64,000 nt of DNA. It comes from Candidatus Yonathbacteria bacterium. GTDB taxonomy: Bacteria; Patescibacteriota; Minisyncoccia; Phycocordibacterales; UBA1550. Of the stretch, positions 1 through 64,000 are shown piece by piece. The notes under the pieces are model-generated. The model ran no database searches. It had not been told where the DNA came from and saw only the letters and a program-made list of their open reading frames with translations. The translations under genes were made by a program, and so were the position numbers. How positions within the stretch are numbered: position 1 is the stretch's first letter; the number at the start of each line of letters is the position of its first letter. Location: positions 29,202 through 93,201 of the forward strand of contig DMXP01000005.1 of NCBI GenBank assembly GCA_003483855.1, in the 5' to 3' direction.

Positions 1-3000
1 CAAATGACGCAGCTGACATCCAGCTCTTTGTAGTAAGGGCAACAACAGAAATACCAAGCACCACTGTTTCCCCTTTTGCTTTTTCTCCACCCATCTTCTC
101 AATTCGCTCGTTTTCATGAGCGAGTTCTCCCTGTTCAACCACATCACCAAGATTGAAAATCGTATCTCCAGCATCCTTAATCTTTCTTCGCGAGAACATT
201 TGGCGAATAATTACCTCAATGTGCTTGCGTGAGATAGACGCGCCCTGAAGTTCGTAAATCTTGAGGACTTCAGTAATAATGTAATTTTCTGCTACATCCT
301 TTCCTGCGTACTGGAACACCTCTGCTATGTCTGCTGAACCGTCTGACAAAAGTTGTCCTTTTGACACAGCGTCGCCCACCTTTACAAACGGCGTACGCTT
401 TGCTGATGTTTCGTACTCTATTGCTTCACCCTTTTTCTTGCCTTCACCCTCAGCAGGGAGAACCTTGATAACCAGCTCCTTTTCGTCACGAATTACTTCT
501 GTAATCACGCCGTTTGTGTGAGAAATAATTGCGAGACTCTTTGGCTCACGCTTTTCAAAGATTTCTTCAACACGCGGAAGACCCATAGTAATGTCACCGC
601 CTGCCGATGCAATACCTCCAGAGTGGAAAGTACGCATTGTAAGTTGTGTACCTGGTTCGCCGATAGCTTGAGCAGCGATAATACCCACAGCCTCGCCAAT
701 CTCTACAAGCTCATTTCTACCGATGTCCAGACCATAACACTTGCGACAAATGCCATGTGAAGTCTTGCACGAAAGAGGAGAGCGGACAACGGCTTCGGTG
801 ATACCCTTCGCCTCCGCGTCCTTTGCATCTGCTTTTGACATAAGTTGACCCTTCTTGAAAATCACCGTGCCATCCGCGAGCGCAAGGTCCTTGGCAAGCA
901 CGCGACCTTTTAGATTGCGTGAAAGAAGGATGTCAAACCCAACAAGGTTTTCCTTGCGAATAGTCTTGCCTTCTTTGTCTCCACAGTCTTCCTCGGTGAT
1001 GATGGCGTCCTGCGCTACATCAACAATACGACGAGTAAGGTACCCTGCCTTTGCAGTCTGAAGAGCTGTGTCGGCGAGACCTTTACGTGAACCGTGAGTC
1101 GTAATGAAGTACTCAACCGGAGACAAACCTTCCTTGCTTGATGGAATAATCGGGAAGTCAATAGTGCGTCCCGCCGTGTTGATGATGAGTCCCATCATAC
1201 CTCCCATCTGGAGAATCTGAGCAATAGAACCGCGAGCGCCTGACTTCAACATGTCTTCCACAGAACCATTTTTGTCTAGAGTTCCTGGCATAAATTTTTC
1301 TATCTCGCCACGAGCTCCCTGCCAACACTCAATGGTGCGACGATAACGCTCGTCCTCGGAAAGAAGTCCGGCATTAAATTCTGAACGAATTTCGTCAGCT
1401 TCAATTTTTGCTTTTGCAATAATGCCTTTTTTCTCAGCAGGAATCTTGATCTCATCAATACCCCACGTAATACCAGCCTTGGTTACATACTTGAAACCAA
1501 AGTCCTTGATTTTGTCCAAAATCGGAGGTGTCGCGTCAATGCCGTACTTGTTTACAATCTCGTCAATAATAGACTCAAGCTCCTTTTGTGTAATCTCCTT
1601 GTTTACATATGCGAAGTCTGAAGGAAGCACGCTGTTAAAAAGTAGACGACCGACAGTAGTCTCAAAAACCTGACCGCCGAAAATGGCGTATTTTTGAGAG
1701 TCGGTACCCATCACCTTTATCTTTGCGCGATAGCTCACTGCGTCAAAATCGTGCGCTGTAATAGCGCTGTTTGGCGTAGGAAAAATCTTTCCTTCACCCT
1801 TTGCGCCTTCAATAATCTTTGTCATTGAATAACAACCTAGAGGAATATCAAGTTTTGGTTTTACAATTGGATCGCCGTTACCTGGCCCGAGGAGGTTCTT
1901 GTTTGCGGCCATAAGCTCGCCAGCTTCTTTTTGCGCAGCGTGCGAAAGTGGCACATGTACAGCCATTTGGTCTCCGTCGAAGTCCGCGTTGAAAGCGGCA
2001 CAAACGAGAGGATGAACCTGGATAGCGTTGCCTTCGATTAGTACAGGATGGAAAGCCTGAATACCAAGACGGTGAAGAGTAGGCGCGCGGTTCAAAAGAA
2101 CGTACTTGCCCTTAATCACTTCTTCAAGAATTGCCCACACTTCAGCAACACTGTCGTCTATGAGCTTGTTTGCTCCGCGAATATTGTACGCTAGCTCGCG
2201 CTCAATAATTTTTGAAACGATAAACGGACGGAAAAGCTCAAGAGCCATATGCTTTGGCAAACCGCACTGATCTAGATGAAGTTTTGGCCCAACGACAATA
2301 ACCGAACGACCGGAATAGTCCACACGCTTTCCGAGGAGGTTCTGACGAAAGAGTCCCTGCTTGCCTTTGAGAGTATCAGCGAGTGACTTCAAAGTACGCT
2401 TTTGAGCAGCATTCATTGCCACAGACTGCACACGACGAATAGAGTTATCAATAAGCGAATCCACCGCCTCCTGAAGGATACGCTTCTCGTTGCGGAGGAT
2501 AACATCCGGAGCGCCGATAGCCATGAGTTTCTTCAAGCGATTGTTGCGGTTGATAACGCGACGATACAAGTCGTTAAGGTCAGACGTAGCATGACGTCCA
2601 CCCTCAAGGGCGACCATCGGACGAAGCGCTGGTGGAATAATAGGAATAACTTTAATGAACATCCACTCTGGACGAACTCCAGAATTGATGAGAGACTTCA
2701 CGATTCCCAAACGCTTGTGGAGCTTCGCGCGCTCCACCGCGCCTGCTTTTTCTAGCTCACCCTGAAGCTTCTCGCGGAATTTTACCAAATCAATCTTTTT
2801 GAAGATGTTGTAAATCGCTTCTGCTCCAATACCTGCTTCAAATGCGGTGCTGTATTTGAGCGCAAACTTGTGATAGGTCATCTCATCAAGCACCTTGCCT
2901 TCAACAAGCGATTCAATTTCTTTTTTTGCTGTCAAAAGAAGCTCCTTCAATTTTTCTTTCCCTTTTTCGTCGGTAAGTGTCTTTGATTTGTTTTTATATT

Positions 3001-3469
3001 CCTGATCAAGCTCCTTCAAGAAGTTGTCACGCTCTGTGGTGTTTACAGAAGTGATGATGTACCCCGCAAAGTAAATAACTTTCTCAAGATCCACAATAGG
3101 AAGATTGAGTAGAAGGCCCATGCGTGAAGGAATGGAACGAAGGAACCAAATGTGCGCAACCGGTGAAGCAAGCTCAATATGCCCCATTCGCTCGCGACGA
3201 ACGATAGAGCGAGTAACCTCAACTCCACATTTCTCACAAATAATATTCTTGTAACGAATGCGTTTATACTTTCCGCAGTAACATTCGTAGTCCTTTTCAG
3301 GCCCGAAGATTCGCTCGTCAAAGAGACCTCCGCGTTCACTCCTTTGTGTGCGATAGTTGATAGTCTCCGGCTTTGTAACCTCGCCGTATGACCACTCCTT
3401 GATGCGTTCAGGAGATGCAAGCTTGAGAACTATTTCGTCGAAATTCTGTAATTCGCGTAGTGTTTTCAT
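1..3469 (-). CDS. rpoC: DNA-directed RNA polymerase subunit beta-prime, 3-prime end runs off window start
   Basis: The minus frame is open from ATG (rc of cat at 3467-3469) to position 1. N-terminal translation reads [41 protein letters not shown]... The C-proximal part reads ...HIEVIIRQM...[19 protein letters not shown], typical of beta-prime. It starts 1 nt after the rpoB stop. It is absent from the ORF track only because its stop lies outside the window. Confidence 0.93.
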
Positions 3470-3470
3470 A

Positions 3471-6400
3471 TTATTTTTTCTTATTGAGCGAAATGTCGAG
3501 TGAGAGCCCGCGTAGATAATTTAGAAGCACATTGAACGACTCGGGGATATTTGTGCTTGTGATGTCGTTGCCTTTCACAATAGCGTCAAATGCTTCCGAA
3601 CGACCTGAAATATCGTCTGATTTAATAGTGAGCATTTCACGAAGGACATGCGATGCGCCGTAACCTTCCAGAGCCCACACTTCCATTTCTCCAAAACGCT
3701 GACCTCCACCTTGCGCCTTTCCGCCAAGTGGCTGTTGCGTGATGAGAGAGTACGGCCCGATTGAACGCATGTGGATCTTGTCTTCCACCATGTGGTTTAG
3801 TTTCAAGATGTACATATAACCAACCGCAATATCCTGATCAAACGAGTCTCCAGTGCGTCCGTCAAAGAGTGGCATCTTGCCGTCCTCGCGGTAGCCTGCC
3901 TTCACGAGCTCGCCCTTAATTTCCTCAACTGTTGCTCCCATAAACGGAGGTACGATTGCCTGATAGTTGAGCGTGTGCGCGGCTAGACCCAAGTGAAGCT
4001 CAAGAATTTGTCCCAAGTTCATACGAGAAGGCACGCCGAGCGGAGTAAGCACAACATCAATAGGTGTACCGTCTGCCATGTATGGCATATCCTCCTCAGG
4101 AAGGATTACAGAAATAACACCCTTGTTACCGTGACGTCCCGCAAGCTTGTCGCCCACAGAAATGTTACGCACCTGAGCAACTTCAATGTGAATTTTCTTG
4201 ATGATACCGCTGTCTAGCGCATCGCCCTTTTCGCGCGAGAATACTTTCACACCAATCACGCGTCCACGCTTGCCGTGATCCATGCGAAGCGAAGTGTCTT
4301 TCACGTCGCGAGCCTTGTCTCCGAAAATACTGCGAAGGAGTCGCTCCTCAGGGGTCAATTCTGTCTCACCCTTTGGCGTAATCTTTCCAACCAAAATATC
4401 TCCTGGGTGCACCTCTGCGCCAATACGAATGATGCCGTCTTCGTCCAAGTCTTTGAGCTTGAGCTCACCAACGTTTGGAATATCGTGAGTTGTAACCTCG
4501 GGCCCGAGCTTTGTGTCACGCACATTCACAACAAACTCGTCCATGTGAATAGAAGTAAACTTGCTGTCCTTTACGAGACGCTCCGAAAGAATGATCGCGT
4601 CTTCGTAGTTGGAACCTGCCCATGACATAAACGCAACGAGCGCGTTTTGCCCGATAGCAATCTGACCATTGTCTGAAGACGAAGTGTCAGCAAGTACAGC
4701 TCCCTTCTTCACCTTGTCGCCCACGTTTACAATAGGACGCTGATGGAATGCTGTGAATCCGTTTGTTCGTGAGAATGTTACAAGCTTGTATGAATGTTCC
4801 TTCCCATCTCCACCCTTCAAAACAATTTTTCTTGAATCCGAATGAGTGACAGTGCCATCCACATCCGCAATAACGAGACGACCTGTGTCGCGAGCAGCCA
4901 TTCCCTCCATACCTGTTGCAACCAGCGGAGCCTCTGGCACAACTACTGGGATTGCCTGCTTCTGCATGTTTGAACCCATGAGCGCGCGGTTTGCGTTGTC
5001 GTGTTCCAAAAATGGAATCATGGATGTAGCTACCGAGTATGCTTGGTTTGCTGCGATGTCCATGTAGTGCACATCCGCGCGGTCTACAAGCTCTGGGTGT
5101 CCAGCGCGACGAACCTCAACCTTCTCTTCAACAATGCTGTCACCATCCATTTTCAAAGACGCATGCGCGATGTTGTATTGCTCTTCTTCTAACGCATCCA
5201 TGTACACGATTTCTTTTGTGGTCTTGCCGTTCTTCACCTTTACATAAGGCGTTTCAATCATTCCAAAGTCATTGATGCGCGCATAGCAAGAGAGACGGAG
5301 AATAAGACCGATGTTTGGACCTTCTGGAGTGTGGATAGGGCAAAGGCGTCCGTAGTGCGATGTGTGCACGTCGCGAACTTCAATACCAGCGCGTTCGCGA
5401 GTGAGGCCACCTGGCCCAAGCGCTGAAAATGTGCGGAGAAGCTCAATTTCAGAAAGCACGTTGTACTGACTCATAAACTGAGAGAGCTGGTTTGTCGCAA
5501 AGAATTCCTTTAGTCGCGCCTGAAGCGGGCGAGGAGAAATAAATTGCACAGGCATTGTGGCGTCGGTATCAATTGTGGACATTCTGTCCTGAATATTACG
5601 CTTCATCTGTGTCATACCCACGCGAATCTTTTGCTGGAGCATTTCACCTACAGAGCGAATGCGACGGCTTCCGAGGTGGTCAATATCGTCTGGAAGAGCG
5701 CGAGGGTCTGCGTTTAGCTTTACGATGTGCGAAACGATTGTTGCAACATCACTTGCATCAATAGTGCGTCTTGCAATATCATCTTTATCAAGTCCTTTTC
5801 CAAAACGCTTGTTAAACTTAAAGCGTCCTACTTCTGATAGGTCATACTTCTCCTTTGCAAAAATAGAGTTCACGAAACCGCGAGCATTTTCTGCTGTTGC
5901 AAGGTCGCCATCGCGAAGCTTCTTGTGAATTTCAATAAATGATTCGTCAGGAGTAAGAGCGAGGTCTTTTGCGAGAGTTGCTTCAATCACCTTCTTTACC
6001 GCTTCGTCTTTCTTTGCAAATGCTTTTAGAATTGCTTCATTGTTTTCCAAACCAAGAGCGCGAAGAAGCACGGTTACAGGGAACTTGCGCTTTTTATCAA
6101 TACGCACGTACACCGCTCCGTCTGGATCGGACTCCACCTCTACCCATGCGCCACGGCCTGGGATAATTTTTGCGCCGAAGTAACGCTTGCCCTTGAGCTC
6201 GTCTACGGTGAATGACACACCGAATGAACGAGAAATCTGTGGCACAACCACGCGTTCAACCCCGTTCACGATAAATGTACCGTGCGAGGTCATCATAGGA
6301 AAATCCGCCATAAAGATTTCCTGCTCTTTCTCACTCTTAAACGTTTTGTTTATAAGTTTTACGCGCGCTTTGAGAGGCGCTTCGTAAGAGAGGTTGTTTT

Positions 6401-6623
6401 CTTTTGCAAAATACTCGTCATACTTTGGCGCCGAGAGTTCAATGCCAACGAATTCAAGTTCAAACTTTTTTTCCGAGTAATCTTTAATCGGAGAAAATTC
6501 TTTAAATGCTTCCTTGAGTCCTACTTCGAGAAGCCATTTGTATGACTTCAAGTGTGTCTCTACGAGGTTCGGGAGTTCGATTTGCGGTTTCTTGTACCGC
6601 GCAAAATATTTCTGTTCTCGCAT
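3471..6623 (-). CDS. rpoB: DNA-directed RNA polymerase subunit beta
   Basis: 1050-aa ORF with rpoB hallmarks throughout (MREQKYFARYKKPQIELPNLVETHLKSY..., rifampicin-region and C-terminal GGQRFGEMEVWALEGYGA). The rpoB-rpoC order is conserved. Confidence 0.95.
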   Translation of the reverse strand: MREQKYFARYKKPQIELPNLVETHLKSYKWLLEVGLKEAFKEFSPIKDYSEKKFELEFVGIELSAPKYDEYFAKENNLSYEAPLKARVKLINKTFKSEKEQEIFMADFPMMTSHGTFIVNGVERVVVPQISRSFGVSFTVDELKGKRYFGAKIIPGRGAWVEVESDPDGAVYVRIDKKRKFPVTVLLRALGLENNEAILKAFAKKDEAVKKVIEATLAKDLALTPDESFIEIHKKLRDGDLATAENARGFVNSIFAKEKYDLSEVGRFKFNKRFGKGLDKDDIARRTIDASDVATIVSHIVKLNADPRALPDDIDHLGSRRIRSVGEMLQQKIRVGMTQMKRNIQDRMSTIDTDATMPVQFISPRPLQARLKEFFATNQLSQFMSQYNVLSEIELLRTFSALGPGGLTRERAGIEVRDVHTSHYGRLCPIHTPEGPNIGLILRLSCYARINDFGMIETPYVKVKNGKTTKEIVYMDALEEEQYNIAHASLKMDGDSIVEEKVEVRRAGHPELVDRADVHYMDIAANQAYSVATSMIPFLEHDNANRALMGSNMQKQAIPVVVPEAPLVATGMEGMAARDTGRLVIADVDGTVTHSDSRKIVLKGGDGKEHSYKLVTFSRTNGFTAFHQRPIVNVGDKVKKGAVLADTSSSDNGQIAIGQNALVAFMSWAGSNYEDAIILSERLVKDSKFTSIHMDEFVVNVRDTKLGPEVTTHDIPNVGELKLKDLDEDGIIRIGAEVHPGDILVGKITPKGETELTPEERLLRSIFGDKARDVKDTSLRMDHGKRGRVIGVKVFSREKGDALDSGIIKKIHIEVAQVRNISVGDKLAGRHGNKGVISVILPEEDMPYMADGTPIDVVLTPLGVPSRMNLGQILELHLGLAAHTLNYQAIVPPFMGATVEEIKGELVKAGYREDGKMPLFDGRTGDSFDQDIAVGYMYILKLNHMVEDKIHMRSIGPYSLITQQPLGGKAQGGGQRFGEMEVWALEGYGASHVLREMLTIKSDDISGRSEAFDAIVKGNDITSTNIPESFNVLLNYLRGLSLDISLNKKK

Positions 6624-6820
6624 ATGGTGATGTAACGCGTTAATTACAAAATGCCTCTTAACCCATTATTGGTTGCCCGTAAACAGCAAAAATCAAAAAG
6701 GCACGGAATATCCACCTTTCTGATTAAACAAGGGTATAAAAGACACTTAATACCTATTAAAATTGTACCTCCTCTCTATCGTACGGCGCCAAGTACGCAA
6801 TCAAATTACCGTTAAAAAGC

Positions 6821-6849
6821 AGTATACCAGACTGTAAATTGGTGTCAAT
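6821..6849 (-). promoter_or_regulatory. candidate sigma70-type promoter for rpoBC
   Basis: On the minus strand: TTGACA (rc of 6844-6849), 17-nt spacer, TATACT (rc of 6821-6826). It lies about 195 nt upstream of the rpoB ATG and just downstream of the hairpin at 6855-6881. Confidence 0.4.
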
Positions 6850-6854
6850 GCGTA

Positions 6855-6881
6855 AATTATCCTTACACAGCAAGGATAATT
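6855..6881 (-). terminator. hairpin downstream of the Mrr-cat operon (possible terminator, weak U-tract)
   Basis: Stem aattatcctt / aaggataatt with a 7-nt loop. No clear U-run follows. Confidence 0.3.
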
Positions 6882-6889
6882 CTGAATTT

Positions 6890-7771
6890 CTACTGCCAGG
6901 CTTCATGAAGATGCTCCGCAAGCTTACGCTTCAAGAGACCTCCGTCAATCAATTCCACTGAGTTTGACTTCGCCAAAGCTATCGCTCCTTGTGTAAAATA
7001 TGAAGTCGTTATTACAACTGCTCTTGTACACCCATAATGTACTCGCCCCGCCACCGCTTGCTGAACTGCTTTGTTATCGACAGGATCCTGATAACACTTC
7101 GCTTGAATAAGTATGCTCTCACCATTTTTATTCGCAATAACATCTGCGCCTTGATCACCAGAGCCACCTACTCTTTTACTTGCGTAACCCATCGCGCTAT
7201 AAAGTCGGGCGACAAGATTTTCAAATTCAATTCCACTTTTGCTCAACTCGCTCATGTTGTGCACTGCTTTTGTTCCAATACTTTCATTTAAATATCTATT
7301 CTCTTTTTTATCAATAAAATGTCTCAAGATTACAGAAAGTTCACCATAATCTTTTGTTGATATGGTGATATTTTTTTTATTAGCATTATCACGAAAGTCA
7401 TCGAGACGCTTCCACTCAAACTTGTACCCCCGATATTCCCAAGGTTTAATTTTGCCCTCCTTTCCAAACTGGTCAATGAAGCTGTTTACACTACTCTCAA
7501 AACCAGTATTTGCTATCTGCTCAAGGATACTATCAAGATGACGTTTCGTATTTTCCCTTCTTTTAAATATGTAAAACATATAGGCACCGACAGCTAGGAC
7601 AAGTACCGCAAGTGCAGGAAAAACGTAATGATTCATCTCAAACCAAAAACGATTAGTATCCACGTAGTATACGAATATGAGGTACGCGATACCAAACACA
7701 AATAGACCTGCAACCCCTCTCAAAAAACCATCTTCTTCATTTTCTTTTCTTCTGTAGCGTCTTTTATACAT
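6890..7771 (-). CDS. membrane-anchored restriction-endonuclease-like (Mrr-cat, PD-(D/E)xK) domain protein
   Basis: Two N-terminal TM helices (GVAGLFVFGIAYLIFVYYV and FPALAVLVLAVGAYMFYIF). The C-terminus FENLVARLYSAMGYASKRVGGSGDQGADVIANKNGESILIQAKCYQDPVDNKAVQQAVAGRVHYGCTRAVVITTSYFTQGAIALAKSNSVELIDG matches the Mrr N-terminal catalytic-domain pattern (GDGGID...QCK...ITTS.F). Confidence 0.7.
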   Translation of the reverse strand: MYKRRYRRKENEEDGFLRGVAGLFVFGIAYLIFVYYVDTNRFWFEMNHYVFPALAVLVLAVGAYMFYIFKRRENTKRHLDSILEQIANTGFESSVNSFIDQFGKEGKIKPWEYRGYKFEWKRLDDFRDNANKKNITISTKDYGELSVILRHFIDKKENRYLNESIGTKAVHNMSELSKSGIEFENLVARLYSAMGYASKRVGGSGDQGADVIANKNGESILIQAKCYQDPVDNKAVQQAVAGRVHYGCTRAVVITTSYFTQGAIALAKSNSVELIDGGLLKRKLAEHLHEAWQ

Positions 7772-7836
7772 ATTAGAAACAGTATACCAAATTCAAAACA
7801 ATAATTCCTAGTTCACATAGGCGAGCCCTATGTAAA

Positions 7837-8439
7837 CTACTTCAACTTCCCCTTTCGCCACTTCTCAATCTTTTTGATACCGAGCTTTTTTCCGAGGCAA
7901 TTAACCCATGCCTCGTCAGTCCCCCGAGACGCATAGTGTCTAATGTTGACAACCTTACCGCACCTAATTCTATCCCTAAAGTGCTCATTAAAACATCTCC
8001 ACAAAAAAGATGTGTCTGCACCTAAGGTAATAAATACTGTATCCTTGCCGATTTTAACATCCATCATTTCTTTTTCAAATAAATCTGCGTGTTTTTTAAT
8101 CTTTTCAGGATGCTTATGAAAATAAGATTCTACTTCTCGTGCATTTGCATTCGCATGATACTTAAAAATATCAGTCAGGTAGGAGCCCCTTAGTTTAGTA
8201 TCATTATTGCACGCATACATTAACTTCCTATCATGTTGCCCACCGTGGAAATTTGACCATGATGGTTTCTTCAAGTCTTTTGATATATTTAAACCAACAA
8301 ACACATATCTCGTATTCAGTTGAGCAACACTTTCATCAATAACAGATGTATCATTCTGGTCATTTTCATCCCAAATCGCCCAACTGGAACATGGGCCGTA
8401 TTCCATGCTTAATTTTTCATATTCATTAGTGGTATACAT
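7837..8439 (-). CDS. hypothetical protein with weak UDG-superfamily-like motifs
   Basis: 200 aa. Its start codon abuts the stop of the upstream gene (TAA-ATG junction at 8437-8442), which suggests translational coupling. YVFVGLNISKD and VVNIRHYASRG loosely resemble UDG-fold motif A (G-x-N-P-G) and motif B (H-P-S). No confident family assignment. Confidence 0.5.
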   Translation of the reverse strand: MYTTNEYEKLSMEYGPCSSWAIWDENDQNDTSVIDESVAQLNTRYVFVGLNISKDLKKPSWSNFHGGQHDRKLMYACNNDTKLRGSYLTDIFKYHANANAREVESYFHKHPEKIKKHADLFEKEMMDVKIGKDTVFITLGADTSFLWRCFNEHFRDRIRCGKVVNIRHYASRGTDEAWVNCLGKKLGIKKIEKWRKGKLK

Positions 8440-9183
8440 TTAATCAATAACATACCCATCTACTTTTTGAGAGTGGAACAGTGTTGTATTTGAAACAACA
8501 GTGACTCCATTATCCCACGCCTCAACACTATAGCCATGGGTGAACGGGGTAAGCAAGACATCATCTGGGATATCCACGAAATGCTCTGTTGAGTAACCAG
8601 AAGACGAGGGGAAGAAAGTGACTGAATTAGGACCATAAGTATACAAAACTAGCCGTGAATTAGCTGGAATATTTGTTCTCCATGAGAAACGACCTGAGTT
8701 ATTAATATTAGTTATACCTCTCAGTAAAATTGACAGTGCAGGGACATCCTCTTGAGATATCTGAGTTTGTACAGGTTGAACTAAAACGGATGGGATAATT
8801 ACTGCTTCCTTTATCCATCGAACAACATTTCCTCTTGCATCAATCTCGGCAACAGCACCATTTTGAAATGTTACGATACTAGTCTTTGACTCGTCCTGTT
8901 TTTGTGCTACCTGTGGTTCGGGTGTAACTTGCTTTTTAGGTGATACAACCACAGAGTTTTTACTTTTTTTTGTAGCTACTTCTTTTTGTTGAGAAACTTC
9001 CCCCGAACTTGTTGCAGTTGTTGTCGCTTTTTTATTTTCAAAATTTACATCATGAGTTTGCTCAACTCTCACTTCTGCTGGTCTACTAAAAATCTTCCAA
9101 GAAAACGGATTCCACCATGAAGCCAGCGCAATCTGTGGCACAATAAGCGTAGCTACAGCCAAAGAGATCAAGATTTTTTTCAT
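8440..9183 (-). CDS. secreted hypothetical protein (signal peptide)
   Basis: N-terminus MKKILISLAVATLIVPQIALASWW is a typical signal peptide. The rest shows no recognisable domain. Confidence 0.55.
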   Translation of the reverse strand: MKKILISLAVATLIVPQIALASWWNPFSWKIFSRPAEVRVEQTHDVNFENKKATTTATSSGEVSQQKEVATKKSKNSVVVSPKKQVTPEPQVAQKQDESKTSIVTFQNGAVAEIDARGNVVRWIKEAVIIPSVLVQPVQTQISQEDVPALSILLRGITNINNSGRFSWRTNIPANSRLVLYTYGPNSVTFFPSSSGYSTEHFVDIPDDVLLTPFTHGYSVEAWDNGVTVVSNTTLFHSQKVDGYVID

Positions 9184-9221
9184 ACCAATATGGTACTCCT
9201 CTTCCCTCAGATAAGCAACAT

Positions 9222-9635
9222 TTATTCCTCTGACTTCTTCACTTCTCTTTCCTTACTTCGTGTAGTTGAACCATACATAAAAACTCCTACAAGTGATGCA
9301 AGAGTACCCACGCCGATTATACCGCCAGCAATGGCATTCCCATAGATAGAGATGATTGCGGAAACAACAAGCCCAGCAACAGCAATAACAAAACCAAGAA
9401 TTTGACCCCATTTTGAACGAGCAATGTCGGAACTAATTACCTTTTGCTCAAGATCTTTTCTGTGCGCAGATTGGTCTTCTGCCATCTTGATTATTCTTTC
9501 AGCCGAACCAGGAACTACTTCTTCAAACTTGCGCAGAATGTCTGGATGAGGAAGCGGTCCAGAAAACGACTGCACAGAGTGCTGTTGAACTACTACACCA
9601 TTCTGATTATGCTGTCTTTGTAAGCCCTTGCTCAT
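9222..9635 (-). CDS. DUF2335-like membrane protein
   Basis: PHPDILRKFEEVVPGSAERIIKMAEDQSAHRKDLEQK followed by two TM helices resembles the DUF2335 predicted-membrane-protein pattern. It overlaps the upstream small gene by 29 nt. Confidence 0.55.
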   Translation of the reverse strand: MSKGLQRQHNQNGVVVQQHSVQSFSGPLPHPDILRKFEEVVPGSAERIIKMAEDQSAHRKDLEQKVISSDIARSKWGQILGFVIAVAGLVVSAIISIYGNAIAGGIIGVGTLASLVGVFMYGSTTRSKEREVKKSEE

Positions 9636-9828
9636 AATTTTTTATAGAAAACTTTAAGTCCTCGCCAACTGCACCCCAATCACTCTTTAACGCTTTTATA
9701 TCAGCCTCCTGTTCTGTTTCTGAAATATTGTAATCCTGTAGTGTCGCTCCTAAATCAAGAATGCGCGACATACCCTCAAGAAATGATGGTTCTGCAAAAA
9801 GCCTGCTAGAAGAATAGATATTTTTCAT
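9607..9828 (-). CDS. small hypothetical protein (74 aa)
   Basis: The ORF 9607..9918 is trimmed to the internal Met (MKNIYSSSRLFAEPSF...). The upstream extension overlaps the trmD terminator hairpin. First gene of a 5-gene minus-strand operon. Confidence 0.45.
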   Translation of the reverse strand: MKNIYSSSRLFAEPSFLEGMSRILDLGATLQDYNISETEQEADIKALKSDWGAVGEDLKFSIKNYEQGLTKTA

Positions 9829-9868
9829 ATTGAAAGTATAACAAATCGAGTTTATATATACAAATGCA

Positions 9869-9896
9869 GAAACCGCAACACGGGGTTGCGGTTTCG
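9869..9896 (-). terminator. hairpin terminator downstream of trmD
   Basis: gaaaccgcaac-acgggg-gttgcggtttc, an 11-bp perfect stem. On the minus strand it is followed by TGCATTTGTATATATA. Confidence 0.45.
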
Positions 9897-10103
9897 CGTC
9901 CTGCCACCGAAGCGACAAGAGGTATGAATTAAAGATACCTTACCTCTATGCAAATTGCAAGCAGTTATCCACAGCCTCAAAACCTACCTCATCTTCCCTC
10001 TCCTCCACTCTTGAATTAGCAAATTCACTTACGTGTCATATCTTCTTATGGTCGCCCGACGAAATTTCCTTTTAGAAATTTTTTCGGGTAAACCACCCGA
10101 GGA

Positions 10104-10763
10104 CTACCTTAGTTTACCTTCTCTCCATTTTTCTATCGCAGAATGGTCGCCGGACAGTAATACCTTTGGGACTCGGTACTTTTTGCCTTTCCATTCTAGG
10201 ACTTCGGGGCGAGTGTACATCTCGGGGGAAGCAGTGCGTTCCTCCTCTAGCGATTCCATTTTCCCGAGCACGCCTTCAATCTGGCGCGCACAAGCGTCTA
10301 CGACAACCATTGCAGGCACTTCCCCGCCTGTGAGCACAAATGGCCCCACGGAAACCTCCTCCGCTTTGAAAATCTTTTTCACTCGCGCGTCAATACCTTC
10401 GTAGCGACCTGCTATCAAAATAATGTCTGTATATTTGGTAACAAGAGCTTTTGCGTACACGTTTGTAAATTGCTTGCCTCCTGGCGCAAACAAAATTACC
10501 TTCACTTTAGTATTCTTTTTGCGCGCAATACCTCTTGCAATCTTTTCAAGTGTGCGAAGCATCGGCTCTGCTGTCATTACCATCCCAGGACCTCCCGCGT
10601 ATGGGCGGTCATCCACCTTTCCCCATTTGTTACCGGCAAGCTCACGTGGGTCATAATACGAAACAGAGATGAGCTTCCCTTCCTGTGCACGACCAAGAAT
10701 AGACGCGTCCATATATGGACGTACAGCCTCTGGGAAAATAGTGACAATATGAAAACGAATCAT
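10104..10763 (-). CDS. trmD: tRNA (guanine37-N1)-methyltransferase
   Basis: MIRFHIVTIFPEAVRPYMDASILGRAQEGKLISVSYYDPRE...LTGGEVPAMVVVDACARQIEGVLG is TrmD (SPOUT). The start is trimmed to the Met at 10763. The ORF-track N-terminal extension is discounted. Confidence 0.9.
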   Translation of the reverse strand: MIRFHIVTIFPEAVRPYMDASILGRAQEGKLISVSYYDPRELAGNKWGKVDDRPYAGGPGMVMTAEPMLRTLEKIARGIARKKNTKVKVILFAPGGKQFTNVYAKALVTKYTDIILIAGRYEGIDARVKKIFKAEEVSVGPFVLTGGEVPAMVVVDACARQIEGVLGKMESLEEERTASPEMYTRPEVLEWKGKKYRVPKVLLSGDHSAIEKWREGKLR

Positions 10764-10766
10764 GAG

Positions 10767-10806
10767 GGGGTAGAATATCGAATATTGAATGTCGAAGTTG
10801 GAATGG
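10767..10806 (-). promoter_or_regulatory. array of NNNATTC heptamers / GAATAT-n3-ATATTC palindrome immediately upstream of trmD
   Basis: Coding-strand reading: cccattc caacttc gacattc aatattc gatattc tacc, then ccctc ATG. Related arrays occur at 16337-16372, 50976-50990, 51908-51927 and 62208-62263. Confidence 0.35.
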
Positions 10807-10842
10807 GCCCAACTCATTACATTCGTTCAATACTTAATACTA

Positions 10843-10886
10843 TACACCAAAAACAAAAGAGCACCATTTTGGCACTCTTTTGTTTA
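10843..10886 (-). terminator. rho-independent terminator after the KH-domain gene
   Basis: Stem aaacaaaagag / ctcttttgttt with a U-run on the minus strand (cttttgtttttggtg). Confidence 0.5.
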
Positions 10887-10929
10887 ATGCGAATCCTTGT
10901 ATTATTCAATATTCGATATTCTATTTCTC

Positions 10930-11244
10930 CTACCCCTTTAGTCCTTCAATCACCTCATCCACTGTCTTTGAAGCGCTGGGGCCTTTGCCTCCTGCTGGCT
11001 CGCTGATCTTTAAATTCACACGCGCGTTGTTTTTCATTCCAACTACGCGAAGAAGTGTGCGGATTGCTTTTGCGGTGTTGCCATCGCGTCCGATAATTTT
11101 TCCCATATCTCCGGGATTTACATCAAGCGTGATGAGCACGCCCATTTCGTCCACCACACGTGTTACTTTTACATCGCTTGGATGTTCTACGAGCGCTTTT
11201 ACTACATATTCTAGAAATGTTACATCTGGTTCCTGTGTTGTCAT
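10930..11244 (-). CDS. KH-domain RNA-binding protein (YlqC/UPF0109-like)
   Basis: 104 aa with VTRVVDEMGVLITLDVNPGDMGKIIGRDGNTAKAIRTLL, the KH fold GxxG motif. It sits upstream of trmD as in rpsP-KH-rimM-trmD clusters. Confidence 0.8.
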   Translation of the reverse strand: MTTQEPDVTFLEYVVKALVEHPSDVKVTRVVDEMGVLITLDVNPGDMGKIIGRDGNTAKAIRTLLRVVGMKNNARVNLKISEPAGGKGPSASKTVDEVIEGLKG

Positions 11245-11456
11245 ATGATCGTGTTGTCTTATCGGTTAGCTACTAACATTTCAGCCTACTAGCTGATTGG
11301 GATATCGTACTACAAATGTGCCTACTATTCAAGAACGACCACGCCTTGTTTTAGAATTGCTTTGAGTACGAGGCGTGGGAGGTTTTTGTGACTAAAATGT
11401 ACAATTTGTACTTTGCAGAAACAAAAACATCCCACAACGAAGTAGGCGAAGTGATT

Positions 11457-13265
11457 TTAAGACAAGGTTGCCTTTATACGGCGAACGCCAGCTGACGACG
11501 CCTCCTCTTTCACAATTTTAAACTTCCCCATTCCTTCTGTTTTTTCTACGTGAGGTCCACCACAAAGCTCTGCGGAGTATTGTGTGCCGTCTGGTGAAGC
11601 AACAGAGTACACATTAACCACATCTGGATACTTCTCCCAGAAACTTCCTTCCGCCCCACGCGCTTTCGCTTCTTCTTTTTTCATCTGCTCAATTTTTACC
11701 GCGCATCCTTTCGCAATCGCCTCATTTACATACGCTTCCACCTTGTCTAAAACGTCCCGCTCTACTTTTTGCGGATATGTGAAATCAAAACGGGTTCTTT
11801 CTTCTGTAATATTTGAACCTGCCTGATGCACATCGTTTCCTAAATATTTGCGAAGGCCCGCGAGCATTAGGTGGGTCGCTGTATGAAGCGCGGTTGTCTT
11901 TATGCTCGCATCCGCGAGCCCACCTTTAAACTTCCCCTCTGCGCCTGCGCGCGAAAGCTCCTGATGTTTTTTGAAATCCTCGTCGTACCCCGCTCTGTCC
12001 ACAGAAACATGATGCTCCTCCGCGAGCTCCTCTGTCATCTCTATTGGGAAACCGTATGTTGAAAACAACTTAAACGCGTCGTCCCCAGAAATTGTTTTAT
12101 TTTCAAAAAGTCGAGCAATCTCTTTTGTTCCACGCTCAAGTGTTTTTCTAAACCTGTCTTCCTCCTCCCAAATTTCTTTTACAATAATATCGGTTTGTTC
12201 AAAAACATTGTCGTACACTCCGCGATATTTTTCTGCAATCACAGGAACAAGTTCAGAAAGCATATTGTGCCCTATGCCAAGTATGTCTGAATAACGAACA
12301 GCGCGACGAAGAAGTCTGCGCAAAATGTATCCTTGGTCGGTGTTTGACGGTCGCACTCCATCCGCAATAATCATCACAGCGGTACGCACGTGGTCTGCCA
12401 CGATACGCGATGCGCGAATGTGTTTAACATCAACAGGAATATCTCCGCCAGCCAAATCTGCAATCTTTTGCATTATCGGCGCAAACAAATCCGTCTCAAA
12501 CACATTGTCTTTCCCTTGTATCGCCATAACCACACGCTCTAGCCCTGAGCCTGTGTCAACATTTTTCTGCGCTAGTCTTCCAATCACCTTGCCGTCTTTT
12601 TTCTCGTACTCCATAAACACGTCGTTCCAAACCTCCACGATATCCTGCCTATCATCTGCCGTTAGATATTCCTCCTTTGTCATCTCGCCTAGCCCATTTT
12701 CGGTAATATCGTAAAACATTTCTGTGTCGGGACCGCATGGGCCGTTGTCTCCTGGGCTCCACCAGTTGGACTTTGCAGACATAAAATAAATATGACTGTC
12801 CGGCATATAGTTTCGCCAAATATCAAGCGCTTCGTTGTCGCGCGGAGCATCATCATTGCCTTCAAAAACAGTTACATACAAACGCGACGGATCCAAACCA
12901 AGCCCCTCGTCTTTTGATGTCAAAAATTCAAAACTCCACTGAATAGCTTCTTCTTTGAAATAATCTCCAAGCGACCAGTTGCCAAGCATTTCAAAAAAAG
13001 TGTCATGAGTTTTGTCACCCACTTCCTCAATGTCCTGCGTGCGAACACACTTCTGGCTGTTCACGAGTCGCTTCCCGCTTGGATGCGGTGTGCCCATTAG
13101 GTACGGCGCGAGCGGTTGCATTCCAGCAGTATTAAAAAGCACCGAGGGGTCATTCTCGGGAACAAGTGGCGCCGAGGGAATAATCGTATGCCCGCGCTTC
13201 TCAAAAAACTTTAAAAATCTGTCGCGAATTTCTCGGGAGTCCATCCCAATAGAAGTTTTGTCCAT
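11457..13265 (-). CDS. alaS: alanine--tRNA ligase, short form lacking the C-Ala domain
   Basis: N-terminal class II catalytic core (FLKFFEKRGHTIIPSAPLVPENDPSVLFNTAGMQP). The editing domain has HTATHLM...CGGPHV. Only 602 aa. Confidence 0.92.
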   Translation of the reverse strand: MDKTSIGMDSREIRDRFLKFFEKRGHTIIPSAPLVPENDPSVLFNTAGMQPLAPYLMGTPHPSGKRLVNSQKCVRTQDIEEVGDKTHDTFFEMLGNWSLGDYFKEEAIQWSFEFLTSKDEGLGLDPSRLYVTVFEGNDDAPRDNEALDIWRNYMPDSHIYFMSAKSNWWSPGDNGPCGPDTEMFYDITENGLGEMTKEEYLTADDRQDIVEVWNDVFMEYEKKDGKVIGRLAQKNVDTGSGLERVVMAIQGKDNVFETDLFAPIMQKIADLAGGDIPVDVKHIRASRIVADHVRTAVMIIADGVRPSNTDQGYILRRLLRRAVRYSDILGIGHNMLSELVPVIAEKYRGVYDNVFEQTDIIVKEIWEEEDRFRKTLERGTKEIARLFENKTISGDDAFKLFSTYGFPIEMTEELAEEHHVSVDRAGYDEDFKKHQELSRAGAEGKFKGGLADASIKTTALHTATHLMLAGLRKYLGNDVHQAGSNITEERTRFDFTYPQKVERDVLDKVEAYVNEAIAKGCAVKIEQMKKEEAKARGAEGSFWEKYPDVVNVYSVASPDGTQYSAELCGGPHVEKTEGMGKFKIVKEEASSAGVRRIKATLS

Positions 13266-13393
13266 AAAAATACTTAAAATATTACCGAGCCCCCAATGCG
13301 TTTTCCTATAATTCTGTGAATATTTCAGAGAAACTTCTAACGGGACAAGTATTCGCCTATCTTATACCAAAATGCTCCATTTAGACAACTTTT

Positions 13394-13876
13394 CTAATCC
13401 TCAGGAGAAAAATGCGCGAGAGCTTTGACCTTGTTTTCTATGTACCAGAGACCGGTAAAAATAAACAACGCGAATACTGTCGCAATGACCGCCAAAACAT
13501 AATATCCATACCCTATTGCCACGCCCACGCCGGCGGCAACCCAAATGCCTGCCGCAGTTGTAACCCCGCTAACTTTTGAGCCCTTGAAAATAATGAGGCC
13601 AGCGCCGATGAAACCGATTCCCTGAATAATAGCAGCGGTAACGCGCGCTGATGAATCTGTAAACATTGTGGCGTTGGAACCGTAACCGCCCGATGCAAGC
13701 ACTCCGACAATTACAAAGAGAGCCGAGCCCATAGTCACGAAACCGTATGTGCGCATACCGGCAGTCTTGCCAGCAAGCGCGCGCTCAATGCCAAGCGACA
13801 TTCCTAAAAACATCGCTGTGAACAACTTGAGAATAATTTCCAAATCTTGACTGCTTAAAAGTGTTGTGATGTCCAT
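13394..13876 (-). CDS. MgtC/SapB family membrane protein
   Basis: FTAMFLGMSLGIERALAGKTAGMRTYGFVTMGSALF matches the MgtC N-terminal domain. About four TM segments. Confidence 0.8.
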   Translation of the reverse strand: MDITTLLSSQDLEIILKLFTAMFLGMSLGIERALAGKTAGMRTYGFVTMGSALFVIVGVLASGGYGSNATMFTDSSARVTAAIIQGIGFIGAGLIIFKGSKVSGVTTAAGIWVAAGVGVAIGYGYYVLAVIATVFALFIFTGLWYIENKVKALAHFSPED

Positions 13877-13896
13877 TTGTTTATTGTAACAAATTA

Positions 13897-14760
13897 TTAA
13901 AATTCCTGACAGACTTGATCAACTTCTTCTACTACTCTTCCAATCTGTTCATCCGTAAAGCCAATTGATTTCAATGGAGCTGGATTATTCTTTAAATCGC
14001 GACACATCACAATTCCTTGTTCAAGTAAATTATTTTTGTCACTCTGACTAAGTGTAGAAAGAAATGTAAGCGGATGCACTCCCGTTTCCAAGATTAAATC
14101 CTGCAAATTGCCTTTTTCAGGATAGTCCCAGCCAATCACAGTGAGCCCAGAGCAATTCGCATATTGAATTGCATCACTCGTGAGCTTAGTGTTTGTAATG
14201 AGCCACCCCTCGTGAACTTTCTTTACCTCTCCTTCGTGTCTTTTATGCGCTTCATCGTGAGCTTTCTGCAAATCCATAAATCGCGCACGGACATAAAGCG
14301 CGACCTTCACGTCTGTTTTTATACCTTGCTGATTGTGGAACTTGCACTCTGCAAAAATATGCCTGTCGCCTTTTTCCATAAGCACGTCCACCTCGTGATC
14401 AACACAAAATCCCTGTAGAATTACACCTGTCTCTGCAGTGTAACCCTTTCCACGCAAAACTTCCGCGACAAATTTTTCAAATGGAAATCCGCTAGGCCCG
14501 AGCTCTAGCACTGCTTTCCTTAGCGAATAACGAATAGCGGCAGGATATTTTTTTTTCTTGAGAATAGAGTACGCGTGCTTGTAAATCTGCGAAGTCTTCA
14601 TCCCCTCGTGAAGCTCTGGGAGAATGTGCTCAACTATACGCTCTATAGTTTCATCGTCTGCACCAGAACGCGTAAGCGAACGACGAAGTTTATTAAGAGA
14701 AAATCGCTCACGCTCGCCAGTGCTTTTTATGACCCACACGTCATCTTGCTCTTTGTTCAT
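13897..14760 (-). CDS. ATP-cone domain fused to restriction-endonuclease-like PD-(D/E)xK domain protein
   Basis: N-terminus VWVIKSTGERERFSLNKLRRSLTRSGADDETIERIVEHI is an ATP-cone. The middle FEKFVAEVLRGKGYTAETGVILQGFCVDHEVDVLMEKGDRHIFAECKFHN is a D..EVD...ECK nuclease core. Start trimmed to MNKEQDD. Confidence 0.7.
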   Translation of the reverse strand: MNKEQDDVWVIKSTGERERFSLNKLRRSLTRSGADDETIERIVEHILPELHEGMKTSQIYKHAYSILKKKKYPAAIRYSLRKAVLELGPSGFPFEKFVAEVLRGKGYTAETGVILQGFCVDHEVDVLMEKGDRHIFAECKFHNQQGIKTDVKVALYVRARFMDLQKAHDEAHKRHEGEVKKVHEGWLITNTKLTSDAIQYANCSGLTVIGWDYPEKGNLQDLILETGVHPLTFLSTLSQSDKNNLLEQGIVMCRDLKNNPAPLKSIGFTDEQIGRVVEEVDQVCQEF

Positions 14761-14786
14761 ATTCCTTAGTTTAACACAATGAATAG

Positions 14787-14824
14787 GCAAAAGAAAAAGG
14801 TCGAGCTAAGATACTAGCTCGACC
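14787..14824 (-). terminator. rho-independent terminator
   Basis: Perfect 10-bp stem ggtcgagcta / tagctcgacc followed on the minus strand by tttttcttttgc. It lies about 320 nt downstream of the mnmA stop. Confidence 0.5.
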
Positions 14825-15143
14825 TTGCTAAGATACTTTGGGGGATCGCAAACTCTCCAAAGGGTTGCTGTCGTGGGATGCCGTATGCAACCGTGCCTCT
14901 TTAATTCAACCCCAAGTGAAGACATAAATACCTCAGAGATTCACTGTGCACAAATAAACACTATCACAAGAATGCAATTTTGTCTATATTTTTTTATTTA
15001 TTGTAATGTCGTGCACCAGTCTTTGCGAGCAGAGCGAAGCAAGCCAGGATTATGTGCGACAAGCTCTGGATTGCTTCGTTGTACCTCCTCGCAAAGACAA
15101 TGCCGAGAGACATCGCTACAAACCATCAACTAACGACTATTGG

Positions 15144-16268
15144 CTATCCCACTATTCCGCCACCAATACACTCTTTCCCATCATACAAAACTACTGATTG
15201 CCCTGCGTCAAAAACTGCTGGCTTTTCGAGGCGCAATGAAAAAGAATTTTCATTAACACTAGCAATCTTGCATTTGTACTGCTCGCCGTGGTAGCGCACC
15301 TGCGCGGTATATTTCCTTGCAGTATCAGGAATCGTTCCACTACAAAAACTCGCCTGCTCGGCTCGTAGCTCCTGCGAGGCGCACCCCAGTGCCTTTTTTG
15401 TATGAGGTGCAACCGTAATTGTATTTTTTTCAAAATCTTTTGCCACAACATAGAGTGGCGCATCGTCAGTACCTTTCTTCGTAACCATAAATCCATGACG
15501 TTCGCCAAGCGTAAAAAAGTATGTGCCACGATGCGTACCGATTATCTCGCCTTTTCCATTCAGCACACTTCCCTCTTTCTCCTCAATATAGTTCGCGAGA
15601 AAATCCTTCATATCAAGCTTGCCCACAAAACACAGTCCTTGCGAATCTTTTTTCTCCGCAACTGGCAAACCAAACTTTTTCGCAAGAGCGCGCACTTGCG
15701 ACTTTTTGTAACCGCCAATCGGGAAAAATGTTTTGCTCAGCTGTTCCTTTCCTAGTGTCCACAAAAAATACGATTGATCCTTGGTATCATCAACTCCCTT
15801 TAGCATTCTGTGTTTGCATTCACTTTTGACTTTTGACTTTTGACTTCGAATCAGCTGATTCGCGTCTTGGACGCAGACTACCTTTGCGTAGTGTCCTGTC
15901 GCCACAAAGTCCGCTCCCTCTTTCATGGCTCGTCTAAAAAATGCGCCAAACTTTACCTCGCGGTTGCACATTACATCGGGGTTCGGCGTGCGACCCTGCC
16001 TGTACTCCGCAATCATATAATCCGCCACGCCTTCTTTGTATTCCTTTTCAAAATCCCACGTGAGGAGGGGGATGCCAAGGGGCGCAGAAACGCGCATTGC
16101 GTCCAAACGCTCCTCACGCCACGTGCATGGCAAAAAATCCGGTTGCCATACCTTCATAAAAACACCCGTAACATCGTACCCTGCTTTTTGTAAAAGCGCT
16201 GCAGAAACTGACGAATCCACTCCGCCTGACATTCCAACATATACTTTACCCTTCGACTTTCTATTCAT
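15144..16268 (-). CDS. mnmA: tRNA-specific 2-thiouridylase
   Basis: VYVGMSGGVDSSVSAALL (PP-loop), ...KDQSYFL..., and a C-terminal beta-barrel. Contains an in-frame repeat-derived insertion (see repeat 15823-15874). Confidence 0.9.
   Translation of the reverse strand: MNRKSKGKVYVGMSGGVDSSVSAALLQKAGYDVTGVFMKVWQPDFLPCTWREERLDAMRVSAPLGIPLLTWDFEKEYKEGVADYMIAEYRQGRTPNPDVMCNREVKFGAFFRRAMKEGADFVATGHYAKVVCVQDANQLIRSQKSKVKSECKHRMLKGVDDTKDQSYFLWTLGKEQLSKTFFPIGGYKKSQVRALAKKFGLPVAEKKDSQGLCFVGKLDMKDFLANYIEEKEGSVLNGKGEIIGTHRGTYFFTLGERHGFMVTKKGTDDAPLYVVAKDFEKNTITVAPHTKKALGCASQELRAEQASFCSGTIPDTARKYTAQVRYHGEQYKCKIASVNENSFSLRLEKPAVFDAGQSVVLYDGKECIGGGIVG
15823..15874. repeat. 3x ttttgac heptamer plus 27-bp double palindrome (gaatcagctgattc + cgtcttggacg) embedded in frame in mnmA
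   Basis: cacttttgacttttgacttttgacttcGAATCAGCTGATTCgCGTCTTGGACG. The same double palindrome occurs at 54743-54770 and 57053-57080. Confidence 0.55.
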
Positions 16269-16336
16269 TTGTTTACCCTACTTGAATACCATCAAAATCG
16301 CAACTCTAACAAACAATCAAGTTTTGCATTTCGCGC

Positions 16337-16372
16337 CCATTCCATGTTCTACATTCCAAATTCGACATTCTA
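16337..16372. repeat. degenerate NNcATTC heptamer array between mnmA and mltG
   Basis: ccattcc atgttc tacattc caaattc gacattc tatc. Confidence 0.3.
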
Positions 16373-17398
16373 TCTTAGATACTTCCCCTTGTTTACCACA
16401 TGCTCATCAAATGTTTTTGCGTAATGCATCGCGCCTTCTTTATCTGAAAGATAATACATAAAAGATGTTGCCGTTGGACTAATAGCCGCGCGAATAGCAA
16501 CAATGCCTGGGTTTCCAATAGGACCAGCAGGGAGACCTTTGTTTGTATATGTATTGTACGCTGATTTTATTTTTAGATCTGCAGTTGTAAGCTCGCTTGA
16601 TTTCTTGCCCAGTAGATACATAAATGTTGCGTCTACTTGAAGAGGCATTCCTTTTGAAATACGATTCCAAAGCACGCCTGACACTAGAGCCATATCCTCG
16701 GGATTAGAGGCTTCTCGTTCAAGTATAGATGCCATAATAATTATATCGCGCAATGAATGCTTTGATGTTTCAATCGCGCCAGACCATGGCTCTATTTTTT
16801 TATTAAAATTGTTAATCATTATTTGTTCTGCTTCCAATGCTGTAACATTTTCAGGGAAAAAATATGTGTCGGGAAAAAGGTATCCTTCCTGCGGACGCGC
16901 ATGTTCTAGAAAAAACACAGTATCAAAATTTGAAATATTTTTTTCTAAAACTACTGCTACTTCCTTGTTAGACATTCCCTCCGGGATAGTTACGCGTACC
17001 GCAGGAATTCCTGAGATGCTTCGCGCAATGCGTATTGCAATACGACAGGCAGAAATCGGTTCTTTAAAAAGATACTGCCCTGCGGACACAGGCTTTGCGC
17101 CTCCGACGAGCTTCGCGCAAGATTCAAAAAGACTCTGTGAGCGGATAAGATTTTCTTTTTCAAGGAGTGCGGAAACTTCTGTAAGTGAAGCGCCCTTCTT
17201 TACTGTAATCATTTTATTTTCTGGAAAACTAAATGGGGGCATTACACGAAAGGAGATGTACGCTGAAAAAAGGACAATTATAATAACAATAACAATCAAA
17301 ACTTTTGCTCCTCGCTCTTCTATGCCGAGCGAAGACAGAAACCTTGAAAAACGTCCTGCTTCTTCTTGTGTTACTTTTTCTTCTGGTGTTTTGTCCAT
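16370..17398 (-). CDS. mltG: endolytic murein transglycosylase (YceG/MltG family)
   Basis: C-terminal LQVDATFMYLLGKKSSELTTADLKIKSAYNTYTNKGLPAGPIGNPG is the YceG signature. One TM helix. Start trimmed to MDKTPEEK. Confidence 0.85.
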   Translation of the reverse strand: MDKTPEEKVTQEEAGRFSRFLSSLGIEERGAKVLIVIVIIIVLFSAYISFRVMPPFSFPENKMITVKKGASLTEVSALLEKENLIRSQSLFESCAKLVGGAKPVSAGQYLFKEPISACRIAIRIARSISGIPAVRVTIPEGMSNKEVAVVLEKNISNFDTVFFLEHARPQEGYLFPDTYFFPENVTALEAEQIMINNFNKKIEPWSGAIETSKHSLRDIIIMASILEREASNPEDMALVSGVLWNRISKGMPLQVDATFMYLLGKKSSELTTADLKIKSAYNTYTNKGLPAGPIGNPGIVAIRAAISPTATSFMYYLSDKEGAMHYAKTFDEHVVNKGKYLR

Positions 17399-17403
17399 GA
17401 TGA

Positions 17404-18639
17404 TTAAATTGGCAAATTGACTGGCGCTTCTGACTTGCGTGAGGGAATACGACCGAATGTAGGTGTCTGCGCAACACCTCCTGGGAAGTGATAAATAGTG
17501 GCGAGCTCCTCTGTGGTAAGCACAAACGGTTTCAACTTGCGTGGCAAGTGGAACCACGAGCGTTGCTTGTAAGCTTCAAACATATCTACCTTTTTCCAAG
17601 TAAGACGCGTCTTGTCATAATCCTCCCACGGGAAATCCCATCCGTATGTTTGCTCACCACCTTTGAATGAGTTTAGATTGTTTGAAGTAAACGGGCGCAA
17701 TAGACCACCTAGCGCTTTTATATGACCAAAATCTGCTTTGTCCTTCTTCCCAAGATATATCGCGCGAATACCGCAATCAAAACCGAGCTTGTTTATACTA
17801 CGCTCAATAGCAGCAACGGCGTCTTGTTCGCCCTTGGTGGTCATAAAAAGTTTAGCAAAGCCTTCATCAGTTTTCTGGTCACGCTTCATTATCCTTTCGA
17901 TTAGCGCTTTCCCTTCATCTTGCCATGTACCAATACTGCTATCGGCTTTTTTATATCGCTTGCTTGCCGACTGAACAAGTATCTGAATCCAAATCTGCTC
18001 ATCCTTCCCAATTGACCCTAAGTACTCAATAATAGAAGTGATTGGATCAATTTTGAACTCCTCTTTCACACCCTCTTTGTCCATACCGTAGTCAACATAA
18101 GTTTTTATTGGATACGCGTCTTCTTTTGAGAGAGTGTATTCGGAGCTAATCATTTCCCATTCGCCCTTTTTGCCCCTGTAGTCCACATAGCGTGTGTAGT
18201 CTGGGACCTCGTGTATTTCTATATCAGGATACTGCGCGTAAAGTTGCGCCTCTATAACATTTTTATAAAATGCGCCTGTGCGAATAAAAAAGTGGACATT
18301 TCCATCTAGAGAAACCATCTCTAGAGAAAACCAATCCTTTACTTTTCCTTTCCAGTATTTGTCCCACCAAACAATCTTGCCGGATGACTGATAAAGCGCG
18401 TTTAACATAATCTCCATCGCAAGCGGAGTTTTGTGAATCTCCTTTGGAATCTTGACCTCGAGCATTATCCAATTGATGCGTGAGATATATCGCCCCTGCA
18501 CATAATGCATCCATTGATGCAAAAATAAATAACCTAGAAAAATCGGGCCCCAATAAGGGAACCATGCAAAAAAAGTTGATAGAAGAGAAACAACCTGCGC
18601 GTATAACTCGCTAAATCCGAGAGACTGAATTAAATCCAT
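17404..18639 (-). CDS. hypothetical membrane protein
   Basis: 412 aa from MDLIQSLGFSELY with two N-terminal TM helices. No recognisable domain. A predicted promoter sits immediately upstream. Confidence 0.55.
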   Translation of the reverse strand: MDLIQSLGFSELYAQVVSLLSTFFAWFPYWGPIFLGYLFLHQWMHYVQGRYISRINWIMLEVKIPKEIHKTPLAMEIMLNALYQSSGKIVWWDKYWKGKVKDWFSLEMVSLDGNVHFFIRTGAFYKNVIEAQLYAQYPDIEIHEVPDYTRYVDYRGKKGEWEMISSEYTLSKEDAYPIKTYVDYGMDKEGVKEEFKIDPITSIIEYLGSIGKDEQIWIQILVQSASKRYKKADSSIGTWQDEGKALIERIMKRDQKTDEGFAKLFMTTKGEQDAVAAIERSINKLGFDCGIRAIYLGKKDKADFGHIKALGGLLRPFTSNNLNSFKGGEQTYGWDFPWEDYDKTRLTWKKVDMFEAYKQRSWFHLPRKLKPFVLTTEELATIYHFPGGVAQTPTFGRIPSRKSEAPVNLPI

Positions 18640-18646
18640 ATTTCCT

Positions 18647-18674
18647 ATGATAACACACGGGGAACAATTGACAA
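18647..18674 (-). promoter_or_regulatory. candidate sigma70-type promoter (TTGTCA-16nt-TATCAT), short or no leader
   Basis: Minus strand: TTGTCA (rc of 18669-18674), 16-nt spacer, TATCAT (rc of 18647-18652), 7 nt, then ATG at 18639. It overlaps the caattgacaattgaca motif. Confidence 0.35.
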
Positions 18675-18682
18675 TTGACATG

Positions 18683-18723
18683 TAACCAAAAAAGCGCGTT
18701 TCCGCGTAGCGGAAACGCGCTTT
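18683..18723 (-). terminator. rho-independent terminator after the sigma-like gene
   Basis: aaagcgcgtttccgc-gtag-gcggaaacgcgcttt, a perfect 15-bp stem. The minus strand continues with TTTTTTGG. Confidence 0.6.
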
Positions 18724-18762
18724 AGTCAATTGTTAATGGTCACATGTCAAATGTTCCCCCTC

Positions 18763-19791
18763 TTACGCCAACGCGTATTTCCCGTCCTTTGTTCTCTTGA
18801 ACATCTTTGGGTCCTGAAGATTTACAAAGACTGTATTTTCTTTTACATAACGCTCTTTGAGTACACGGTCAATGATATCTTTTTTTGCAAGTGGTCCTTC
18901 CTTTTTGAGAACCTTTGCGATTACATCCTTCACAACACCTTTTTCGTAACCCCATGACGATAGAGCATACAGACCGCGACCGACTAGCACAAAACGTTTG
19001 TCTTTTATAAGCTCATTGTGACATGTTGCTACGTGCGCTTTTTTGCCAAAAATCTGAGTGATTGACTTTGCAACCTCTGTAAAGTGCATAGGTGAACCGT
19101 GCTTGCGAATAATAAGGTACGCATAATCGCGCATTCCGCGGGCATTTACATTGTGTGACTCTGTAACACCCCACTCGCCAAGAGGGTTTCTTGCAATTGT
19201 TTTCGAAAGCGCCAACCAACGCTTTGTGATTTCCTCGTTTTTATACTCTTCAGAAACATCCTTGAGGTGACTCAAAAATGCTGCGATGATTTCACTTTCA
19301 GGAACCAAATCCTCATGAGTAAGTGTTTTGTAAAGGTCGCGAATAGCATCATGGACCTTCATAGAAACTTTGTCGTCAACGATCCAGCGATGGCGAAAAT
19401 TCTCATCCTCTTTTTCACGTTTAAACTGGTCACCGAGAACAAGCAAAAAATACAGGTGGTTCTGCGTACCTTCGTCCTTAGATATATGCATCAAAAAATC
19501 TTCCTCGCACACGACTCCGCCCAATGACACTACTAGCTTATTCAATTCTTCAAATACGTCCGCTTCCTTTTTGAACGCGTCGGATTTCTTGATGGCGCCC
19601 AAAGCAAAGTTTTCAATCTGGCGAACGCGCTCGCGTGTTATACCATATGATTTGCCTATACCCTCAAGTGTCATACGATCGGTACTTTCACCCAAACCGT
19701 AGCGCCTTATCATCATATCAAGGGCGCGAGGCGAAAGAGAAGCGAGTAATCGTTTTACGACTTGTTTTGGCTTAAATGTTATGGCTGACAT
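18763..19791 (-). CDS. sigma-70 region-4-like HTH protein with extended C-terminal domain
   Basis: N-terminus RRYGLGESTDRMTLEGIGKSYGITRERVRQIENFALGAIKK is a sigma-70 region 4 HTH. The remaining ~260 aa are unassigned. Confidence 0.6.
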   Translation of the reverse strand: MSAITFKPKQVVKRLLASLSPRALDMMIRRYGLGESTDRMTLEGIGKSYGITRERVRQIENFALGAIKKSDAFKKEADVFEELNKLVVSLGGVVCEEDFLMHISKDEGTQNHLYFLLVLGDQFKREKEDENFRHRWIVDDKVSMKVHDAIRDLYKTLTHEDLVPESEIIAAFLSHLKDVSEEYKNEEITKRWLALSKTIARNPLGEWGVTESHNVNARGMRDYAYLIIRKHGSPMHFTEVAKSITQIFGKKAHVATCHNELIKDKRFVLVGRGLYALSSWGYEKGVVKDVIAKVLKKEGPLAKKDIIDRVLKERYVKENTVFVNLQDPKMFKRTKDGKYALA

Positions 19792-19878
19792 ATGTAATGA
19801 CTATTAAAATATCTTGTTAATTAATTTTCTCGCACAAAGTAAACCCTTTATATCATCAAAGGGGTTATGAGTCAACCC

Positions 19879-22275
19879 CTAGTCGCCAACCACAATATTG
19901 ATAAGTCTTCCTTTTACATAAATAATCTTTCTTATAGTATTGCCACCCACCCATTTAACGATTGCTGGACGCGCAAGAGCAAACTCTTTTACACCCTCCT
20001 CTGATGCATTCACAGACACAACTATAGTGTCGCGGAGCTTTCCACCGACCTGAATGGCAATAGTAACCTCATTCGCCACGCATTTAGACGCGTCAAAAAC
20101 AGGCCATTTTGCTAGGTGGATTGACTCCTTGTTCCCCACTTCATGCCATAGCTCCTCTGTGATGTGCGGAGCAAATGGAGCAAGGAGCAGAAGAAGATTC
20201 TCATACACACTCTTTGGAATCGCTTCAAGCTTCTCTATTTCATTTACCAAAATCATCATCGCAGAAATGACTGTATTGAAACTAAACTCTTCAATATCCT
20301 CCCCGACTTTTTGAATTGTTTTGTGAACAATCGCTTCGTCTTTTAGTTCTGCATTGTTTGAAACCTTTTCCTTCAATTTCCACACCCGTTCCAAAAAACG
20401 TCGCGGACCTATGATTGTTGCTGAATTCCACGCCTTCATATCCTCAAGAGGTCCTAGAAACATTTCATGGAGACGTAGTGTGTCCGCTCCGTATTCAAAA
20501 ACTATGTCGTTCGGGTTAATCACATTCCCAAGCGACTTTGACATTTTTCGCCCATCCTCTGCGAGAATCATTCCTTGGTGGCGAAGCTTCATAAATGGCT
20601 CATCAAAATTAATATAGCCAAGTTTTTTTAGAACTTTTGTAAAAAATCTTGCATACATAAGGTGAAGCACGGTGTGCTCTGCTCCCCCCATATACATATC
20701 TACAGGAAGCCACTTTTCAATTGCTTCGTGTGAAGCGAATTCTATATTATTTTTTGGGTCGGCGAAACGTAAATAGTACCAACTTGAACAAACAAAAGTG
20801 TCCATAGTGTCTGCTTCACGTCGCGCAGGTTTTTTACACTTTGGGCAAGCAACATCATTAAATGTCTTTGAGTATTTGAGTGGGGATTCTCCTGTTGGAC
20901 GAAAATCAACATCCGTAGGAAGGAGCACTGGGAGGTCTTCTTCGGGCACTGACACTTCGCCGCATTCGTCGCAATAAATAATCGGTATTGGCGCGCCCCA
21001 ATAGCGCTGTCTCGACACAAGCCAATCACGCAAACGATAATTTACTTTTTTAAAACCCAACTTTTTTGATTCGAGCCACTCAGACATTTTCGCGCGGGCT
21101 TCCTCGGATAAGAGTCCGTCAAATTCCCCAGAATTGATGAGTATGCCATCCTTTATGTATGCTTCTACTCCGCCAAAACCATCAATCGACGGCAAGATTG
21201 ACAGGTTGTATTTTTTAGCAAACTCAAAATCGCGTTCATCGTGTGCTGGGACTGCCATCACTGCTCCTGTGCCGTAGTTACTAAGCACATAATCAGCAAT
21301 AAACACTGGCACAGGTTCATTAGTAAATGGGTTAACCGCAGAAATCCCCTCAAACTTTACTCCTGTTTTTTCTTTCGCGAGTTCTGTGCGCTCAAGTTCA
21401 GTCTTTTTACTGGTTTCTTTAATATACGCATCAATTTCATCGTTATTTTTAGTAGTTGCGCGGAGTTTTTGGATAAGCGGGTGTTCTGGCGCCAGAACCA
21501 CATACGTCATTCCAAACACAGTGTCGATGCGAGTCGTGTATACAGCAATTGATTCATTTACATCTGAAATTTCCATCTTGAACTCTACACCCTCGCTTCT
21601 GCCAATCCAGTTTCGCTGAGCAGAGATTGTAGACGAAGGCCAATCAACTTTACTGAGATCATCAATGAGCTCATCTGCATAATCTGTAATTTTAAAAAAC
21701 CACTGCTCCAAATCTTTTTGTATAACTTCATTTTTACATCTTTCACAAATACCGTTCTCGGCCTGCTCGTTTGCAAGAACAGTTTTACATGATTCGCACC
21801 AATTTACCTTCGCCTTCTTTTTGTATGCAAGACCATTTTTGTAAAGAAGCAAGAAAAACCACTGTGTCCATCGATAATACTCAGGCGATGACGTATCAAT
21901 CTCGCGCGACCAGTCAGATGAAAAACCGAGACTCTTCATCTGACCAATAAAGTTTTTGATATTCTTATGTGTACTTATGTCAGGATGAATACCTGTTTTG
22001 ATAGCATAATTTTCCGCAGGCAAACCAAAAGCATCCCAGCCAATCGTGTGCATCACATTAAACCCCTTCATCCGCAAATAACGCGAATAGATGCATGTTG
22101 CAGTGTAGTTTTCTACATGCCCAAGGTGCAACCCATCTCCCGATGGATACGGAAACATATCCAGCACGTATTTTTTGGGCTTGTTGGAGTTATTGTCAGC
22201 CTGATACATCCCAGCCGACTCCCATTCAGCCTGCCACTTTTTCTCTATTTTAATATGGTCGTACTTTTCAGACAT
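19879..22275 (-). CDS. leuS: leucine--tRNA ligase
   Basis: PYPSGDGLHLGHVENYTATCIYSRYLRMKGFNV (HIGH), ...KMSKSLGNV (KMSKS), and an editing domain. Start trimmed to MSEKYDHIK. Confidence 0.93.
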   Translation of the reverse strand: MSEKYDHIKIEKKWQAEWESAGMYQADNNSNKPKKYVLDMFPYPSGDGLHLGHVENYTATCIYSRYLRMKGFNVMHTIGWDAFGLPAENYAIKTGIHPDISTHKNIKNFIGQMKSLGFSSDWSREIDTSSPEYYRWTQWFFLLLYKNGLAYKKKAKVNWCESCKTVLANEQAENGICERCKNEVIQKDLEQWFFKITDYADELIDDLSKVDWPSSTISAQRNWIGRSEGVEFKMEISDVNESIAVYTTRIDTVFGMTYVVLAPEHPLIQKLRATTKNNDEIDAYIKETSKKTELERTELAKEKTGVKFEGISAVNPFTNEPVPVFIADYVLSNYGTGAVMAVPAHDERDFEFAKKYNLSILPSIDGFGGVEAYIKDGILINSGEFDGLLSEEARAKMSEWLESKKLGFKKVNYRLRDWLVSRQRYWGAPIPIIYCDECGEVSVPEEDLPVLLPTDVDFRPTGESPLKYSKTFNDVACPKCKKPARREADTMDTFVCSSWYYLRFADPKNNIEFASHEAIEKWLPVDMYMGGAEHTVLHLMYARFFTKVLKKLGYINFDEPFMKLRHQGMILAEDGRKMSKSLGNVINPNDIVFEYGADTLRLHEMFLGPLEDMKAWNSATIIGPRRFLERVWKLKEKVSNNAELKDEAIVHKTIQKVGEDIEEFSFNTVISAMMILVNEIEKLEAIPKSVYENLLLLLAPFAPHITEELWHEVGNKESIHLAKWPVFDASKCVANEVTIAIQVGGKLRDTIVVSVNASEEGVKEFALARPAIVKWVGGNTIRKIIYVKGRLINIVVGD

Positions 22276-22341
22276 TAGACCCATTGTAGCAAAACACGCG
22301 CCGAGCACCAATATTGGTGCTCGGCGGGGGTTTGAAGTACA

Positions 22342-23310
22342 TTATCTGACAGGAGCAGGTTTTACTATAGTGTTGATCATCGGATATAGCTCTGGATCAA
22401 GAGTGCGGTCGAAACAGACTCTCCCTGCTTCGTGTTGCCAGTTTTCATTTGTTGAAGTTTTATACACAGAAACAGGGCGGGCAAAATTCTCTACGGCCAT
22501 ACCTTCTGGGGTTTCCTTGCTAAATGTTGCGCATAGTTGGAATGAATACTTTCCCTTAACAAGGTACTCATATTGCGCTTTTGTGGTTGGGTCAATCGGC
22601 ATTACAAAACCGCTCAATGGATCCTTGATGTCATCCAACACTGCTGGAAGTTTTTGTTTCGCCTGCCAATAATAAATTATTTGATTTTGAATTGTTTGCA
22701 AACCATCCAGCCTGCTAGCGTCAAAACGCTTTTCCTTTTGCGCATAAGGCGAACCCATCACAAAAAATCCTACTACTACGGCAAGTATTACAAACACGCC
22801 CGACCCATAGGCAAAACGTTGACGCATACCAGCGCTTTCAGAAGACAAATGACGCATATCATAAAAGTAGTACCCGAACACTGATGAAAGCACGAGAATT
22901 ATAGAAATTACTTTGAGAGCAAAAGCGATCGTGATTTCCTGACCGGCAAAAAACGTTTGCAAAAGAACAATGAGATCTACCGCTATCATCGCGCCAGCAA
23001 TAAAAAGTGTGAGGTACACAAGCCATTTGCGCACCGACAACTCCCGTTTCTCTGGAAACTCGGATTCCGCGCGCGACGTGATTCGCATAAAAAGAATGTG
23101 GAGCGGGAACGCAACGATGAGCATCGCTATAGCCAAAGACACACCGCCAGCGTATGGATCAACATACTCAAAAGGTTTTGGATAAAGCTGGTTAATAACT
23201 TCAAATAAAAGTGTCAGAATGCTGGCAACACTGATATATAGTGTTACGATTGCGCCGAAATAGAGAAAGAAGTCCTTTGGCGAGGTTCTAGGTTTTTGCG
23301 TGTTTTCCAT
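22342..23310 (-). CDS. hypothetical polytopic membrane protein with C-terminal soluble domain
   Basis: Five to six TM helices followed by about 150 aa soluble region. No recognisable domain. Confidence 0.55.
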   Translation of the reverse strand: MENTQKPRTSPKDFFLYFGAIVTLYISVASILTLLFEVINQLYPKPFEYVDPYAGGVSLAIAMLIVAFPLHILFMRITSRAESEFPEKRELSVRKWLVYLTLFIAGAMIAVDLIVLLQTFFAGQEITIAFALKVISIILVLSSVFGYYFYDMRHLSSESAGMRQRFAYGSGVFVILAVVVGFFVMGSPYAQKEKRFDASRLDGLQTIQNQIIYYWQAKQKLPAVLDDIKDPLSGFVMPIDPTTKAQYEYLVKGKYSFQLCATFSKETPEGMAVENFARPVSVYKTSTNENWQHEAGRVCFDRTLDPELYPMINTIVKPAPVR

Positions 23311-23385
23311 ACAAGTAATTGTACCTCGGCGATGGACAATTGACAATTGTTATTAGTTGGTCTTTTTGTGATAGAATGAATATCA

Positions 23386-23814
23386 ATGGAAGCGCGGAAA
23401 AAGAAGATTCTACTAATAGACGATAACGAAATTGTTCGTTTGATGTTTTCAAATGTTTTTTGGCTTCACGGACTAGACGACAAATACGAGTTAAACACTG
23501 TCGGGACCATAGACGAGGCGTTTGTTTTCATAGACAACCCATCTACTCGCCCAGACATTATCTTTACAGGACTTGTTATGCCATTTATAAAGGACGGCAA
23601 AAAAGAAACGAGCGCTGAGGCAGGATTTTCACTTCTTAATCGCGTAAAAAATAATCCTGAGACTCAGGCAATTCGTGTCGTAGTTTTTTCTGGATACAAC
23701 GAGGAAGAATACCGCGCGCAAGCGATGTCCCTTGGCGCAGAGATGTACCTACAAAAAGGTGAGAATATGCCACAGGATCTTATTGGGATTATCAAGTCAT
23801 TTGACACACCGTAA
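23386..23814 (+). CDS. response-regulator receiver-like protein lacking the phospho-acceptor Asp
   Basis: KKILLIDDNEIVRLMF and the conserved Lys region are present. At the usual D-x-x-x-P position the sequence reads PDIIFTGLVMP, with T/G in place of Asp. Confidence 0.75.
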   Translation: MEARKKKILLIDDNEIVRLMFSNVFWLHGLDDKYELNTVGTIDEAFVFIDNPSTRPDIIFTGLVMPFIKDGKKETSAEAGFSLLNRVKNNPETQAIRVVVFSGYNEEEYRAQAMSLGAEMYLQKGENMPQDLIGIIKSFDTP

Positions 23815-23816
23815 TC

Positions 23817-25118
23817 ATGAGCGCGCCACTTGTAAAACTTGAAGGTATAAACTTCTACTACAATCGTGGGAAGCCTTCTGAAGTGCACGCATTGAAGGAC
23901 ATCAATCTTGAAATTGAACGCGGAGGATATGTAGCTTTTTTTGGGCCATCTGGATGCGGAAAAACTACACTCACCTATTTGATTGGCGGTATAGAAACAG
24001 AAAACACGGACGAGGGACACATTCTCATAAACGGACGCGACCTTCGTGGACTTTCTAAAAAAGAGCTCGCTGTTTACCGTCAAGTCGGTGTTGGTATTAT
24101 TTTTCAACAATTCAACCTTCTCCCTTCTCTGACAGTTTTAGACAATGTAGCACTTCCCATGGCATTCCTTGGCATTAGTGTTGATCGTCGTAGAAAAGAG
24201 GCGATGAAACTACTGGATAGATTCTCTATGACAAGCAAAGCAGACCGTTTTCCATCGGAGCTTTCAGGCGGGCAACAGCAACGCGTAAGTATCGCGCGCG
24301 CGCTCGCAAACAACCCCCCTCTAATTATCGCGGACGAACCTCTCGGTAATTTGGACTCTGAAAACGCAAACAAGGCACTTGAATTTTTAAAAGAGCTTAA
24401 TGAAAAAGATGGACGCACCATTATCATGGTTACACACGAATCATGGAGCTTACGTGATGCAAAAACAATTTTCTACCTAAAGGATGGCGAATTGATCAGA
24501 AAAGAACAGCCAGAAAAAAAGAAAGAGGCTCAAAAGAAACTTTCAGAACATTTGTATCACAACCTTTTCCCCGATGTAACGCCTGAGAGGCTAATGGCGC
24601 GTTCACTTTCGTATATGCTTATGCGCGGGTTCTCGGGAGACGAGATTAAACGCTTTGAGATGTTCCTCGCAAAAAGACTTGCGGGAGAGATAGACACACC
24701 AACATTTATTGATTTTCTCGATAGCCCATACAAAGAAGGAGGGGTTGGCCTATGGAAGCAACGCGCAATCGCAATCGCAAAAACAGTGGAGGACATTGTA
24801 GAAAAAAGGAAGACAGTTGAGGATGTTTACACGGACCTACAAAAAGATCCTGAGACACCTCTCTATGAAGCAGTTTCAAAAATGCGTTCATGGCTATTAG
24901 AAGACTACAAGGGCATACTTTCAGACATTCAAATCGTGCGATTTGATGAGGCAGTTGAGGACCGCTTCAGAAACATCATCAGTCCGGAAAACTTCCGCCA
25001 GGTGCTAGAGCTTCCACGAGTAGACTTTGGAGTTGGTCTCGCGCCAGGAACAGTGAGAACAATTTCAGAAAAGCTTGAAACAATTCTCACCGGCAAGAAC
25101 CTGCAAGTATTTCATTAA
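23817..25118 (+). CDS. ABC transporter ATP-binding protein (MacB/LolD-like) with ~200-aa C-terminal extension
   Basis: GPSGCGKTT (Walker A), LSGGQQQRVSIARAL (signature), IIADEPLGNLD (Walker B). The C-terminal 200 aa are unassigned. Confidence 0.85.
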   Translation: MSAPLVKLEGINFYYNRGKPSEVHALKDINLEIERGGYVAFFGPSGCGKTTLTYLIGGIETENTDEGHILINGRDLRGLSKKELAVYRQVGVGIIFQQFNLLPSLTVLDNVALPMAFLGISVDRRRKEAMKLLDRFSMTSKADRFPSELSGGQQQRVSIARALANNPPLIIADEPLGNLDSENANKALEFLKELNEKDGRTIIMVTHESWSLRDAKTIFYLKDGELIRKEQPEKKKEAQKKLSEHLYHNLFPDVTPERLMARSLSYMLMRGFSGDEIKRFEMFLAKRLAGEIDTPTFIDFLDSPYKEGGVGLWKQRAIAIAKTVEDIVEKRKTVEDVYTDLQKDPETPLYEAVSKMRSWLLEDYKGILSDIQIVRFDEAVEDRFRNIISPENFRQVLELPRVDFGVGLAPGTVRTISEKLETILTGKNLQVFH

Positions 25119-25123
25119 AATAT

Positions 25124-26392
25124 ATGGATCAATTCACTGAAAAAACAGAAGTGCAACAGAAGGTAGCGTCAAAACTTGAAGTAAAGACAGACCACAGTCT
25201 TTCTGCTTGGGACCTGCTCAAACTCTCCCTTCGAGTTTTTCGCACAAAACCAACACGTACTATTTTAACAGTACTTGGTATGTCCGTTGGTATCGGTACT
25301 GTCGTTTTTCTTGTGTCTCTTGGTTATGGGCTTCAATACATTTTAATTGGTAACCTAATTACTAGCGAGGACTCCCTTATGACACTAGAAGCAGCATACC
25401 CAAGCGAAGCTGGAAAAAGTATTGACCTTGAGAAAATGGATGAAATAAAAACAATGGAGGAAGTGGACGCAATAAGCCCTGTCACAGAATTCTCTGGCGA
25501 ACTTTCTATTGCTGGTGGAGCTCCAGGCCTTATCCCTGTGACTCGTGTCGTTCGTTCATCATATTTTAGATATGCAGGAGTTTACCCAGATATTGGAGAT
25601 GTATTTAGCGAGGATAACCCTGGAGCTGTTTTATCAATACAAGCATTGAAACTTCTAGGCCTCAATGTAGATGAATCGATTATTGGGAAAGAGGTTTCTG
25701 GAAAAGTTTATTACCCAAAACAAGACGGAAGCACAGAAGAGGTAATTATTTCTAAACTGCAAATTCGTGGAGTTATTACTGACGAAAATGAACCGCCTCT
25801 TGCGTACATTCCCTACTATTCAGTCTCGAAAGAGCCAACTGCTCTCAAGAGTTTACTCATCAAAGCGCGTAATGTTGACCTTGTTGAACAACTGCGAGAT
25901 AAATTAGATAAAGAAGGTTTCCTCGTGAGCGCGAAAATTGACCTAGTGAATCAAGCGCGAAAAATCACAAACGCTATAACAGTAGTCCTTATGGTTTTTG
26001 GCACAGCCGCTCTTATCGTGTCCGCTATTGGAATGTTCAACACTATGATAGTCGGCTTTCTTGAACGTATTTACGAAGTGGGGGTTATGAAATCCCTCGG
26101 CGCGACAGACGGCGACGTGCAAAACCTGTTCCTTATGGAATCCTTCATCATCGGATTCTTGGGAGGGCTCTCTGGAGTCGCTATCGGTATGGGGGGAGGA
26201 TCAGCCATAAACTTTGTGATGAGTACTCTTTCTCAAAACCTAGGAAGCAAGGCACTTACACTTTTCATCACACCAGCGTGGTTTGCAATTTCAACTATTA
26301 TTCTTTCCTCGTGTATAGGAATTATTTCCGGCGCTTTGCCTGCAAGAAACGCATCCAAGCTCTCACCGAGAGAAGCATTCGTGAGAAAATAA
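25124..26392 (+). CDS. ABC transporter permease (FtsX/MacB-type)
   Basis: N-terminal TM, large periplasmic domain, then three C-terminal TM helices with the FtsX pattern (MKSLGATDGDVQNLF). Confidence 0.8.
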   Translation: MDQFTEKTEVQQKVASKLEVKTDHSLSAWDLLKLSLRVFRTKPTRTILTVLGMSVGIGTVVFLVSLGYGLQYILIGNLITSEDSLMTLEAAYPSEAGKSIDLEKMDEIKTMEEVDAISPVTEFSGELSIAGGAPGLIPVTRVVRSSYFRYAGVYPDIGDVFSEDNPGAVLSIQALKLLGLNVDESIIGKEVSGKVYYPKQDGSTEEVIISKLQIRGVITDENEPPLAYIPYYSVSKEPTALKSLLIKARNVDLVEQLRDKLDKEGFLVSAKIDLVNQARKITNAITVVLMVFGTAALIVSAIGMFNTMIVGFLERIYEVGVMKSLGATDGDVQNLFLMESFIIGFLGGLSGVAIGMGGGSAINFVMSTLSQNLGSKALTLFITPAWFAISTIILSSCIGIISGALPARNASKLSPREAFVRK

Positions 26393-26686
26393 AATCCGCT
26401 CACCATTTCCTTTTCTGTTGCACGCATAATTTTTTGCTAAAAATTTGACTCCAAGAGCGAACCAGCTGATTCGTCTGCTCGCCTCGCCAGGCTGTGCAAG
26501 GCACCAGAAAACGAAACGGCTCGCTCTGAGAAAAATCATGCGGTCGTCTTTTATGCAAAAAACAACCGCATCTGTTTAGGGTCTAAATTGCTCAAGGTGC
26601 GAGGCGTGGAATATTTTTACGCCCAAGACGTACACTCGTACGACGTGGGAGAAAAAATATTCCGCAACAAAGCAGATTGAGATAAC

Positions 26687-27784
26687 TTAGACTCTAAACT
26701 CGATGACGTCGCCGTCGCTGACTATATACTCCTTCCCTTCAATCCTCAGCAACCCCTTCTCCTTTGCATTCGCAAATGATCCCGCATCCAATAAATCCTT
26801 CCAATAAATAACCTCCGCGCGAATAAACTTGTCTTTAAAATCGGTATGGATTGCCATTCCTGCCACTGGCGCTGTGCTCCCCTTTTTAATAGTCCATGCG
26901 CGGGTCTCTTTTTCTCCAGTTGTAAAATATGTTTCAAGCCCGAGCATTTCGTAACCTTTTGTAATGAGGTCATTGATGCCGTCATTTTTTGAGCCAAGTT
27001 CTGCGCGGAACATTTCTTTTTCTTCACCTTCAAATACTGAGAGCTCGTGTTCCACTCCTGCATCCACTACCACATAGTGCGCGCCGAGCGTCTTCAAGTA
27101 TGCGAGAAGTTTTTCAAAACGTTCACCTTTCACTTCATCCAAATTCTTACCGCCAGCTTTTTTGTTAAGCACATATAAAATAGGTTTCATTGTAAGCAGG
27201 TGCATTGCGCGCGCAATGAGCACCTCCTCGTCTGTAAGCGATACCGTACGCGCGAGTTTCCCTTGCACTAACGCATTTGAAATTTTTTGCAAAATATCTT
27301 TTTCTCTTATTGCATCCTTGTCGCCACGCTTCACATCCTTCTCAATATTCGCGAGACGTTTGGTCACTGTTTGTTCGTCGGCAATAATAAGCTCAAGGTT
27401 TATTGTTTCAATATCTGACACAGGGTCAACCTTGCCGTGCACATGTATCACGTTGTCGTCCTCAAAAATGCGCACTACTTCTGCAATGGCATCCGTCTCG
27501 CGAATATTTGAAAGAAACTGATTTCCCAAACCTTCACCTTCACTAGCTCCTTTCACGAGCCCAGCAATATCCACAAACTCCACCGCTGCAGGAATTGTCT
27601 TTTGTGTTTTTGAAAACTCCGCGAGTTTATGCAGGCGCTCGTCAGGCACAGCAACAACACCCACTGATGGGTCTATTGTGCAAAAAGGATAATTCTCCGC
27701 TGGAACAGATTTTTTCGTTAATGCGTTAAAAAGAGTGGACTTGCCGACATTTGGAAGTCCGACGATACCTATTGCGAGTGCCAT
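26687..27784 (-). CDS. ychF: ribosome-binding ATPase YchF
   Basis: [28 protein letters not shown], and a TGS domain at the C-terminus. Confidence 0.9.
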
Positions 27785-27785
27785 A

Positions 27786-28013
27786 TTACTTTTGTAGTAC
27801 TTTCTGGAGCTCCCCCTGATGAGCCCTCATCACTTCCATTGAGGCGGCTTGCTCTGAACGGCCAGCCTTCACCTTGGCCTTTATTTCGTCACCAATCTTT
27901 TTAAAAAGCTCTGTGTTCTTTTCTACAAGCCCGATAATGCGGTCAATTTCTGCCTCTGGAACACCTTTGAGTTGGCGTTTTATAACTTGTTTAAGTAAAA
28001 ATTCTTTTATCAT
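27786..28013 (-). CDS. small helical hypothetical protein
   Basis: 75 aa from MIKEFLLKQV. Its stop is 1 nt before the ychF start, suggesting coupling. Confidence 0.4.
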   Translation of the reverse strand: MIKEFLLKQVIKRQLKGVPEAEIDRIIGLVEKNTELFKKIGDEIKAKVKAGRSEQAASMEVMRAHQGELQKVLQK

Positions 28014-28142
28014 ATCTGACGATATTAGCAGAAAAAAACCGGTTTTACAAACAAAAACTAACAAGAAAAAATCTCAACCCATACTATACACGCATTTGTC
28101 CGATAGTATATTATACGTGTATAGTAGAAAACAGGAGAAAAA

Positions 28143-29144
28143 CTAATGCCCGCTGACTGCGCTGATGCATGCGTTGAACGCCTGCACGCCCGCATTGTAT
28201 GTTGCAACTGCAACTCTGTTTGCCTCTACGAGCGAGTTATATTGTGGCACCAGCGCGTTGTATTCATTTATATATGTATTGTAATTTGGATCATGTTGCG
28301 AAGTCGCATCAAGCAAGGCCTTTTTTGCGTCAAGCTTGGAACGCATGTCCGCTATCGTTGCGCTGGTTGAATCAATCTGAGCTTTGAGTGTTTGATCTGT
28401 TGCTGGACACGCTGACAATGGAAGCCCAAAACTTTGCACGGCGAGCCATGTCATATGACCATCATACATTCCTTTACCAACAGCAACGCCGATCTCCCTA
28501 TAATGCGTATTCAAAATATTCGCGCGATGACCGGGGCTGTTCATCCACGCGGTAACCACTCCAGCGTCGCCCGCAAAATCTCCTAGAGCGAGGTTTTCCC
28601 CTACTGTCACATATGCGTACCCGACAGCCTGAGCCAAGTCCGAAGGACCCACACCAGTTGGCGACACGTGTTCAAAGTATTGTTTTGCAAACATGTCATC
28701 AACCTTCATCTGCGCATCACGATTTAGAAGAGTATTTTCAGTAAGCGCAGGCAGTGCTCCATTTTGCGCTCGTTCTATGTTTGTGCGTTCTATTATTCCT
28801 CGCGCAGTAAGGTCTGTCGCGCTTGTAGTCTGTGTAATTGCCCGAAGTGGACCAGGAGTAACAACAGACTTCTCTACCACTGCCGTTTTTGGTACAAGAC
28901 TGCCGTTTGTCGCAGTTGCGGTTGTCGTTTTTGGTACGACCTTTTTTACTGTTGCTTGCGTGGATGTAGAAACAACTGTTTCTCGGCTTGGCCGTGGACT
29001 TAATTGCTCCTTTTTCGCAACAACTGGCATTTCTTGCGCTATTTCTCTCGGCGCAAAAGTCTCCCCGAGGTACGTGTACGAAAGCGCTCCCGCTCCTATG
29101 AGCGCCAAAATTCCCGCGAGAATTTTTATTATTGATGCCAGCAT
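28143..29144 (-). CDS. CAP/SCP (PR-1-like) domain protein with N-terminal TM anchor
   Basis: C-terminal GENLALGDFAGDAGVVTAWMNSPGHRANILNTHYREIGVAVG matches the bacterial SCP/YkwD pattern. Confidence 0.7.
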   Translation of the reverse strand: MLASIIKILAGILALIGAGALSYTYLGETFAPREIAQEMPVVAKKEQLSPRPSRETVVSTSTQATVKKVVPKTTTATATNGSLVPKTAVVEKSVVTPGPLRAITQTTSATDLTARGIIERTNIERAQNGALPALTENTLLNRDAQMKVDDMFAKQYFEHVSPTGVGPSDLAQAVGYAYVTVGENLALGDFAGDAGVVTAWMNSPGHRANILNTHYREIGVAVGKGMYDGHMTWLAVQSFGLPLSACPATDQTLKAQIDSTSATIADMRSKLDAKKALLDATSQHDPNYNTYINEYNALVPQYNSLVEANRVAVATYNAGVQAFNACISAVSGH

Positions 29145-29148
29145 TGTT

Positions 29149-29934
29149 TTATTTCCTTAACACCTCAAGAAAGAGAAACATTGGTATCTCTTTTCTCGCT
29201 CTATCCTCTGCTTTCTTTCTTGGACCAGCCTCGCTTTCTCTGTGAGAGAGCCATTCTTCTAATCGCGCAACCACAAACCCGCTGTTCGCGAGTGTTTTGA
29301 AATAGTACTGGAGCGGACGGTGGAAAGAAACGGTCGTTGGCCCGCCACGCTTACTTGGATTCATTTCAATCTCCACTTTTGACTCTGACATATAGCTGTC
29401 TATGCGACGATACTGTGTTTTTGATTCCTCGTCATAACCCCATGCGCTTGCTTTTGGAACACGAAATGCTGGATGGTTGAGGACGATAAAAAGCTTTCCG
29501 TGAGGTTTAAGCACGCGCGCGCACTCTTTAAAAACTTTGTGTGGAGCTTCTATATTTTGTATCGCAAGCACAATCGCAATTTTATCAAATGAGCTGTCTT
29601 CAAAAAGCGAGAGGTCCTCGGCAGAGTGTGGGAAGTATTTGATCTCTTTTGAGGACTCTTTTTTTGCGATGAGGATGAGTTGTTTCCCGAGGTCCACTCC
29701 AGTAGTATCCGCGCCTTCTTGAAAAAATGCTTGCGTAAAAAAGCCCTGCCCACACGCGAGGTCAAGCACACGCTCCCCCTTCATAATAGCCATAGCGCGG
29801 AGAATATTTGGTAAAATCACGCGCGCTTGATATGTATCATCCCCAGCGAGAAGCGTATCGTACCAATGCGCCACCCCTCCCCACGAGGTGGTCTTCTTTT
29901 TCGCTATCGGATGTTTTTTAGGTTGTTCGGTCAT
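29149..29934 (-). CDS. class I SAM-dependent methyltransferase
   Basis: RVLDLACGQGFFTQAF (motif I), a DKIAIVLAIQN-type motif and a VLKPHGKLFIV-type motif. Confidence 0.8.
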   Translation of the reverse strand: MTEQPKKHPIAKKKTTSWGGVAHWYDTLLAGDDTYQARVILPNILRAMAIMKGERVLDLACGQGFFTQAFFQEGADTTGVDLGKQLILIAKKESSKEIKYFPHSAEDLSLFEDSSFDKIAIVLAIQNIEAPHKVFKECARVLKPHGKLFIVLNHPAFRVPKASAWGYDEESKTQYRRIDSYMSESKVEIEMNPSKRGGPTTVSFHRPLQYYFKTLANSGFVVARLEEWLSHRESEAGPRKKAEDRARKEIPMFLFLEVLRK

Positions 29935-29976
29935 ATTGTCATTGATTCTAGCATAAAATTGTAGTATTGTGACCCA

Positions 29977-30484
29977 ATGAAATGGATTCTATTCACGGGG
30001 ACATGGAAGCTCACGAACGACGAAGTTGAGCACGATGTGCGTCAGGCTGCGCGTGAAGTTATAGCGCGTGGGGACCGGCGTACTCACTGGTGGTGCGACT
30101 GGAGTAGACTACTTCGCAATGGATGAAGTGTTGAAGCACAATCCTACAGCATCTCACCTCCGCGTTATCATCCCCGCTCGGCTAGAAAGCTATATTGAGG
30201 ACTACTTTACGAACTGGTGTCACGAACCAATCACGCAAAAAGACATCGACAACCTTGCGACAATTTTAAAACATATCAAGAAAATAAACCCTGCAGGTCT
30301 TTTGGAAATGCCATACAAGAAAATCACGCAGGAACACTACAACCTACGCCATGACCAAGAGGTTATGTACTCAGACGAAGTACACGCATTCCAAGTAAAT
30401 GAGAGTGCTGGCACACAAGATACAATAGATAAATCAGCAAAAGCTGGACTTAAAACCACTCATCACAAAAAGTATCAGATTTAA
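29977..30484 (+). pseudogene. DUF2493/SLOG-family (DprA-like Rossmann) gene interrupted by a +1 frameshift at a poly-G tract
   Basis: Frame 1 from ATG 29977 gives MKWILFTGTWKLTNDEVEHDVRQAAREVIARGD and then stops. The frame shifted by +1 (ORF 30068..30484) continues VLTGGATGVDYFAMDEVLKH... Joined, they resemble DUF2493. The junction is at gcgcgtGGGGaccggc (~30066-30075). Confidence 0.5.
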
Positions 30485-30504
30485 TTATGTGCTAAAATCG
30501 GCCT

Positions 30505-31071
30505 ATGAATAAGTCTGATGAGCTAAAAGCGCTCCATGAAAAATGGCTTCAGGAATGCGCCTGTGAATTACGAAAAAACGCGATACAGTGTGTTCCTGGT
30601 GACGGCAAGGCAAGCGCGCAAATCGTATTCATCGGCGAAGCGCCAGGAGCAAAGGAGGACAAAGATGGTCGCCCATTCGTCGGCTCCGCGGGGAAATTTC
30701 TAGCGGAGATGCTTGAGAGTATAAAAATGAAACGCGAGGATGTGTACATTACCAACATCGTGAAATATCGCCCGCCAGAAAATCGCGACCCGACATCTAA
30801 AGAGATTGCCGACTGTGCAAAGTGGCTTGAAGAAGAAATCAAACTCATAGACCCAGCGCTTATTGTTTTTCTCGGTCGCCACTCAATGAACCATTTCTTT
30901 CCGAACGAAAAAATTTCTGAGGCGCACGGTATTCTAATCACAGGAGAGCACTTCGGCAAGGTTCGTAACTTTCTCCCTCTCTATCATCCTGCCGCTGCTC
31001 TCTACAACGGCTCTTTGCGCGAAGTTCTGAAAGAGGATTTTAAAAAAATTCCTAGAGCAATGAAAATGTAG
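30505..31071 (+). CDS. uracil-DNA glycosylase, family 4
   Basis: FIGEAPGAKEDKDGRPFVGSAGKFL (GEAPG motif) and HPAAALYN (motif B). Confidence 0.85.
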   Translation: MNKSDELKALHEKWLQECACELRKNAIQCVPGDGKASAQIVFIGEAPGAKEDKDGRPFVGSAGKFLAEMLESIKMKREDVYITNIVKYRPPENRDPTSKEIADCAKWLEEEIKLIDPALIVFLGRHSMNHFFPNEKISEAHGILITGEHFGKVRNFLPLYHPAAALYNGSLREVLKEDFKKIPRAMKM

Positions 31072-31197
31072 AAAACTAAAAAATTGTTTTAGATACGAGG
31101 AGCCTAGAAATTTTTTGAGGATGATGTACAGGCAGTACTTCGACGAGAAAAATTTCGTAGTGACAAAGTAGATGAAATAATTTTTTAGTTTTCTACA
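31069..31197. repeat. 18-bp inverted repeat pair flanking the udg/atpC convergent intergenic region
   Basis: gtagaaaactaaaaaatt (31069-31086) and aattttttagttttctac (31180-31197). Confidence 0.3.
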
Positions 31198-31432
31198 AAA
31201 TGACTGTCGCCTCATTATGAGCCACTTCCAATATCCCACTCTCCACAGGAATTACAATTTCCTTGCCTTCGCTGTCAACAATTTTTAGAACACCATTTTT
31301 GATAGGTGTCGCAAGAGGCGCATGGTGAGGAAGAATGGTAAGGTCACCTATACTACCAGTGCATGACAAACTCTCTGCTTCTCCTTTAAAAAGCACTTCG
31401 TCCACTTTTGCGATGGTTAGCTTCATTGACAT
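31193..31432 (-). CDS. atpC: ATP synthase epsilon subunit (beta-sandwich only, no C-terminal helical hairpin)
   Basis: 79 aa. MKLTIAKVDEVLFKGEAESLSCTGSIGDLTILPHHAPLATPIK follows immediately after atpD. Confidence 0.8.
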   Translation of the reverse strand: MSMKLTIAKVDEVLFKGEAESLSCTGSIGDLTILPHHAPLATPIKNGVLKIVDSEGKEIVIPVESGILEVAHNEATVIL

Positions 31433-31433
31433 A

Positions 31434-32834
<1,401 letters not shown>

Positions 32835-32959
32835 CTAATAAATCTTCCTCAATTAGTCTGAACTCTATCATTTTTTACCCAAAAAACCAAGCCAAAAAAA
32901 GGAGAATTTGGGATGTGGATAACTCAACCTATAAAAGTTGCCGTTTATTCGCAGATAGT

Positions 32960-33025
32960 ATATATTATAGGTATTAGGGCTTCGGCCTCCGAGATACCCG
33001 TCACCGCAAGGTGGCGGGTATCGAT
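32960..33025 (+). ncRNA. candidate plus-strand structured RNA (UUCG and GCAA tetraloop hairpins) antisense to the mazF-like 3-prime end
   Basis: ggc-TTCG-gcc hairpin at 32978-32987. An 8-bp + 4-bp stem capped by GCAA at 32993-33023. Preceded by TTGCCG-17nt-TATATT (32936-32964). The canonical tetraloops exist only on the plus strand. Confidence 0.25.
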
Positions 33026-33041
33026 GTTTACGGACGAGCCC

Positions 33042-33455
33042 TTAGGTATATATTCGGAAGGCTTCAACTACTCTATCAAATTCACTTTGATTAACAGTGT
33101 CCACCTTACGCAATAACCTATTATTACTAATCACGCGTGCTTGAGTAAGTTTAATCCAGACAGGCTTCGTATATTCCTCTTCCGTTTTACTATTTTTAGC
33201 TTGTATCTGAATCTCATAATGAAAGCCATCTAGTTTCTCTTTGCTCGTTATCGGTAGCACGAGCATGGTTTCTTTATTATACACTCGCACAACCAAAACT
33301 GGCCGTTCAAAATTTTCATTTTTGCCATCAACTTCTGCTCCGACATTTACACCAAGAGCGCACCACCATACTTCACGAGGATACGCATACGCTTTCTTTC
33401 CCGAATCACCTAAATTCTTTTTCTGTGAATTCCAAGCATCAAACTCTTTTTTCAT
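33042..33455 (-). CDS. MazF/PemK-family endoribonuclease toxin-like protein (no adjacent antitoxin gene)
   Basis: YPREVWWCALGVNVGAEVDGKNENFERPVLVVRVYN...MLVLPITSKEK...LTQARVISNNRLLRKVDTVNQSEFDRVVEAF aligns with MazF/PemK (RGDVY.ADL.PVVGSEQGGVRPVLVIQND...LEQIRTIDKQRL..). Confidence 0.75.
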   Translation of the reverse strand: MKKEFDAWNSQKKNLGDSGKKAYAYPREVWWCALGVNVGAEVDGKNENFERPVLVVRVYNKETMLVLPITSKEKLDGFHYEIQIQAKNSKTEEEYTKPVWIKLTQARVISNNRLLRKVDTVNQSEFDRVVEAFRIYT

Positions 33456-33591
33456 ATAGGCTCAATTATATCACGATTAATTATAGATAATTAAAGGTAC
33501 CTGACACCTTTCCCCTCCTTTTCTTCATATAGACATAACAAACTCCCAGCAATTGCTGAGAGTTTGTTATTAAATACACAGACCCCTTTAC

Positions 33592-34272
33592 TTATTTAAC
33601 GACCGCAGCATCCAACACAGCCTGCGCCTCCACATTCCCATTCTTTGAGGAGAGGGTTACCTCTGTAGGGGTAACAACGCCTCCAGAAGGAGGTAACACT
33701 GCTACTGATTTTATTTCATTCTCTATATCAGAAACAAAGCGACTTCCACTAAACATTTTGTGTAAATGCGCCAACTCTTCATCCCCTACGCCAATTTCTC
33801 CATTAACACTTACGGTGTATTTCCCTTGCGTCCAACCATTTACCGTAAACGCACCCAAGGAATCTCTTGTTAGGAAAACGAGGACACGATCGCCAGCCTT
33901 AAACGAAGGAGACCCTTCGACAATCATTTTTGTACCGCTTACCGAACCACCAAGAGTTTGAACAGCTAGCGTTTGAGAGGTGATGTTTTCTGGGTTATAA
34001 AGATACTTTTCAACCTCCAAAGTTACTGTAGAAACTATATCTTCTTCTCCTTCTCTAATTTTTGATGGATACTTACCACTTCGCACACTGCTTACCCTTG
34101 CAATAAGAGCCACTGTAGAACTTCTAATAAGCTCTTCTTTACTAATTTCAGCCAAAACTGCGTGCCCAACCACCGATGTCGTTTGGCTTGCTCTGGGTAA
34201 AAAAACATACACTCCCATACTTGCACCAATCACTACTAGCGAAATAATAACGGGCGAGATATTTCTTTTCAT
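33592..34272 (-). CDS. secreted hypothetical protein (signal peptide)
   Basis: MKRNISPVIISLVVIGASMGVYVFL signal or anchor. No recognisable domain. Confidence 0.55.
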   Translation of the reverse strand: MKRNISPVIISLVVIGASMGVYVFLPRASQTTSVVGHAVLAEISKEELIRSSTVALIARVSSVRSGKYPSKIREGEEDIVSTVTLEVEKYLYNPENITSQTLAVQTLGGSVSGTKMIVEGSPSFKAGDRVLVFLTRDSLGAFTVNGWTQGKYTVSVNGEIGVGDEELAHLHKMFSGSRFVSDIENEIKSVAVLPPSGGVVTPTEVTLSSKNGNVEAQAVLDAAVVK

Positions 34273-34311
34273 AAGTTGCGAGATAAATTAATTATTAATT
34301 AAAGACAAAAA

Positions 34312-34872
34312 TTAAGGGTACACGGCGTTTATTCCACTCAAGTCATCCGCAACGAGAGTACGCTTTTTAGTTTCACCAGTTCCGACATAGCCATACATCG
34401 TTTTTTCTGTATCTCCGCCACCATATAAGTCATTCAACATAAGAAAATGCCCGAATTCATGCGTTGCGACATTCTGCACATCATACAATCCAGGAGCCCC
34501 AGAAGTTGACCATGAGTAATAACTATTAAACACTAGATCGGTGTCTGTTATTGTAGACCCAGAAGAAGTAACTGTTGTTAGGGCAAGTGCTCCTGCGCCA
34601 AAATTTGAAACAGTGATATCGTTGTTTGATGTTCCAGCAGAAAAAGTAAACGGCGACGATGCCCCATTCCAAGGAGTCATCCCTTGTGCAATCGGTGTAA
34701 TCCACGAACTTGGTATACTTGGACTTCCAAAATCAGCAGTGGTTCCATTTGTTGACCACTTTACGCCAGCATATGAATATGCAGAAACGAATGACGGGAT
34801 CATTAAAACCAGCAACATCGTACCAAAACCAAAACTGAACATTTTTTTGAGAATTAACGTATTTCGAAGCAT
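34312..34872 (-). CDS. secreted zinc metalloprotease, snapalysin/matrixin-like (HExxHxxxxxD)
   Basis: Signal peptide, then ATHEFGHFLMLNDLY. This reads H-E-F-G-H-x5-D, the spacing of the snapalysin M7 zinc site HETGHVLGLPD. Confidence 0.7.
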   Translation of the reverse strand: MLRNTLILKKMFSFGFGTMLLVLMIPSFVSAYSYAGVKWSTNGTTADFGSPSIPSSWITPIAQGMTPWNGASSPFTFSAGTSNNDITVSNFGAGALALTTVTSSGSTITDTDLVFNSYYSWSTSGAPGLYDVQNVATHEFGHFLMLNDLYGGGDTEKTMYGYVGTGETKKRTLVADDLSGINAVYP

Positions 34873-35060
34873 AATTGAATTATTTATTAATTTTACATTG
34901 ATAGTATCTGCGCATCGACCATTACACTACAGTGTAGTAAAAAAAACTGGGTTTAGTAAATCCGCAACTGTGGACAACCTAAAAACCATTGAATAACCAC
35001 GGAACCGAAGCTAGTCACAGATAGGAAACGGGTACGGTTCACTGTCTCATTATATTTTAC

Positions 35061-35232
35061 CACTCCCCACTCCTCGTGCGAGGGATGCCTCTTGTGTGGG
35101 GACTTGCGAGCGTGAACCCAGGGTCATTCTGCTGAATGAGACGCTCACACGAGGACGATTTAGTAAAATCGCTCTTGGAGCTTTTCTAGCAAGAAAATAT
35201 CCGTACCCCGCACAAGACGGCTCCCGAGCTAT
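35061..35232. repeat. copy B of a ~170-bp palindromic (MITE-like) structured element
   Basis: Shares cctcttgtg[c/t]ggggacttgcga...cacgaggacgatttag[c/t]aaaatcgc...gcttttcta...atatccgtacc...cacaagacg...cccgagc with 53918-54086. The arms are mutually complementary. Confidence 0.5.
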
Positions 35233-36155
35233 TTCATCGCTTCAATCCCCCCGATAATCTCACTCATCTCTCTTGTAATCGCGCCTTGTCGGGCTTTGTT
35301 GTACTGACGCGTGAGTGAGAATGTAACTTCCTCGGCCTTGTCAGAAGCATTTCGCATCGCGACCATTCGCGCCGAATGCTCGGACGCCTTTGCTTCCAGA
35401 AAAGCATGGTGGAGTTCAATAGCGAGAAGTCGCGGAATGAGTGTCTCAAACACCGCCTCTGGCGATGGCTCAAACAAATAGTCAGCCGGCGCCGATTCCT
35501 TTTCAATATCAACATTTGTTTCGGCAAACGCGCCCTTCTCTGGCACGATGCCCTTTATCATTGTTGTGAGTCCCTCCACAGAGAGGGGGAGCAACGAGCG
35601 CGAAACTGGTTCCTGTTCAAATGTTGAGCGAAAGTTTGTGTACACTAGCATACACTCGTCGTACTTCCCATTTGTAAACAAGTCAGTAATGAGCGACACG
35701 ACCCCAGAAAAATCACCGATGGCGCTTTCGTCTTTCATTGTTTCAATATGCTTTTCCATAATATACCCTCGGCGCGCAAAAAATTCTTCCCCTTTGCGAC
35801 CGATAGCAATAACACCTGTGTTCTCGCGAGAAATGTATCTGTCCGAGAGAGAAGACAGGGCGCACTTTGTAGCCCCACTGTTCAGTCCTCCAGCAAGCCC
35901 TTTGTCGCTCGTCACAATAACAAGGAGAATGCGACTCACTGGACGCACAGCTACGAGTGGGTGACGAGCAATATCAACTGAGTGCGAGATGCGAGAAAGA
36001 ATACGAAATGCCGCCATAGCATATGGACGCGCTGTAAGCGCGGACAACTGCGCCTTGCGCATTTTTACACCAGAAACAGCCTCCATAGCTTTTGTGACTT
36101 GGTGCGTCTTTTGCACAGAGCGTATTTTTCCTTTTATCGCGCGGAGGGATGACAT
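35229..36155 (-). CDS. atpG: ATP synthase gamma subunit
   Basis: MSSLRAIKGKIRSVQKTHQVTKAMEAVSGVKMRKAQ and C-terminal ITREMSEIIGG. Confidence 0.9.
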   Translation of the reverse strand: MSSLRAIKGKIRSVQKTHQVTKAMEAVSGVKMRKAQLSALTARPYAMAAFRILSRISHSVDIARHPLVAVRPVSRILLVIVTSDKGLAGGLNSGATKCALSSLSDRYISRENTGVIAIGRKGEEFFARRGYIMEKHIETMKDESAIGDFSGVVSLITDLFTNGKYDECMLVYTNFRSTFEQEPVSRSLLPLSVEGLTTMIKGIVPEKGAFAETNVDIEKESAPADYLFEPSPEAVFETLIPRLLAIELHHAFLEAKASEHSARMVAMRNASDKAEEVTFSLTRQYNKARQGAITREMSEIIGGIEAMK

Positions 36156-36200
36156 TTGGGTAGGTGTTAGTTTGTAGGTTTTAGTTTTTAGAAAATGCTA

Positions 36201-37772
36201 CTAGTGAACGATAAAAAGTTCTGGGTGCGATGTTACAAAATCCGCAAGAGCGAGTTTCAAATTTGCCTCAGTTTGCTCTGAAATCGCGTGCTCCTTTTTG
36301 ATTGCATCCACAATGCCCTTTGCATGATGATCAAAGTATTCTGAAAGTTTGTCCTCAAAAAGACGCATGTCCTCAACCTTGACCTTGTCAATAATTCCGG
36401 AGATGCCAGCAAAAATAACGATGACTTCTTTTTCAAATGAAAGCGGTTTCCCGTTTGTCTGCTTCAATAGCTCCGAAAGACGTCGGCCTTTTTCAATACG
36501 ATCTTTTGTTTCCTTGTCCAGGTCAGACGCAAACTGCATAAAAGCTTCAAGTTCGCGAAATTGCGCAAGCTCCAAACGAATCTTCCCAGCAACTTTCTTC
36601 ATCGCTTTTGTTTGCGCATTTGATCCAACGCGTGACACCGAGAGACCAACGTTTACCGCAGGACGCATGCCTTTGTTGAAAAGATCAGTGTCCAAATAAA
36701 TCTGTCCGTCGGTTATGGAAATCACGTTTGTGGGAATATACGCTGACACGTCTCCTTGCTGTGTCTCAATAATAGGAAGCGCAGTTAGTGACCCACCACC
36801 GAGTTTGTCCGAGAGCTTTGCGGCGCGCTCAAGAAGACGCGAGTGCAAATAAAAAATATCTCCCGGATACGCCTCGCGTCCAGGTGGACGGCGAAGTAGG
36901 AGCGACATCTGGCGATACGCAACAGCGTGCTTAGAAAGGTCGTCGTACACAACAACCGCATCTTTCCCTTTCAACATAAAAAATTCACCAATTGTCGCGC
37001 CTGTAAATGGAGCGAGGTATTGAAGCGCAGCCGCTTCCGACGCCCCAGCGACAACAACAATCGTGTACGCCATAGCTCCACGTTCCTCAAGCTCGCCCAC
37101 GATGCGCGCGATCTTTGACTCCTTTTGACCAATAGCAACATAAATACAAATAGGGCGTGTTTCTTTTGGCTCTGTGATTTGGTTTAAAATAGTATCAAGG
37201 GCGATGGCGGTCTTCCCTGTGCCACGGTCGCCAATGATGAGCTCGCGTTGTCCTCGCCCAACTGGAATCATAGAGTCAATAGCTTTGATGCCAGTGTGCA
37301 CTGGCGTATCCACTCCTGCGCGGTCAATAACTCCAAAAGCGATGCGCTCAATAGGCATTCTATCTTCTTCTTTGATCGCCCCCTTGCCGTCTACAGGCTC
37401 GCCGAGCGCATTCACAACACGACCAATCATTCCAGTTGATACGGGGATAGAAAGTGTTTTTCCTGTGCCTTTTACAATCATCCCTTCAACAATACGCTCC
37501 GCGCCAGACAAAATAACTGCCTTCACATAGTCCTCCTCTAGGTTAAGAACGAAACCAACAATCGGTTCCGCATCAAGGGTATCATTGAGTGTCTTTTTGC
37601 CAACATGTTCAAAAACAACCATTTCCGCCATCATCGCGTTTTGAAGTCCGTCAATCTCAGCGATGCCGTCGCCTGCCTTCACAACAGTGCCAACACGCTC
37701 CACTGATGTCTTTGGTTCAAGCGCTTCTATTTCCTTTCTGATTTTTTCTATGAGGATTGTGTTCATGGTCAT
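36201..37772 (-). CDS. atpA: ATP synthase alpha subunit
   Basis: [18 protein letters not shown] (P-loop). 523 aa. Confidence 0.95.
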
Positions 37773-37773
37773 T

Positions 37774-38205
37774 TTAATTAGTAATGTCTCGATAAAGTTC
37801 TACGAGGGATTTTTTGTAACTGCCGTCTATCAGAGTGTCTTTTGTTCTTATTTGAAACCCTCCAACTATTGTTTCGTCCACTACATCACGGCGTGTCGCG
37901 CCTTTGCGTATAACTCCTTCTTTTTCATAATGGTCATACGCATGCGCCCACTTGCTCACACTCTTGTTGTCAGCAGTTACTAGGAGGACTTCGTTCCTAT
38001 CTCTTTCACGCGACATTATTTTTTCAAGTTCATGAGCGACAAAAGGTAGCAACCTTTCATGTCCGCGCGCTGAGACTACCTTGCGAAAGCGAGCAAAGAT
38101 TTTTTTAGAATCGCTATCGGACTCGAGCAAGCTTGCTCGTGGCTTGGCCATAGACATATTTTGTAACGCTCCATAAAGCGCCTCTGCGTACCATGATGCT
38201 TTCAT
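37774..38205 (-). CDS. atpH: ATP synthase delta (OSCP) subunit
   Basis: 143 aa, in the position expected between atpF and atpA. Confidence 0.8.
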
Positions 38206-38294
38206 CCCGTTAGAAGTTACTTACGATTAGCTGATAATGGTTAAAATTTTTCATGTTGTTTAAATACACATTACTTCTAACGGGATGAATCCCG

Positions 38295-38750
38295 TTACTT
38301 CTTAAGCGCGCCTTGACGAAGAATCTTCTCCGCAGAGAGAACCGCCATGCGCGCGACCTCGCGCTCGGCTTTTTGAATCATCTCTTCGCGCTCGCGCGCA
38401 GTACGACGCTCTGCTTCGTTCAAAAGATGCACCGCCTTTCGGTGCGCATCTTTCATTATTGTAATCTCCGAGGTTTCCGCGTGCTTCTTTGCTGAGTCTA
38501 TAATATCATCACCTTTCATTGTGGCCTCGCGTATAATACGCGCTTTTTCAGCTTCCGCTTCACCTAGCTGACGGTCAGCTTCTTCTGCATCCTGAATGGC
38601 GCGTTCAATCTTTTTTCTACGCACATCCACCATTGCAAGAACTGGCTTGTACAAGAAAATGTACAAAACAAGCAGAAGCAAGCCAAAGTTAATCATCTGC
38701 ACAACAAGGAGCTTCCAGTTGATTCCAAATACGTCGAGAATTTGCTCCAT
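38295..38750 (-). CDS. atpF: ATP synthase subunit b
   Basis: N-terminal TM followed by a long charged coiled coil. Located between atpE and atpH. Confidence 0.8.
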   Translation of the reverse strand: MEQILDVFGINWKLLVVQMINFGLLLLVLYIFLYKPVLAMVDVRRKKIERAIQDAEEADRQLGEAEAEKARIIREATMKGDDIIDSAKKHAETSEITIMKDAHRKAVHLLNEAERRTAREREEMIQKAEREVARMAVLSAEKILRQGALKK

Positions 38751-38769
38751 AATTAACGAATGATTTTGA

Positions 38770-39033
<264 letters not shown>

Positions 39034-39039
39034 CTAGTC

Positions 39040-39783
39040 CTAATGCACCTCAGTGATTGCAATCTTCACAAAGAAAAGTGTGAGGAGCGCAAATATTGCG
39101 GCTTGGATAAACCCAACAAATACCTCAAAAAGCATGATGGGGACAGGCAACACAATTGGAACAAAATGCTGAATAACCAGAATCATCACTTCCCCTGCAA
39201 AAATGTTTCCGAATAAACGAACAGAAAACGAGACCAATCTTGCGACCTCAGAAAATAGTTCGATAATTCCCACCAGAAACCCTAGGGCAGAACTAAGATT
39301 AACAAATTTCTTCCCATATCTCAAGAACCCCAATGTTGCCACCCCAGCAACCTCTATTACTATGAATACGATTACGGTTAGAGCTAGTGTGGTATTGAGA
39401 TCCGTATTCATTGAGCGAAGTAGCGGAATAAACTCTCCATGAGCATTTGTCCATCCAATACTTCCTATCCCAGGGGTAAACTCAATGATATTTGCGGTAA
39501 AAATAAAAAGGAAGATAGTGAGGATTAACGGAAAAAGCTGTCGTGCCAGTTTTTCATTCCCAAGAGTTTCTGTTATGTAGTCTAAAATTCCAACAAAAAG
39601 CGTCTCAACGAGAGTTTGTAAACGCCCTGGAATTAGAGCGAGTTTTCTTCGCACAAAAAAAGTAAGCACCACCAAAAGGAAAAAAACAACGAAGCTCATC
39701 AGCATCGTGTTTGTGATTGGAATTCCCCAAAGTGTGCCTATTTGTTCAGCGGAGAGCGAGATGTGGATACTTTTTTCTGCCAT
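39040..39783 (-). CDS. atpB: ATP synthase subunit a
   Basis: 247 aa polytopic protein with the conserved Arg-containing helix (VSFSVRLFGNIFAGEV). Confidence 0.85.
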   Translation of the reverse strand: MAEKSIHISLSAEQIGTLWGIPITNTMLMSFVVFFLLVVLTFFVRRKLALIPGRLQTLVETLFVGILDYITETLGNEKLARQLFPLILTIFLFIFTANIIEFTPGIGSIGWTNAHGEFIPLLRSMNTDLNTTLALTVIVFIVIEVAGVATLGFLRYGKKFVNLSSALGFLVGIIELFSEVARLVSFSVRLFGNIFAGEVMILVIQHFVPIVLPVPIMLFEVFVGFIQAAIFALLTLFFVKIAITEVH

Positions 39784-39864
39784 ATGACTGCGCGCATTCT
39801 AGCAGAAACTTGGGCTGACTTCAACAATGAAGCCGAAACACTCATGACTCAATAGATGTTGGTG

Positions 39865-40335
39865 TTAAATCCCTAAAATACGGTATACGGCAACTCCAAA
39901 AGCGATAGTTACATTGAGCGACTCCTTTGTGCCGAGCATTGGGATTTCTGCGATAACATCGCTTTGAGCAAGTACATCATTTGAAATACCAACTACCTCC
40001 GCGCCAACCACAAACGCAACCATTTCACATCCACTCACACTCACCTCTTTATAGTCTACTGATTTCTCGTCCTGCTCCAACGCAATAATAAAATACTTTT
40101 CTTCCTTTAGTTTTTTTACGCATTCAAATGTGCTTTCTACATATTCCCATTTCACAGTGTCCTCTGCTCCTAGTGCGACCTTAGCAAAATCTTTTCTTCG
40201 CTCCTCTTTTTTATCAAGTGGTGTTGGAGTGGTTCCGCACAAATATATTTTCTCTATGCCAACCGCATTTGCAGTGCGAAAAATAGAGCCAACATTGTAA
40301 ACACTGCGAAGATTGTCTAGCACTGCAACAGCCTT
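39865..40335 (-). CDS. SpoU/TrmH-family RNA 2-prime-O-methyltransferase
   Basis: MKAVAVLDNLRSVYNVGSIFRTANAVGIEKIYLCG...IIALEQDEKS...LNVTIAFGVAVY is a SPOUT fold. Start trimmed to avoid overlap with the upstream gene. Confidence 0.7.
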   Translation of the reverse strand, partial: KAVAVLDNLRSVYNVGSIFRTANAVGIEKIYLCGTTPTPLDKKEERRKDFAKVALGAEDTVKWEYVESTFECVKKLKEEKYFIIALEQDEKSVDYKEVSVSGCEMVAFVVGAEVVGISNDVLAQSDVIAEIPMLGTKESLNVTIAFGVAVYRILGI

Positions 40336-40342
40336 CATTTTT

Positions 40343-41374
40343 TTAACTGTTGCGTGTTCCACGAATAGTGGAGTATATTTCAAGAAACGCAAAGAGAAGC
40401 GCGAGCGCGAGTGGTCCAAACAAAAATCCAATAGGTCCAAACAATCCTATCCCTCCTAAAATAGAAAGAAGAATTAGAAATGGATGAAGCTTCGCGCCCT
40501 TGCCTACAATCTTTGGCCCCAACACATTGTCCACCAAACCTACAGCAACAATCCCCCAAATGAGGAGTCCGACAGCCGCCACCTCCGCTCCTGTGAAAAA
40601 TAGAAATAAAATCGATGGGATAATAACGATAGATGTCCCAACACCAGGGATAAGGGCTGTTACAGCCGCCACACTACCCCAAAGGACAGAGTTTGGAACT
40701 CCAAAAATAGCGAGACCTATCGCCGTCAACACGCCCTGCACTAGCGCAACTGAAATACTCCCGCGCACCACAGAGTTGATAGCAAGTTCAAGCTTGCGAA
40801 AAATTGTTTCATCGTATACATCAGAAAGTGGGCTAAGCGCAACCACAGACTTCCTAAGCTCGTGTCCATCCTTGAACAAGTAATAAAGCGCGATAAAAAG
40901 AACGATAATGCTGACCATTATTTTCGCAACATTTGAAAAAACAGTGCCGAGGTGTTCTATTAGGAAGCTCAATCCCTGTTCCATGTACTGTTCAAAATCA
41001 AGAGACCCGACAGGAAGGAATGGTATACTCATTCCTCGCACTAGATTTTCTGTGGCTCTCAATAGTCCGCCTGCTCCACCATTATCTGTTAGAGACGAGT
41101 ATAGCGATGTTGCCTCCTGAAAAATTTGCGTGCTTAAAAATGTTACCGGCACGACAATCACAACAAGAACGAATGCGGTGGTTATGAGAGCGGAGATTCC
41201 ACGGCTCTCACGCAACGCTGATAAAATTCTTTTATGCACAGGAGAAAAAACCGTTGCAAAAATCACCCCTAAAATAAGCGTGTATAAAAACGGCTCAAAA
41301 ATAAAAAATGTGATAATAGACATCCCCACAAGAAGGGTGATGAGAAAGTATAGTTCTGATTTTTGGTAGCTCAT
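40343..41374 (-). CDS. AI-2E family (PerM/UPF0118) transporter
   Basis: 343 aa with eight TM helices and a typical AI-2E topology. Confidence 0.8.
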   Translation of the reverse strand: MSYQKSELYFLITLLVGMSIITFFIFEPFLYTLILGVIFATVFSPVHKRILSALRESRGISALITTAFVLVVIVVPVTFLSTQIFQEATSLYSSLTDNGGAGGLLRATENLVRGMSIPFLPVGSLDFEQYMEQGLSFLIEHLGTVFSNVAKIMVSIIVLFIALYYLFKDGHELRKSVVALSPLSDVYDETIFRKLELAINSVVRGSISVALVQGVLTAIGLAIFGVPNSVLWGSVAAVTALIPGVGTSIVIIPSILFLFFTGAEVAAVGLLIWGIVAVGLVDNVLGPKIVGKGAKLHPFLILLSILGGIGLFGPIGFLFGPLALALLFAFLEIYSTIRGTRNS

Positions 41375-41384
41375 ATGGACTCAA

Positions 41385-42359
41385 TTATATAGTTTTATTG
41401 GAAAGAACGCCATTTAATCTATTTTCCGCAACAGAACGCCAAAAGAAATAGCCGACAACAGTGATTGTAACCACTGGCGAAAACCATGCTGGAATGTGCG
41501 CCCCAAATGCCTCAAGAATCATCACAAATCCAAGGAAACCAATGGAGTACATTGCGCCATTCTTTAGATAACTGTAAGAGCGAATGCGCTCAACACCCAA
41601 AACTGTGAGTTGACGCACTACAATAGCGCCAATACCAGTACCAATAAGTATCATCGGCACTGACGTAGTGAACGCAAATGCTCCAACAACACCGTCAATA
41701 CTAAACACCGTGTCAAGAACCTCCAGAAAAAGCACCTTTGACCAGTCCGACATAGAACTGTGCTCGCCAGAAGCAATGATTCGCTCCTCAATAATTTGCG
41801 CATTGTCTTTAAACCCTTGTGTTATAAAAAAGATACTAAAACCGACAGCTGATGCAAGAGCAAGATGCATTGGGTTTTCCAAAATTGACTTATTTATTTC
41901 ATAAAGAACACCTACGAGTAGAAGCGCTGCTATTGAATAAAACCAAACCGCGCCATATTTTTGGACATACCATTCGTGCGGAAGCCCAAAGTTTTTGTCC
42001 TCCATAAAAAGCCAATGCGCCCAAAGAAGAATAAGAAACATCCCACCTGCTATCATAATTATCGGCGTTGCTTCAAGGACTGCGACAGAAACAGATGGAT
42101 CATTTTGCCAAATTACAGAAATAGCGCCAAAAAAACTTAGACCCGGAGTAGAGAGGTATACAATAATAGACGGCAAAACCCCGCGAACAACGAAGACTGC
42201 AAAAAGAATTCCCCACGTAAGGAAAAATCTCCTAGCTCGACGACTCTTCATTGTTGAAAGCACGTCCGCATTGACAACCGCGTTGTCAATACTCATCACT
42301 GTTTCAAAAATTACGAGCCCGAGAATTATGAGGAAAAGTTCAAACATTGCGTTTATCAT
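41385..42359 (-). CDS. TerC family integral membrane protein
   Basis: VMSIDNAVVNADVL... and a repeated TerC motif in the second half (FSIDGVVGAFAFT). Confidence 0.8.
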   Translation of the reverse strand: MINAMFELFLIILGLVIFETVMSIDNAVVNADVLSTMKSRRARRFFLTWGILFAVFVVRGVLPSIIVYLSTPGLSFFGAISVIWQNDPSVSVAVLEATPIIMIAGGMFLILLWAHWLFMEDKNFGLPHEWYVQKYGAVWFYSIAALLLVGVLYEINKSILENPMHLALASAVGFSIFFITQGFKDNAQIIEERIIASGEHSSMSDWSKVLFLEVLDTVFSIDGVVGAFAFTTSVPMILIGTGIGAIVVRQLTVLGVERIRSYSYLKNGAMYSIGFLGFVMILEAFGAHIPAWFSPVVTITVVGYFFWRSVAENRLNGVLSNKTI

Positions 42360-42415
42360 AACGCATAATTGAGCAAAAGAAAAACCTGGGTAATTTACAC
42401 CCAGGTTATAGTTTA

Positions 42416-42751
42416 TTACTGGAGCTGATGCCCATCTGGACAGAAGAGAATGATCTGATCCACAAAATTATCGAGGTCTGTAGGATTGCTTCCATACTCA
42501 ACCATTTCTTCTATCACCTCATCTAGATACGCAATGGTGAATGGTAGGAGCTCAAAATTAAACTCAACCACAAACTTTTTTCTTGAGGTAGAAAAGTTTT
42601 TAAAAAAATCCTTCTCAAAAACTGGGACTCGTGTGCCTTTTGTTTTCTCCTCCTCAATTACCAACTGCATTAATACTGAAAGCCGGTCTGACTCATTTGG
42701 TAAAAAAGAAAGCGTGGTCTTGCCATCACTCGGGTTAAATCTGACGTCCAT
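42416..42751 (-). CDS. hypothetical protein
   Basis: 111-aa ORF with no recognisable domain. Confidence 0.4.
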   Translation of the reverse strand: MDVRFNPSDGKTTLSFLPNESDRLSVLMQLVIEEEKTKGTRVPVFEKDFFKNFSTSRKKFVVEFNFELLPFTIAYLDEVIEEMVEYGSNPTDLDNFVDQIILFCPDGHQLQ

Positions 42752-42859
42752 ATCACACCTCCTTCATCTTCGCAAATTTAAGGAACAAAAAATGTGACCA
42801 GTGGCAACTACGTTTATTATAAAGCGATTAGAATATTTGAGCAAGGAGCCCGCCTCCGC

Positions 42860-43198
42860 CTTTCGATTCTCCTCGGAGTCACACAATAGCAAAAGATGTC
42901 CCGAGGCTCTCGGTCACGGGTTACTAATTAATTTTTGGATAGCCTCGTCGTGTACGACAGGTCTAAGACTAGCGTGTGGTCAACACGTAAGTAATTTTGC
43001 TAAATCAAAGTCACTAAGTCTACTCGTGTGTCGCGTTTCAATCGACACTACGCGACGCGATTTTGCAAAATCGACACTGCGTGGACGTAAGTGCTCGCGA
43101 CCCCAGAGTCCAAGATTAGGGCCAAGCCCCGAATTTGTTAATTCGAAATCTGCAGATTCGTCGTGGTTTTGCGTGCTCGCAAAACATCACTGCGCTTT
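42860..43198. repeat. mosaic noncoding repeats next to tRNA-Ala, including a 45-bp segment repeated at 57660-57704
   Basis: 43116-43160 ttagggccaagccccgaatttgttaattcgaaatctgcagattcg is near-identical to 57660-57704. An inverted partial copy of the tRNA-Ala T-arm (ttcgattctcctcgg) lies at 42866-42880. aatcgacact is duplicated. Confidence 0.45.
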
Positions 43199-43239
43199 CC
43201 ACAAACTAAAAACCTGCCGCAGGGCAGGTTTTTAGTTTG
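43199..43239 (-). terminator. long hairpin terminator immediately after tRNA-Ala
   Basis: ccacaaactaaaaacctgcc-gcag-ggcaggtttttagtttgtgg, a 20-bp stem with U-runs on both strands. Confidence 0.5.
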
Positions 43240-43313
43240 TGGACCCGAGGAGAATCGAACTCCTTACCTCCGGAGTGCAAAACCGGCGCTCTAGCCAGGT
43301 GAGCTACGGGCCC
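43240..43313 (-). tRNA. tRNA-Ala (anticodon TGC)
   Basis: Cloverleaf GGGCCCG-TA-GCTC...GAGC-G-CCGGT-TTTGCAC-TCCGG-AGGTA-AGGAG-TTCGATT-CTCCT-CGGGTCC-A. The G3:U70 identity pair is present. Confidence 0.9.
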
Positions 43314-43348
43314 AGATATCAAAACACTACTTTAGCAAACTACCTAGA

Positions 43349-43430
43349 TTTTTACAGCGCCGGTTTTGAAACCGGCGACTATTATTCCTCTCGGCAGAGC
43401 CTCGTGGCCAGGTGAGCTACGGGCACATTC
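43349..43430 (-). other. degenerate partial copy of tRNA-Ala (5-prime half) plus perfect hairpin
   Basis: gccaggtgagctacgggc (43399-43416) duplicates tRNA-Ala 43296-43313. gcgccggttttgaaaccggcgac mimics the anticodon arm as a perfect hairpin. The rest cannot fold as a tRNA. Confidence 0.35.
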
Positions 43431-43533
43431 ACCACATTTAACAATTAACTTGTGACATGTGACAAATTCAAACCCATTTGTGCGGGTCAATTGTCAATTA
43501 TTCTTAGTTAAATGTTATCCCGTCTATAATACC

Positions 43534-44499
43534 TTATTTTTTCCTTAATGCAAGGGTGAGCACATAGTCAACAAATTCTGGAAGGGTGAGCCCACTCTGC
43601 GAGAGTGATTTCATGAGGAGCGATGTATCGGTAAGTCCGGGGAGTGTGTTTACTTCTAAAAGGTACGGCCCTTCTTCTGTCAAAATAAAATCGTATCTCG
43701 CATAATGTCGCGCGCCAAGGTGGGCGTGAGCGCGGAGTGCATCTTCCTCAAGGGCTCTGCGTTCAGCGTCGCTCATGCGCGCGGGTCCTACTGGATGCGT
43801 CAGATTCCTATATTTTTGATCATAGTCAAAAAGCTTCCCATCTGGTAAAAGAATCTCAAGAGCGGGAGTTGCGTATGAACCAACCCCTTCTGATGAATCT
43901 ACGACACCAACTGTAACCTCGCGCCCTCGCACGTACTCCTCAATCATTGCCTTCTCCGAGTATGCGAGAGCGCGCTCTATCGCGGACACAAGTTCGCGGT
44001 CTGTATGCGCGAGAGAGAGGCCTACTGACGAACCTCCCGAAAGTGGCTTCACCACATACGGCGCCTTTATCTCAGATCCGACACGCGCCACGACCTCGCT
44101 CACCTCCTCGCCTCTGGAAACAACGAGCCCACGTGGCACCTTGATGCCGACAGCAGAAAAGTATTTCTTCGCGAGATCTTTGTTCATACCAATAGCAGAA
44201 GGCATCGCTGTGGAACCAGTGTACGGAATATTAAAAAGCTCAAGAATTTTTTGCACTTTTCCGTCCTCACCAAACTCACCATGAAGAGCGTTGAAAACAA
44301 TATCAACGTGTTGAGCAAGTTTCGCCGGGCTCGTTGGTCTGCCGTCTATGTGCCACTCGCCAGCGTTTGTGATAAGTATATCGTGTGCTTCATATTTGTC
44401 CGAAGGAAGCGCTGAGAGCACGTTTCCACCAGTACGAAGAGAAACATGGTATTCGCTACCAAGCCCCCCGCGCATAACACCGACCCGAAGTTTGTTCAT
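43534..44499 (-). CDS. ddl: D-alanine--D-alanine ligase
   Basis: MNKLRVGVMRGGLGSEYHVSLRTG...ATP-grasp motifs...EVNTLPGLT. Start trimmed to MNKLRV. Confidence 0.9.
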   Translation of the reverse strand: MNKLRVGVMRGGLGSEYHVSLRTGGNVLSALPSDKYEAHDILITNAGEWHIDGRPTSPAKLAQHVDIVFNALHGEFGEDGKVQKILELFNIPYTGSTAMPSAIGMNKDLAKKYFSAVGIKVPRGLVVSRGEEVSEVVARVGSEIKAPYVVKPLSGGSSVGLSLAHTDRELVSAIERALAYSEKAMIEEYVRGREVTVGVVDSSEGVGSYATPALEILLPDGKLFDYDQKYRNLTHPVGPARMSDAERRALEEDALRAHAHLGARHYARYDFILTEEGPYLLEVNTLPGLTDTSLLMKSLSQSGLTLPEFVDYVLTLALRKK

Positions 44500-44591
44500 A
44501 CAGACAGTATACAAGAGGTGTGTCACTTGCGAAAGTGCCACATTGATTTTAGTGCTGTTTCTGATAGTATGAGCAAGTATTTATATTGATT

Positions 44592-44672
44592 GCCGGAATG
44601 GTGGAATGGTATACACGTGCGACTCAAAATCGCATGCCGCAAGGCTTGTGGGTTCAAGTCCCACTTCCGGCA
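44592..44672 (+). tRNA. tRNA-Leu (anticodon CAA)
   Basis: GCCGGAA-TG-GTG...CAC-G-TGCGA-CTCAAAA-TCGCA, a 13-nt variable arm, GTGGG-TTCAAGT-CCCAC-TTCCGGC-A. Confidence 0.9.
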
Positions 44673-44684
44673 CAAAGCGTAAAA

Positions 44685-44708
44685 AAACCTGCACTGCTGC
44701 AGGTTTTT
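44685..44708 (+). terminator. rho-independent terminator after tRNA-Leu(CAA)
   Basis: aaacctgca-ctgc-tgcaggttt followed by tt. Confidence 0.6.
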
Positions 44709-44930
44709 AGCTTTGTGCGGGCGGAGTGATGTTCCGCGACCACGCGGAACCGCGAGCCGGGGGCGGCAAGTACTTACGGCTATGAGAGCGTATCCGCTTG
44801 AAGAGACTTAGTAACTTATGCTCACACAGACTCAGTCGGGCTTTGCCCGTCCTTACCTTTCCCTTCGTGACCGACCCTCTCTCGGCACAAGCAAAGCGGG
44901 TGTGACCGAAGGTCGCACCCGCTTTTACTT
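44709..44930 (+). repeat. ~220-nt structured noncoding segment ending in a terminator; member of the tRNA-flanking mosaic repeat family
   Basis: Contains cgcgaccacgcggaacc, gcgagccggggg, gtacttacgg and gagacttagtaac, shared with 46531-46610 and 57300-57660. The 5-prime gctttgtgcgggcgg pairs with the 3-prime cggcacaagcaaagc. It ends with gcgggtgtgacc-gaag-gtcgcacccgc then tttt. Confidence 0.35.
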
Positions 44931-44961
44931 AAATTGTCAGTTGTCAAATGTTCCTCCCAAT

Positions 44962-45582
44962 TTATATCTTCCCCACCAAGTCCAATCCCGGCTTCAATGT
45001 GTCATCACCTGGCTCCCAGCTTGCTGGACAGACATTGCCACCATGCTCACGAACAAATTTTGCCGCCTGCAGTTTACGTACGAGCTCCTTTGCGCTTCGC
45101 CCTACGCTGTTATCGTTTACTTCCACTATACGAAGAATACCATCTGGATCAACCACAAATGTTCCGCGAAGCGAAAGTCCTTCTTCGGGAATGTATGTGC
45201 CAAACATATGGCAAAGTTCACGACGAGTATCAGAAATCATTGGGAACTTTATTTTCTTGATAGCTTCCGAAGTGTCGTGCCACGCCTTATGAACAAAAAC
45301 AGTATCTGTTGAAACTGAAAGCACTTCCCCGCCAAGTTTTTGAATCTCCGCATAGTTGTCCGCCATCTCCTCAAGCTCTGTTGGGCAAACAAACGTAAAG
45401 TCAGCTGGATAGAAAAAGAGAATGAGCCACTTTCCGCGATAATCAGAAAGTTTAATCTTTTTTACTTCTTCATTGTGAAATGCTTCCACCAGAGCGTCTG
45501 GAATTTCGTGTCCTATTTCCGCAAACATTAGCATATCTACCGAACATCCTCCACAACACTCATTCATATCTTTATGTTTCAT
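44962..45582 (-). CDS. peroxiredoxin (AhpC/TSA family)
   Basis: WLILFFYPADFTFVCPTE carries the peroxidatic Cys. There is a Cys-rich N-terminal 16 aa (MKHKDMNECCGGCSVD). The start could instead be the Met at ~45534. Confidence 0.85.
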   Translation of the reverse strand: MKHKDMNECCGGCSVDMLMFAEIGHEIPDALVEAFHNEEVKKIKLSDYRGKWLILFFYPADFTFVCPTELEEMADNYAEIQKLGGEVLSVSTDTVFVHKAWHDTSEAIKKIKFPMISDTRRELCHMFGTYIPEEGLSLRGTFVVDPDGILRIVEVNDNSVGRSAKELVRKLQAAKFVREHGGNVCPASWEPGDDTLKPGLDLVGKI

Positions 45583-45625
45583 GGTAGTAATTTATTGTTT
45601 ATTGATATATAAGTAATATACCAAA

Positions 45626-46528
45626 ATGGCACCAAAACAGAAAGATAGGATAATCGCTGTTGTCGGTCCAACAGCCTCAGGCAAGAGCGCTCTTGCTGTA
45701 GAGATTGCTCGCCTTGTTAACGGCGAGATTATTTCGGCTGATTCACGACAGGTTTACACTGGGCTTGATATCGGCACAGGCAAGGTCACGAAACGAGAGA
45801 TGCTTGGTGTGCCCCACCACATGCTTGATGTCATAAATCCTAAACGAACAATGTCGGTCGTACAGTACGAACGCCTCGCCACACGAGAAATAGAAGATAT
45901 TTTGAAGAGAGGAATAACCCCCATCATTTGCGGAGGCACGGGGCAATACGTTGACGCAGTACTTACCACTGCTTCATTCCCTGAGGTTCCACCAAATGCA
46001 AAACTCAGGAAAAAATTGGAGAAACTTTCGGCTGAAAAACTTTTTAAAAAATTGCAGAAAATGGATCCTGCGCGGGCAAAAACAATTGATGCAAAAAATC
46101 CACGACGGCTCATTCGCGCAATTGAAATTGCAGAAGTGCTCGGTAGTGTGCCATCGCGCGAGCCTGCGACCGAGCGCTATGACACTCTTTACATAGGACT
46201 CGCGCTTCCAAAAGAAGAACTGTCAGAACGCATCCACAAGCGCCTCGTGGCACGTATGCGCCAAGGCATACTAGCCGAAGCGAAGCGTTTGCACGAGAAA
46301 GGTCTCTCCTGGAAGCGCATGAAGGCACTTGGACTTGAGTATCGCTTCCTTGCGCAATTTTTGCAAAATAAAATCTCAAAAGAGGAATTGCTTGATTTGC
46401 TTGAAATTGCAATTCGTCAGTACTCAAAACGCCAGATAGTTTGGTTTAAGAGGAATGAGAAGATTAAGTGGTTTGAGCCAAGTGAGTCTAAAAAGGTTTT
46501 GTCAGTTGTAGTAAAATTTTTGAAATAG
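45626..46528 (+). CDS. miaA: tRNA dimethylallyltransferase
   Basis: IIAVVGPTASGKSALAVEIARLVNGEIISADSRQVYTGLDIGTGK. Confidence 0.9.
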   Translation: MAPKQKDRIIAVVGPTASGKSALAVEIARLVNGEIISADSRQVYTGLDIGTGKVTKREMLGVPHHMLDVINPKRTMSVVQYERLATREIEDILKRGITPIICGGTGQYVDAVLTTASFPEVPPNAKLRKKLEKLSAEKLFKKLQKMDPARAKTIDAKNPRRLIRAIEIAEVLGSVPSREPATERYDTLYIGLALPKEELSERIHKRLVARMRQGILAEAKRLHEKGLSWKRMKALGLEYRFLAQFLQNKISKEELLDLLEIAIRQYSKRQIVWFKRNEKIKWFEPSESKKVLSVVVKFLK

Positions 46529-46530
46529 AA

Positions 46531-46803
46531 GCGGGCCCACGAGTCCGCGGTCCCGAGTTACTAAGTATTTTTCCACACTTCGTGTTCAAAAATCCTAAGT
46601 GTTCGCGACCACGCCTCGGCGACCCAGTGAGTACACTGTGTGCTCCCGATTTCTTAGGTTGTACTCAACCTCTTGAAATCGCAGTGCCCTAGATTTATCG
46701 TGGCCCCGCCTGCGGTTTTCGAGTCCTCGTGGGCCTAGCAGTAACAACAAACCCCAAACACTGTCGTGTTTGGGGTTTGTTACTGCGGGCCCACGAGGAC
46801 TCG
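46531..46803. repeat. noncoding repeat region containing an 84-bp near-perfect palindrome (46720-46803) that incorporates the tRNA-Trp 3-prime end
   Basis: cgagtcctcgtgggcc-tagca-gtaacaacaaaccccaaacac-tgtc-gtgtttggggtttgttac-tgc-gggcccacgaggactcg. A third degenerate copy gcgggcccacgagtccgcgg lies at 46531-46550. ccgagttactaagtat and gttcgcgaccacgc are shared with other tRNA-flanking regions. Confidence 0.45.
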
Positions 46804-46856
46804 AACCTCGGTCTGCGCGTTTGGAGTGCGATATTCTACCACTGAACTATAGGCCC
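46786..46856 (-). tRNA. tRNA-Trp (anticodon CCA), with an unusually weak anticodon stem
   Basis: GGGCCTA-TA-GTTC-AGTGGTA-GAAT-A-TCGCA-CTCCAAA-CGCGC-AGAC-CGAGG-TTCGAGT-CCTCG-TGGGCCC-G. It sits directly downstream of rpmG, the classic rpmG-tRNA-Trp position. Only 3 Watson-Crick pairs in the anticodon stem. Confidence 0.6.
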
Positions 46857-46931
46857 TATAGCTACTGCCTTACAAATCGGAGTATATCAAAATACTCATG
46901 AAAAGAAAAACCCGGCATTGCCGAGTTTTTT

Positions 46932-47090
46932 CTACTTCTTTGCTTCCTTGTGAGAAGTATGAGCGCGACAAGAATTGCAGTATTTGTCTAGCTCAATTTT
47001 ACGCTCAACAAGCTTCTTGTTCTTGCGAGTCCAATAGTTTATGCGCTTGCACTTCTTGCAGGCGAGTTTGATAAGTTGGTCTTGTGACAT
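46932..47090 (-). CDS. rpmG: 50S ribosomal protein L33
   Basis: 52-aa ORF below the ORF-track cutoff: MSQDQLIKLACKKCKRINYWTRKNKKLVERKIELDKYCNSCRAHTSHKEAKK. It has the Cys4 zinc ribbon and typical L33 length. Confidence 0.85.
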   Translation of the reverse strand: MSQDQLIKLACKKCKRINYWTRKNKKLVERKIELDKYCNSCRAHTSHKEAKK

Positions 47091-47138
47091 AATTTTCCTA
47101 TCCTACTACACTCAGCACAAAAAGGCAAGAAAACTGCT

Positions 47139-47172
47139 ATTTAAAAAAGACGGGTGATAATATCACCCGTCT
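47139..47172 (-). terminator. rho-independent terminator after the HDOD gene
   Basis: aagacgggtgat-aat-atcacccgtctt, a perfect 12-bp stem. The minus strand continues with TTTTTTAAAT. Confidence 0.55.
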
Positions 47173-47195
47173 TAACTATTTATTATCATTTACTA

Positions 47196-47840
47196 TCATG
47201 CGCATTTATCAGAATACGTATCGATGTTTGCGCAAGCAATCATCTTTGCATCATACCATGACGTGTAAAGATATCCTGCTTCAAAAGGTTTGGTTCCTTT
47301 TTCAAAACCGTTTATGAGCTCTTTCACCTGATCAATAGTTGATATTCCTTCCATTTGAATACCATGCGCATATGAAGAACTAAAGTAGTCCCTGAGCTCG
47401 TCGTTACATTCGTAAAGTATCGATTCGTCCTCCTCTATGAGTGGTGCGATAAGACCTGCCAAAAAATGTTCTGGGGCTTTTTTCTTTCCAAATATTTGCT
47501 CAGCGAGCGACGCGTACACTGATGCAAGAATGTAACAATCTATTGCATGATTCAATATCTTGCGCTCCTCGTGCAGTGGCGCATATTCAACACGATTAAT
47601 TTCATACTCAACCTTACTGAATCCAAGTATATTTATGATACCATGGACACTCGTAGGTCTTCTGAATGAACCGTGACATATACACATATGATTTGTCATG
47701 CGCAAGAGTCTCACAACAAGGTAAGGTTGAAAGACCAAAAGTTTTGCAATGTCTCCAAACGAAGAATCCTTGTTTGCAAGCAAGTTAGAGAATTTCTTGA
47801 TGAACCCTTGTGTCACATACACCTTTTCAAATTCTTCCAT
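47196..47840 (-). CDS. HDOD-domain (HD-related output domain) signalling protein
   Basis: FGDIAKLLVFQPYLVVRLLRMTNHMCICHGSFRRPTSVHGIINILGFSKVEYEINRV fits the HDOD pattern. Start trimmed to MEEFEKVY. Confidence 0.65.
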   Translation of the reverse strand: MEEFEKVYVTQGFIKKFSNLLANKDSSFGDIAKLLVFQPYLVVRLLRMTNHMCICHGSFRRPTSVHGIINILGFSKVEYEINRVEYAPLHEERKILNHAIDCYILASVYASLAEQIFGKKKAPEHFLAGLIAPLIEEDESILYECNDELRDYFSSSYAHGIQMEGISTIDQVKELINGFEKGTKPFEAGYLYTSWYDAKMIACANIDTYSDKCA

Positions 47841-48042
47841 TCTACCCTCCTGTGTATTATTTTGTGATGTAAATGTACTGGTGCACATAATATCATAAAA
47901 TATGGGATTATGTCAAATAGCAATTTTTTAGAATTAAAAATCTAGTAGAACCTTTAACGGATTCATAATTTTGTACACCTGTAAATTAGCAAATTTTAAT
48001 CTTGGCAAAAGGATTCTCTTTTTCGAATCCTTCCCAACACTA

Positions 48043-48079
48043 CAAAAGCCAAAAGCCTCCAACTCTCTCGAGTTGAGGG
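48043..48079 (-). terminator. terminator after tRNA-Tyr
   Basis: cctccaactc-tctc-gagttgagg hairpin. The minus strand continues with cttttggcttttg. Confidence 0.5.
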
Positions 48080-48090
48080 CTAGGTTTTTG

Positions 48091-48173
48091 TGCGCCGGGA
48101 AAGATTCGAACTTTCGAAGACCGAAGTCAGGAGATTTACAGTCTCCCCTCGTTGACCACTTGAGTACCGACGC
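48091..48173 (-). tRNA. tRNA-Tyr (anticodon GTA)
   Basis: GCGTCGG...GGAGA-CTGTAAA-TCTCC, a long variable arm TGACTTCGGTC, TTCGA-AAGTTCGAATC, CCGGCGC-A. Confidence 0.88.
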
Positions 48174-48241
48174 ATTTTAACAAGCGCTTTTAAAGCGTTT
48201 GTTAACTCTATCACTTTTTTTCTCTCACTTCAACCTCATTT

Positions 48242-50932
48242 TTAAATGCTTGCTTTTGCTCTAACTCGCGTTTTTGTCGTCACTTGTTTTTTCTCCACAC
48301 GGATAGCAATCTCGTCTTTCTCCACAGAGACTAGCACGCGACCGCCTTTTAGCACTCCAGATGAAATCATAAGCGAAGCGACTGGTGTCAAAATCTTTGT
48401 CTGGATTAGTCTCTTGAGCGGGCGTGCGCCGTAGCGTGAGTCGTACCCTTTTTCGGCAAGATATGTCAGAACTTCGGGCATAACATTGAGAGCAATTTCT
48501 TTTTCTGCGAGTCGCTTCTTTATGATATCCACCTGGAGTCCGACAATACTCTTGATAACCTCTGGCGACAAAATATCAAAAATGATGATTTCGTCCAAGC
48601 GGTTCAAAAATTCTGGACGGAAGAAATCCTTAAGCGAGCCCATCACGCGCTCCTTTGCGTCGGAATAATCAGCACTGTCACTCGCATGCGCGCCGAAACC
48701 AATCGCCTGCATTTTATCAATGTATTCAGAACCAATGTTTGATGTCAAAATGATGACAGTGTTTTTGAAATTCACCACACGACCTTTTGAGTCTGTAAGG
48801 TGACCACTGTCAAGAACCTGAAGCAAGATGTTGAACACCTCTGGATGCGCTTTCTCAATTTCGTCAAAGAGTAACACAGAGTATGGGCGATGGCGCACTG
48901 TCTCAGTGAGGTTTCCACTCTCTTCGTGTCCCACATATCCAGGAGGTGAGCCGATTAATTTTGACACTGAGTGTTTCTCCATATACTCCGACATATCCAC
49001 TCGAACAAGCGCTTTGTCGTCGTTGAACATAAACTCAGCGAGTGCTTTAGAGAGCTCTGTCTTACCAACACCTGTTGGTCCAAGGAAAAGAAACGAGCCG
49101 ATTGGGCGGTTTGGATCGGCGATGCCCGCGCGCGTACGTTTGATTGCGTCTGAAACTTTTTGGATAGCGTCCCTTTGTCCTACAACACGCTTCTCAAGTT
49201 CTGCTTCTATGTGCGCAAGCTTTCCAGCTTCTTCCTCGAGCATCTTGGTCACCGGAATACCTGTCCAACGAGCAACAACTTCCGCGATATCTTGCTCTAC
49301 AACTTCTTCCTTCAAAATACGACGTGATGACTGAAGCTTTTTCAGACGCGCGACTTTAGAAACCAAATCTTTTTCAAATGATGGAATGCGTCCATAACGA
49401 ATCTCCGCCGCAAGAGCGAGGTCAGCTTTCATTTCAGCAGTTTCTGCCTCCAGGCGAGCAGTCTCCAGACTTTTCTTGATTGCGCGAATGTCTTGAACAA
49501 GCTCCTTTTCGTTTTTCCACTTAATCTCTATTTCCTTTGTCTTCTCGCGAAGGTCACCGATTTCCTTATCAATCTTTTTTGTGCGCGCTTTTGCATTTTT
49601 GCCGGCATCACCCTCAATAGTTGACTCCTTTTTAAGGGCCTCTTTTTCAATTTCAAGACGCATTATGCGACGATGTGCCTCCTCAAGAACAGGCGGTTTG
49701 TTTTCAAGCGAAATGCGAAGTGACGACGCAGCCTCGTCTATAAGGTCCACTGCTTTGTCTGGTAGAAAACGATCGGTGATGTAGCGACTTGAGAGATTTA
49801 CCGCAGCCATAATTGCGTCGTCTGTAATATGCACTCCGTGAAAGAGTTCGTATTTTTCTTTTAGTCCACGAAGAATAGCCACCGCGTCTTCAATGCTTGG
49901 CTCATTTACATGCACAGGCTGGAAACGACGAGTAAGCGCGGGATCTTTTTCAATATGCTTTTGGTACTCACGAAGGGTCGTTGCGCCGATAGCGCGAAGC
50001 TCCCCGCGAGCTAGAGCAGGCTTCAACATATTTGACGCGTCCATAGAACCCTCCGCGGCGCCAGCGCCTACTATAGTGTGAATCTCGTCTATAAAAAGAA
50101 TTATCTTCCCTTCCGAGCGCTCAATTTCTTTCATAATTTTCTTCAAACGATCCTCAAATTCACCGCGGTACTTTGTGCCTGCGATAAGCTGACCAAGGTC
50201 TAGAGAGACGAGCTCCTTGCCCTTCAGAGACTCTGGCACGTCACCCTTTGCCATGCGAATAGCGAGTCCTTCCACAACAGCAGTCTTGCCCACACCTGCC
50301 TCCCCAATAAGAATGGGATTGTTTTTTGTGCGACGAGAAAGAATTTGAATTATACGCCCGACTTCATTATCGCGACCAATCACTGGGTCAAGCTTGTCCT
50401 GACCAGCAAGCGCTGTGAGGTTCCTCGTGTATTTGTAAACTGACTTGAGTTTTTTTGATGGCGTGCTGTCTGTAATATTTTGTGTGCGAAATTCCTCTAG
50501 CACGCGCATTACACCTTCGCGGTCAATATTGTGACGTGACAAAAATTCGCGCGCTTGACCTTCTACGTCAAAAAGCGCGAGAAAAAGATGTTCACAGGAA
50601 ATCTGTTCGTCTTTCATTGCTTCTGCAAGGCGGGGCGCAACTTCTCCCAAAACTTGCCCAAGCTCAGGAGTAAGATACAGTTGATACGATGCCGAAGCGA
50701 CATTTTGCGAGGTTGTTGGTTCAATGAGATCAAGGATCGCTTCCGCAAACGCCATTGAGTCCACATCTAGACGATCTAGGATAGACACAACAATACTCTC
50801 GTCGTCGAGGACAAGGGAAGTCAATAGGTGCATTGGGCTCACATGGTTCTGCCCGCGCTCTACCGCAAGCTCGTGCGCGCGACGAATAATATCGCGAGCT
50901 TTTGTTGTGAAATTGTTAAATGGTGGCATCAT
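48242..50932 (-). CDS. clpB: ATP-dependent chaperone ClpB
   Basis: Two AAA+ modules ([15 protein letters not shown]; [15 protein letters not shown]), a long middle coiled coil and the Clp N-domain. Start trimmed to [15 protein letters not shown]. Confidence 0.93.
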
Positions 50933-50949
50933 TTGAATTGAATGTTGAC

Positions 50950-50990
50950 GAATTAGCAAATTCGCGCCTGGCGCTATCGAATATTGAATG
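50950..50990 (-). promoter_or_regulatory. palindromic GAATT-n4-AATTC plus CATTCAATATTC motif pair upstream of clpB
   Basis: Coding-strand reading: cattcaatattcgat...cgaatttgctaattcg...aacattcaattcaa then ATG. The same two motifs precede the HtrA-like gene. Confidence 0.35.
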
Positions 50991-51060
50991 CTAGATATTA
51001 AGAGTAATGTACAATAGCTGTTCTCCCCTGTCAAACTTCGCCGTAAAAATGCTGAACCCA

Positions 51061-51903
51061 CTATATAATCTTCTCAGGATCAGCAAGGGCTGTTTTCGTG
51101 GCTTCATTAATGAGCCTTTTTGCTTCTGTCACAGGTACTCCATACTGAGAACCAGTGCTTTCATCAATATTCAAAAAACCAATAATTTCGCCGTTCAAAT
51201 TAATGATAGGCGCGCCGTTTGATGTGCCGGCAAAGCGCATGGAGATTGCGATATTGTCCAAAATCTTCGTTTCAACTTTTGTTTCCTTGTCAACAACAGC
51301 GCGCGTATCAAGGCTTGTGATAATTCCAGTTGAAATCGTTTTTCCGTCACGACCGGCGATGACAAGTGAAGTTTGCCCAAGTTTTAGTGTGTCGGGATTC
51401 CCAAACGCGACAGTGTTAAACTTTGGTGTTGATGTTGCTGACACTGGCACAAGGCGACCAAGACCTAACGAGTTTGCCTTATTGTTTGAAATAACTTCAA
51501 GAGTGTATTGGATTCCATTGATTGTCGTATAGAGTACACCAAGTCCAAGATTCCAACGAGCTGTTATCACAAGTCCATCAGGAGACACAATCGTTCCCAC
51601 CCCTGCAGAAAGAACACCTCCATCACCAATCTCCGCCTTAAAAGGAATAATGTTATTTATGTTTTTATCGATAGCCACCACGAGTAGGTCTTCATCTTTA
51701 ACCACAACAGTTGCACCCGGCTTATCTACAAAAGTAGGAGTAATCTTTTCTATCGTGCGCTCAACCACGTTGGTTATCGTTTGATTTACTGGGTCAGGCG
51801 CCTGATCCATAAGTGTAACTACAACGATTCCTGTTGCCATTGATGCAACAAAACTAACGAAAAGTGTGAGTAAAACTATTTGCGCTTTTGTGAGATGCTC
51901 CAT
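51061..51903 (-). CDS. trypsin-like serine protease (HtrA/DegP S1C core, no PDZ) with N-terminal TM
   Basis: SAGVGTIVSPDGLVITARWNL...GNSGGPLI-like region (GTSNGAPIINLNGEIIGF). 280 aa. Confidence 0.75.
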   Translation of the reverse strand: MEHLTKAQIVLLTLFVSFVASMATGIVVVTLMDQAPDPVNQTITNVVERTIEKITPTFVDKPGATVVVKDEDLLVVAIDKNINNIIPFKAEIGDGGVLSAGVGTIVSPDGLVITARWNLGLGVLYTTINGIQYTLEVISNNKANSLGLGRLVPVSATSTPKFNTVAFGNPDTLKLGQTSLVIAGRDGKTISTGIITSLDTRAVVDKETKVETKILDNIAISMRFAGTSNGAPIINLNGEIIGFLNIDESTGSQYGVPVTEAKRLINEATKTALADPEKII

Positions 51904-51907
51904 AGGG

Positions 51908-51956
51908 TTGAATATTGAATGTTGAATTAGCGTCCAAGACGTGAATTTGTTAATTC
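51908..51956 (-). promoter_or_regulatory. CATTCAATATTC heptamers + cgtccaagacg palindrome + GAATT-n4-AATTC palindrome upstream of the HtrA-like gene
   Basis: Coding-strand reading: gaattaacaaattc-acgtcttggacg-ctaattcaacattcaatattcaaccct then ATG. Confidence 0.35.
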
Positions 51957-52023
51957 AAGAATGTAGAACAAATGCGGATACAAATACTCTCAATTCTTTA
52001 TTATTGTAATTGTACAGCCTTGT

Positions 52024-52599
52024 CTATTTTACTGCAAGAAATCGCTCAGATGCAACGCTCCAGTCAATCGCATTCCAAAACGCAGAGATGTAGTCCGCGC
52101 GTTTGATGCCATAGTCTAGAGCAAATGCGTGTTCAAATACATCCATCACCAAAATGATTGTCGTTCCAGCGAGATGCCCGCCGTCGTGTTCATTTATCCA
52201 CACATTAAAAAGTTTTCCCGTTTCCACATCGCGCGCAAGCACAGCCCAGCCAATACCACGCATAGCGCCAATTGCGCGAAAATCTTTTTCCCAGTTTTCC
52301 ACTGAACCAAAATCCTCTTCAAGTTTTTTCGCAAGCAAGGACTTTATATCCAAATCACTTCCGCCCTTAGTCATATTCCCAAAATATAATTCGTGCAGAC
52401 GCATTCCGTTCCACTCCCATCCGAAACGACGCTTTAGCTCGCTGTACGGCGGTGTTCCAACATCTGCGGGCTTTAGAAACTCGTGAATTTTATTGGTATT
52501 AGAAACATATCCCTCGTAGAGCGTGAAATGGTTACGTAGAAGCACATCCGAAAATCCATCGGTTCCCAAAAGTCGTTCAAAATTTTTTGCTTCGTACAT
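52024..52599 (-). CDS. Fe/Mn superoxide dismutase
   Basis: HHxxHH-type N-terminus (LRNHFTLYEGYVSN) and C-terminal DVFEHAFALDYG (the DxWEHAYY motif). Confidence 0.9.
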   Translation of the reverse strand: MYEAKNFERLLGTDGFSDVLLRNHFTLYEGYVSNTNKIHEFLKPADVGTPPYSELKRRFGWEWNGMRLHELYFGNMTKGGSDLDIKSLLAKKLEEDFGSVENWEKDFRAIGAMRGIGWAVLARDVETGKLFNVWINEHDGGHLAGTTIILVMDVFEHAFALDYGIKRADYISAFWNAIDWSVASERFLAVK

Positions 52600-52625
52600 A
52601 ATAATTTAGTCTAAAGTTATTAAGG

Positions 52626-53810
52626 TTAAATTAAATCGCTCTGCGCTTGCGATTCACGGAGGAATGGTACGAGACGAATGATTTCATTCGCCACGTGCGC
52701 AATATCCTCATTTTTTGTTTCCCTTCCGAGTGAAAAGCGGATTGAGCCTGATTCACCTTCATTTGCTTCGCCTATCGCCATTATAACATGAGACGGTCCA
52801 CCATCTGAACTCTTGCAAGCACTCTTCCCAGACACCGCAACCCCAGAAGCATCAAGGTAAAGCACGAGCGCTTCACTATCCACTCCGTCAAACGAAATGT
52901 TCAAAATATTTGGCAAACTGTGTTCAAGAGAGCCGTTCACACTTGTGCCTGAAACTTTCTTAAGAATCTTCGTAGCGAGCGCGTCGCGAAGGATAACCAC
53001 GCGCTTCCCTTCTTTCGCGCTCATTTTTTGCGCCTCCTGTAGGGCCTCTGCGAACCCTCTAGCAAGGGCAACGGCTTCCGTGCCTGGACGACGACCGCCT
53101 TCATGTTCACCGCCGTACATTTGCGAAAGCAAATTAACTCCGCGTTTTACAAATAGCGCGCCGATACCGCGTGGGCCGTATGTCTTGCCAGAAGAAATGG
53201 TCATCAAGTCTACACCAAGGCGTAGCACGTTGATGTCCAAGTAGTTCCCTGCTTGCGCGGCGTCTGTATGAAAATATGGGTACGCGCTTCCGTTCATTTT
53301 CCTTGCATGGCGAATTTCTTTTGCAACATCAATAATCGGCTCAATCGTTCCGATTTCATTATTCGCATACATTATAGACACAAGAGCAGTTTCAGGAGTG
53401 ATAAGTTTCCGCAGCTCTCTCGTGTCCACCAGCCCGCGACTATCAACAGGGAGATAATCCACCTGAATCCCAGCAGATTCAAATGCTCTCGCAAGTCCAA
53501 TAACCGATGCGTGCTCAATAGCAGATACAATGATACGTGGTTTCGCAATTCCACAAGCGCGCACCACACCGCTTATCGCCAAATTGTTCGCCTCGGTCGC
53601 GCTACTCGTGAAAACAATCTCATCTGGACGCGCGGACAAACATTCAGCAATTCCGGCACGAGCCGTCTCGAGGACGGCTCGTGCCGACCTGCCCTCCTTA
53701 TGAATCCCACTCGGGTTCCCTGGAAACTTTTTTGTCGCTTCAACAACCGCGCGCAAAGCCGTGGCACTCACCGGCATCGCCGAAGCATAATCCATGTAGA
53801 TTCTTTTCAT
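52626..53810 (-). CDS. cysteine desulfurase (aminotransferase class V, IscS/NifS-like)
   Basis: SATEANNLAI, the PLP-lysine region SSGKTYGPRGIGAL, and the C-terminal active-site loop SGKSACKSSDGGPSHV. Confidence 0.9.
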   Translation of the reverse strand: MKRIYMDYASAMPVSATALRAVVEATKKFPGNPSGIHKEGRSARAVLETARAGIAECLSARPDEIVFTSSATEANNLAISGVVRACGIAKPRIIVSAIEHASVIGLARAFESAGIQVDYLPVDSRGLVDTRELRKLITPETALVSIMYANNEIGTIEPIIDVAKEIRHARKMNGSAYPYFHTDAAQAGNYLDINVLRLGVDLMTISSGKTYGPRGIGALFVKRGVNLLSQMYGGEHEGGRRPGTEAVALARGFAEALQEAQKMSAKEGKRVVILRDALATKILKKVSGTSVNGSLEHSLPNILNISFDGVDSEALVLYLDASGVAVSGKSACKSSDGGPSHVIMAIGEANEGESGSIRFSLGRETKNEDIAHVANEIIRLVPFLRESQAQSDLI

Positions 53811-53917
53811 CCCGACATCATATCCCGCGAGTCAATTGTTTTCAATAGTTGAACCCAACCTTGGTCTTTCTGGCGAGGCGGTCTTCCTATTTACCAGCAA
53901 TGCAAAATAAGCATTGG

Positions 53918-54086
53918 GTTCCCCTCCTTGGCGAGGAATGTCTCTTGTGCGGGGACTTGCGAAAGCGACGGCTTGAGCACGAGGACGATTTAGCAAAATC
54001 GCACCTTGGGCTTTTCTAAAATAAATATCCGTACCTCATTCACCAGAATGACCTACGGGCAAGTCCACAAGACGACATCCGAGCAG
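53918..54086. repeat. copy A of the ~170-bp palindromic (MITE-like) structured element
   Basis: Aligns with 35061-35232. A 20-30 nt module present in the left arm of copy B (ggtcattctgctgaatgag) appears here as its reverse complement in the right arm (ctcattcaccagaatgacc). Confidence 0.5.
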
Positions 54087-54285
54087 TTTTTGCAAAAATC
54101 CTTAAAATGTGGTACATTTTCGGAACCTCCTCTCTAAAATAGTGCTGAGATGAAAGGTTTTAATTTCGTAGCGAGAATTTCAAGACGCGAAGAGGTGAAG
54201 CGAGCTTCATTGATGAGTGCCTTGAAATTTGTAGTAGAAATTTAAGCCTTATCAGCCAGCAATATTTTAGAGGGCGGTTCCTAAT

Positions 54286-54753
54286 ATGACACCAGAAGCT
54301 CTACAAATAACCGTTATCGTATTGAGCGTTATCATGATAGCGCTCTCTGCATTGGTTTTTGTATTAGAGCGTCGTATGAAAAAGCTACTCGCGGGGAAAG
54401 ACGCATTGAGTCTTGAGGAAACAATTGTAGCCCTGGGCAAAGACATTCGCGCTCTGGAAAAGTTTCAGTCAGATACGGAGAACTACATTACTGATTCAAA
54501 CAGACGCATCAAGCGAAGCATTCAAGGTGTTGAGACAATTCGTTTCAACGCTTTCAAAGGCAACGGTGAAGGAGGAAACCAAAGTTTCGCAATCGCGCTC
54601 CTGTCTGAAAATGGCGATGGAACGGTAATCTCCTCCCTCTTCGCTCGCGACCGAATGAGCATCTTTGCAAAGCCCATCAAAAACTTCACTTCCGAACTTG
54701 AAATGACAGACGAAGAAAAGGACGCGGTCAAACGCGCGACACCGAATCAGTAG
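54286..54753 (+). CDS. DUF4446-like small membrane protein
   Basis: N-terminal TM, then ...RFNAFKGNGEGGNQSFAIALLSENGDG... Its stop codon lies inside the 27-bp double-palindrome element. Confidence 0.55.
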   Translation: MTPEALQITVIVLSVIMIALSALVFVLERRMKKLLAGKDALSLEETIVALGKDIRALEKFQSDTENYITDSNRRIKRSIQGVETIRFNAFKGNGEGGNQSFAIALLSENGDGTVISSLFARDRMSIFAKPIKNFTSELEMTDEEKDAVKRATPNQ

Positions 54754-54770
54754 ATTCGCGTCTTGGACGT
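54743..54770. repeat. 27-bp double palindrome (gaatcagtagattc + cgtcttggacg)
   Basis: Same element as 15846-15874 and 57053-57080. Confidence 0.45.
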
Positions 54771-54819
54771 AAAATTAATAAGTTCCTCATACGTTCGCGT
54801 TTGTATTTTCATTTTTTTT

Positions 54820-56355
54820 ATGACAAAAAATTCCACATCAAAAATAATTCCACGTCCGCCCATTGTTGTTATCATGGGGCATATTGACCATGGAAAGTCA
54901 TCGCTCCTTGACTACGTCCGCAAGACAAACGTTGTTGAGGGAGAAGCTGGTGGCATTACTCAGCACATTTCTGCATACGAGGTGTCACACCATCTTGACC
55001 AAACGCGAAAAGATGCGCTCGCGAGCAACCGCATCACTTTTCTAGATACTCCGGGGCACGAAGCTTTTTCAAAAATGCGCGCTCGTGGCGCAGGGGTAGC
55101 GGACATTGCTATTCTTGTAGTCTCAGCAGAAGACGGTGTGAAGGAGCAAACAAAAGAGGCGCTTCGTTCTATTAAAGAGGCCGGCATCCCGTACATTGTC
55201 GCCATCAATAAAATAGACAAGCCAAACGCAAACATTGAGCGCACAAAACAAAATCTCGCTGAGAACGAAATCTATCTTGAGGGATTCGGCGGTGACGTGC
55301 CATTCGTACCAATCTCTGCAAAGCTCGGCACCGGTGTGCCAGACCTTTTGGATATGATGCTTCTTGTTGCAGAAATGGAGAACCTTACAGGCGACACATC
55401 GCTTCCAGCAGAAGGAATTGTGGTGGAGTCAAACATTGATACAAAACGTGGCACATCCGCAACTCTCATCATTACAAATGGCACACTCAAAAAAGGAATG
55501 TTCATTCTCGCAGAGGAAAGCATGTCCCCTGTGCGCGTGATTGAAAACTTTCTAGGCAAGCAAGTTTCCGAAGCAACATTCTCATCCCCTGTTCAGATTA
55601 CCGGCTTTGACGCTCTCCCTGCTGTAGGAAGCACTTTCCGCGCGTACGCAAACAAAAAAGATGCTGAGAAGGTTCAGCTTGAACTCAGGGAAGCAAAGAG
55701 CAAGGAAAAAGTGAAGGAGATTGTGCGGACAATCCCGCTCGCAGACGACGCGCTTGTCGTGCCTATTGTTTTGAAATCAGACGTCGCAGGTACCCTTGAA
55801 GCGATTGAAAAAGAACTTGCTAAAATTGAGCGCGAGCGTGTTGTAATAAAAATCATCGCGAAGGGTGTCGGCACTATCGGTGAAAACGACGCGAAGCTCG
55901 CTTCTGGTTCAGACAGCGCCATCATCATTGGCTTCCACACAAAGGTAGAGCGTGGCGCACAAGATATTGCGGAGCGCTTTGGCATCACTATCAAAACTTT
56001 TGATATCATCTACAAACTTTCAGAGTGGTTAAACGAGGAGCTAGATCGTCGCACACCTAAAGTTATGGGCGAGGAAGTTGTTGGTATGGCAAAAATTCTC
56101 AAAACATTCAGCGCCACAAAGCACAAGCAGGTTATTGGTGGAAAGGTAACTTCAGGCACGCTTGAAGTTGGCGCGCAGGTAAAGATTATGCGTCGCGATG
56201 TTGAAATCGGTCGCGGAAAAATTGAAGGTCTCCAAGCGCAAAAACTTCCAGCGAAAAAAGTTGAGGAAGGAAACGAGTGCGGAATGATGATAGACGGAAA
56301 AATTGAAATTGCCGGCGGTGACGTGCTTGAAGCTTTTGTGATGAACGCCAAATAA
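54820..56355 (+). CDS. infB: translation initiation factor IF-2 (short form: G domain to C-terminus)
   Basis: [46 protein letters not shown]. Start trimmed to MTKNSTSK. The long N-terminal domains of canonical IF-2 are absent. Confidence 0.9.
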
Positions 56356-56526
56356 AGGCCACTCGCTAAATTCTTTTTAGGGTACGACTTTTTTGAAGCT
56401 TAAAAAAATCTGAAGTTTTCGCGCCGTCGCGCTCAAAACCCCCTAAAAAGCAATTTAGCTCGCTCTGAGTTAGGGGAGCCGACTTAAATTACGAATTGTG
56501 GTAGTATAAAAAATAATAAGAAAATC

Positions 56527-56853
56527 ATGACCACTCCAAGACAAGACAAAATGCGCGCATTCCTACGCGCCATCGCCGCAGACTTTTTCACTCGTGAAGC
56601 TGGAAAAAACTCGCTCATCACAGTGACAGATGCGACCATCTCCCCCGACTTCAAACGTGGGACAATTTACTTTACCTGCTTCCCCACAAGCGAGGAAGAG
56701 AAGGCTCTTGATTTCGCAAAACGAAAGCGCACCGAACTCCGTGAATACATCAAAGATCATGCGCATTTAAAAAATCTTCCAGTGCTTGAAGTAAAGATAG
56801 ATGAAGGCGAACGAAACCGCCAGAGAATTGACGAGTTGGGACAACAAGGCTAA
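56527..56853 (+). CDS. rbfA: ribosome-binding factor A
   Basis: LITVTDATISPDFKRGTIYFT. It follows infB as usual. Confidence 0.85.
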   Translation: MTTPRQDKMRAFLRAIAADFFTREAGKNSLITVTDATISPDFKRGTIYFTCFPTSEEEKALDFAKRKRTELREYIKDHAHLKNLPVLEVKIDEGERNRQRIDELGQQG

Positions 56854-56894
56854 GATAGGCAGGTGCTTAGGTTTAAGATCCACAAATAGGGAAC

Positions 56895-57047
56895 ATGGCA
56901 ATAAAACCAAAGTGTGATAAATGTAAAGAAGAACTCAAAGATTTTGGTGGCATTTTATTAAGTCCGCCTGACAAAAAAGATATGGTTAGGAAATTTCATT
57001 TGTGCCAAAAGTGTTACAAAGAAATCTCAAATGAGTTAAAAAATTAA
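56895..57047 (+). CDS. small zinc-ribbon protein (50 aa, 2x CxxC)
   Basis: MAIKPKCDKCKEELKDFGGILLSPPDKKDMVRKFHLCQKCYKEISNELKN. SD aggga lies 4 nt upstream. Below the ORF-track size cutoff. Confidence 0.5.
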   Translation: MAIKPKCDKCKEELKDFGGILLSPPDKKDMVRKFHLCQKCYKEISNELKN

Positions 57048-57052
57048 GGTTT

Positions 57053-57080
57053 ACGTCCAAGACGTGAATCAGCTGATTCA
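57053..57080. repeat. 27-bp double palindrome (cgtccaagacg + gaatcagctgattc), inverted order relative to 54743-54770, abutting tRNA-Cys
   Basis: cgtccaagacgtgaatcagctgattc. Confidence 0.45.
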
Positions 57081-57152
57081 GGCGTGGTAGCCAAGTGGTA
57101 AGGCAGTGGTTTGCAAAACCTCTACACGCGAGTTCGATTCTCGCCCACGCCT
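57081..57152 (+). tRNA. tRNA-Cys (anticodon GCA)
   Basis: GGCGTGG-TA-GCC...GGC-A-GTGGT-TTGCAAA-ACCTC-TACAC-GCGAG-TTCGATT-CTCGC-CCACGCC-T. The discriminator is U. Confidence 0.88.
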
Positions 57153-57418
57153 CAAAGAAAATTCTGTTAAGAATTTTCTTGGCGTGGGAGCAGGTAAACT
57201 GCTTTGCCTGCGTCGGGTCCTAAATTTCGCACAACTTTGTTGTGCGAAATCTTACGACATGATTTTTGAAGCGCAAAAATCAGAATCGAAGGGCGGAGCA
57301 TGTCGCTTGCGACAGCGAGCCGGGGTCGCGAACACTTTGTAGTTTTCAAGCGAAGCGAAGAAAAATACTTAGTGATTCGTGACCGAGAGCGCCCACGCCT
57401 CAAGAAACAATTAAATAC
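57153..57418 (+). repeat. hairpin-dense spacer between tRNA-Cys and tRNA-Leu carrying tRNA-flanking mosaic motifs
   Basis: gaaaattct-gtta-agaattttc (57161-57182), tttcgcacaac-ttt-gttgtgcgaaa (57226-57250), gcgagccggggtcgcgaacac, agcgaagcgaag and aaaaatacttagtgattcgtgacc are shared with 44709-44930, 46531-46610 and 57597-57704. Confidence 0.4.
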
Positions 57419-57499
57419 GTCCGGGTGGTGGAATGGTATACACAGGAGACTTAAAATTTCCCGCCGTAAGGCTTATGGGTTCGAGTCCCATCCCGGACA
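57419..57499 (+). tRNA. tRNA-Leu (anticodon TAA)
   Basis: GTCCGGG-TG-GTG...CAC-A-GGAGA-CTTAAAA-TTTCC, a 13-nt variable arm, ATGGG-TTCGAGT-CCCAT-CCCGGAC-A. Confidence 0.88.
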
Positions 57500-57720
57500 C
57501 AAAATTAACAAGCGGAAAGCGATAGCTTTTTGCGACTGTAATTTTGTAGTCCGGGATGGGACTCGAAAGCCGGAGGCGGGCACCTTGTGTAATCACAAGG
57601 TCGCTGAGGCGGGGTCGCGAGTACTTAGGAGCGAAGCGACTTAGTAACTCGGGCCAAGCTTAGGGCCAAGCCCCGAATTTGTTAATTCGAAATCTGCTGA
57701 TTCGTGACCGCGGACCATCC
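57500..57720 (+). repeat. post-tRNA-Leu noncoding repeats: inverted copy of the tRNA 3-prime end and the 45-bp segment shared with 43116-43160
   Basis: gtagtccgggatgggactcgaaagcc (57547-57572) is the reverse complement of the tRNA-Leu T-arm and acceptor. 57660-57704 ttagggccaagccccgaatttgttaattcgaaatctgctgattcg. Confidence 0.45.
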
Positions 57721-57807
57721 CTGTATTACCAAACAAGATTTGCCGAGCAAGCTAGTCCAATTGTAACAAACAAAAACACCCATAAGGGGTGTCTATGTTT
57801 ATATTTG

Positions 57808-57890
57808 TGCCGAGGAGAGGACTTGAACCTCCATGGGTTAACCCCGCTTGCTCCTAAGGCAAGTGCGTCTACCAATTTCGCCACCTCGGC
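57808..57890 (-). tRNA. tRNA-Leu (anticodon TAG)
   Basis: GCCGAGG...CTTGC-CTTAGGA-GCAAG, a long variable arm, GAGGTTCAAGTCCTC, TCCTCGGC-A. Confidence 0.88.
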
Positions 57891-57901
57891 ACTTCGCCCT
57901 G

Positions 57902-57974
57902 TGCACCCAGTAGGATTCGAACCTACGACCGTCTCGTTAAGAGCGAGCTGCTCTACCAACTGAGCTATGGGTGC
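57902..57974 (-). tRNA. tRNA-Lys (anticodon CTT)
   Basis: GCACCCA-TA-GCTC-AGTTGGTA-GAGC-A-GCTCG-CTCTTAA-CGAGA-CGGTC-GTAGG-TTCGAAT-CCTAC-TGGGTGC-A. There is one G-A mismatch at the top of the anticodon stem. Confidence 0.8.
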
Positions 57975-58028
57975 ATGTAGAAAGCATTATACACAAAAAC
58001 TGGAAAATTAAAAGACGTTTTTGTTTTG

Positions 58029-58113
58029 TGCTGGAGGGCGGGACTTGAACCCGCATAAGCTTACGCTCGTAGCGTTCTGAACACTATGTGTATACCAATT
58101 TCACCACTCCAGC
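58029..58113 (-). tRNA. tRNA-Leu (anticodon CAG)
   Basis: GCTGGAG...TAGTG-TTCAGAA-CGCTA, a long variable arm, GCGGGTTCAAGTCCCGC, CCTCCAGC-A. Confidence 0.88.
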
Positions 58114-58183
58114 AAAATTTTATCTTTTTGAATATCCCAAATTTTACCATATTTCCCAAGCCTTCCACGTCGTACGTGCGGGC

Positions 58184-58212
58184 TTGACTTTTTCATCAAA
58201 ATCCTATATAAT
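58184..58212 (+). promoter_or_regulatory. canonical sigma70-type promoter for the SPFH operon
   Basis: TTGACT (58184-58189), 17-nt spacer, TATAAT (58207-58212). SD aggagg lies 7 nt before the ATG at 58271. Confidence 0.55.
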
Positions 58213-58270
58213 ATAAAAAGGTTACAGATCTTTGATAATTGCAAATTAAACTTACTTATAGGAGGTTCAA

Positions 58271-59308
58271 ATGGACATAATAATCATAGTGCTTCTGTTG
58301 GTTGCAATTTGGTATCTCGCGCAACTGACAGTCTGGCTTTGTGCCAGCATTGGTATCTTTTGGATTACACCAAAAGAAGGAACCGCTGTTGCCATTATGC
58401 GCAACAAAAAATTCCATAAAATGTTGCTACGCTACACTGGTCACCACTTTAAAAGCCAGCGCAGCGCTTATAAACCGTCAGAAAACAATCTTGATGGATA
58501 CGAAATTGAGCAAGAAGAAATTTCTGAAGAAATTTCTATGTTTACTTCTATCGTCTTCCCTATCCGCGGAGTTTCGTGGATAGGCATCCCGCCATTTTAC
58601 AGCGTGTACAGTTACAAATTTAAATGGATGGATGACAGGTTCGTAATGCGTGATCCAGAAGAGATTGAGTGGATCCTCGTGCAAAAATATGTCTATGGCC
58701 TCGTTCTAGACAATATTGAGCTTGAAGGAGGAATCCCTTACACAATCAAACTTCTAATTACACTTCAGGTTACAAATCCGGCAAAGGCTTTATTTCGTGT
58801 TAAACGTTGGCTTGATGCAACAATGGAAAGAGTCTCTGGTTGGTCGCGAGATGAATTCTCCACTTTGTCCATAGATGACTTCGTTGTAGCAGAAGGCGAC
58901 AGGGAAATGGCGGAGTCAGAAGGTCATGCTGGGCCGAGACTTGAAAGAGCTCTCAAAAGGATAATGAATTCTGCAGAAAAAGACATAGAGCCAGAGTTTG
59001 GCATTGACATCAGCATTGTTCAGGTTGTAGAAATAGACCCTGCCAATGATGAGATGCGAAAAATCATTATCCAAAGAGAAGTAGCGAAGCAACAAGCTGC
59101 GGCGGTAATTGAAAAAGCAAAAGGCGAAGCGGAGGCGATAAACATTGTCAATGCTGCGGCGGAAAAAATGAGCGACAAAGCAATGATGCTCAAGGGATTC
59201 CACGCAATTGAAAACGCTGGAGCAAATGTAACGCTTATCGGGAAGGATCTTAATCTTCCCTCAATGCTTCAAATTCCAACATCTAACAAAGAAGGAGGTG
59301 CTAAATGA
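58271..59308 (+). CDS. SPFH/Band-7 (stomatin/prohibitin/flotillin-like) membrane protein
   Basis: N-terminal TM, SPFH core, and a C-terminal coiled coil EMRKIIIQREVAKQQAAAVIEKAKGEAEAINIVNAAAEK typical of the family. Confidence 0.8.
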   Translation: MDIIIIVLLLVAIWYLAQLTVWLCASIGIFWITPKEGTAVAIMRNKKFHKMLLRYTGHHFKSQRSAYKPSENNLDGYEIEQEEISEEISMFTSIVFPIRGVSWIGIPPFYSVYSYKFKWMDDRFVMRDPEEIEWILVQKYVYGLVLDNIELEGGIPYTIKLLITLQVTNPAKALFRVKRWLDATMERVSGWSRDEFSTLSIDDFVVAEGDREMAESEGHAGPRLERALKRIMNSAEKDIEPEFGIDISIVQVVEIDPANDEMRKIIIQREVAKQQAAAVIEKAKGEAEAINIVNAAAEKMSDKAMMLKGFHAIENAGANVTLIGKDLNLPSMLQIPTSNKEGGAK

Positions 59309-60138
59309 TTAACAGTTTGTTGTGGATATTGTTGATTCTGGTAATTGTGACTGCCTCTTTGGGGTCACTTTACTTTTTGAAATTCAACAAGTCAGCACCT
59401 GCAGTAGGTGGCAATTCATCGCAACCAAAACAACCAACCGCCATAGGCAAGATCTATGCTGGATGGGGTAAAATGACGCCAGGCTCAAAAAAAAGGGTTT
59501 GGCTCATCGTCCTTTCTGTCATAGCGATGTTGGTTGCCGCAGCGTCAATGCCAAAATCAATTGCAGCAGAAAGTTCCCCAGAAAATGTCTATCTCTGGGC
59601 GGGTATTATTGCCCTTTTGGGGGTTCACTTTGTCTGGGCAGTCTACTCGTTTAGCGAAAAAGTAAGCTGGATGGAAACAACAATTCTATACGGCATCATT
59701 TTCTTCTACGGGTTAACGTTGGTATTTCCGCAAGTTGTGCCGATACGTGATGCTTTATGGGGTCTAACAAATAAAGCATTAACGGATGCGCAGGAGGTAA
59801 TAGTATCCGCTAACGAAAAATACGGGGAAACACCTTCTGCTCCACAAGTACAGCAGTCAGCAAGCGCGCCAGCGGTGTATCAGCCACAGACACGAGTGAT
59901 TGAGATGACGGCCACCGAGGATGAATTCACGGAAGTGAAAATACCTTCGGGTGTACATTTCTCAATAGACTGTCCTGATGACGGGCTTGCAAAAGTCTTT
60001 CATCGTGATGCGCAACAAGGAATCATCTATGATTGCGCGCAGACTGTTGAGGTTGGCGAAAACCTGCACAACTTCCGTATTGGATTCTCTTCAAAAACGG
60101 AAACTCCTGTGTTGGTGCGAGTTCGCATCACATCGTAG
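59305..60138 (+). CDS. hypothetical 4-TM membrane protein with C-terminal soluble domain (SPFH operon partner)
   Basis: Overlaps the SPFH stop by 4 nt (ATGA). There is no NfeD-like serine protease signature. Confidence 0.55.
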   Translation: MINSLLWILLILVIVTASLGSLYFLKFNKSAPAVGGNSSQPKQPTAIGKIYAGWGKMTPGSKKRVWLIVLSVIAMLVAAASMPKSIAAESSPENVYLWAGIIALLGVHFVWAVYSFSEKVSWMETTILYGIIFFYGLTLVFPQVVPIRDALWGLTNKALTDAQEVIVSANEKYGETPSAPQVQQSASAPAVYQPQTRVIEMTATEDEFTEVKIPSGVHFSIDCPDDGLAKVFHRDAQQGIIYDCAQTVEVGENLHNFRIGFSSKTETPVLVRVRITS

Positions 60139-60160
60139 ACTTAATTTGCAATTCAACTCA

Positions 60161-60193
60161 AAAGCCCACAGAGCAATCTGTGGGCTTTTTTCT
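60161..60193 (+). terminator. rho-independent terminator of the SPFH operon
   Basis: aagcccacag-agcaat-ctgtgggctt followed by tttttc. Confidence 0.65.
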
Positions 60194-60283
60194 TTACCCG
60201 CTTAAGTTTTCTGCTTGCCTGTCCTGATTTCATTGAAACCCAGGTAGATAAGAAAATTTTGGCGGGTTTGTGTTTACCCAAAC

Positions 60284-60526
60284 CTATCTGGAGAACCCCA
60301 TCACAAACTCATTGATGAAGTTTAGTATCCCCCACACGCTGAGCATAATAGAAAGACCAATAACTCCCCACATCATATGTTTCTTTCCTTCTTGTTGAGC
60401 GTCCTCACTACTTTGGTCCTTTACAAACTTCATTACTCCATACAGAAAATATCCTACAGCCAAAGCCATAAGTAGCATCACTATCGGCTGAAGGATAGCG
60501 TCGTTAATTTTCTGAATGATGTTCAT
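60284..60526 (-). CDS. small two-TM membrane protein, paralog 1 of 5 (VirB2/TrbC-pilin-like topology)
   Basis: 80 aa. GYFLYGVMKFVKDQSSEDAQQEGKKHMMWGVIGLSIMLSVWGILNFI shares the FL(W/Y)...charged loop...WG(V/I)IG...(M)VS(I/M)WG(L/I)(V/L)NF pattern with the next four genes. Confidence 0.6.
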   Translation of the reverse strand: MNIIQKINDAILQPIVMLLMALAVGYFLYGVMKFVKDQSSEDAQQEGKKHMMWGVIGLSIMLSVWGILNFINEFVMGFSR

Positions 60527-60547
60527 TGTGAGCTTTTTTAACCTATA

Positions 60548-60895
60548 CTAGAGAGAAAGCGAAGGCGCGGTACGCGTAGTTGTGTCTAGCTTTGCTGAAG
60601 ATGTAAGAAAGTTTACTAGGCCCCAAATGGACACCATCACTGCAATACCGATAACACCGTATATCATTCCTCCTTGCTTTTCCTTGCGCGCCTCAGGGTC
60701 ACCAGCGGACATTACATAACCAAATACGTTCCAAAGAAAATACACAACAGCTCCAGCGAGAATAAGCACTGTTAATGTACTGAGTCCATCCTTCAAAAAT
60801 GCGATTAGCCCAGACACAGTGCTTGCCCCTTGCGCAATCTGCGCTCCTGCCACAAATGGTGTTAAAATGAAACCTAATGCAATAATCTTTTTCAT
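60548..60895 (-). CDS. small two-TM membrane protein, paralog 2 of 5 (signal peptide)
   Basis: MKKIIALGFILTPFVAGAQIA signal peptide, then VVYFLWNVFGYVMSAGDPEARKEKQGGMIYGVIGIAVMVSIWGLVNFL. Confidence 0.6.
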   Translation of the reverse strand: MKKIIALGFILTPFVAGAQIAQGASTVSGLIAFLKDGLSTLTVLILAGAVVYFLWNVFGYVMSAGDPEARKEKQGGMIYGVIGIAVMVSIWGLVNFLTSSAKLDTTTRTAPSLSL

Positions 60896-60977
60896 ATTTA
60901 TATTTATATTTATTAATTTACCTACGATAATTAAGGCCCGCTCGTATGCATATTATTATACGAAACTTGTGAAAAAA

Positions 60978-61265
60978 CTACAATGGTCGTTCAAACCGCT
61001 CCAAATTGATGCGGTCTGAAGTGTTTAATTTGAGCGAACCAGTGACAAAGTTTACCAACCCCCACATAGACACCATTACAGTGATAGCAATAATGCCCCA
61101 CACCGCTTGTTTCTTCACTTTTGCAAGCTCCTCTGGGTTGTCGTTGTTCTTGTACACCCCCATCATGTTCCATAGGAAAAAAACCACAGCCACACCCAGA
61201 AAAATAGAGAAAAACGGCGTTATGACCGTGTTAATGATGTAGTTAATAAATTCCTTGAAATTCAT
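60978..61265 (-). CDS. small two-TM membrane protein, paralog 3 of 5
   Basis: From MNFKEFINYII: VVFFLWNMMGVYKNNDNPEELAKVKKQAVWGIIAITVMVSMWGLVNFV. Confidence 0.55.
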   Translation of the reverse strand: MNFKEFINYIINTVITPFFSIFLGVAVVFFLWNMMGVYKNNDNPEELAKVKKQAVWGIIAITVMVSMWGLVNFVTGSLKLNTSDRINLERFERPL

Positions 61266-61270
61266 AATTA

Positions 61271-61762
61271 TTACTGGGTAAGCGTTGAAACAGTCTGCCC
61301 GATAATCTGCGCAAATCCCCACGCACCGAGGAGGATAAATGTGCCAATAATACTATACCAAAGGATATTTTTCGCTTCTGTTAATTTCGTGTCATTTCCT
61401 TGCGCGCTTACAAAAAGGAACCCAGAATAAATGAAGGCGAGGACGATAAATGGCATAAGCACCTGAACAGCGGTTTTTGTGACAGCGGTGGCAAACTGAG
61501 AGAACGTGGAATATTTTATTGGGTTTTGGAGTTTTGTGTTTGCGGAGAGGCCAGAAGTACCGCCTGAAGGCGCTGTACTTCCTGATGGCGCTGTACTTCC
61601 TGATATTGATGGAGCAGAATAACCGCTAGACATCACAGGGAGGGAACAATCAATACCAATGTAATCTGGATCGCCAGGAACGCACTGATCTGCCATTGCA
61701 AAAGAAGGGATTCCTATCAAAACAGCCAATAATGTCGCGCCAAATATTTTTTTCATATCCAT
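61271..61762 (-). CDS. small membrane protein, paralog 4 of 5 (signal peptide, Cys pair, Ser/Thr/Pro-rich linker)
   Basis: Signal peptide, DQCVPGDPDYIGIDC, then SGSTAPSGSTAPSGG encoded by a direct DNA repeat at ~61560-61610, then the C-terminal two-helix module FIYSGFLFVSAQGNDTKLTEAKNILWYSIIGTFILLGAWGFAQIIG. Confidence 0.55.
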   Translation of the reverse strand: MDMKKIFGATLLAVLIGIPSFAMADQCVPGDPDYIGIDCSLPVMSSGYSAPSISGSTAPSGSTAPSGGTSGLSANTKLQNPIKYSTFSQFATAVTKTAVQVLMPFIVLAFIYSGFLFVSAQGNDTKLTEAKNILWYSIIGTFILLGAWGFAQIIGQTVSTLTQ

Positions 61763-61777
61763 AGTATATCTTATTTA

Positions 61778-62179
61778 TTATTGAAACATAAACTGCATAA
61801 AGCTTGCCTGTTCGTCAGTCAAAAACGCAAAGAGTACTGTCTTGATAAGGATATACGCCCCGAGCATCACAAGGAACCCTACGCCAACACCTTGGAAAAT
61901 ACCGGTTGCCTTAGTCTTTGCTTCTTCTTTTTTAGGATTTAATATTAACAAAGCCCCAGCATACATAAAGCGAAGTGCAGCTAAAGGCACCGCAACAGCA
62001 AAGATTAAGAACTTTATAACATTATTAACTAGCATAATCAGATCATCAAATCCACAGTCTGGACCGTTGCATGGGATGCCAACTTGCGCCCACGCAAACA
62101 CTGGAACTGCAAAAAAAGTAAGCGACAAAATCCACGCTATTATTTTTTGATTTTTCATTACAGAATTTGTATTTTGCAT
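61778..62179 (-). CDS. small membrane protein, paralog 5 of 5 (signal peptide, CNGPDCGFDD)
   Basis: Signal peptide, CNGPDCGFDD, then ALRFMYAGALLILNPKKEEAKTKATGIFQGVGVGFLVMLGAYILI. Alternative start at MKNQKII. Confidence 0.55.
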   Translation of the reverse strand: MQNTNSVMKNQKIIAWILSLTFFAVPVFAWAQVGIPCNGPDCGFDDLIMLVNNVIKFLIFAVAVPLAALRFMYAGALLILNPKKEEAKTKATGIFQGVGVGFLVMLGAYILIKTVLFAFLTDEQASFMQFMFQ

Positions 62180-62207
62180 ATTTAGTTCGCTAATTATTCT
62201 ATCGCAT

Positions 62208-62263
62208 TACATTCTACATTCGACATTCTACATTCTACATTCTACATTCTACATTCAATATTC
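62208..62263. repeat. tandem heptamer array (tacattc)x8 upstream of the paralog array
   Basis: tacattc tacattc gacattc tacattc tacattc tacattc tacattc aatattc, read directly from the sequence. Confidence 0.6.
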
Positions 62264-62273
62264 TACCCTACCA

Positions 62274-63596
62274 TCATTGCTGTTGATAATCCTGCAGAAT
62301 CTTTGAAAGACTACCGTGCGCCACAGTGAGCGCCTCGTTCATACTGCTACGACCGGAGTTCACGCTCTCAATCATATTCATAAAAATAAGATTTGTTTCC
62401 GCAGATGATGGGTCGTACCAAGCGCGTGAGATGAGAGCGGAGTCATAAAAAACCGATAGTGCAGGGTCCGTTGGTCTAACAGAAATGAGGTCGCGTCGCA
62501 CCGGTGGAAGCTTTAATAGGTCGCTAATTCCAGTAATAACCCTGCTTCCAGAAAGAAGTGTTGTAGCGCGCAATGCCCCTGCTTGATTTTTCCCTGACGC
62601 CACAATTGCCACACCGTACATGCGACCAAACGTGAGTTTCTTTGCTGTCATGCCGACCTGTGGCACTACCGCCACATCAAAGTTTAAGTGTGGATTCATT
62701 TGTTTTATTAATTGATTTTCGCTCGCGTAGCCAAAGTAGAGAGCCAAGTCTCCCGACTGAAACATCGCGCTGGATTGAGGCAATGAGCGATTCCACGAGT
62801 ATGAATCCTTTTCTGGTTTCGAAAACTCTGTGTAAAAACGCATTGCTGTAACTACTGGATTTTCAATGTTTGCAGGACCCTGAATGGTGAGACCGGCTGA
62901 AAGCGAACCATTTTTGCTAATTACAACAGAGCTTCCCGCCTGCATTAAAAGGATAGAGAGGATTTCCTTTACGTTGGTAACATTTCTGTATTCACCGAAT
63001 GGTACGAGACTCTTTAAAATGCCTCCCGTTCTGCTACGAACAGTAATCTTTGGAACTAGATCATAAAATTCTGTCCAGTATTTTGGAGGCGCGGTGAGAA
63101 GCGCATTGGTAAAAATATCGCGGTTCCAATACATCACGATTGGGTCCACAATAAAAGGCAAGGCGACGATGCCTTCAGGACGGAGAAACATCTCCCCTTC
63201 TTCTATAAATGTATTTTTAAAATCACGTTCACGGATTGTTTCGTACGAAATTGGAGCAATCTTATTAAGATTTGCTATTAATTCGTCTTGTGGAAGTATT
63301 ACCATATCGGGGCCCTTGCCACTAGCAAGCGCTTCAACAAAATCCTTCGTAAAATTTTCGGGTCTTTTTTCTACATATTTTATGCTCACACTCCTCTCGT
63401 CACGAAAAATGTTTTCAATGAGTGTTTGCATTATTTCCTTAGGCACACTTCCCCATAGTATCACCTCACCATAATTGATATCTTTTTTACTTGTAGGAAG
63501 TGGGATTTTCCCAGAAAAACCAAGGAACCCGAGTATGAGCAAAACGACAAACACACCTGTGAGAACTATTTGAAAAATTTTTGGTCGCTGTGGCAT
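62274..63596 (-). CDS. extracellular solute-binding protein (ABC-type SBP family 1-like) with N-terminal TM anchor
   Basis: 440 aa. N-terminal TM, then ...NYGEVILWGSVPKEIMQTLIENIF...GKGPDMVILPQDELIANL... typical of MalE/UgpB-like binding proteins. Confidence 0.65.
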   Translation of the reverse strand: MPQRPKIFQIVLTGVFVVLLILGFLGFSGKIPLPTSKKDINYGEVILWGSVPKEIMQTLIENIFRDERSVSIKYVEKRPENFTKDFVEALASGKGPDMVILPQDELIANLNKIAPISYETIRERDFKNTFIEEGEMFLRPEGIVALPFIVDPIVMYWNRDIFTNALLTAPPKYWTEFYDLVPKITVRSRTGGILKSLVPFGEYRNVTNVKEILSILLMQAGSSVVISKNGSLSAGLTIQGPANIENPVVTAMRFYTEFSKPEKDSYSWNRSLPQSSAMFQSGDLALYFGYASENQLIKQMNPHLNFDVAVVPQVGMTAKKLTFGRMYGVAIVASGKNQAGALRATTLLSGSRVITGISDLLKLPPVRRDLISVRPTDPALSVFYDSALISRAWYDPSSAETNLIFMNMIESVNSGRSSMNEALTVAHGSLSKILQDYQQQ

Positions 63597-63611
63597 ATAG
63601 TTAGAATTATA

Positions 63612-64000
63612 TCAGGACTTGAACAATAGCAAACCATAATGGTGCTCGCCGACTGGGACTTCGTTTTTTAGAACAAAACCTTCCGCCTCGCAAAGTGCTA
63701 GAGCAGTGTCCTTTGTCACCACCATTTTCGGCGCTGGGCCCAAGTTGTTGAACGAGTCAGTCCAGTCTATCAGAAAAAGCTTGCCACCGACTTTCAAAAT
63801 ACGACTCGCCTCGCGAAGGAGCCCCGACTTGTCCTCCGCCTGGAAAAGAACGTTAGAGATAATTACCGCATCGCATACTCCGTCTTTTATTTTAGTTCCG
63901 CCGATATTTTCAATATTCCCCCATAGAAGCTCAACATTTTTTAGTCCGCGACGTGTCGCCTCGTCTTTAATATTAGTAAGAAAATCTTTTTGCACCTCCA
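63612..64000 (-). CDS. class I SAM-dependent methyltransferase, N-terminus outside window
   Basis: C-terminal 127 aa (CDAVIISNVLFQAEDKSGLLREASRILKVGGKLFLIDW) with post-motif II/III. The ORF continues beyond position 64000. Confidence 0.6.
   Translation of the reverse strand, partial: EVQKDFLTNIKDEATRRGLKNVELLWGNIENIGGTKIKDGVCDAVIISNVLFQAEDKSGLLREASRILKVGGKLFLIDWTDSFNNLGPAPKMVVTKDTALALCEAEGFVLKNEVPVGEHHYGLLLFKS

Follow-up and report, generated by a model that had tools for sequence, protein, structure and literature searches.

The comparative patterns show that the slot between trmD and rpoB is a strain-variable accessory hotspot and suggest that the five genes it holds here (g1 to g5) are probably three independent units and not one system. 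Two of these genes, g4 and g5, have features of a DNA glycosylase and of a membrane-anchored nuclease, respectively; we infer their activities, their substrates and a possible role in defence from these features and from better-known relatives.

Gene layout and transcription signals

The source genome is a groundwater Candidatus Yonathbacteria (Paceibacteria, Patescibacteria), and the array sits in its trmD-rpoB interval. Reading of the window (the whole stretch of 64,000 nucleotides analyzed) gave five ORFs, all on the minus strand:

9828..9607, minus strand: g1, 73 aa, acidic soluble protein, partner of g2
9635..9222, minus strand: g2, 137 aa, DUF2335 membrane protein
9183..8440, minus strand: g3, 247 aa, secreted or surface protein, lineage-restricted
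8439..7837, minus strand: g4, 200 aa, cytoplasmic, UDG-superfamily fold, candidate DNA glycosylase
7771..6890, minus strand: g5, 293 aa, predicted membrane-anchored Mrr-type PD-(D/E)xK nuclease

The tight packing on one strand described in an earlier, sequence-only reading was confirmed: g1 and g2 overlap by 29 nt, 38 nt separate g2 from g3, the TAA of g3 abuts the ATG of g4, and a 65-nt gap lies between g4 and g5. The following signals accompany the genes:

9866..9920, minus strand: two tandem hairpins 3' of trmD, upstream of g1 (RNA fold)
9835..9864, minus strand: promoter-like TTTGTA (9864..9859)-18-TATACT (9840..9835), read from sequence
7809..7839, minus strand: 13-bp hairpin over the g4 stop codon (centroid -17.7 kcal/mol, z = -2.73)
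7781..7789, minus strand: extended -10 box TGGTATACT, 9 nt ahead of the g5 ATG, read from sequence
6854..6882, minus strand: hairpin 3' of g5, ahead of the rpoB promoter (13-bp stem in the centroid fold)
6821..6848, minus strand: rpoB promoter-like TTGACA-16-(TG)TATACT (consensus match 11/12, with TG)

A terminator had been proposed upstream of the array, and the two strong hairpins after trmD (-33.7 kcal/mol, z = -4.87; none of 200 shuffles equally stable) are probable trmD terminators, kept in locus L093. The TTTGTA-18-TATACT pair proposed as a promoter is also present. Its -10 box stops 6 nt short of the g1 ATG, which would imply a leaderless-type mRNA if it acts as a promoter. It received no call in a stricter consensus promoter scan; the scan as a whole returned 9 sites where 9.3 were expected, a total not above chance, so that promoter calls can be read as suggestive only. 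The hairpin and promoter expected ahead of rpoB were both located. The promoter-like site is kept in L004, L013, L014 and L015, and the whole-segment fold of the hairpin has a z of only -1.4.

Terminator- and promoter-like signals internal to the array, which a single operon should lack, split g4 from g5. The hairpin at 7839..7809 is a probable terminator and the probable right-hand edge of swappable cargo, while the box TGGTATACT at 7789..7781, shared with the rpoB promoter (repeat D3) and kept in L093, is a candidate promoter of g5's own. The hairpin has no clean U-tract, and read-through from g4 to g5 may therefore occur.

The trmD-rpoB slot as a variable hotspot

Among 80 rpoB loci sampled from species-representative relatives, KH-trmD-rpoB is the local norm. 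trmD lies upstream of rpoB on the contig in 62 of the 80, with a gap of 129 to 8373 bp across these 62; in L015 the slot is empty (293-bp gap). The expectation that rplJ-rplL normally precede rpoB thus failed for this lineage. The 64-kb window contains neither gene, none of the 80 relatives has them upstream of rpoB, and they were seen near rpoB in one relative locus only, downstream of rpoC.

The proposal that the region is accessory and no standard neighbor of rpoB was well founded, given the variable synteny of the interval in relatives and its AT-rich composition. GC is 0.375-0.43 in g1-g5 vs. 0.47-0.49 in the flanking genes, GC3 is 0.29-0.38 vs. 0.42-0.50, and g1-g5 contain six of the eight lowest-GC 600-bp windows of the whole 64 kb. 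Both g4 and g5 were absent from the slot in all 80 species representatives. Cargo in relatives is mixed, including PIF1 helicases, MsrA/B, IS200, S24, an ABC transporter, PD-T4-3, AbiLi and AriA/GajA-like proteins; much of it is metabolic or housekeeping, so hotspot position alone does not imply defence.

Like defence islands and other core-gene-flanked hotspots, the slot is fixed between two core genes (trmD and rpoB), and its strain-variable, AT-rich content includes toxin-antitoxin pairs, transposases and defence-type genes. Unlike them, it is small (0.1-8 kb), much of what it carries in relatives is unrelated to defence, and neither a recombinase nor an att site was found at the slot in the window. 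Only short matches at chance level emerged when the window was searched for att- or attC-like repeats, direct or inverted, on either side of the cargo.

Mosaic distribution of the units

We compared the gene neighborhoods around homologues of g3, g4 and g5, the rpoB loci of the 80 relatives, and 80 metagenome loci with a g5 homologue. The exact five-gene array recurs on several contigs of the same population, and only there were all five genes found together. L093 (~89% DNA identity) has kept trmD, g1 (window 9981..9634) and, from window 7834 on, g5 with rpoB, but 1.0 kb of unrelated ORFs stands in for g2-g4 between g1 and g5; one breakpoint coincides exactly with the g2 ATG, and the other lies within the hairpin that follows g4. 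L261 has g1 (93%), g2 (88%) and g5 (69%) and is missing g3-g4, its homology to the window stopping 7 nt into g3. In L009, g5 alone adjoins rpoB, accompanied by 27 aa left over from the g3 signal peptide, and L139 has a g5 homologue (35% identical) downstream of trmD.

Other loci carry the remaining units. The g1-g2 pair occurs alone in L079 and the g3-g4 pair in L176. L004 holds g4 with PaaX_M, a YafQ/RelB toxin-antitoxin pair, an S49 peptidase and an rve transposase, and no g5; g4 also occurs without the other units in the unrelated islands L005-L008, L259 and L260. No gene family neighbors g5 in more than three of the 54 loci with full-length g5 homologues. Given this independent distribution, a single five-gene system was rejected, and with it the single operon of the sequence-only reading; the differing distributions argue for separate acquisitions. 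In these compact genomes, tight gene packing alone is no sign of a functional operon.

A moron-like pair and a secreted protein

For g1 we found no Pfam, NCBIfam or PADLOC match and a weak match to phrog_27385 (E 2.6e-4). Its homologue in L079 is 41% identical and overlaps a DUF2335 gene; identity is 93% in L261 and 95% in L093, the latter with 10 synonymous and 3 non-synonymous codon differences. The DUF2335 call for g2 was reproduced (Pfam PF10097, E 1.9e-17, 63.3 bits vs. a cut-off of 25), and the protein has two C-terminal TM segments. Residues 8-135 match phrog_3996, “membrane protein, moron” (E 5.6e-38), tblastn matches to g2 occur in 24 phage records, and PADLOC gave a marginal LeoBC match (E 0.012). 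In Streptococcus phage Javan433, a small gene overlaps a DUF2335 gene in the same layout as g1-g2, after holin-LytA. Unit 1 would be a translationally coupled small acidic protein and DUF2335 membrane protein, of the type carried as morons by temperate phages.

The prediction that g3 is secreted agrees with its signal-peptide-like hydrophobic N-terminal segment (residues 4-22, ending ALA-S), which is followed by a low-complexity linker and a C-terminal domain. Nothing in Pfam, PHROG, NCBIfam or PADLOC matched it, and its homologues, 21 only, all lie in Yonath/Nomurabacteria-type contigs; the one in L176 adjoins a g4 homologue. Unit 2 would pair this lineage-specific secreted protein with g4, a cytoplasmic enzyme from a UDG-superfamily family so far undescribed.

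g4, a probable distant member of the UDG superfamily

The sequence-only reading had labeled g4 “UDG-like” with a question mark, and the label was upheld at fold level. The predicted model has the alpha/beta/alpha fold with parallel sheet common to solved UDGs. With this model as query, Foldseek matches to UDG structures had 8-18% identity and a best E of 8e-3. The UDG assignment is one of modeled fold and distant similarity. g4 itself has no Pfam match at E <= 1 (PF03167 included) and 5 of 46 family members match PF03167 weakly (best E 1.8e-4), making its link to the Pfam UDG family only transitive. PHROG, NCBIfam and PADLOC gave no match, and the g4 profile, compared by sequence with every PDB chain, had none either.

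Two conserved motifs follow strands of the model: G49-L50-N51 follows strand 45-51, with N51 invariant in 28 and in 46 sequences, and H168-Y169 follows strand 163-166, with H168 at least 90% conserved. We tentatively equate these with motifs A (GINPG) and B (HPSP) by position and by a weak hhalign alignment of GLN with the GIN of E. coli MUG, the probability of which is only 1.6%; we do not count this alignment as a sign of homology. The family has motifs of its own (SSWAIW, GLNxS, WSNFH, GSYLTDxFK, HY[SA]S) and extra invariant tryptophans (W20, W23, W61). It differs from UDG families 2 and 3 (MUG/TDG, SMUG1/SMUG2) in its 8-18% identity, in the missing PF03167 match, and in these tryptophans, for which we could name no counterpart.

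The family is large (1297 representatives, about 1,300 clusters at 50% identity) and has no relatives in IMG/VR viral contigs. Homologues in L005/6 adjoin ABC-3C genes (DUF2326, MC6-8, CTD12), and those in L007/8 sit between an AAA_15/21 ATPase, an SLFN-g3 helicase, a MazG-like gene and Cas12a. The setting in L004 is mobile, with its toxin-antitoxin pair and transposase, and L259 and L260 are mixed housekeeping neighborhoods. Of the six distinct neighborhoods inspected in other genomes, only two are clear defence islands, and L259 and L260 are not, so that g4 could be a sporadic repair glycosylase. Stand-alone UDG-fold glycosylases, namely Brig1, Brig2 and Brig3, are proven anti-phage genes (PMC11078745; 10.1101/2025.10.29.685425; PMC13160076). 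Compared by description, the g4 family differs from them in its own motifs, its Patescibacterium host, and several homologues outside defence contexts; no Brig structure was among the matches in PDB searches with g4.

g5, a membrane-anchored Mrr-type protein

The Mrr-type nuclease fold proposed for g5 stands, with its catalytic residues conserved. Residues 179-281 match Pfam PF04471 (Mrr_cat; E 2.9e-29, 101.9 bits vs. a cut-off of 21), and E184, D206, D210, Q223 and K225, the last two forming a Q223-x-K225 signature, are invariant in 44 full-length homologues. This C-terminal domain has a restriction-endonuclease-like fold and in structure comes nearest to restriction-type nucleases. The two TM segments proposed earlier were recovered (residues 16-34 and 50-68); they are predicted to form an N-in/C-in two-helix hairpin that leaves the nuclease domain cytoplasmic. 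Between anchor and nuclease lies a conserved middle domain of 100 residues whose function is unassigned. Pfam found no Mrr_N, SRA or winged-helix recognition domain; the N-terminal 175 residues consist of the TM helices and the middle domain. g5 thus resembles Mrr and the type IV or modification-dependent nucleases (Mrr, MspJI, AspBHI; AF1548) in its C-terminal fold and D...(Q/E)xK signature, and differs in having a membrane anchor and middle domain where a recognition domain is expected, and no methyltransferase or other partner nearby.

A search for known defence systems with PADLOC-DB v2.0.0 found no full system in g1-g5; apart from the marginal LeoBC match of g2, it gave only domain-level matches of g5 to ZorD, mREase_IV, PDC-S02 and LmuA nuclease domains, those to mREase_IV covering the nuclease domain alone. 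Matches in IMG/VR viral contigs were likewise to this domain only. Hosts of the g5 family include Patescibacteria, Spirochaetia and Methylomirabilis-type genomes. Between g1 and g5 and their counterparts in close relatives, synonymous changes exceed or roughly equal non-synonymous ones.

A parallel is offered by Epona, an anti-phage cassette of one gene in the chromosomal integron of Vibrio cholerae, which has Mrr_cat and two TM segments and for which a membrane-linked suicide effector role has been proposed (10.1101/2024.07.02.601686). Compared by description, g5 similarly joins two TM helices and Mrr_cat in one protein and lies in a shuffled cassette. Unlike in Epona, for which none is described, g5 has a middle domain, and its family is not in Vibrio.

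Proposed functions and alternative explanations

By analogy with MUG/SMUG-type enzymes, g4 would most likely flip a base out of DNA and cleave its N-glycosidic bond by means of the invariant Asn51 of motif A and the His168 of motif B. Its likely target, by analogy with Brig1, Brig2 and Brig3, would be a modified base in invading phage DNA, and base excision would create abasic sites and so block replication. Unit 3 (g5) would stand alone, with its own promoter-like signal and a hairpin between it and g4. Its PD-(D/E)xK nuclease would be held at the cytoplasmic membrane face by the helical hairpin, where it most likely cuts foreign DNA near the entry point, or serves as a suicide effector linked to the membrane, the role suggested for Epona. 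A defence role is plausible for g4 and for g5 as stand-alone anti-phage genes. The earlier suggestion of a defence or uptake module holds to that extent, and not for co-function of the five genes or for uptake, to which nothing points. We rejected a DNA-uptake role, since competence genes are missing and the predicted topology places the g5 nuclease in the cytoplasm.

Five closely spaced same-strand genes, one pair overlapping and another with abutting stop and start codons, copied exactly on several contigs of one population and with no strong U-tract after g4, could be read as one co-transcribed and co-functional system for defence or DNA uptake, the tethered nuclease and the glycosylase having the membrane and secreted proteins as partners. 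The comparative data largely refute this, and we regard it as very unlikely: close relatives and other genomes carry each unit in the absence of the rest, g5 has no conserved neighbor in 54 loci, a hairpin and promoter-like signal precede it, PADLOC matched no system, and competence or uptake genes are absent. It is also improbable that the 3 kb is a decayed remnant of a single prophage or mobile element upstream of rpoB, its genes leftover morons without a role. The phrog_3996 membership of g2 (E 5.6e-38), the recurrence of the g1-g2 layout at a prophage end, the low GC of g1-g5, and transposases in the same slot of relatives (rve in L004, IS200 in another) would fit such an origin. However, all ORFs are intact, with the g1 and g5 substitution pattern given above, and relatives in IMG/VR are absent for g4 and limited to the nuclease domain for g5. 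The interval has no att-like direct repeats; we do not favor this origin because it also has no integrase or structural phage genes and because the units differ in distribution, which points to separate acquisitions.

Reduced-genome bacteria of this kind need nucleotide salvage, and g4 could be an ordinary uracil or mismatch repair glycosylase and g5 a membrane nuclease that recovers nucleotides from DNA taken in or derived from the host. The size of the g4 family, the housekeeping neighbors of its homologues in L259 and L260, the persistence of g5 beside rpoB in L009, L093 and L261 and of its homologue downstream of trmD in L139, and the often metabolic hotspot cargo elsewhere are all consistent with such roles. 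We nevertheless consider them unlikely, as g4 and g5 are missing from the slot in 80/80 species representatives and from some close relatives, g1-g5 are AT-rich, some homologues of g4 sit in evident defence islands, and the nuclease domain of g5 has a predicted location inside the cell rather than outside it, with restriction-type structural matches.

Implications

The trmD-rpoB slot is an easily found place to mine accessory and defence genes in Paceibacteria metagenomes. To our knowledge, little has been learned about immunity in Patescibacteria (CPR), and hardly any of their phages have been characterized. A bolder view, which we hold as possible but rather doubtful, is that g4 founds a widespread, undescribed UDG-superfamily family of stand-alone anti-phage glycosylases with its own base specificity, and that g5 represents a membrane-tethered Mrr family with a new middle sensor domain that attacks DNA at the envelope. 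The g4 family, with no Pfam or defence-database model and with members near Cas12a and ABC-3C in other phyla, is a concrete anti-phage glycosylase candidate and could also provide a reagent recognizing a new modified base; the g5 family offers a compact, widespread case of a predicted membrane-tethered nuclease with a sensor-like domain. If the bolder view is true, g4 would add to the Brig-type enzymes, and no defence glycosylase would have been recognized in Patescibacteria before it.

Gene Layout and Transcription Signals

The five minus-strand ORFs between trmD and rpoB (g1 to g5) are best read as three independent units, g1-g2, g3-g4 and g5, in a hotspot for accessory or defence genes upstream of rpoB that is small, AT-rich and variable between strains. 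The five-gene anatomy and spacing described in the sequence-only reading (a 29-nt overlap, a 38-nt gap, an abutting TAA-ATG and a 65-nt gap) were all reproduced, and its domain guesses proved accurate.

Features of the trmD-rpoB interval (window positions)
10817..10104, minus strand: trmD, upstream flank of g1-g5
9828..9607, minus strand: g1, ORF of 73 aa (small acidic protein)
9635..9222, minus strand: g2, ORF of 137 aa (DUF2335 membrane protein)
9183..8440, minus strand: g3, ORF of 247 aa (secreted or surface protein)
8439..7837, minus strand: g4, ORF of 200 aa (UDG-superfamily fold)
7771..6890, minus strand: g5, ORF of 293 aa (membrane-anchored Mrr_cat nuclease)
6623..3471, minus strand: rpoB, downstream flank of g1-g5

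An identical copy of the array was found on a 198-kb groundwater-metagenome contig. Another contig, L002 (SRR2177952_239506, 4448 bp; in 10 samples), stops just past g5, where the g5-rpoB spacer begins, which fits with assemblies being broken at the trmD-rpoB hotspot by strain heterogeneity.

Two strong hairpins lie 3' of trmD (fold z = -4.9), TTTGTA-18-TATACT ends 6 nt from the g1 ATG, and a near-consensus TTGACA-16-TATACT with a TG extension lies upstream of rpoB. Between g4 and g5, a 13-bp hairpin (7839..7809; z = -2.7) overlaps the g4 stop codon, and downstream of it an extended -10 box, TGGTATACT, sits 9 nt ahead of the g5 ATG. The consensus scan as such returned 9 promoter sites where 9.3 were expected, no excess over chance, so all promoter calls are to be taken as suggestive. 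The -10-like boxes of g1 and g5 leave just 6 and 9 nt to the ATG (9835..9828 and 7781..7771), and in g1 a Shine-Dalgarno sequence cannot fit into this space. These distances suggest that the g1 and g5 mRNAs are leaderless or near-leaderless.

One Operon or Independent Units

The array had been proposed to form a single defence or DNA-uptake operon. This proposal found no support, given the hairpin and -10 box between g4 and g5 and the relatives that carry subsets of g1-g5; as judged from the compared loci, the case against one operon is decisive. L093, a relative with ~89% DNA identity, retains trmD with the g1 region (window 9981..9634) and, from window 7834 on, the whole remaining stretch (hairpin, g5 and rpoB). 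In place of g2-g3-g4 it has 1.0 kb with three unrelated ORFs (65, 175 and 76 aa), and the breakpoints fall precisely at the g2 ATG on the left and within the post-g4 hairpin on the right. The metagenome scaffold L261 has g1 (93%), g2 (88%) and g5 (69%) and lacks g3-g4, its homology to the window ending 7 nt inside g3. L009 (rpoB 94%) carries g5 without the other units, together with a 27-aa leftover of the g3 signal peptide. L004 (rpoB 90%) has a g4 homologue and no g5 in the slot, accompanied by PaaX_M, a RelB/YafQ pair, an S49 peptidase, an unknown 188-aa protein and an rve transposase, and the slot of L015 is empty. Units also occur by themselves: a g3-g4 pair in L176 (61% and 62%) and an overlapping g1-g2 pair downstream of rpoD in L079. 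In the 54 loci that carry a full-length g5 homologue, each neighbour family appeared in at most three, trmD being the commonest. In L261, rpoB (3852-6996) was called as two ORFs of 255 and 802 aa, probably a frameshift by assembly error and not biology.

The g1-g2 unit is a pair of phage-moron type; a Streptococcus prophage likewise has a small gene overlapping a DUF2335 gene, downstream of lysis genes. We infer that g3 is a lineage-specific secreted protein. In L173 (5775-11343), a 386-aa g3 homologue (48%) lies downstream of an HTH_3 (XRE) gene. After it come an unknown 179-aa gene and a gene pair for an AAA ATPase and an S8 subtilase, and this neighbourhood, too, is variable and conflict-like.

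The trmD-rpoB Interval as a Hotspot

In retrieved contigs of 80 species-representative relatives, trmD was directly upstream of rpoB in 62, usually preceded by a KH-domain gene. The two genes were 129 to 8373 bp apart (≤600 bp in 25 loci, 600-1500 bp in 27 and >1500 bp in 10), and none of the 80 had g3, g4 or g5 in the slot. Cargo of expanded slots was miscellaneous, including PIF1-type helicases, MsrA/MsrB, an S24 peptidase, IS200, an ABC transporter and TspO, as well as proteins matching PD-T4-3, AbiLi and AriA/GajA. The expectation that rplJ-rplL normally precede rpoB did not carry over to this group: neither the window nor the region upstream of rpoB in any of the relatives examined contained an rplJ/rplL homologue, so this lineage does not have the classical rplJL-rpoBC linkage as its baseline.

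Composition also sets the array apart, with GC of 0.375-0.43 and GC3 of 0.29-0.38 in g1-g5 vs 0.47-0.49 and 0.42-0.50 in neighbouring genes; of the eight 600-bp windows lowest in GC across the 64 kb, six fall in g1-g5. Att-like repeats flanking g1-g5 were looked for and none was found. The window's second lowest-GC patch (~47400..48200; 0.36-0.375 in 600-bp windows), which includes a 230-aa ORF (47196..47888, minus strand) flanked by tRNA-Tyr and tRNA-Trp genes, may likewise have been acquired.

Three copies of the short repeat GGTACCTGACCCC (2418-2430, 2483-2495 and 2683-2695) lie in the non-coding stretch that L261 has in place of g3-g4; the repeat is also present in L094 (72-84), 46 nt upstream of g5, and once within the slot of L013 (1461-1473). 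The window lacks it, and among the 261 fetched loci it is confined to these three; it may represent a small repeat element or mark junctions within the hotspot. The L013 slot holds an ORF (875-1195) with 92% identity to the RelB-like antitoxin of the L004 slot (2532-2807); thus, one toxin-antitoxin cassette circulates in the hotspot among relatives. In the distant L139 (g5 35% identical), in the slot downstream of trmD, a NERD-domain nuclease (7214-7933; E 2.7e-14) lies immediately upstream of the g5 homologue (8001-8741), another nuclease pairing at the equal genomic position.

Candidate Defence Enzymes

Stand-alone UDG-fold proteins whose similarity to UDGs is confined to the fold are established anti-phage enzymes (PMC11078745; 10.1101/2025.10.29.685425; PMC13160076): Brig1 excises alpha-glucosyl-5hmC (PMC11078745), Brig2 targets phages carrying modified thymidines (10.1101/2025.10.29.685425) and Brig3 excises 5hmC (PMC13160076). 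Homologues of g4 adjoin ABC-3C genes (DUF2326, MC6-8, CTD12) in L005 and L006, and in L007 and L008 are placed between an AAA_15/21 ATPase, an SLFN-g3 helicase, a MazG-like gene and Cas12a; no g4 family member was found in IMG/VR viral contigs. Because of these neighbourhoods and the anti-phage role of UDG-fold enzymes such as Brig1-3, we regard g4 as a candidate glycosylase of defence. The main alternative is an ordinary repair enzyme; the homologues in L259 and L260 have ordinary surroundings.

The candidate nuclease g5 shares, by description, the overall design of Epona, a one-gene cassette from a Vibrio integron that combines two TM helices with Mrr_cat and shields E. coli from phage (10.1101/2024.07.02.601686). 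In addition, g5 has a conserved middle domain. We rejected a type IV restriction enzyme assignment because the recognition domains found in Mrr/MspJI-type enzymes are missing from g5. Many viral or prophage contigs of IMG/VR (L177-L256) carry genes for proteins whose match to g5 is confined to its Mrr_cat domain (residues ~177-290, 35-53% identity). These genes often lie no more than a few kb from a contig end, which suggests prophage-borne Mrr-type morons. A second Mrr_cat protein of 297 aa lies 4 kb off (13897..14790, minus strand), adjoining an MgtC-family gene, with ATP-cone (E 1.3e-7), Mrr_cat (7.1e-6) and AF1548-like_C (9.8e-5) domains. It is kept at the equal position in L009 (88% identity) and, unlike g5, looks like a stable lineage gene.

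Two of the three units are best read as new variants of known defence-type enzymes. The main value of the locus lies in an uncharacterised UDG-fold family (g4) and a membrane-tethered Mrr family (g5), both of which can be tested by simple expression experiments.

Follow-up and report, generated by a model that had tools for sequence, protein, structure and literature searches.

A three-domain coding sequence between mnmA and an MgtC-family gene

The window analysed in this study is the whole stretch of DNA, 64,000 nucleotides in length. As indicated by the list of open reading frames, the homologues and inspection of the sequence, its minus strand carries at 13897..14760 a complete coding sequence of 287 amino acids plus a stop codon, and the full length of the product was covered to 100% by 287-aa close homologues with 95-96% identity. 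The start codon is the ATG at 14760, with a Shine-Dalgarno-like AAGGA located 2 nt 5' of it (14763..14767, minus strand), and an alternative longer start, the TTG at 14790, falls inside the T-tail of a terminator-like hairpin. The open reading frame and coordinates assigned in an earlier, sequence-only reading of this DNA were confirmed.

The gene is followed after 20 nt by an MgtC-family membrane protein gene (13394..13876, minus strand; PF02308, 108 bits), which is its probable operon partner in this window. On the 5' side lies mnmA, annotated by Pfam as encoding tRNA 2-thiouridylase (15144..16268, minus strand), a conserved neighbour in Patescibacteria. The hairpin, which has a 13-bp stem and a T-run, is situated between mnmA and the gene (14797..14826, minus strand), suggesting that, in this genome, the gene is the first of its own transcription unit. 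In a 95%-identical relative (L001), a different hairpin was found at the same position. A riboswitch or attenuator in the 380-nt spacer was rejected: the Rfam search gave nothing above 24 bits, with matches on the hairpin only, and the spacer is not conserved even among relatives at 85-95% identity. The element in the spacer is merely a terminator-like hairpin.

The encoded protein, referred to here as the cone-nuclease protein, consists of three domains: an NrdR-like ATP-cone, a PD-(D/E)xK nuclease of the AF1548/Mrr type and a small C-terminal domain with a SAM/HhH-like fold. The AlphaFold2 model of the protein reached a pLDDT of 94.8 and a pTM of 0.90. HMM searches and structure prediction both agreed with the domain architecture that had been described from the letters.

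An NrdR-like ATP-cone at the N-terminus

In the Pfam search of the whole protein, PF03477 (ATP-cone) matched residues 10-77 (14530..14733, minus strand) with 32.6 bits (cut-off 25.8, E=1.2e-7). The N-terminal ATP-cone claimed from the sequence thus scores above the curated threshold, and the same profile gives 25-34 bits for homologues in other phyla. The fold spans about residues 8-86; it comprises a beta-hairpin lid and a four-helix cone, modelled with pLDDT above 94, and in Foldseek superposes on the ATP-cones of E. coli NrdR with an rmsd of 1.8-2.0 A over about 80-85 residues at 26% identity. The family profile matched NrdR, NrdD and NrdA in the PDB.

Among 557 relatives, the cone positions K12 (551/552), G15 (552/552), F20 (529/552), K24 (544/553) and T56 (540/554) are highly conserved. 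In the BLASTP alignment to E. coli NrdR, V10, K12, E18 and F20 align to Val51, Lys53, Glu59 and Phe61, and K24, L25, T56 and I59 to Lys65, Leu66, Ser105 and Ile108. All of these NrdR residues except Ser105 are adenine-nucleotide contacts (bioRxiv 10.1101/2025.03.28.645925), and most of the adenine-contact positions rank among the best-conserved cone positions of the family. The outer-site Tyr131 of NrdR, which discriminates ATP from dATP, had no confident equivalent in the same BLASTP alignment. From this conservation we infer that the cone would bind adenine nucleotides.

A nuclease domain with a conserved metal site and a small C-terminal domain

The nuclease domain covers residues 91-206 (14143..14490, minus strand) and opens with an invariant LGPxGFPFE linker and the first helix. 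PF04471 (Mrr_cat) was detected in the whole protein with 26.7 bits (Pfam cut-off 21, E=6.5e-6). Residues 97-283 matched PDB 1Y88, the structure of AF1548, with E=3.5e-30, and in Foldseek the model beyond the N-terminus matched the same entry with a TM of 0.81 on the target. Matches in the PDB to designed helical-repeat proteins were rejected as repeat or low-complexity artefacts.

The conserved catalytic set consists of E95, the helix-1 glutamate of the core (14476..14478, conserved in 557/557), D125, the catalytic aspartate of the HEVD motif (14386..14388, 557/557), and E138 and K140 of the ExK motif, whose E138-C139-K140 codons lie at 14341..14349 (556/557 and 557/557), all on the minus strand, together with E123 (556/557). 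R160 and D163 are each conserved in 557/557 relatives. The nuclease residues of AF1548 have been predicted in silico (PMC1821046), and D125 corresponds to the aspartate predicted there, as judged by the same 13/2 spacing. The catalytic D/E/K residues fit the nuclease core. As for the motif first read as D..EVD...ECK, it is present as C119-V-D121-H122-E123-V-D125 ... E138-C-K140, but its leading aspartate, D121, is not conserved.

These residues identify the protein as a predicted endonuclease of the PD-(D/E)xK type whose E-D-ExK metal site is intact. Strong purifying selection on both the nucleotide-contact residues of the cone and the catalytic residues of the nuclease across the 557 relatives makes a nucleotide-regulated, catalytically active nuclease the natural reading, as far as residue conservation can tell.

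What had been described as a C-terminal region of about 130 aa turned out to have two parts: the rest of the nuclease fold, which runs until about residue 212, and a domain of some 56-75 aa. This AF1548-like C-terminal domain (residues 230-283; 13912..14073, minus strand) has a small helical SAM/HhH-like fold. Its profile, PF22357 (AF1548-like_C), scored 22.9 bits in the whole protein, below the cut-off of 23.9, and 26.0 bits, above the cut-off, when the domain was scanned alone. The domain was modelled with a pLDDT of 82, and its closest structural match was the C-terminal domain of 1Y88 (TM 0.81 on the query, rmsd 1.9 A); weaker fold matches, with E-values of 0.3-3, included the N-terminal domains of RAD51/RadA, the RNAP alpha-CTD, BAF and SAM.

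One architecture across bacteria and archaea

At 90% identity the family forms more than 5,300 clusters with one architecture throughout, and the fixed architecture of about 262-293 aa was found in 460 clusters at 50% identity (E<1e-30). It is kept in Patescibacteria, Bacteroidota, Dependentiae, Archaeoglobales, Korarchaeota, Bathyarchaeia and DPANN. The distribution given earlier, archaea and Patescibacteria, was correct for both groups but too narrow: the family is much more widely spread, with a large share in Bacteroidota and members in Dependentiae.

Bacterial relatives of about 211-222 aa that lack the cone were rejected as a separate form because they look like truncated gene calls, one being located on a 959-nt contig and another sharing a 90% cluster with a 280-aa three-domain protein. 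The apparently cone-less archaeal AF1548 was likewise rejected as a truncated model. A 265-aa protein 99% identical to AF1548, as well as all Archaeoglobales relatives, carries the ATP-cone, and the crystallised 1Y88 chain begins after it, which indicates that the sole solved structure of the family is that of an N-terminally truncated protein.

In the literature searched, we found no functional study of the ATP-cone/nuclease fusion, although the family is catalogued in databases. The description of the family as experimentally uncharacterised holds for function, but the nuclease half has the crystal structure and the published in-silico nuclease prediction mentioned above. Taken as a whole, this is an ancient, large family of soluble three-domain enzymes with a rigid architecture.

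A housekeeping block in Patescibacteria and diverse partners elsewhere

In Patescibacteria, the gene sits in a conserved housekeeping block, mnmA-cone-nuclease-mgtC...alaS. In 38/48 Patescibacteria loci, mnmA was found upstream on the same strand at a distance of no more than 1.5 kb; this adjacency is context, not function. An MgtC gene lies directly 3' in 20/53 Patescibacteria loci and in 13/19 metagenome loci of the Patescibacteria type, and it also follows the cone-nuclease gene in a Saprospiraceae locus. When the same genome pairs were compared, the median identity was 48% for the cone-nuclease protein, 51% for MnmA, 43% for MltG and 56% for AlaRS, showing that the gene diverges at a housekeeping rate in Patescibacteria, like mnmA, mltG and alaS.

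Outside Patescibacteria, the operon links to membrane transporters are CorA-cone-nuclease-DUF389, MscS-cone-nuclease, an amino-acid permease, in some cases fused to a Usp domain, followed by the cone-nuclease gene, a Ca/Mg-type P-ATPase in the same position, and CsoR-cone-nuclease-CopA. A tightly linked neighbour with at least 3 TM segments was present in 24/53 non-redundant loci of this set, compared with a per-gene background of 12%.

Another set of partners relates to nucleotide catabolism, in the gene order cone-nuclease-betaCASP-(AMP/thymidine phosphorylase-like)-(PRPP synthetase-like). In 19/39 metagenome loci, at least one of three genes, encoding a betaCASP protein, an AMP/thymidine phosphorylase-like protein and a PRPP synthetase-like protein, was located near the cone-nuclease gene, and this module also lies beside it in several Bacteroidota genome loci. 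In Bradyrhizobium, the MBL-Prs-TP trio is part of the core microoxic proteome (PMC6515984). Two related MAG contigs (L008 and L024) have the order R15P isomerase-RuBisCO III-AMP phosphorylase-cone-nuclease. General membership in the archaeal AMP/RuBisCO (pentose-bisphosphate) operon was rejected, as the arrangement occurs only in these two contigs and is absent in their closest metagenome relatives; the adjacency illustrates a wider association with NMP/thymidine-phosphorylase-like genes. Within the 64-kb window, no gene for AMP phosphorylase, beta-CASP, Prs or RuBisCO was found.

In Bacteroidota, the gene is carried on a horizontally transferred island, of which a Flavobacterium record and a Sediminibacterium record share 8.9 kb at 97.8% nucleotide identity. 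Such transfer would fit an accessory or defence function as well. The contexts are thus heterogeneous, including the housekeeping block, metal-resistance islands, transporters and nucleotide catabolism, and none of them dictates a mechanism.

Proposed function

ATP-cones of ribonucleotide reductases and NrdR are switches in which nucleotide occupancy changes activity through the oligomeric state. By this precedent, ATP, dATP or lower adenylates would occupy the cone of the cone-nuclease protein and shift its oligomeric state or domain packing, which in turn would switch cleavage on or off, with the small SAM/HhH-like domain probably gripping the nucleic-acid backbone without sequence specificity. 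Gene context suggests a chromosomal housekeeping or stress role in which nucleic-acid cleavage is coupled to the adenylate, nucleotide or cation economy, and not an anti-phage restriction system. We therefore propose an adenine-nucleotide-gated nuclease acting in stress or in nucleotide/ion homeostasis, and give this proposal, with its inferred substrate and physiological role, an even chance of being right.

A more specific version, which we consider speculative and rather unlikely in its full form, is that the protein represents a new class of ATP-cone-controlled effector, an adenylate-gated endonuclease (possibly responding to ATP/Mg2+ or another adenine nucleotide) for bulk breakdown of nucleic acid, for example rRNA, under energy, oxygen or cation stress, feeding salvage and releasing Mg2+. 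Its products would pass to the beta-CASP exonuclease and then to salvage of the NMP-phosphorylase/PRPP type, and the breakdown would free bound Mg2+. Bulk breakdown with Mg2+ release would account for the presence of CorA, MgtC, P-type ATPases, Usp and PPK2 among the operon partners.

Alternative explanations

Among the alternatives, a housekeeping DNA repair or recombination nuclease, structure-specific and resolvase- or flap-like, in which dATP/ATP tunes cutting to the dNTP supply, fares best, but we judge it unlikely. The resemblance of the C-terminal domain to the DNA-binding N-terminal domains of RAD51/RadA is consistent with it, as are the neighbours in Patescibacteria, where genes for a family-4 uracil-DNA glycosylase (25/58 loci), a Cas4-like nuclease (19/58) and an HD 5'-deoxynucleotidase-like protein (10/58) were found. 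RuvB lies two genes away in Dependentiae, and JGI labels some family members 'Holliday junction resolvase'. However, the Hjc Pfam profile had no match in the protein at E<=1 and reached only E=0.035-0.13, below the gathering score, in homologues, and in Geoglobus a genuine Hjc is encoded separately, 2 kb away from the cone-nuclease gene. The repair-gene neighbours are also limited to Patescibacteria, where long-range synteny is conserved anyway, whereas the tight partners elsewhere are transporters and nucleotide-catabolic genes.

An anti-phage or anti-MGE nuclease of the Mrr-like or abortive-infection kind, whose cone senses a disturbance of the (d)NTP pool caused by infection and unleashes DNA cleavage, appears improbable. 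The homology to Mrr_cat, the analogy in design to the ligand-gated CARF-PD-(D/E)xK nucleases Can2 and Cdn1, which are among the Foldseek matches, and the mobile Bacteroidota island, near which one locus has a TrwB-like gene, all speak for it. Against it, the best PADLOC E-value was 0.02, and Pfam detected neither Mrr_N nor another modification-reader domain, the N-terminus being the ATP-cone. No defence genes adjoin the gene in any Pfam-annotated locus; a survey of genomic context showed housekeeping, transporter or nucleotide-metabolism neighbours instead. No full-length relative was found in IMG/VR or BFVD, the BFVD matches being single-domain only, and on these results a viral origin was also rejected. 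The core-like synteny and housekeeping evolutionary rate in Patescibacteria argue in the same direction. What a defence Mrr looks like here can be seen in the same window, where a canonical Mrr (6890..7771) scores 101.9 bits and lies in a low-GC patch. The analogy to nucleotide-depletion defence drawn in the sequence-only reading was not borne out by these observations, and its interpretation as a whole was partly supported.

A non-catalytic, NrdR-like nucleotide-sensing regulator, in which the nuclease fold and the HhH domain merely bind DNA, is very improbable. Some PD-(D/E)xK folds are inactive binding modules, the cone resembles those of NrdR most closely, and homologues show a weak match to NA-iREase1 (E about 0.03). 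The near-complete retention of E95, D125, E138 and K140 would be unexpected for an inactivated fold, though; the protein also lacks the Zn-ribbon and scores 18 bits with TIGR00244 (NrdR) against a cut-off of 124.65. Service to a mobile genetic element, for example as an island maintenance or transfer nuclease, is just as hard to credit, since near-identical islands in different Bacteroidota orders and the flanking metal-resistance cargo and TrwB-like gene fit it, but integrases or transposases are not consistently adjacent and the gene is chromosomal among housekeeping genes in Patescibacteria, Dependentiae and Archaeoglobales.

Significance

Within the literature searched, work on ATP-cones is limited to their role in switching ribonucleotide reductases and the repressor NrdR. 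The family described here carries this switch on a fully conserved nuclease, in thousands of lineages of bacteria and archaea, and the gene behaves as a core-like gene in CPR/Patescibacteria, organisms that carry out no de novo nucleotide synthesis and are reliant on scavenged nucleotides. Should the cone gate cleavage, the protein would be a simple nucleotide-controlled nuclease that is directly testable, and would connect adenylate status in a new way with nucleic-acid turnover and with ion or stress physiology. If the bulk-breakdown proposal is true, it would be the first ATP-cone function beyond the control of dNTP synthesis and would supply an upstream step that is missing from nucleotide scavenging in CPR bacteria. 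Cultivable hosts for genetics include Pontibacter roseus, Cyclobacterium lianum, Ferroglobus placidus and Geoglobus species.

Comparison with known systems

The closest known protein is AF1548 of Archaeoglobus fulgidus (PDB 1Y88; PF04471 and PF22357), which belongs to the same family and has the nuclease core and C-terminal domain in common with the protein studied here. For the cone, NrdR is the nearest relative by both sequence profile and structure, with matched adenine contacts at the inner site. In NrdR, nucleotide loading governs oligomerisation and hence output (bioRxiv 10.1101/2025.03.28.645925). The output domain is a DNA-binding finger (Zn-ribbon) in NrdR and a nuclease in the cone-nuclease protein, and none of the loci examined showed a link to nrd genes. 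The cones of the ribonucleotide reductases NrdA, NrdD and NrdB share the same fold and family and serve as N-terminal allosteric on/off modules acting via oligomerisation; by analogy, the same logic may apply here, with a nuclease in place of a reductase as the controlled enzyme.

The CARF-PD-(D/E)xK proteins of type III CRISPR signalling (Can2, Card1 and Cdn1) likewise join a small-nucleotide sensor to a nuclease of the restriction-endonuclease fold, but the sensor here is an ATP-cone instead of CARF and the gene lacks a CRISPR or defence context. The protein is not a CARF/Can2 member, as its weak matches arise via the nuclease part only (the PADLOC hit given above; Foldseek E 3e-4, TM 0.28). 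With the type IV restriction endonuclease Mrr it shares the Mrr_cat catalytic fold, whereas score (26.7 bits, compared with 101.9 for the Mrr of the same window), context and evolutionary behaviour all differ.

Domain structure and conserved residues

The ATP-cone/nuclease protein T is encoded by an intact reading frame of 287 codons (window 13897..14760, minus strand). As read from the sequence, AAGGA at 14763-14767 precedes the ATG at 14760, and another possible start, TTG at 14790, lies inside the T-tail of a hairpin (14797-14826). Database homologues 95-96% identical to T are likewise 287 aa long, at 100% query coverage. A Pfam search with the whole protein found an ATP-cone at residues 10-77 (32.6 bits, cut-off 25.8), Mrr_cat at residues 91-206 (26.7 bits, cut-off 21) and AF1548-like_C at residues 230-283 (22.9 bits, cut-off 23.9), the last rising above its cut-off when searched alone (26.0 bits). 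Residues 97-283 matched the structural-genomics protein AF1548 of Archaeoglobus fulgidus (PDB 1Y88) with E=3.5e-30. The AlphaFold2 model, built from 45 diverse relatives, was confident (pLDDT 94.8, pTM 0.90), and Foldseek placed its N-terminus on the ATP-cones of E. coli NrdR (1.8-2.0 A, ~80 residues, 26% identity) and the remainder on 1Y88 (TM 0.81 on target). Solved structures matched by a cone-only profile included NrdR, NrdD and NrdA; designed helical repeats scoring above these were discarded as artefacts. The sequence-only reading had described an N-terminal ATP-cone fused to a PD-(D/E)xK nuclease and proposed profile, structure-prediction and genomic-context checks; all three were carried out, and both domains were confirmed.

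The C-terminal domain, modelled separately (pLDDT 82), matched the C-terminal domain of 1Y88 and, more weakly, RAD51/RadA N-terminal domains, RNAP alpha-CTD, BAF and SAM (E 0.3-3, TM 0.5-0.65). The modelled fold is SAM/HhH-like, suggesting that this domain may bind the nucleic-acid backbone.

In an alignment of 557 distinct family members, E95, D125, K140, R160 and D163 of the nuclease core were each present in 557/557, and E138 and E123 each in 556/557. Conservation in the cone was similarly high for K12 (551/552), G15 (552/552), F20 (529/552), K24 (544/553), T56 (540/554) and Y78 (546/556), and the alignment thus indicates that both halves are under selection. The D125-13-E138-x-K140 spacing equals that of D38/E51/K53 predicted for AF1548 in the GOS paper (PMC1821046). 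BLASTP with E. coli NrdR, the RNR-gene repressor, aligned T V10, K12, E18, F20, K24, L25, T56 and I59 with Val51, Lys53, Glu59, Phe61, Lys65, Leu66, Ser105 and Ile108, all of which except Ser105 contact the adenine nucleotide at the NrdR inner site (bioRxiv 10.1101/2025.03.28.645925); the NrdR query agreed with all 17 residue identities quoted there. NrdR Tyr131, which tells ATP from dATP, had no confident counterpart in the T alignment, so the predicted ligand is named only as an adenine nucleotide, at one or two sites. We predict that T is probably an active nuclease and, with slightly less confidence, that it binds adenine nucleotides.

Four cysteines across the nuclease and C-terminal domains were also conserved (C119 551/557, C203 551/557, C253 506/555, C284 440/480), as was H122 (547/557). 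The cysteines could have a structural role or form a metal/Fe-S site.

Family size and hosts

T alone as query retrieved 3,636 clusters at 90% identity, and the family profile more than 5,300. At 50% identity, 460 representatives had E<1e-30, nearly all full length (~275-295 aa), and at least 596 species-level genomes carried a member. The family had been placed in archaea and Patescibacteria. Both groups were recovered, with many Paceibacteria/Parcubacteria among the latter and Archaeoglobus, Geoglobus, Ferroglobus, Korarchaeota, Bathyarchaeia, Aenigmarchaeota and Altiarchaeales among the former, but the family is not confined to them: Dependentiae and many Bacteroidota (including Pontibacter, Cyclobacterium, Tenacibaculum, Chitinophaga, Flavobacterium and Saprospiraceae) are hosts too. 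Relatives from all these groups have the same three domains.

The AF1548 crystal chain starts ...VARLLEE, part-way into the conserved FEKF helix. A canonical cone (MLRVRKRDGRLEEF...) is present in a 265-aa protein that shares 99% identity with this chain, and all Archaeoglobales relatives have a cone as well (compared proteins P0395/P0413). Judged from these sequences, the original AF1548 gene model, and hence the 1Y88 structure, therefore appears to be N-terminally truncated and to lack the cone.

Gene neighbourhoods

In the window, T lies among housekeeping genes, all on the minus strand, in the order leuS, a sigma-r4/HARE-HTH protein, a 441-aa protein, mltG, mnmA, hairpin and T, followed after a 20 nt gap by an mgtC-family gene, alaS, a KH protein and trmD. 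This block was kept across 57 Patescibacteria genome loci and recurred in 19 independent metagenome loci. In Patescibacteria, mnmA was upstream of T on the same strand within 1.5 kb at 38/48 loci; the gene directly downstream, at 53 loci, encoded MgtC (20), a Cas4-like nuclease (10) or an HD 5'-deoxynucleotidase-like protein (6), with family-4 UDG (25/58 loci) and alaS farther on. Median identity over the same genome pairs was 48% for T, 51% for MnmA, 43% for MltG, 56% for AlaRS and 46% for MgtC; since T diverges like its neighbours, it behaves in Patescibacteria as a vertically inherited maintenance gene.

The mnmA-T spacer (14797..15143, minus strand) is unusually long (~380 nt) and closes with a strong terminator-like hairpin (13-bp stem, 14797-14826, minus strand), 3' of mnmA and just before the T start. 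It matched no Rfam family and was not kept in 85-95%-identity relatives, which have short spacers and a different hairpin. The 441-aa protein (17404..18729, minus strand), without a Pfam match, was kept in 38 Patescibacteria loci and always adjoined the 342-aa protein (18763..19791, minus strand) with Sigma70 region 4 and a HARE-HTH domain. Neither protein has been characterised, and the genes of both share synteny with mltG-mnmA. The alanyl-tRNA synthetase (11457..13265, minus strand) has only 602 aa, comprising the catalytic core and SAD domain, and related Patescibacteria loci encode the same short form (~580-650 aa). A typical bacterial AlaRS has ~870 aa.

Outside Patescibacteria, T adjoins membrane transporter genes, and the stop codon of one gene often overlaps the start codon of the next. 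The arrangements were CorA–T–DUF389 in Ferroglobus placidus, MscS–T in Archaeoglobus, amino-acid permease/Usp–T in Geoglobus, amino-acid permease–T on a Bacteroidota-type contig, Usp–T in Crocinitomicaceae, an adjoining Ca/Mg-type P-ATPase in Bacteroidota, T–MgtC/DUF4010–PPK2 in Saprospiraceae, T–Na/Pi cotransporter on metagenome contig L094 and DUF5676–T–FtsW in Dependentiae. CsoR-like repressor–T–CopA…multicopper oxidase was found on metagenome contigs L095-L106, the lineage closest to the 'Nitrososphaera' T; in that one lineage a copper-resistance operon is interrupted by T insertion. Among 53 non-redundant non-Patescibacteria loci, a neighbour lay within 5 nt of T at 33, and a tightly linked neighbour had at least three TM segments, by a crude hydropathy count, at 24, against a background of 12% per gene or ~23% for either side (binomial p ~3e-4, kinship of loci ignored).

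In Bacteroidota, and on related metagenome contigs, three genes come after T on the same strand. They encode a beta-CASP/RMMBL metallo-hydrolase (~457 aa), a protein resembling AMP/thymidine phosphorylases (PRK04350 and TIGR02645 above cut-off) and a PRPP-synthetase-like (Prs-like) protein (PRK07199 above cut-off). These genes occurred, in that order, at 12, 7 and 7 of 29 genome loci, and at 18, 13 and 11 of the 39 independent metagenome loci that extend 3 kb or more beyond T on its downstream side, 19 of which had any of the three. Bradyrhizobium diazoefficiens has a similar gene set, which may not be orthologous, in the adjacent bll3115 (MBL hydrolase), bll3116 (Prs) and bll3117 (thymidine-phosphorylase-family) of its core microoxic proteome (PMC6515984). 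Two MAG contigs labelled Nitrososphaera, L008 (3078-5917) and L024, carried R15P isomerase, type III RuBisCO and AMP phosphorylase directly upstream of T, the latter two enzymes above equivalog cut-offs; this order was absent from the contigs' nearest relatives. RuBisCO is, to our knowledge, unexpected in Nitrososphaera, so these contigs may have been binned wrongly.

Bacteroidota T also sits with Cus/HMBD metal-resistance genes on a ~9-10 kb island (heavy-metal ATPase, CusA/B, Ca/Mg-type P-ATPase, T, beta-CASP). When L081 was compared with L045 and L083, a Flavobacterium sp. assembly and a Sediminibacterium MAG shared 97.8% nucleotide identity along 8.9 kb of the island, and identity to a Saprospiraceae genome was 82-88% over ~10 kb. 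Such identity points either to a recent horizontal move between Bacteroidota orders or to misbinning.

Discussion

T joins a cone of the NrdR type, conserved at its ligand positions, to an intact PD-(D/E)xK site and a modelled HhH/SAM-like domain. This architecture is rigid across two domains of life, and genes for transporters, stress functions and nucleotide catabolism are operon-linked to T. We infer that adenine-nucleotide occupancy of the cone would switch the nuclease, probably via oligomerisation by analogy with RNR and NrdR, and that T would act in the turnover or processing of nucleic acids in step with adenylate, nucleotide or cation status rather than in immunity. This composite has about an even chance of being right, and within it a specific role in salvage or Mg2+ homeostasis is less likely than not.

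Members are named 'ATP cone domain-containing protein', 'restriction endonuclease', 'ATPase' or 'Holliday junction resolvase' in the sources; that T is a repair or recombination nuclease, as the last name would have it, is unlikely. A defence nuclease, in keeping with the defence-like logic first proposed, is quite improbable: PADLOC gave no match to T better than E=0.02, IMG/VR held no T relatives, BFVD returned single-domain matches only, and no annotated locus had defence genes beside T. A restriction gene also looks different here, as the window has a canonical Mrr-type restriction endonuclease (293 aa, 6890..7771, minus strand) whose C-terminal Mrr_cat scores 101.9 bits, far from the score of T. 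It lies between rpoB and trmD among unannotated ORFs and a DUF2335 membrane protein, in a low-GC stretch (~6000-10000; 0.39-0.41 vs ~0.45 elsewhere) that may represent a small, acquired defence islet. A non-catalytic regulator and a mobile-element function are both very improbable.

The sequence family and domain composition of T are already catalogued (NCBI/UniRef names, Pfam domains, PDB 1Y88), so T as a gene is no new discovery. A literature search found no paper on the ATP-cone/nuclease fusion, which agrees with the earlier view of the family as experimentally uncharacterised. What is new is the evidence against defence, the set of operon partners that are conserved, the split between mobile and core occurrences of the gene, and the realisation that the cone is missing from 1Y88. 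The predicted control of a nuclease by an ATP-cone joins two known kinds of system, ATP-cone allostery and ligand-gated PD-(D/E)xK nucleases.

Follow-up and report, generated by a model that had tools for sequence, protein, structure and literature searches.

A 27-nucleotide double-hairpin repeat that behaves like a very small REP-type element in Paceibacteria

Short hairpin repeats in bacteria and the 27-nt module

In one account, REP and BIME elements are short (20-40 nt) hairpin repeats that occur many times per genome, mostly outside genes (PMC3733652). There, a REP consists of one stem, 8-9 bp long, from whose end a GTAG or CGTC tag extends unpaired (PMC3733652), and GTAG- and CGTC-tagged super-families are reported in Proteobacteria, with some copies lying within genes (Di Nocera et al. 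2013, PMC3733652). In a REPIN, two REPs in inverted arrangement form the replicative unit (Bertels & Rainey 2011, PMC3116915). Rickettsia palindromic elements (RPEs) are presented as inserting in frame into protein-coding genes, with tRNA-modification genes among their targets (PMC3733652, PMC1779305).

A hairpin repeat is also present in the DNA analyzed here, a 64-kb stretch (the window) from Candidatus Yonathbacteria. Its consensus, Y-GAATY-NNNN-RATTC-R followed by CGTC-TTG-GACG, spans 27 nt. Hairpin 1 has 6 bp and a 4-nt loop, and the abutting hairpin 2 has 4 bp and a 3-nt loop; a short 3' tail, nARAC, usually trails the module. A first-pass annotation of the window had described two palindromes separated by a linker. 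Its first half, GAATCAGCTGATTC, stands, whereas CGTCTTGGACG is no 11-bp palindrome but a stem of 4 bp around a loop of 3 nt. Because the flanking Y pairs with the "linker" R, the unit is a 27-mer of two abutting hairpins.

The module resembles REP/BIME elements in being a 27-nt hairpin repeat with many, predominantly extragenic copies, in forming mosaics with other motifs, and in sometimes providing a gene's stop codon. A minority of copies of both kinds lie in frame within genes, notably those for tRNA-modification and nucleic-acid enzymes. A connection to Y1 transposases (RAYTs) is shared in principle, and CGTC REPs likewise lack an identified dedicated transposase. However, the module consists of two mini-hairpins (6 bp and 4 bp) without an unpaired GTAG or CGTC tag, and its CGTC is paired and varies with compensation. 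About a quarter of its copies are intragenic, one sequence extends across a class-level CPR clade, and the RAYT-like genes found here carry other flanking palindromes. Unlike REPINs, its copies are mostly singletons rather than inverted doublets. Thus, the earlier view of a REP/BIME-type unit that colonizes coding DNA holds for behavior (clade-wide copies, mosaics) but not for formal membership, on the grounds of tag and stem architecture.

RPEs share with the module a palindromic sequence, in-frame insertion, a reduced-genome host, and the addition of peptides at tolerated surface positions. They differ in sequence and host clade, and the module places the same 27 nt of DNA in three frames. 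Classical RPE-1 elements are ~100-150 bp. For the Nostocales, Elhai et al. reportedly described in 2008 the repeats SDR4-6, which are 21-27 nt, have hairpin potential, look mobile, and occur alongside STRR heptamer arrays. The module and the Nostoc SDRs have in common tiny hairpin repeats, nested or adjacent insertions, no known transposase, and abundant tandem heptanucleotides, although the phyla differ.

The genomes of CPR/Patescibacteria are usually seen as streamlined, and a literature search turned up no account of REP-like repeats there. The module acts as a tiny mobile repeat of the REP type would, and has no earlier description in the CPR/Paceibacteria group. We hold with moderate confidence that an insert of this kind in mnmA is one copy of a clade-wide, non-autonomous, hairpin-forming family of REP/BIME/SDR-like mini-repeats.

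Copies in the window and at orthologous sites

In the window, the two half motifs each occur 5 times, versus 0.32 and 0.56 expected, and none of 100 shuffles reaches 5. The three copies listed in the first-pass annotation are real, but at least seven good family members are present. Chance recurrence, or an insert ancestral to MnmA, could appeal only to the few copies visible by eye in a single window. Given that 0 of 100 shuffles match the observed counts and that hundreds of copies exist elsewhere, we attach practically no credence to it.

Copy A (15847-15873, plus strand; C-GAATC-AGCT-GATTC-G + CGTC-TTG-GACG) lies antisense to mnmA. Copy B (54743-54769, plus strand), with the hairpin-1 loop AGTA, is located at the 3' end of a DUF4446 gene, and its TAG (54751-54753) is indeed the stop codon, as an earlier claim of overlap implied. 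The last base of copy C (57054-57080, minus strand) directly precedes tRNA-Cys (57081). Copies B and C had been placed at 54743-54770 and 57053-57080 and are confirmed within the spans given above, although the "inverted order" attributed to the latter is the plain reverse complement of the module. A presumed half-site at 51931 is a full copy, D (51931-51957, minus strand), with a compensated hairpin 1 (GAATTAACAAATTC). It resides in a ~60-nt mosaic (51905-51970) that also holds GAATATTGAATG and GAATGTAGAA modules.

Further copies had been missed. A divergent coding copy, AGAAACAACTGTTTCT-CGGCTTGGCCG (28968-28994, plus strand), is found in the N-terminal linker of a CAP-domain protein gene (28143-29144, minus strand) and is read PRPSRETVVS. 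Downstream of tRNA-Ala, a variant copy (43119-43145, minus strand; C-GAATTAACAAATTC-G + GGGC-TTG-GCCC) is abutted by a second hairpin-1-like unit (GAATCTGCAGATTTC). Another of the same architecture, between two tRNA-Leu genes (57663-57689, minus strand), is nested within a larger palindrome; in both, hairpin 2 is GGGCTTGGCCC. A weak copy is present at 53986-54012. The half-site reported near 26467-26480 exists, but as a lone, degenerate hairpin-1 unit (GAACCAGCTGATTC, 1 mismatch; 26459-26472, plus strand) without hairpin 2. A lone hairpin-2-like unit (CGTCTTGGGCG; 26620-26630, minus strand) occupies the same convergent spacer.

Presence or absence of the module at orthologous sites was seen in relatives. 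Copy B is missing from four of them (L070, L016, L032, and L179), with TTTTGAC-type heptamers in place of the hairpins in L179. Copy C is missing in L070 and L016 and is kept in L099 and L032, where hairpin 1 is altered by a compensatory pair. The entire copy-D mosaic is missing in L032. Some sites that are empty in the window are filled elsewhere. In the infB-rbfA spacer (56420-56443, plus strand), metagenome relatives L148 and L155 have the 27-mer exactly at the junction of CGCGCCGTCGC and GCTCAAAACCCCC. In trmD (10505-10526, minus strand), the ortholog in L024 carries the module, read RPRRESADS.

Copies B and C had also been said to bracket an infB-rbfA block. This arrangement is coincidental: relatives keep the gene order with neither copy or with one, and therefore the block is no composite unit. 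A mechanical ORF call begins infB at a TTG within hairpin 2, which is an annotation artifact.

Exact 27-nt filled/empty differences were found in several orthologous pairs, at a minimum of seven distinct sites. Where flank identity is below 96%, 19 orthologous sites are intact, 9 are empty, and 2 are in another state. Gain or loss involves the module as one discrete piece, and no target duplication accompanies it. Shared flank words average 2.9 nt versus a background of 2.7 nt, and no target-site duplication beyond background was detected. A MITE-like reading therefore fails, as the clean 27-nt indels have neither target-site duplications nor terminal inverted repeats. Empty sites yielded no fixed target motif: filled sites conserve the nARAC tail, but empty ones have it only inconsistently, and flanks of 70-94% identity are too diverged for the boundaries to be placed. 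A clade-wide, structurally constrained mini-repeat thus turns over between close relatives. It is usable as a strain-typing marker and is also a source of assembly and annotation artifacts.

The mnmA loop and its heptamers

The mnmA gene (15144-16268, minus strand) is an intact ORF for a 374-aa tRNA 2-thiouridine synthase. As the first reading of this DNA had it, the element, ttC-GAATCAGCTGATTC-G-CGTCTTGGACG, lies in frame within mnmA after (TTTTGAC)x3 and leaves the frame open. The heptamer array (15822-15846, plus strand; a 100% match in TRF) contains three heptamers proper at 15824-15844 and encodes SQKSKVKS on the mnmA strand, where copy A is read as (C)VQDANQLI(R). Across the repeats, the sense strand encodes ..VVCVQDANQLIRSQKSKVKSEC.. 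(aa 130-155).

The repeat-derived segment (aa ~132-155) forms the tip of a β-hairpin. In the AF2 model, strands are located at 129-133 and 152-156, with pLDDT <50 over 136-147. Alignment with solved MnmA structures in the PDB gives a 15-aa insertion in the window protein, and the loop at this position is 20 aa in most of 120 homologs. The insertion is therefore lineage-specific, as had been proposed. An origin ancestral to MnmA was ruled out, since the insert is missing from the solved structures and from most close homologs. In a tree of the 120 homologs, inserts of the hairpin, heptamer, and other types are scattered among one another. The 90% protein cluster to which this MnmA belongs has 3 members only, too few to inform on polymorphism within the species. 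The loop in the nearest relatives exists in four different repeat-derived states, and thus is a recurrent hotspot. It is a surface β-hairpin tip that has been struck repeatedly by repeats in related species.

The frame of the insert also changes. L102 reads the same DNA as RPRRKSADS instead of the VQDANQLI of the window; the frame is switched by +10 nt upstream and is restored by one heptamer fewer downstream. Elsewhere too, module copies within long ORFs (≥200 aa) leave the frame open without exception, and 52 of the ~54 genuine ones use three of the six frames. The favored frames give the hydrophilic peptides ESADSRLGR, RPRRESADS, and VQDANQLIR. Intragenic copies persist because the module is exactly 9 codons. 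The kept frame and the near-exclusive use of three frames argue for translation, and thus intragenic copies are presumably expressed as peptide. The module remodels loops of essential enzymes (MnmA, TrmD) and other proteins, and offers a natural experiment on the 9-residue peptides that proteins tolerate.

The heptamers had been suspected to be a target-site duplication. However, the window mnmA equals that of L101 plus a net 27 nt, and because L101 has heptamers without hairpins, the heptamers are not such a duplication. L047 likewise has heptamers without hairpins at this site. The junction of heptamer, TTC, and GAATCAGCTGATTC recurs at unrelated loci. TTTTGAC heptamers are a separate module of a mosaic, whose other partners include extra hairpin-1 units, GGCTYGGCC-ATAAAC tails, and IS200-type hairpins, in addition to TTTYGAC arrays generally.

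The hairpins might instead be born locally from TTTYGAC arrays by slippage, template switching, or gene conversion and then be spread by inter-strain recombination. Hairpin 2 (C-TTGGAC-G) does resemble the heptamers TTTTGAC and TTTGGAC, and the empty L101 mnmA site, ..GACTTTGGACTACC.., overlaps the hairpin-2 half. Heptamers replace hairpins in relatives at both mnmA and the DUF4446 3' end, arrays of period 7 (or 14) account for 14 of the window's 24 tandem-repeat rows, and in L054 an inserted hairpin-1 unit of 16 nt separates hairpin 1 from hairpin 2. However, heptamers are absent near most copies, and the same 27-mer with its tail is a clean indel at dozens of unrelated coding and noncoding sites. 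Identical sequences cannot come from independent local origin, and we consider this scenario improbable.

Distribution, pairing, and putative movement

Carriers of the module comprise 100 genome stretches, 97 of them from CPR MAGs, and more than 120 metagenome stretches. The hundreds of occurrences are in MAGs and metagenome contigs of Yonathbacteria, Nomurabacteria, and other Paceibacteria, with essentially nothing elsewhere; viral contigs gave one chance match that is not a hairpin. A relaxed scan produced 141 hits versus 0 in a reversed-sequence control. Chance matches to the search pattern fall in coding sequence for ILVLDEA. In 1.65 Mb of related DNA, 222 copies remain once redundancy is removed. 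Most stretches have one copy, and inverted pairs within 200 nt are few (for example, L011 and L049). Density is ~15-fold higher outside ORFs than inside them, and 59 of the 222 copies, a few chance matches included, lie in ORFs of at least 200 aa.

A short sequence conserved across a clade, present in both orientations in coding and noncoding DNA with preferred frames in genes, recalls the DUS/USS of Neisseriaceae and Pasteurellaceae. Competence genes are known from CPR bacteria, and the module might serve these DNA scavengers as an uptake or self-recognition sequence for natural transformation. However, known DUS/USS occur at ~1 per kb, and the module, at ~1 per 8-16 kb in the window, is roughly ten-fold sparser. 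It is also strongly enriched between genes, it arrives as a discrete 27-nt indel rather than by point mutation, and intrastrand covariation such as that of its hairpins would serve no purpose in a site recognized as duplex. A function in uptake is very improbable.

Pairing within the module is well conserved. Two stem positions left free by the search pattern are paired in 104 of 105 and 104 of 105 copies, through C-G/T-A swaps plus 2 T.G pairs. Both-side (compensatory) changes are present in 8 of 10 base pairs, and the CGTC of hairpin 2, which pairs with GACG, is swapped with compensation for GGGC, CGGC, TGTC, CATC, and others. The covariation score is 0.326 versus 0.132 for shuffles; the search patterns held hairpin 2 fixed, which biases ascertainment, and the covariation may partly come from amplification of a few subfamilies. 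No closing outer stem beyond background surrounds the module. Orthologous copies differ at 0.04 per site in stems, 0.13 in loops, and 0.10 in flanks, figures that derive from few independent pairs and are ascertainment-biased.

The 27-mer is near-identical between species whose proteins are only 65-85% identical. This near-identity, and the slow change of orthologous copies, could mean host-level selection rather than selfish spread. The module would then be a cis element (an RNA or DNA signal, or a binding site) that is under purifying selection and no longer mobile. Such an element might protect or process mRNA 3' ends, or be the site of a nucleoid or replication protein. Near-identity across a class-level clade accords with such a role, as does the retention of copy C in the window, L099, and L032, with compensation where its stem has changed. 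Decayed sites are rare, the others being either intact or empty, and the nearest gene end is slightly more often 3' than 5' (60 versus 43). On the forward strand, 9 G.T wobbles are present versus 3 A.C mismatches, a difference that is not significant.

However, orientation relative to flanking genes and the type of intergenic region have no significant bias (30 versus 30 with respect to the upstream gene, 25 versus 14 in tandem spacers). No T-run or terminator features accompany the module. An Rfam 15 scan of the window and 18 loci returned only tRNAs, one 16S rRNA, and one group I intron, so the module matches no Rfam family. Copies also lie within ORFs in both orientations, and exact 27-nt presence/absence at many unrelated sites speaks against an immobile element. 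We regard a purely host-selected element as unlikely. A host role is compatible with mobility, and REPs are thought to combine both.

The favored reading, a family of non-autonomous mini-repeats, suggests a mode of movement. The module would move on single-stranded DNA, with a Y1/HUH transposase of the IS200 or RAYT-like kind catalyzing the movement in trans. Copies gather mainly between genes, the 9-codon length lets some persist within genes, and any host benefit would be secondary. Seamless indels without target-site duplication would follow from "peel-and-paste" transposition. The IS200/IS605 family shares with the module such seamless insertion and excision, and small hairpins rather than inverted terminal repeats. 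A bona fide IS200 TnpA with flanking hairpins (PF01797, E=4e-37; L197 1534-1965) is present in relative L197, and its IS200-type hairpin is also found solo beside the module at other loci. It differs in that the module has no demonstrable conserved target tetranucleotide, strand bias, or direct TnpA link, and is far shorter than any described derivative. The 4 plus-strand and 4 minus-strand copies in the window, together with the lack of gene-relative bias, give no support for strand-biased insertion into single-stranded DNA.

The proposed search for a cognate transposase tied none to the module, and the connection with Y1 genes is one of co-occurrence within the clade. There is no Y1 transposase in the window, and among the related stretches examined no transposase is directly flanked by the module. 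Clustered ORFs less than 400 bp from elements are housekeeping only (DnaG, RbfA, RF-1, DUF4446, LepA, and others), with no enriched transposase. A tblastn search with E. coli RayT gave only sub-threshold matches, which were later shown to mark real RAYT-like ORFs. Five such ORFs are present in related genomes, with best hits to NF047646 that score 18-44 bits and so fall below its cut-off of 80. RAYT-like ORFs in relatives include L085 605-1387, L086 5290-5943, and L197 2011-2739. All five have different palindromes of their own on the flanks, and the module lies ~100 nt outside the palindrome in 2 of the 5. The module is a concrete substrate with which to probe the role of RAYT-like Y1 transposases in uncultured bacteria.

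A bolder reading is that the 27-nt module is a transposable unit in its own right, at 9 codons one of the smallest known, moved class-wide by RAYT/IS200-like Y1 transposases, and that with the adjacent, slippage-prone heptamer arrays it forms a set of cassettes for remaking loops at the surface of housekeeping proteins. This is conceivable, although we are inclined to doubt it.

A 27-nt unit of two abutting hairpins

In the window, the intact mnmA ORF (15144..16268, minus strand; 374 aa) encloses three exact TTTTGAC heptamers at 15824-15844 (TRF array 15822-15846), directly followed by the element ttC-GAATCAGCTGATTC-G-CGTCTTGGACG (copy A, 15847-15873). The sequence and the 374-aa ORF thus bear out the first-pass annotation, which described a triplicated heptamer and a palindromic element within mnmA that leave the frame unbroken. 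Each of the two half motifs occurs five times in the window, compared with 0.32 and 0.56 expected from dinucleotide-preserving shuffles, and for both a count of five was reached in 0 of 100 shuffles. Copies reported at the 3' end of the DUF4446 gene (copy B, 54743-54769) and beside tRNA-Cys (copy C, 57054-57080) are real; the "inverted order" ascribed to the latter is merely its reverse complement. The supposed half-site at 51931 is instead a complete copy (copy D, 51931-51957) with GAATTAACAAATTC as hairpin 1. A relaxed scan added copies at 28968-28994 (coding), 43119-43145, 57663-57689 and, weakly, 53986-54012.

Gene calls throughout are mechanical ORFs, and Pfam agrees with the names given previously for DUF4446, IF-2, RbfA and the trypsin-like peptidase. 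The gene order DUF4446-infB-rbfA-small ORF-tRNA-Cys, in which the small ORF is the putative "zinc ribbon" of the earlier description, is kept in relatives regardless of the elements. The proposed bracketing of the infB-rbfA block by two copies therefore has no structural meaning. In the ORF list infB begins at a TTG (54763) within the hairpin-2 loop; the start conserved among relatives is the ATG at 54820.

The unit was defined from 105 unique instances, gathered with a pattern that left free six loop or stem positions and a "linker" base. The base preceding GAAT pairs with the "linker" (C-G in 42, T-A in 59, A-T in 3, one mismatch), as does stem position 5 with position 10 (C-G in 60, T-A in 42, T.G in 2, one mismatch). 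Because these free positions pair, the unit is a 27-mer of two directly abutting hairpins: hairpin 1, Y-GAATY-NNNN-RATTC-R, has 6 bp and a 4-nt loop, and hairpin 2, NNNC-TTG-GNNN, has 4 bp and a 3-nt loop. When the search leaves it free, hairpin 2 varies with compensation (CGGC/GCCG, CGCC/GGCG, GGGC/GCCC, GGTC/GACC, TGTC/GACA and CATC/GATG). Among 137 distinct sequences, a set selected for pairing, two-sided changes occur at 8 of 10 pairs, and the covariation score is 0.326; shuffles score 0.132 and slid registers no more than 0.116. Given that selection, the unbiased evidence for pairing is the 105-instance count, and some of the covariation may stem from amplified subfamilies. The unit has a short T/C-A-R-A-C tail on its 3' side that varies together with the closing pair. 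The hairpins are weak (-4 to -7 kcal/mol as DNA), and the 9 G.T wobbles versus 3 A.C mismatches on the forward strand are not a significant difference. No Rfam family covers the 27-mer in the window or the sampled loci.

Distribution and reading frames

Scanning one genome per species for the exact pattern gave at least 100 stretches, and a metagenome scan at least 120; these collection scans held hairpin 2 fixed, and duplicates between the overlapping MAG and metagenome copies were removed by flank comparison. Paceibacteria-type CPR MAGs account for 97 of the 100 stretches listed from genomes, with Yonathbacteria, Nomurabacteria, Paceibacterota or Minisyncoccia labels and, for some, Saccharibacteria or Gracilibacteria. 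In 788 kb, a relaxed structural scan detected 141 copies and, in reversed sequence, none; 1.65 Mb held 222 non-redundant copies. The 27-mer is structurally constrained and specific to a CPR clade, and we found no description of such repeats in the literature on CPR bacteria.

The three remaining stretches match by chance; at least one (L093) falls in sequence encoding "..ILVLDEA.." (Walker B). Comparable ABC/DEAD-box matches occur among metagenome contigs. The pattern GAATN6ATTCNCGTCTTGGACG matches ABC-transporter or DEAD-box "xILVLDEA" coding sequence by chance in L093, L121, L183 and L222, and such matches must be filtered from any census. Viral contigs yielded only one chance match, which is not a hairpin.

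By crude ORF calls, coding sequence makes up about 85% of the DNA, yet most copies lie outside ORFs, an approximately 15-fold enrichment. Convergent, divergent and tandem spacers are used without significant preference, and orientation shows no bias relative to neighboring genes (25 versus 14; 30 versus 30); the nearest gene end is slightly more often 3' than 5' (60 versus 43). A role in DNA uptake is a less likely explanation.

Within ORFs of at least 200 aa lie 59 copies, from which four chance ABC/DEAD-type matches and one doubtful match were left out of the frame count. Genuine intragenic copies are read as RPRRESADS (22), ESADSRLGR (21), (Y)VQDANQLIR (9) or NQQIxVLD (2); intergenic enrichment is accompanied by tolerance in three reading frames. 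Of the unused frames, one contains stop codons and a second, though open, is hydrophobic. Such a restriction speaks for translation of the intragenic copies, and for filtering of their protein products, and counts against a splicing or bypass mechanism.

Recurrent occupation of the MnmA loop and turnover of copies

The closest homologs of the window's protein, which is identical to HAS84842.1 from a Candidatus Yonathbacteria MAG, are named tRNA 2-thiouridine(34) synthase (MnmA) and carry PF03054, PF20259 and PF20258. Compared with solved MnmA structures, it has a 15-residue insertion at a beta-hairpin turn. In the AlphaFold model the insert lies between strands 129-133 and 152-156 and is largely of low confidence (pLDDT <50 over 136-147). 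As had been proposed, the insert is lineage-specific: it is absent from the solved structures, and the TGHY-to-KDQSYF segment is 20 aa (QVKHDKKSGTFAMLKGVDDA-like) in most of 120 close homologs. Many of the rest have another state in this loop: heptamer-encoded strings (VKSQKSK, VESRKLK), the same hairpin module in a different frame (SLRPRRKSADS; proteins P0031, P0039, P0057 and P0070) or further repeat-like inserts. Loop states are interspersed on a neighbor-joining tree, and four of them are represented among the window's nearest relatives (82-85% identity). The MnmA loop has therefore been occupied recurrently.

Additional insert types are GDRGxTRTxRGxT, QQTTNNKQ...SSVVSCKLLV, apparently a read-through of two inverted heptamer arrays, and the CATCTGA/CAATTGT heptamers of L001; the homologs concerned are P0023, P0033, P0036 and P0081, and P0002, P0005, P0058, P0097, P0019, P0049 and P0060. 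Directly downstream of mnmA, a gene at 13897-14790 encodes an ATP-cone, Mrr-type restriction-endonuclease-fold and AF1548-like C-terminal protein; it also adjoins mnmA in L001, L101 and L102.

The mnmA gene of L101 contains (GTCAAAR)x3 without hairpins, and the window differs from it by a net addition of 27 nt. The heptamers are thus older than, or independent of, the hairpin insertion, and the TTTTGAC triplication is not the target-site-like duplication that had been considered. In addition, the junction (TTTYGAC)n-TTC-GAATCAGCTGATTC recurs at unrelated loci. Origin of the hairpins from heptamer arrays by slippage is a less likely alternative. In L102 the same hairpins adjoin two heptamers; 10 nt are added on the upstream side and a heptamer is missing on the downstream side, which puts the same hairpin DNA in another frame.

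Other sites vary similarly. Copy B is missing at the orthologous DUF4446-infB junction in L070, L016, L032 and L179, the last carrying TTTTGAC-type heptamers in place of the hairpins. L099 and L032 share copy C, which L070 and L016 cleanly lack, and the copy-D mosaic is missing in L032. Conversely, the window is empty at trmD, where L024 is filled, and in the infB-rbfA spacer (56420-56443), where L148 and L155 are filled. Across all loci, 99 alignments span empty sites. Filled and empty sites differ by exactly 27 nt at several distinct places (for example, L107/L070, L115/L140, L098/L203, L039/L035, L124/L050 and L166/L062), and these pairs show no flank duplication. The 27-mer is therefore gained and lost as a discrete unit. 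No target-site duplication or closing stem rose above background, and flank divergence (70-94% identity) precludes base-exact insertion boundaries.

Orthologous sites whose flanks are less than 96% identical comprise 19 intact, 9 empty and 2 other cases; in one of the last group, a 16-nt hairpin-1 unit is inserted between hairpins 1 and 2. Orthologous copies change less than their flanks, and the conservation of the 27-mer between species is striking. Both observations favor the main rival explanation, a structural signal selected by the host, which is compatible with mobility.

Candidate enzymes and neighboring repeats

The SDRs of Nostoc, reportedly described by Elhai in 2008, are among the closest known kinds of element. 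So are REP/BIME elements, including intragenic REPs and RPEs (PMC3733652), and REPINs (PMC3116915). The REP architecture, a single long stem with an unpaired tag, nevertheless differs from that of the 27-mer, which does not qualify as a MITE either.

The window encodes no transposase, and clustering of ORFs adjoining elements returned housekeeping families only. Relatives do encode Y1 (HUH) transposases. L197 has an IS200-type TnpA (1534-1965; PF01797, E=4e-37; NF033573, 132 bits) enclosed between two copies of the hairpin CCCTGTGGTCTCTGCCACAGGGA, near variants of which occur as solo hairpins next to members of the 27-mer family in L011, L048, L023 and elsewhere. Five RAYT-like ORFs (L197 2011-2739, L184, L085, L086 and L055) have NF047646 ("REP-associated tyrosine transposase") as best NCBIfam match at 18-44 bits, below the cut-off of 80. 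Each is bounded by its own long palindrome, which for three of them (L197, L184 and L085) includes CTTGG/CCAAG; in L085 and L086 a 27-mer lies ~100 nt outside the palindrome. One of the five palindromes is itself dispersed (17 copies). These genes make TSD-free, single-strand transposition by a Y1 enzyme plausible and tie no particular enzyme to the 27-mer, which would be mobilized in trans. In L197 (1424-2765), a REP-like hairpin (ACTTGGACGTCGGGTTTCCAAGT) precedes the IS200-type element (hairpin, tnpA, hairpin), the RAYT-like ORF and the ACTTGGACGTCGGGTTTCCAAGT hairpin again, with two more inverted copies inside that ORF.

A lone hairpin-1 unit, GAATTAGCAAATTC, occurs in the window at 50950-50990, where a mini-hairpin of another kind (GCGCCTGGCGC) comes next at 50964, along with a GAATATTGAATG module; GAATTAGCAAATTC stands alone at 10013-10026. 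Single hairpin units thus disperse too. Larger nested palindromes (GGGGTCGCGAGTACTTAGGAGCGAAGCGACTTAGTAACTCGGG.., at 57608-57720 and 43090-43160) carry small hairpin modules at or near the apex. In L038 (2100-3200) the same outer arms enclose a 27-mer, and two copies of the entire unit lie ~1 kb apart, adjoining a group I intron (Rfam, 73 bits).

Tandem arrays of GAATGTA/GAATATY-type heptamers sit immediately before genes (62208-62266, 16338-16370, 10773-10796, 10903-10921 and 51908-51927); one array of 8.4 units ends ~30 nt before the gene start at 62179. They hold repeated TAGAAT (-10-like) hexamers and may be promoter-associated. Periods of 7 or 14 appear in 14 of the 24 tandem-repeat rows of the window.

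A conserved non-coding locus, ..TTATTAGCGACGTAGAC-[27-mer]-AAGACAAAA..AAGTAATCTTTTT..CCGAGCCGAGGAGCTAATAT.., is common to 12 loci (L007, L011, L018, L021, L023, L040, L045, L046, L049, L062, L074 and L088). It often follows a terminator-like hairpin and is found close to tRNA genes, sometimes with a second, inverted 27-mer 100-170 nt off, and may be an unannotated RNA or repeat cluster. The 16S rRNA gene of L081 (1569-3251) is 1683 nt long, compared with a 1533-position model, and this excess suggests an insertion.
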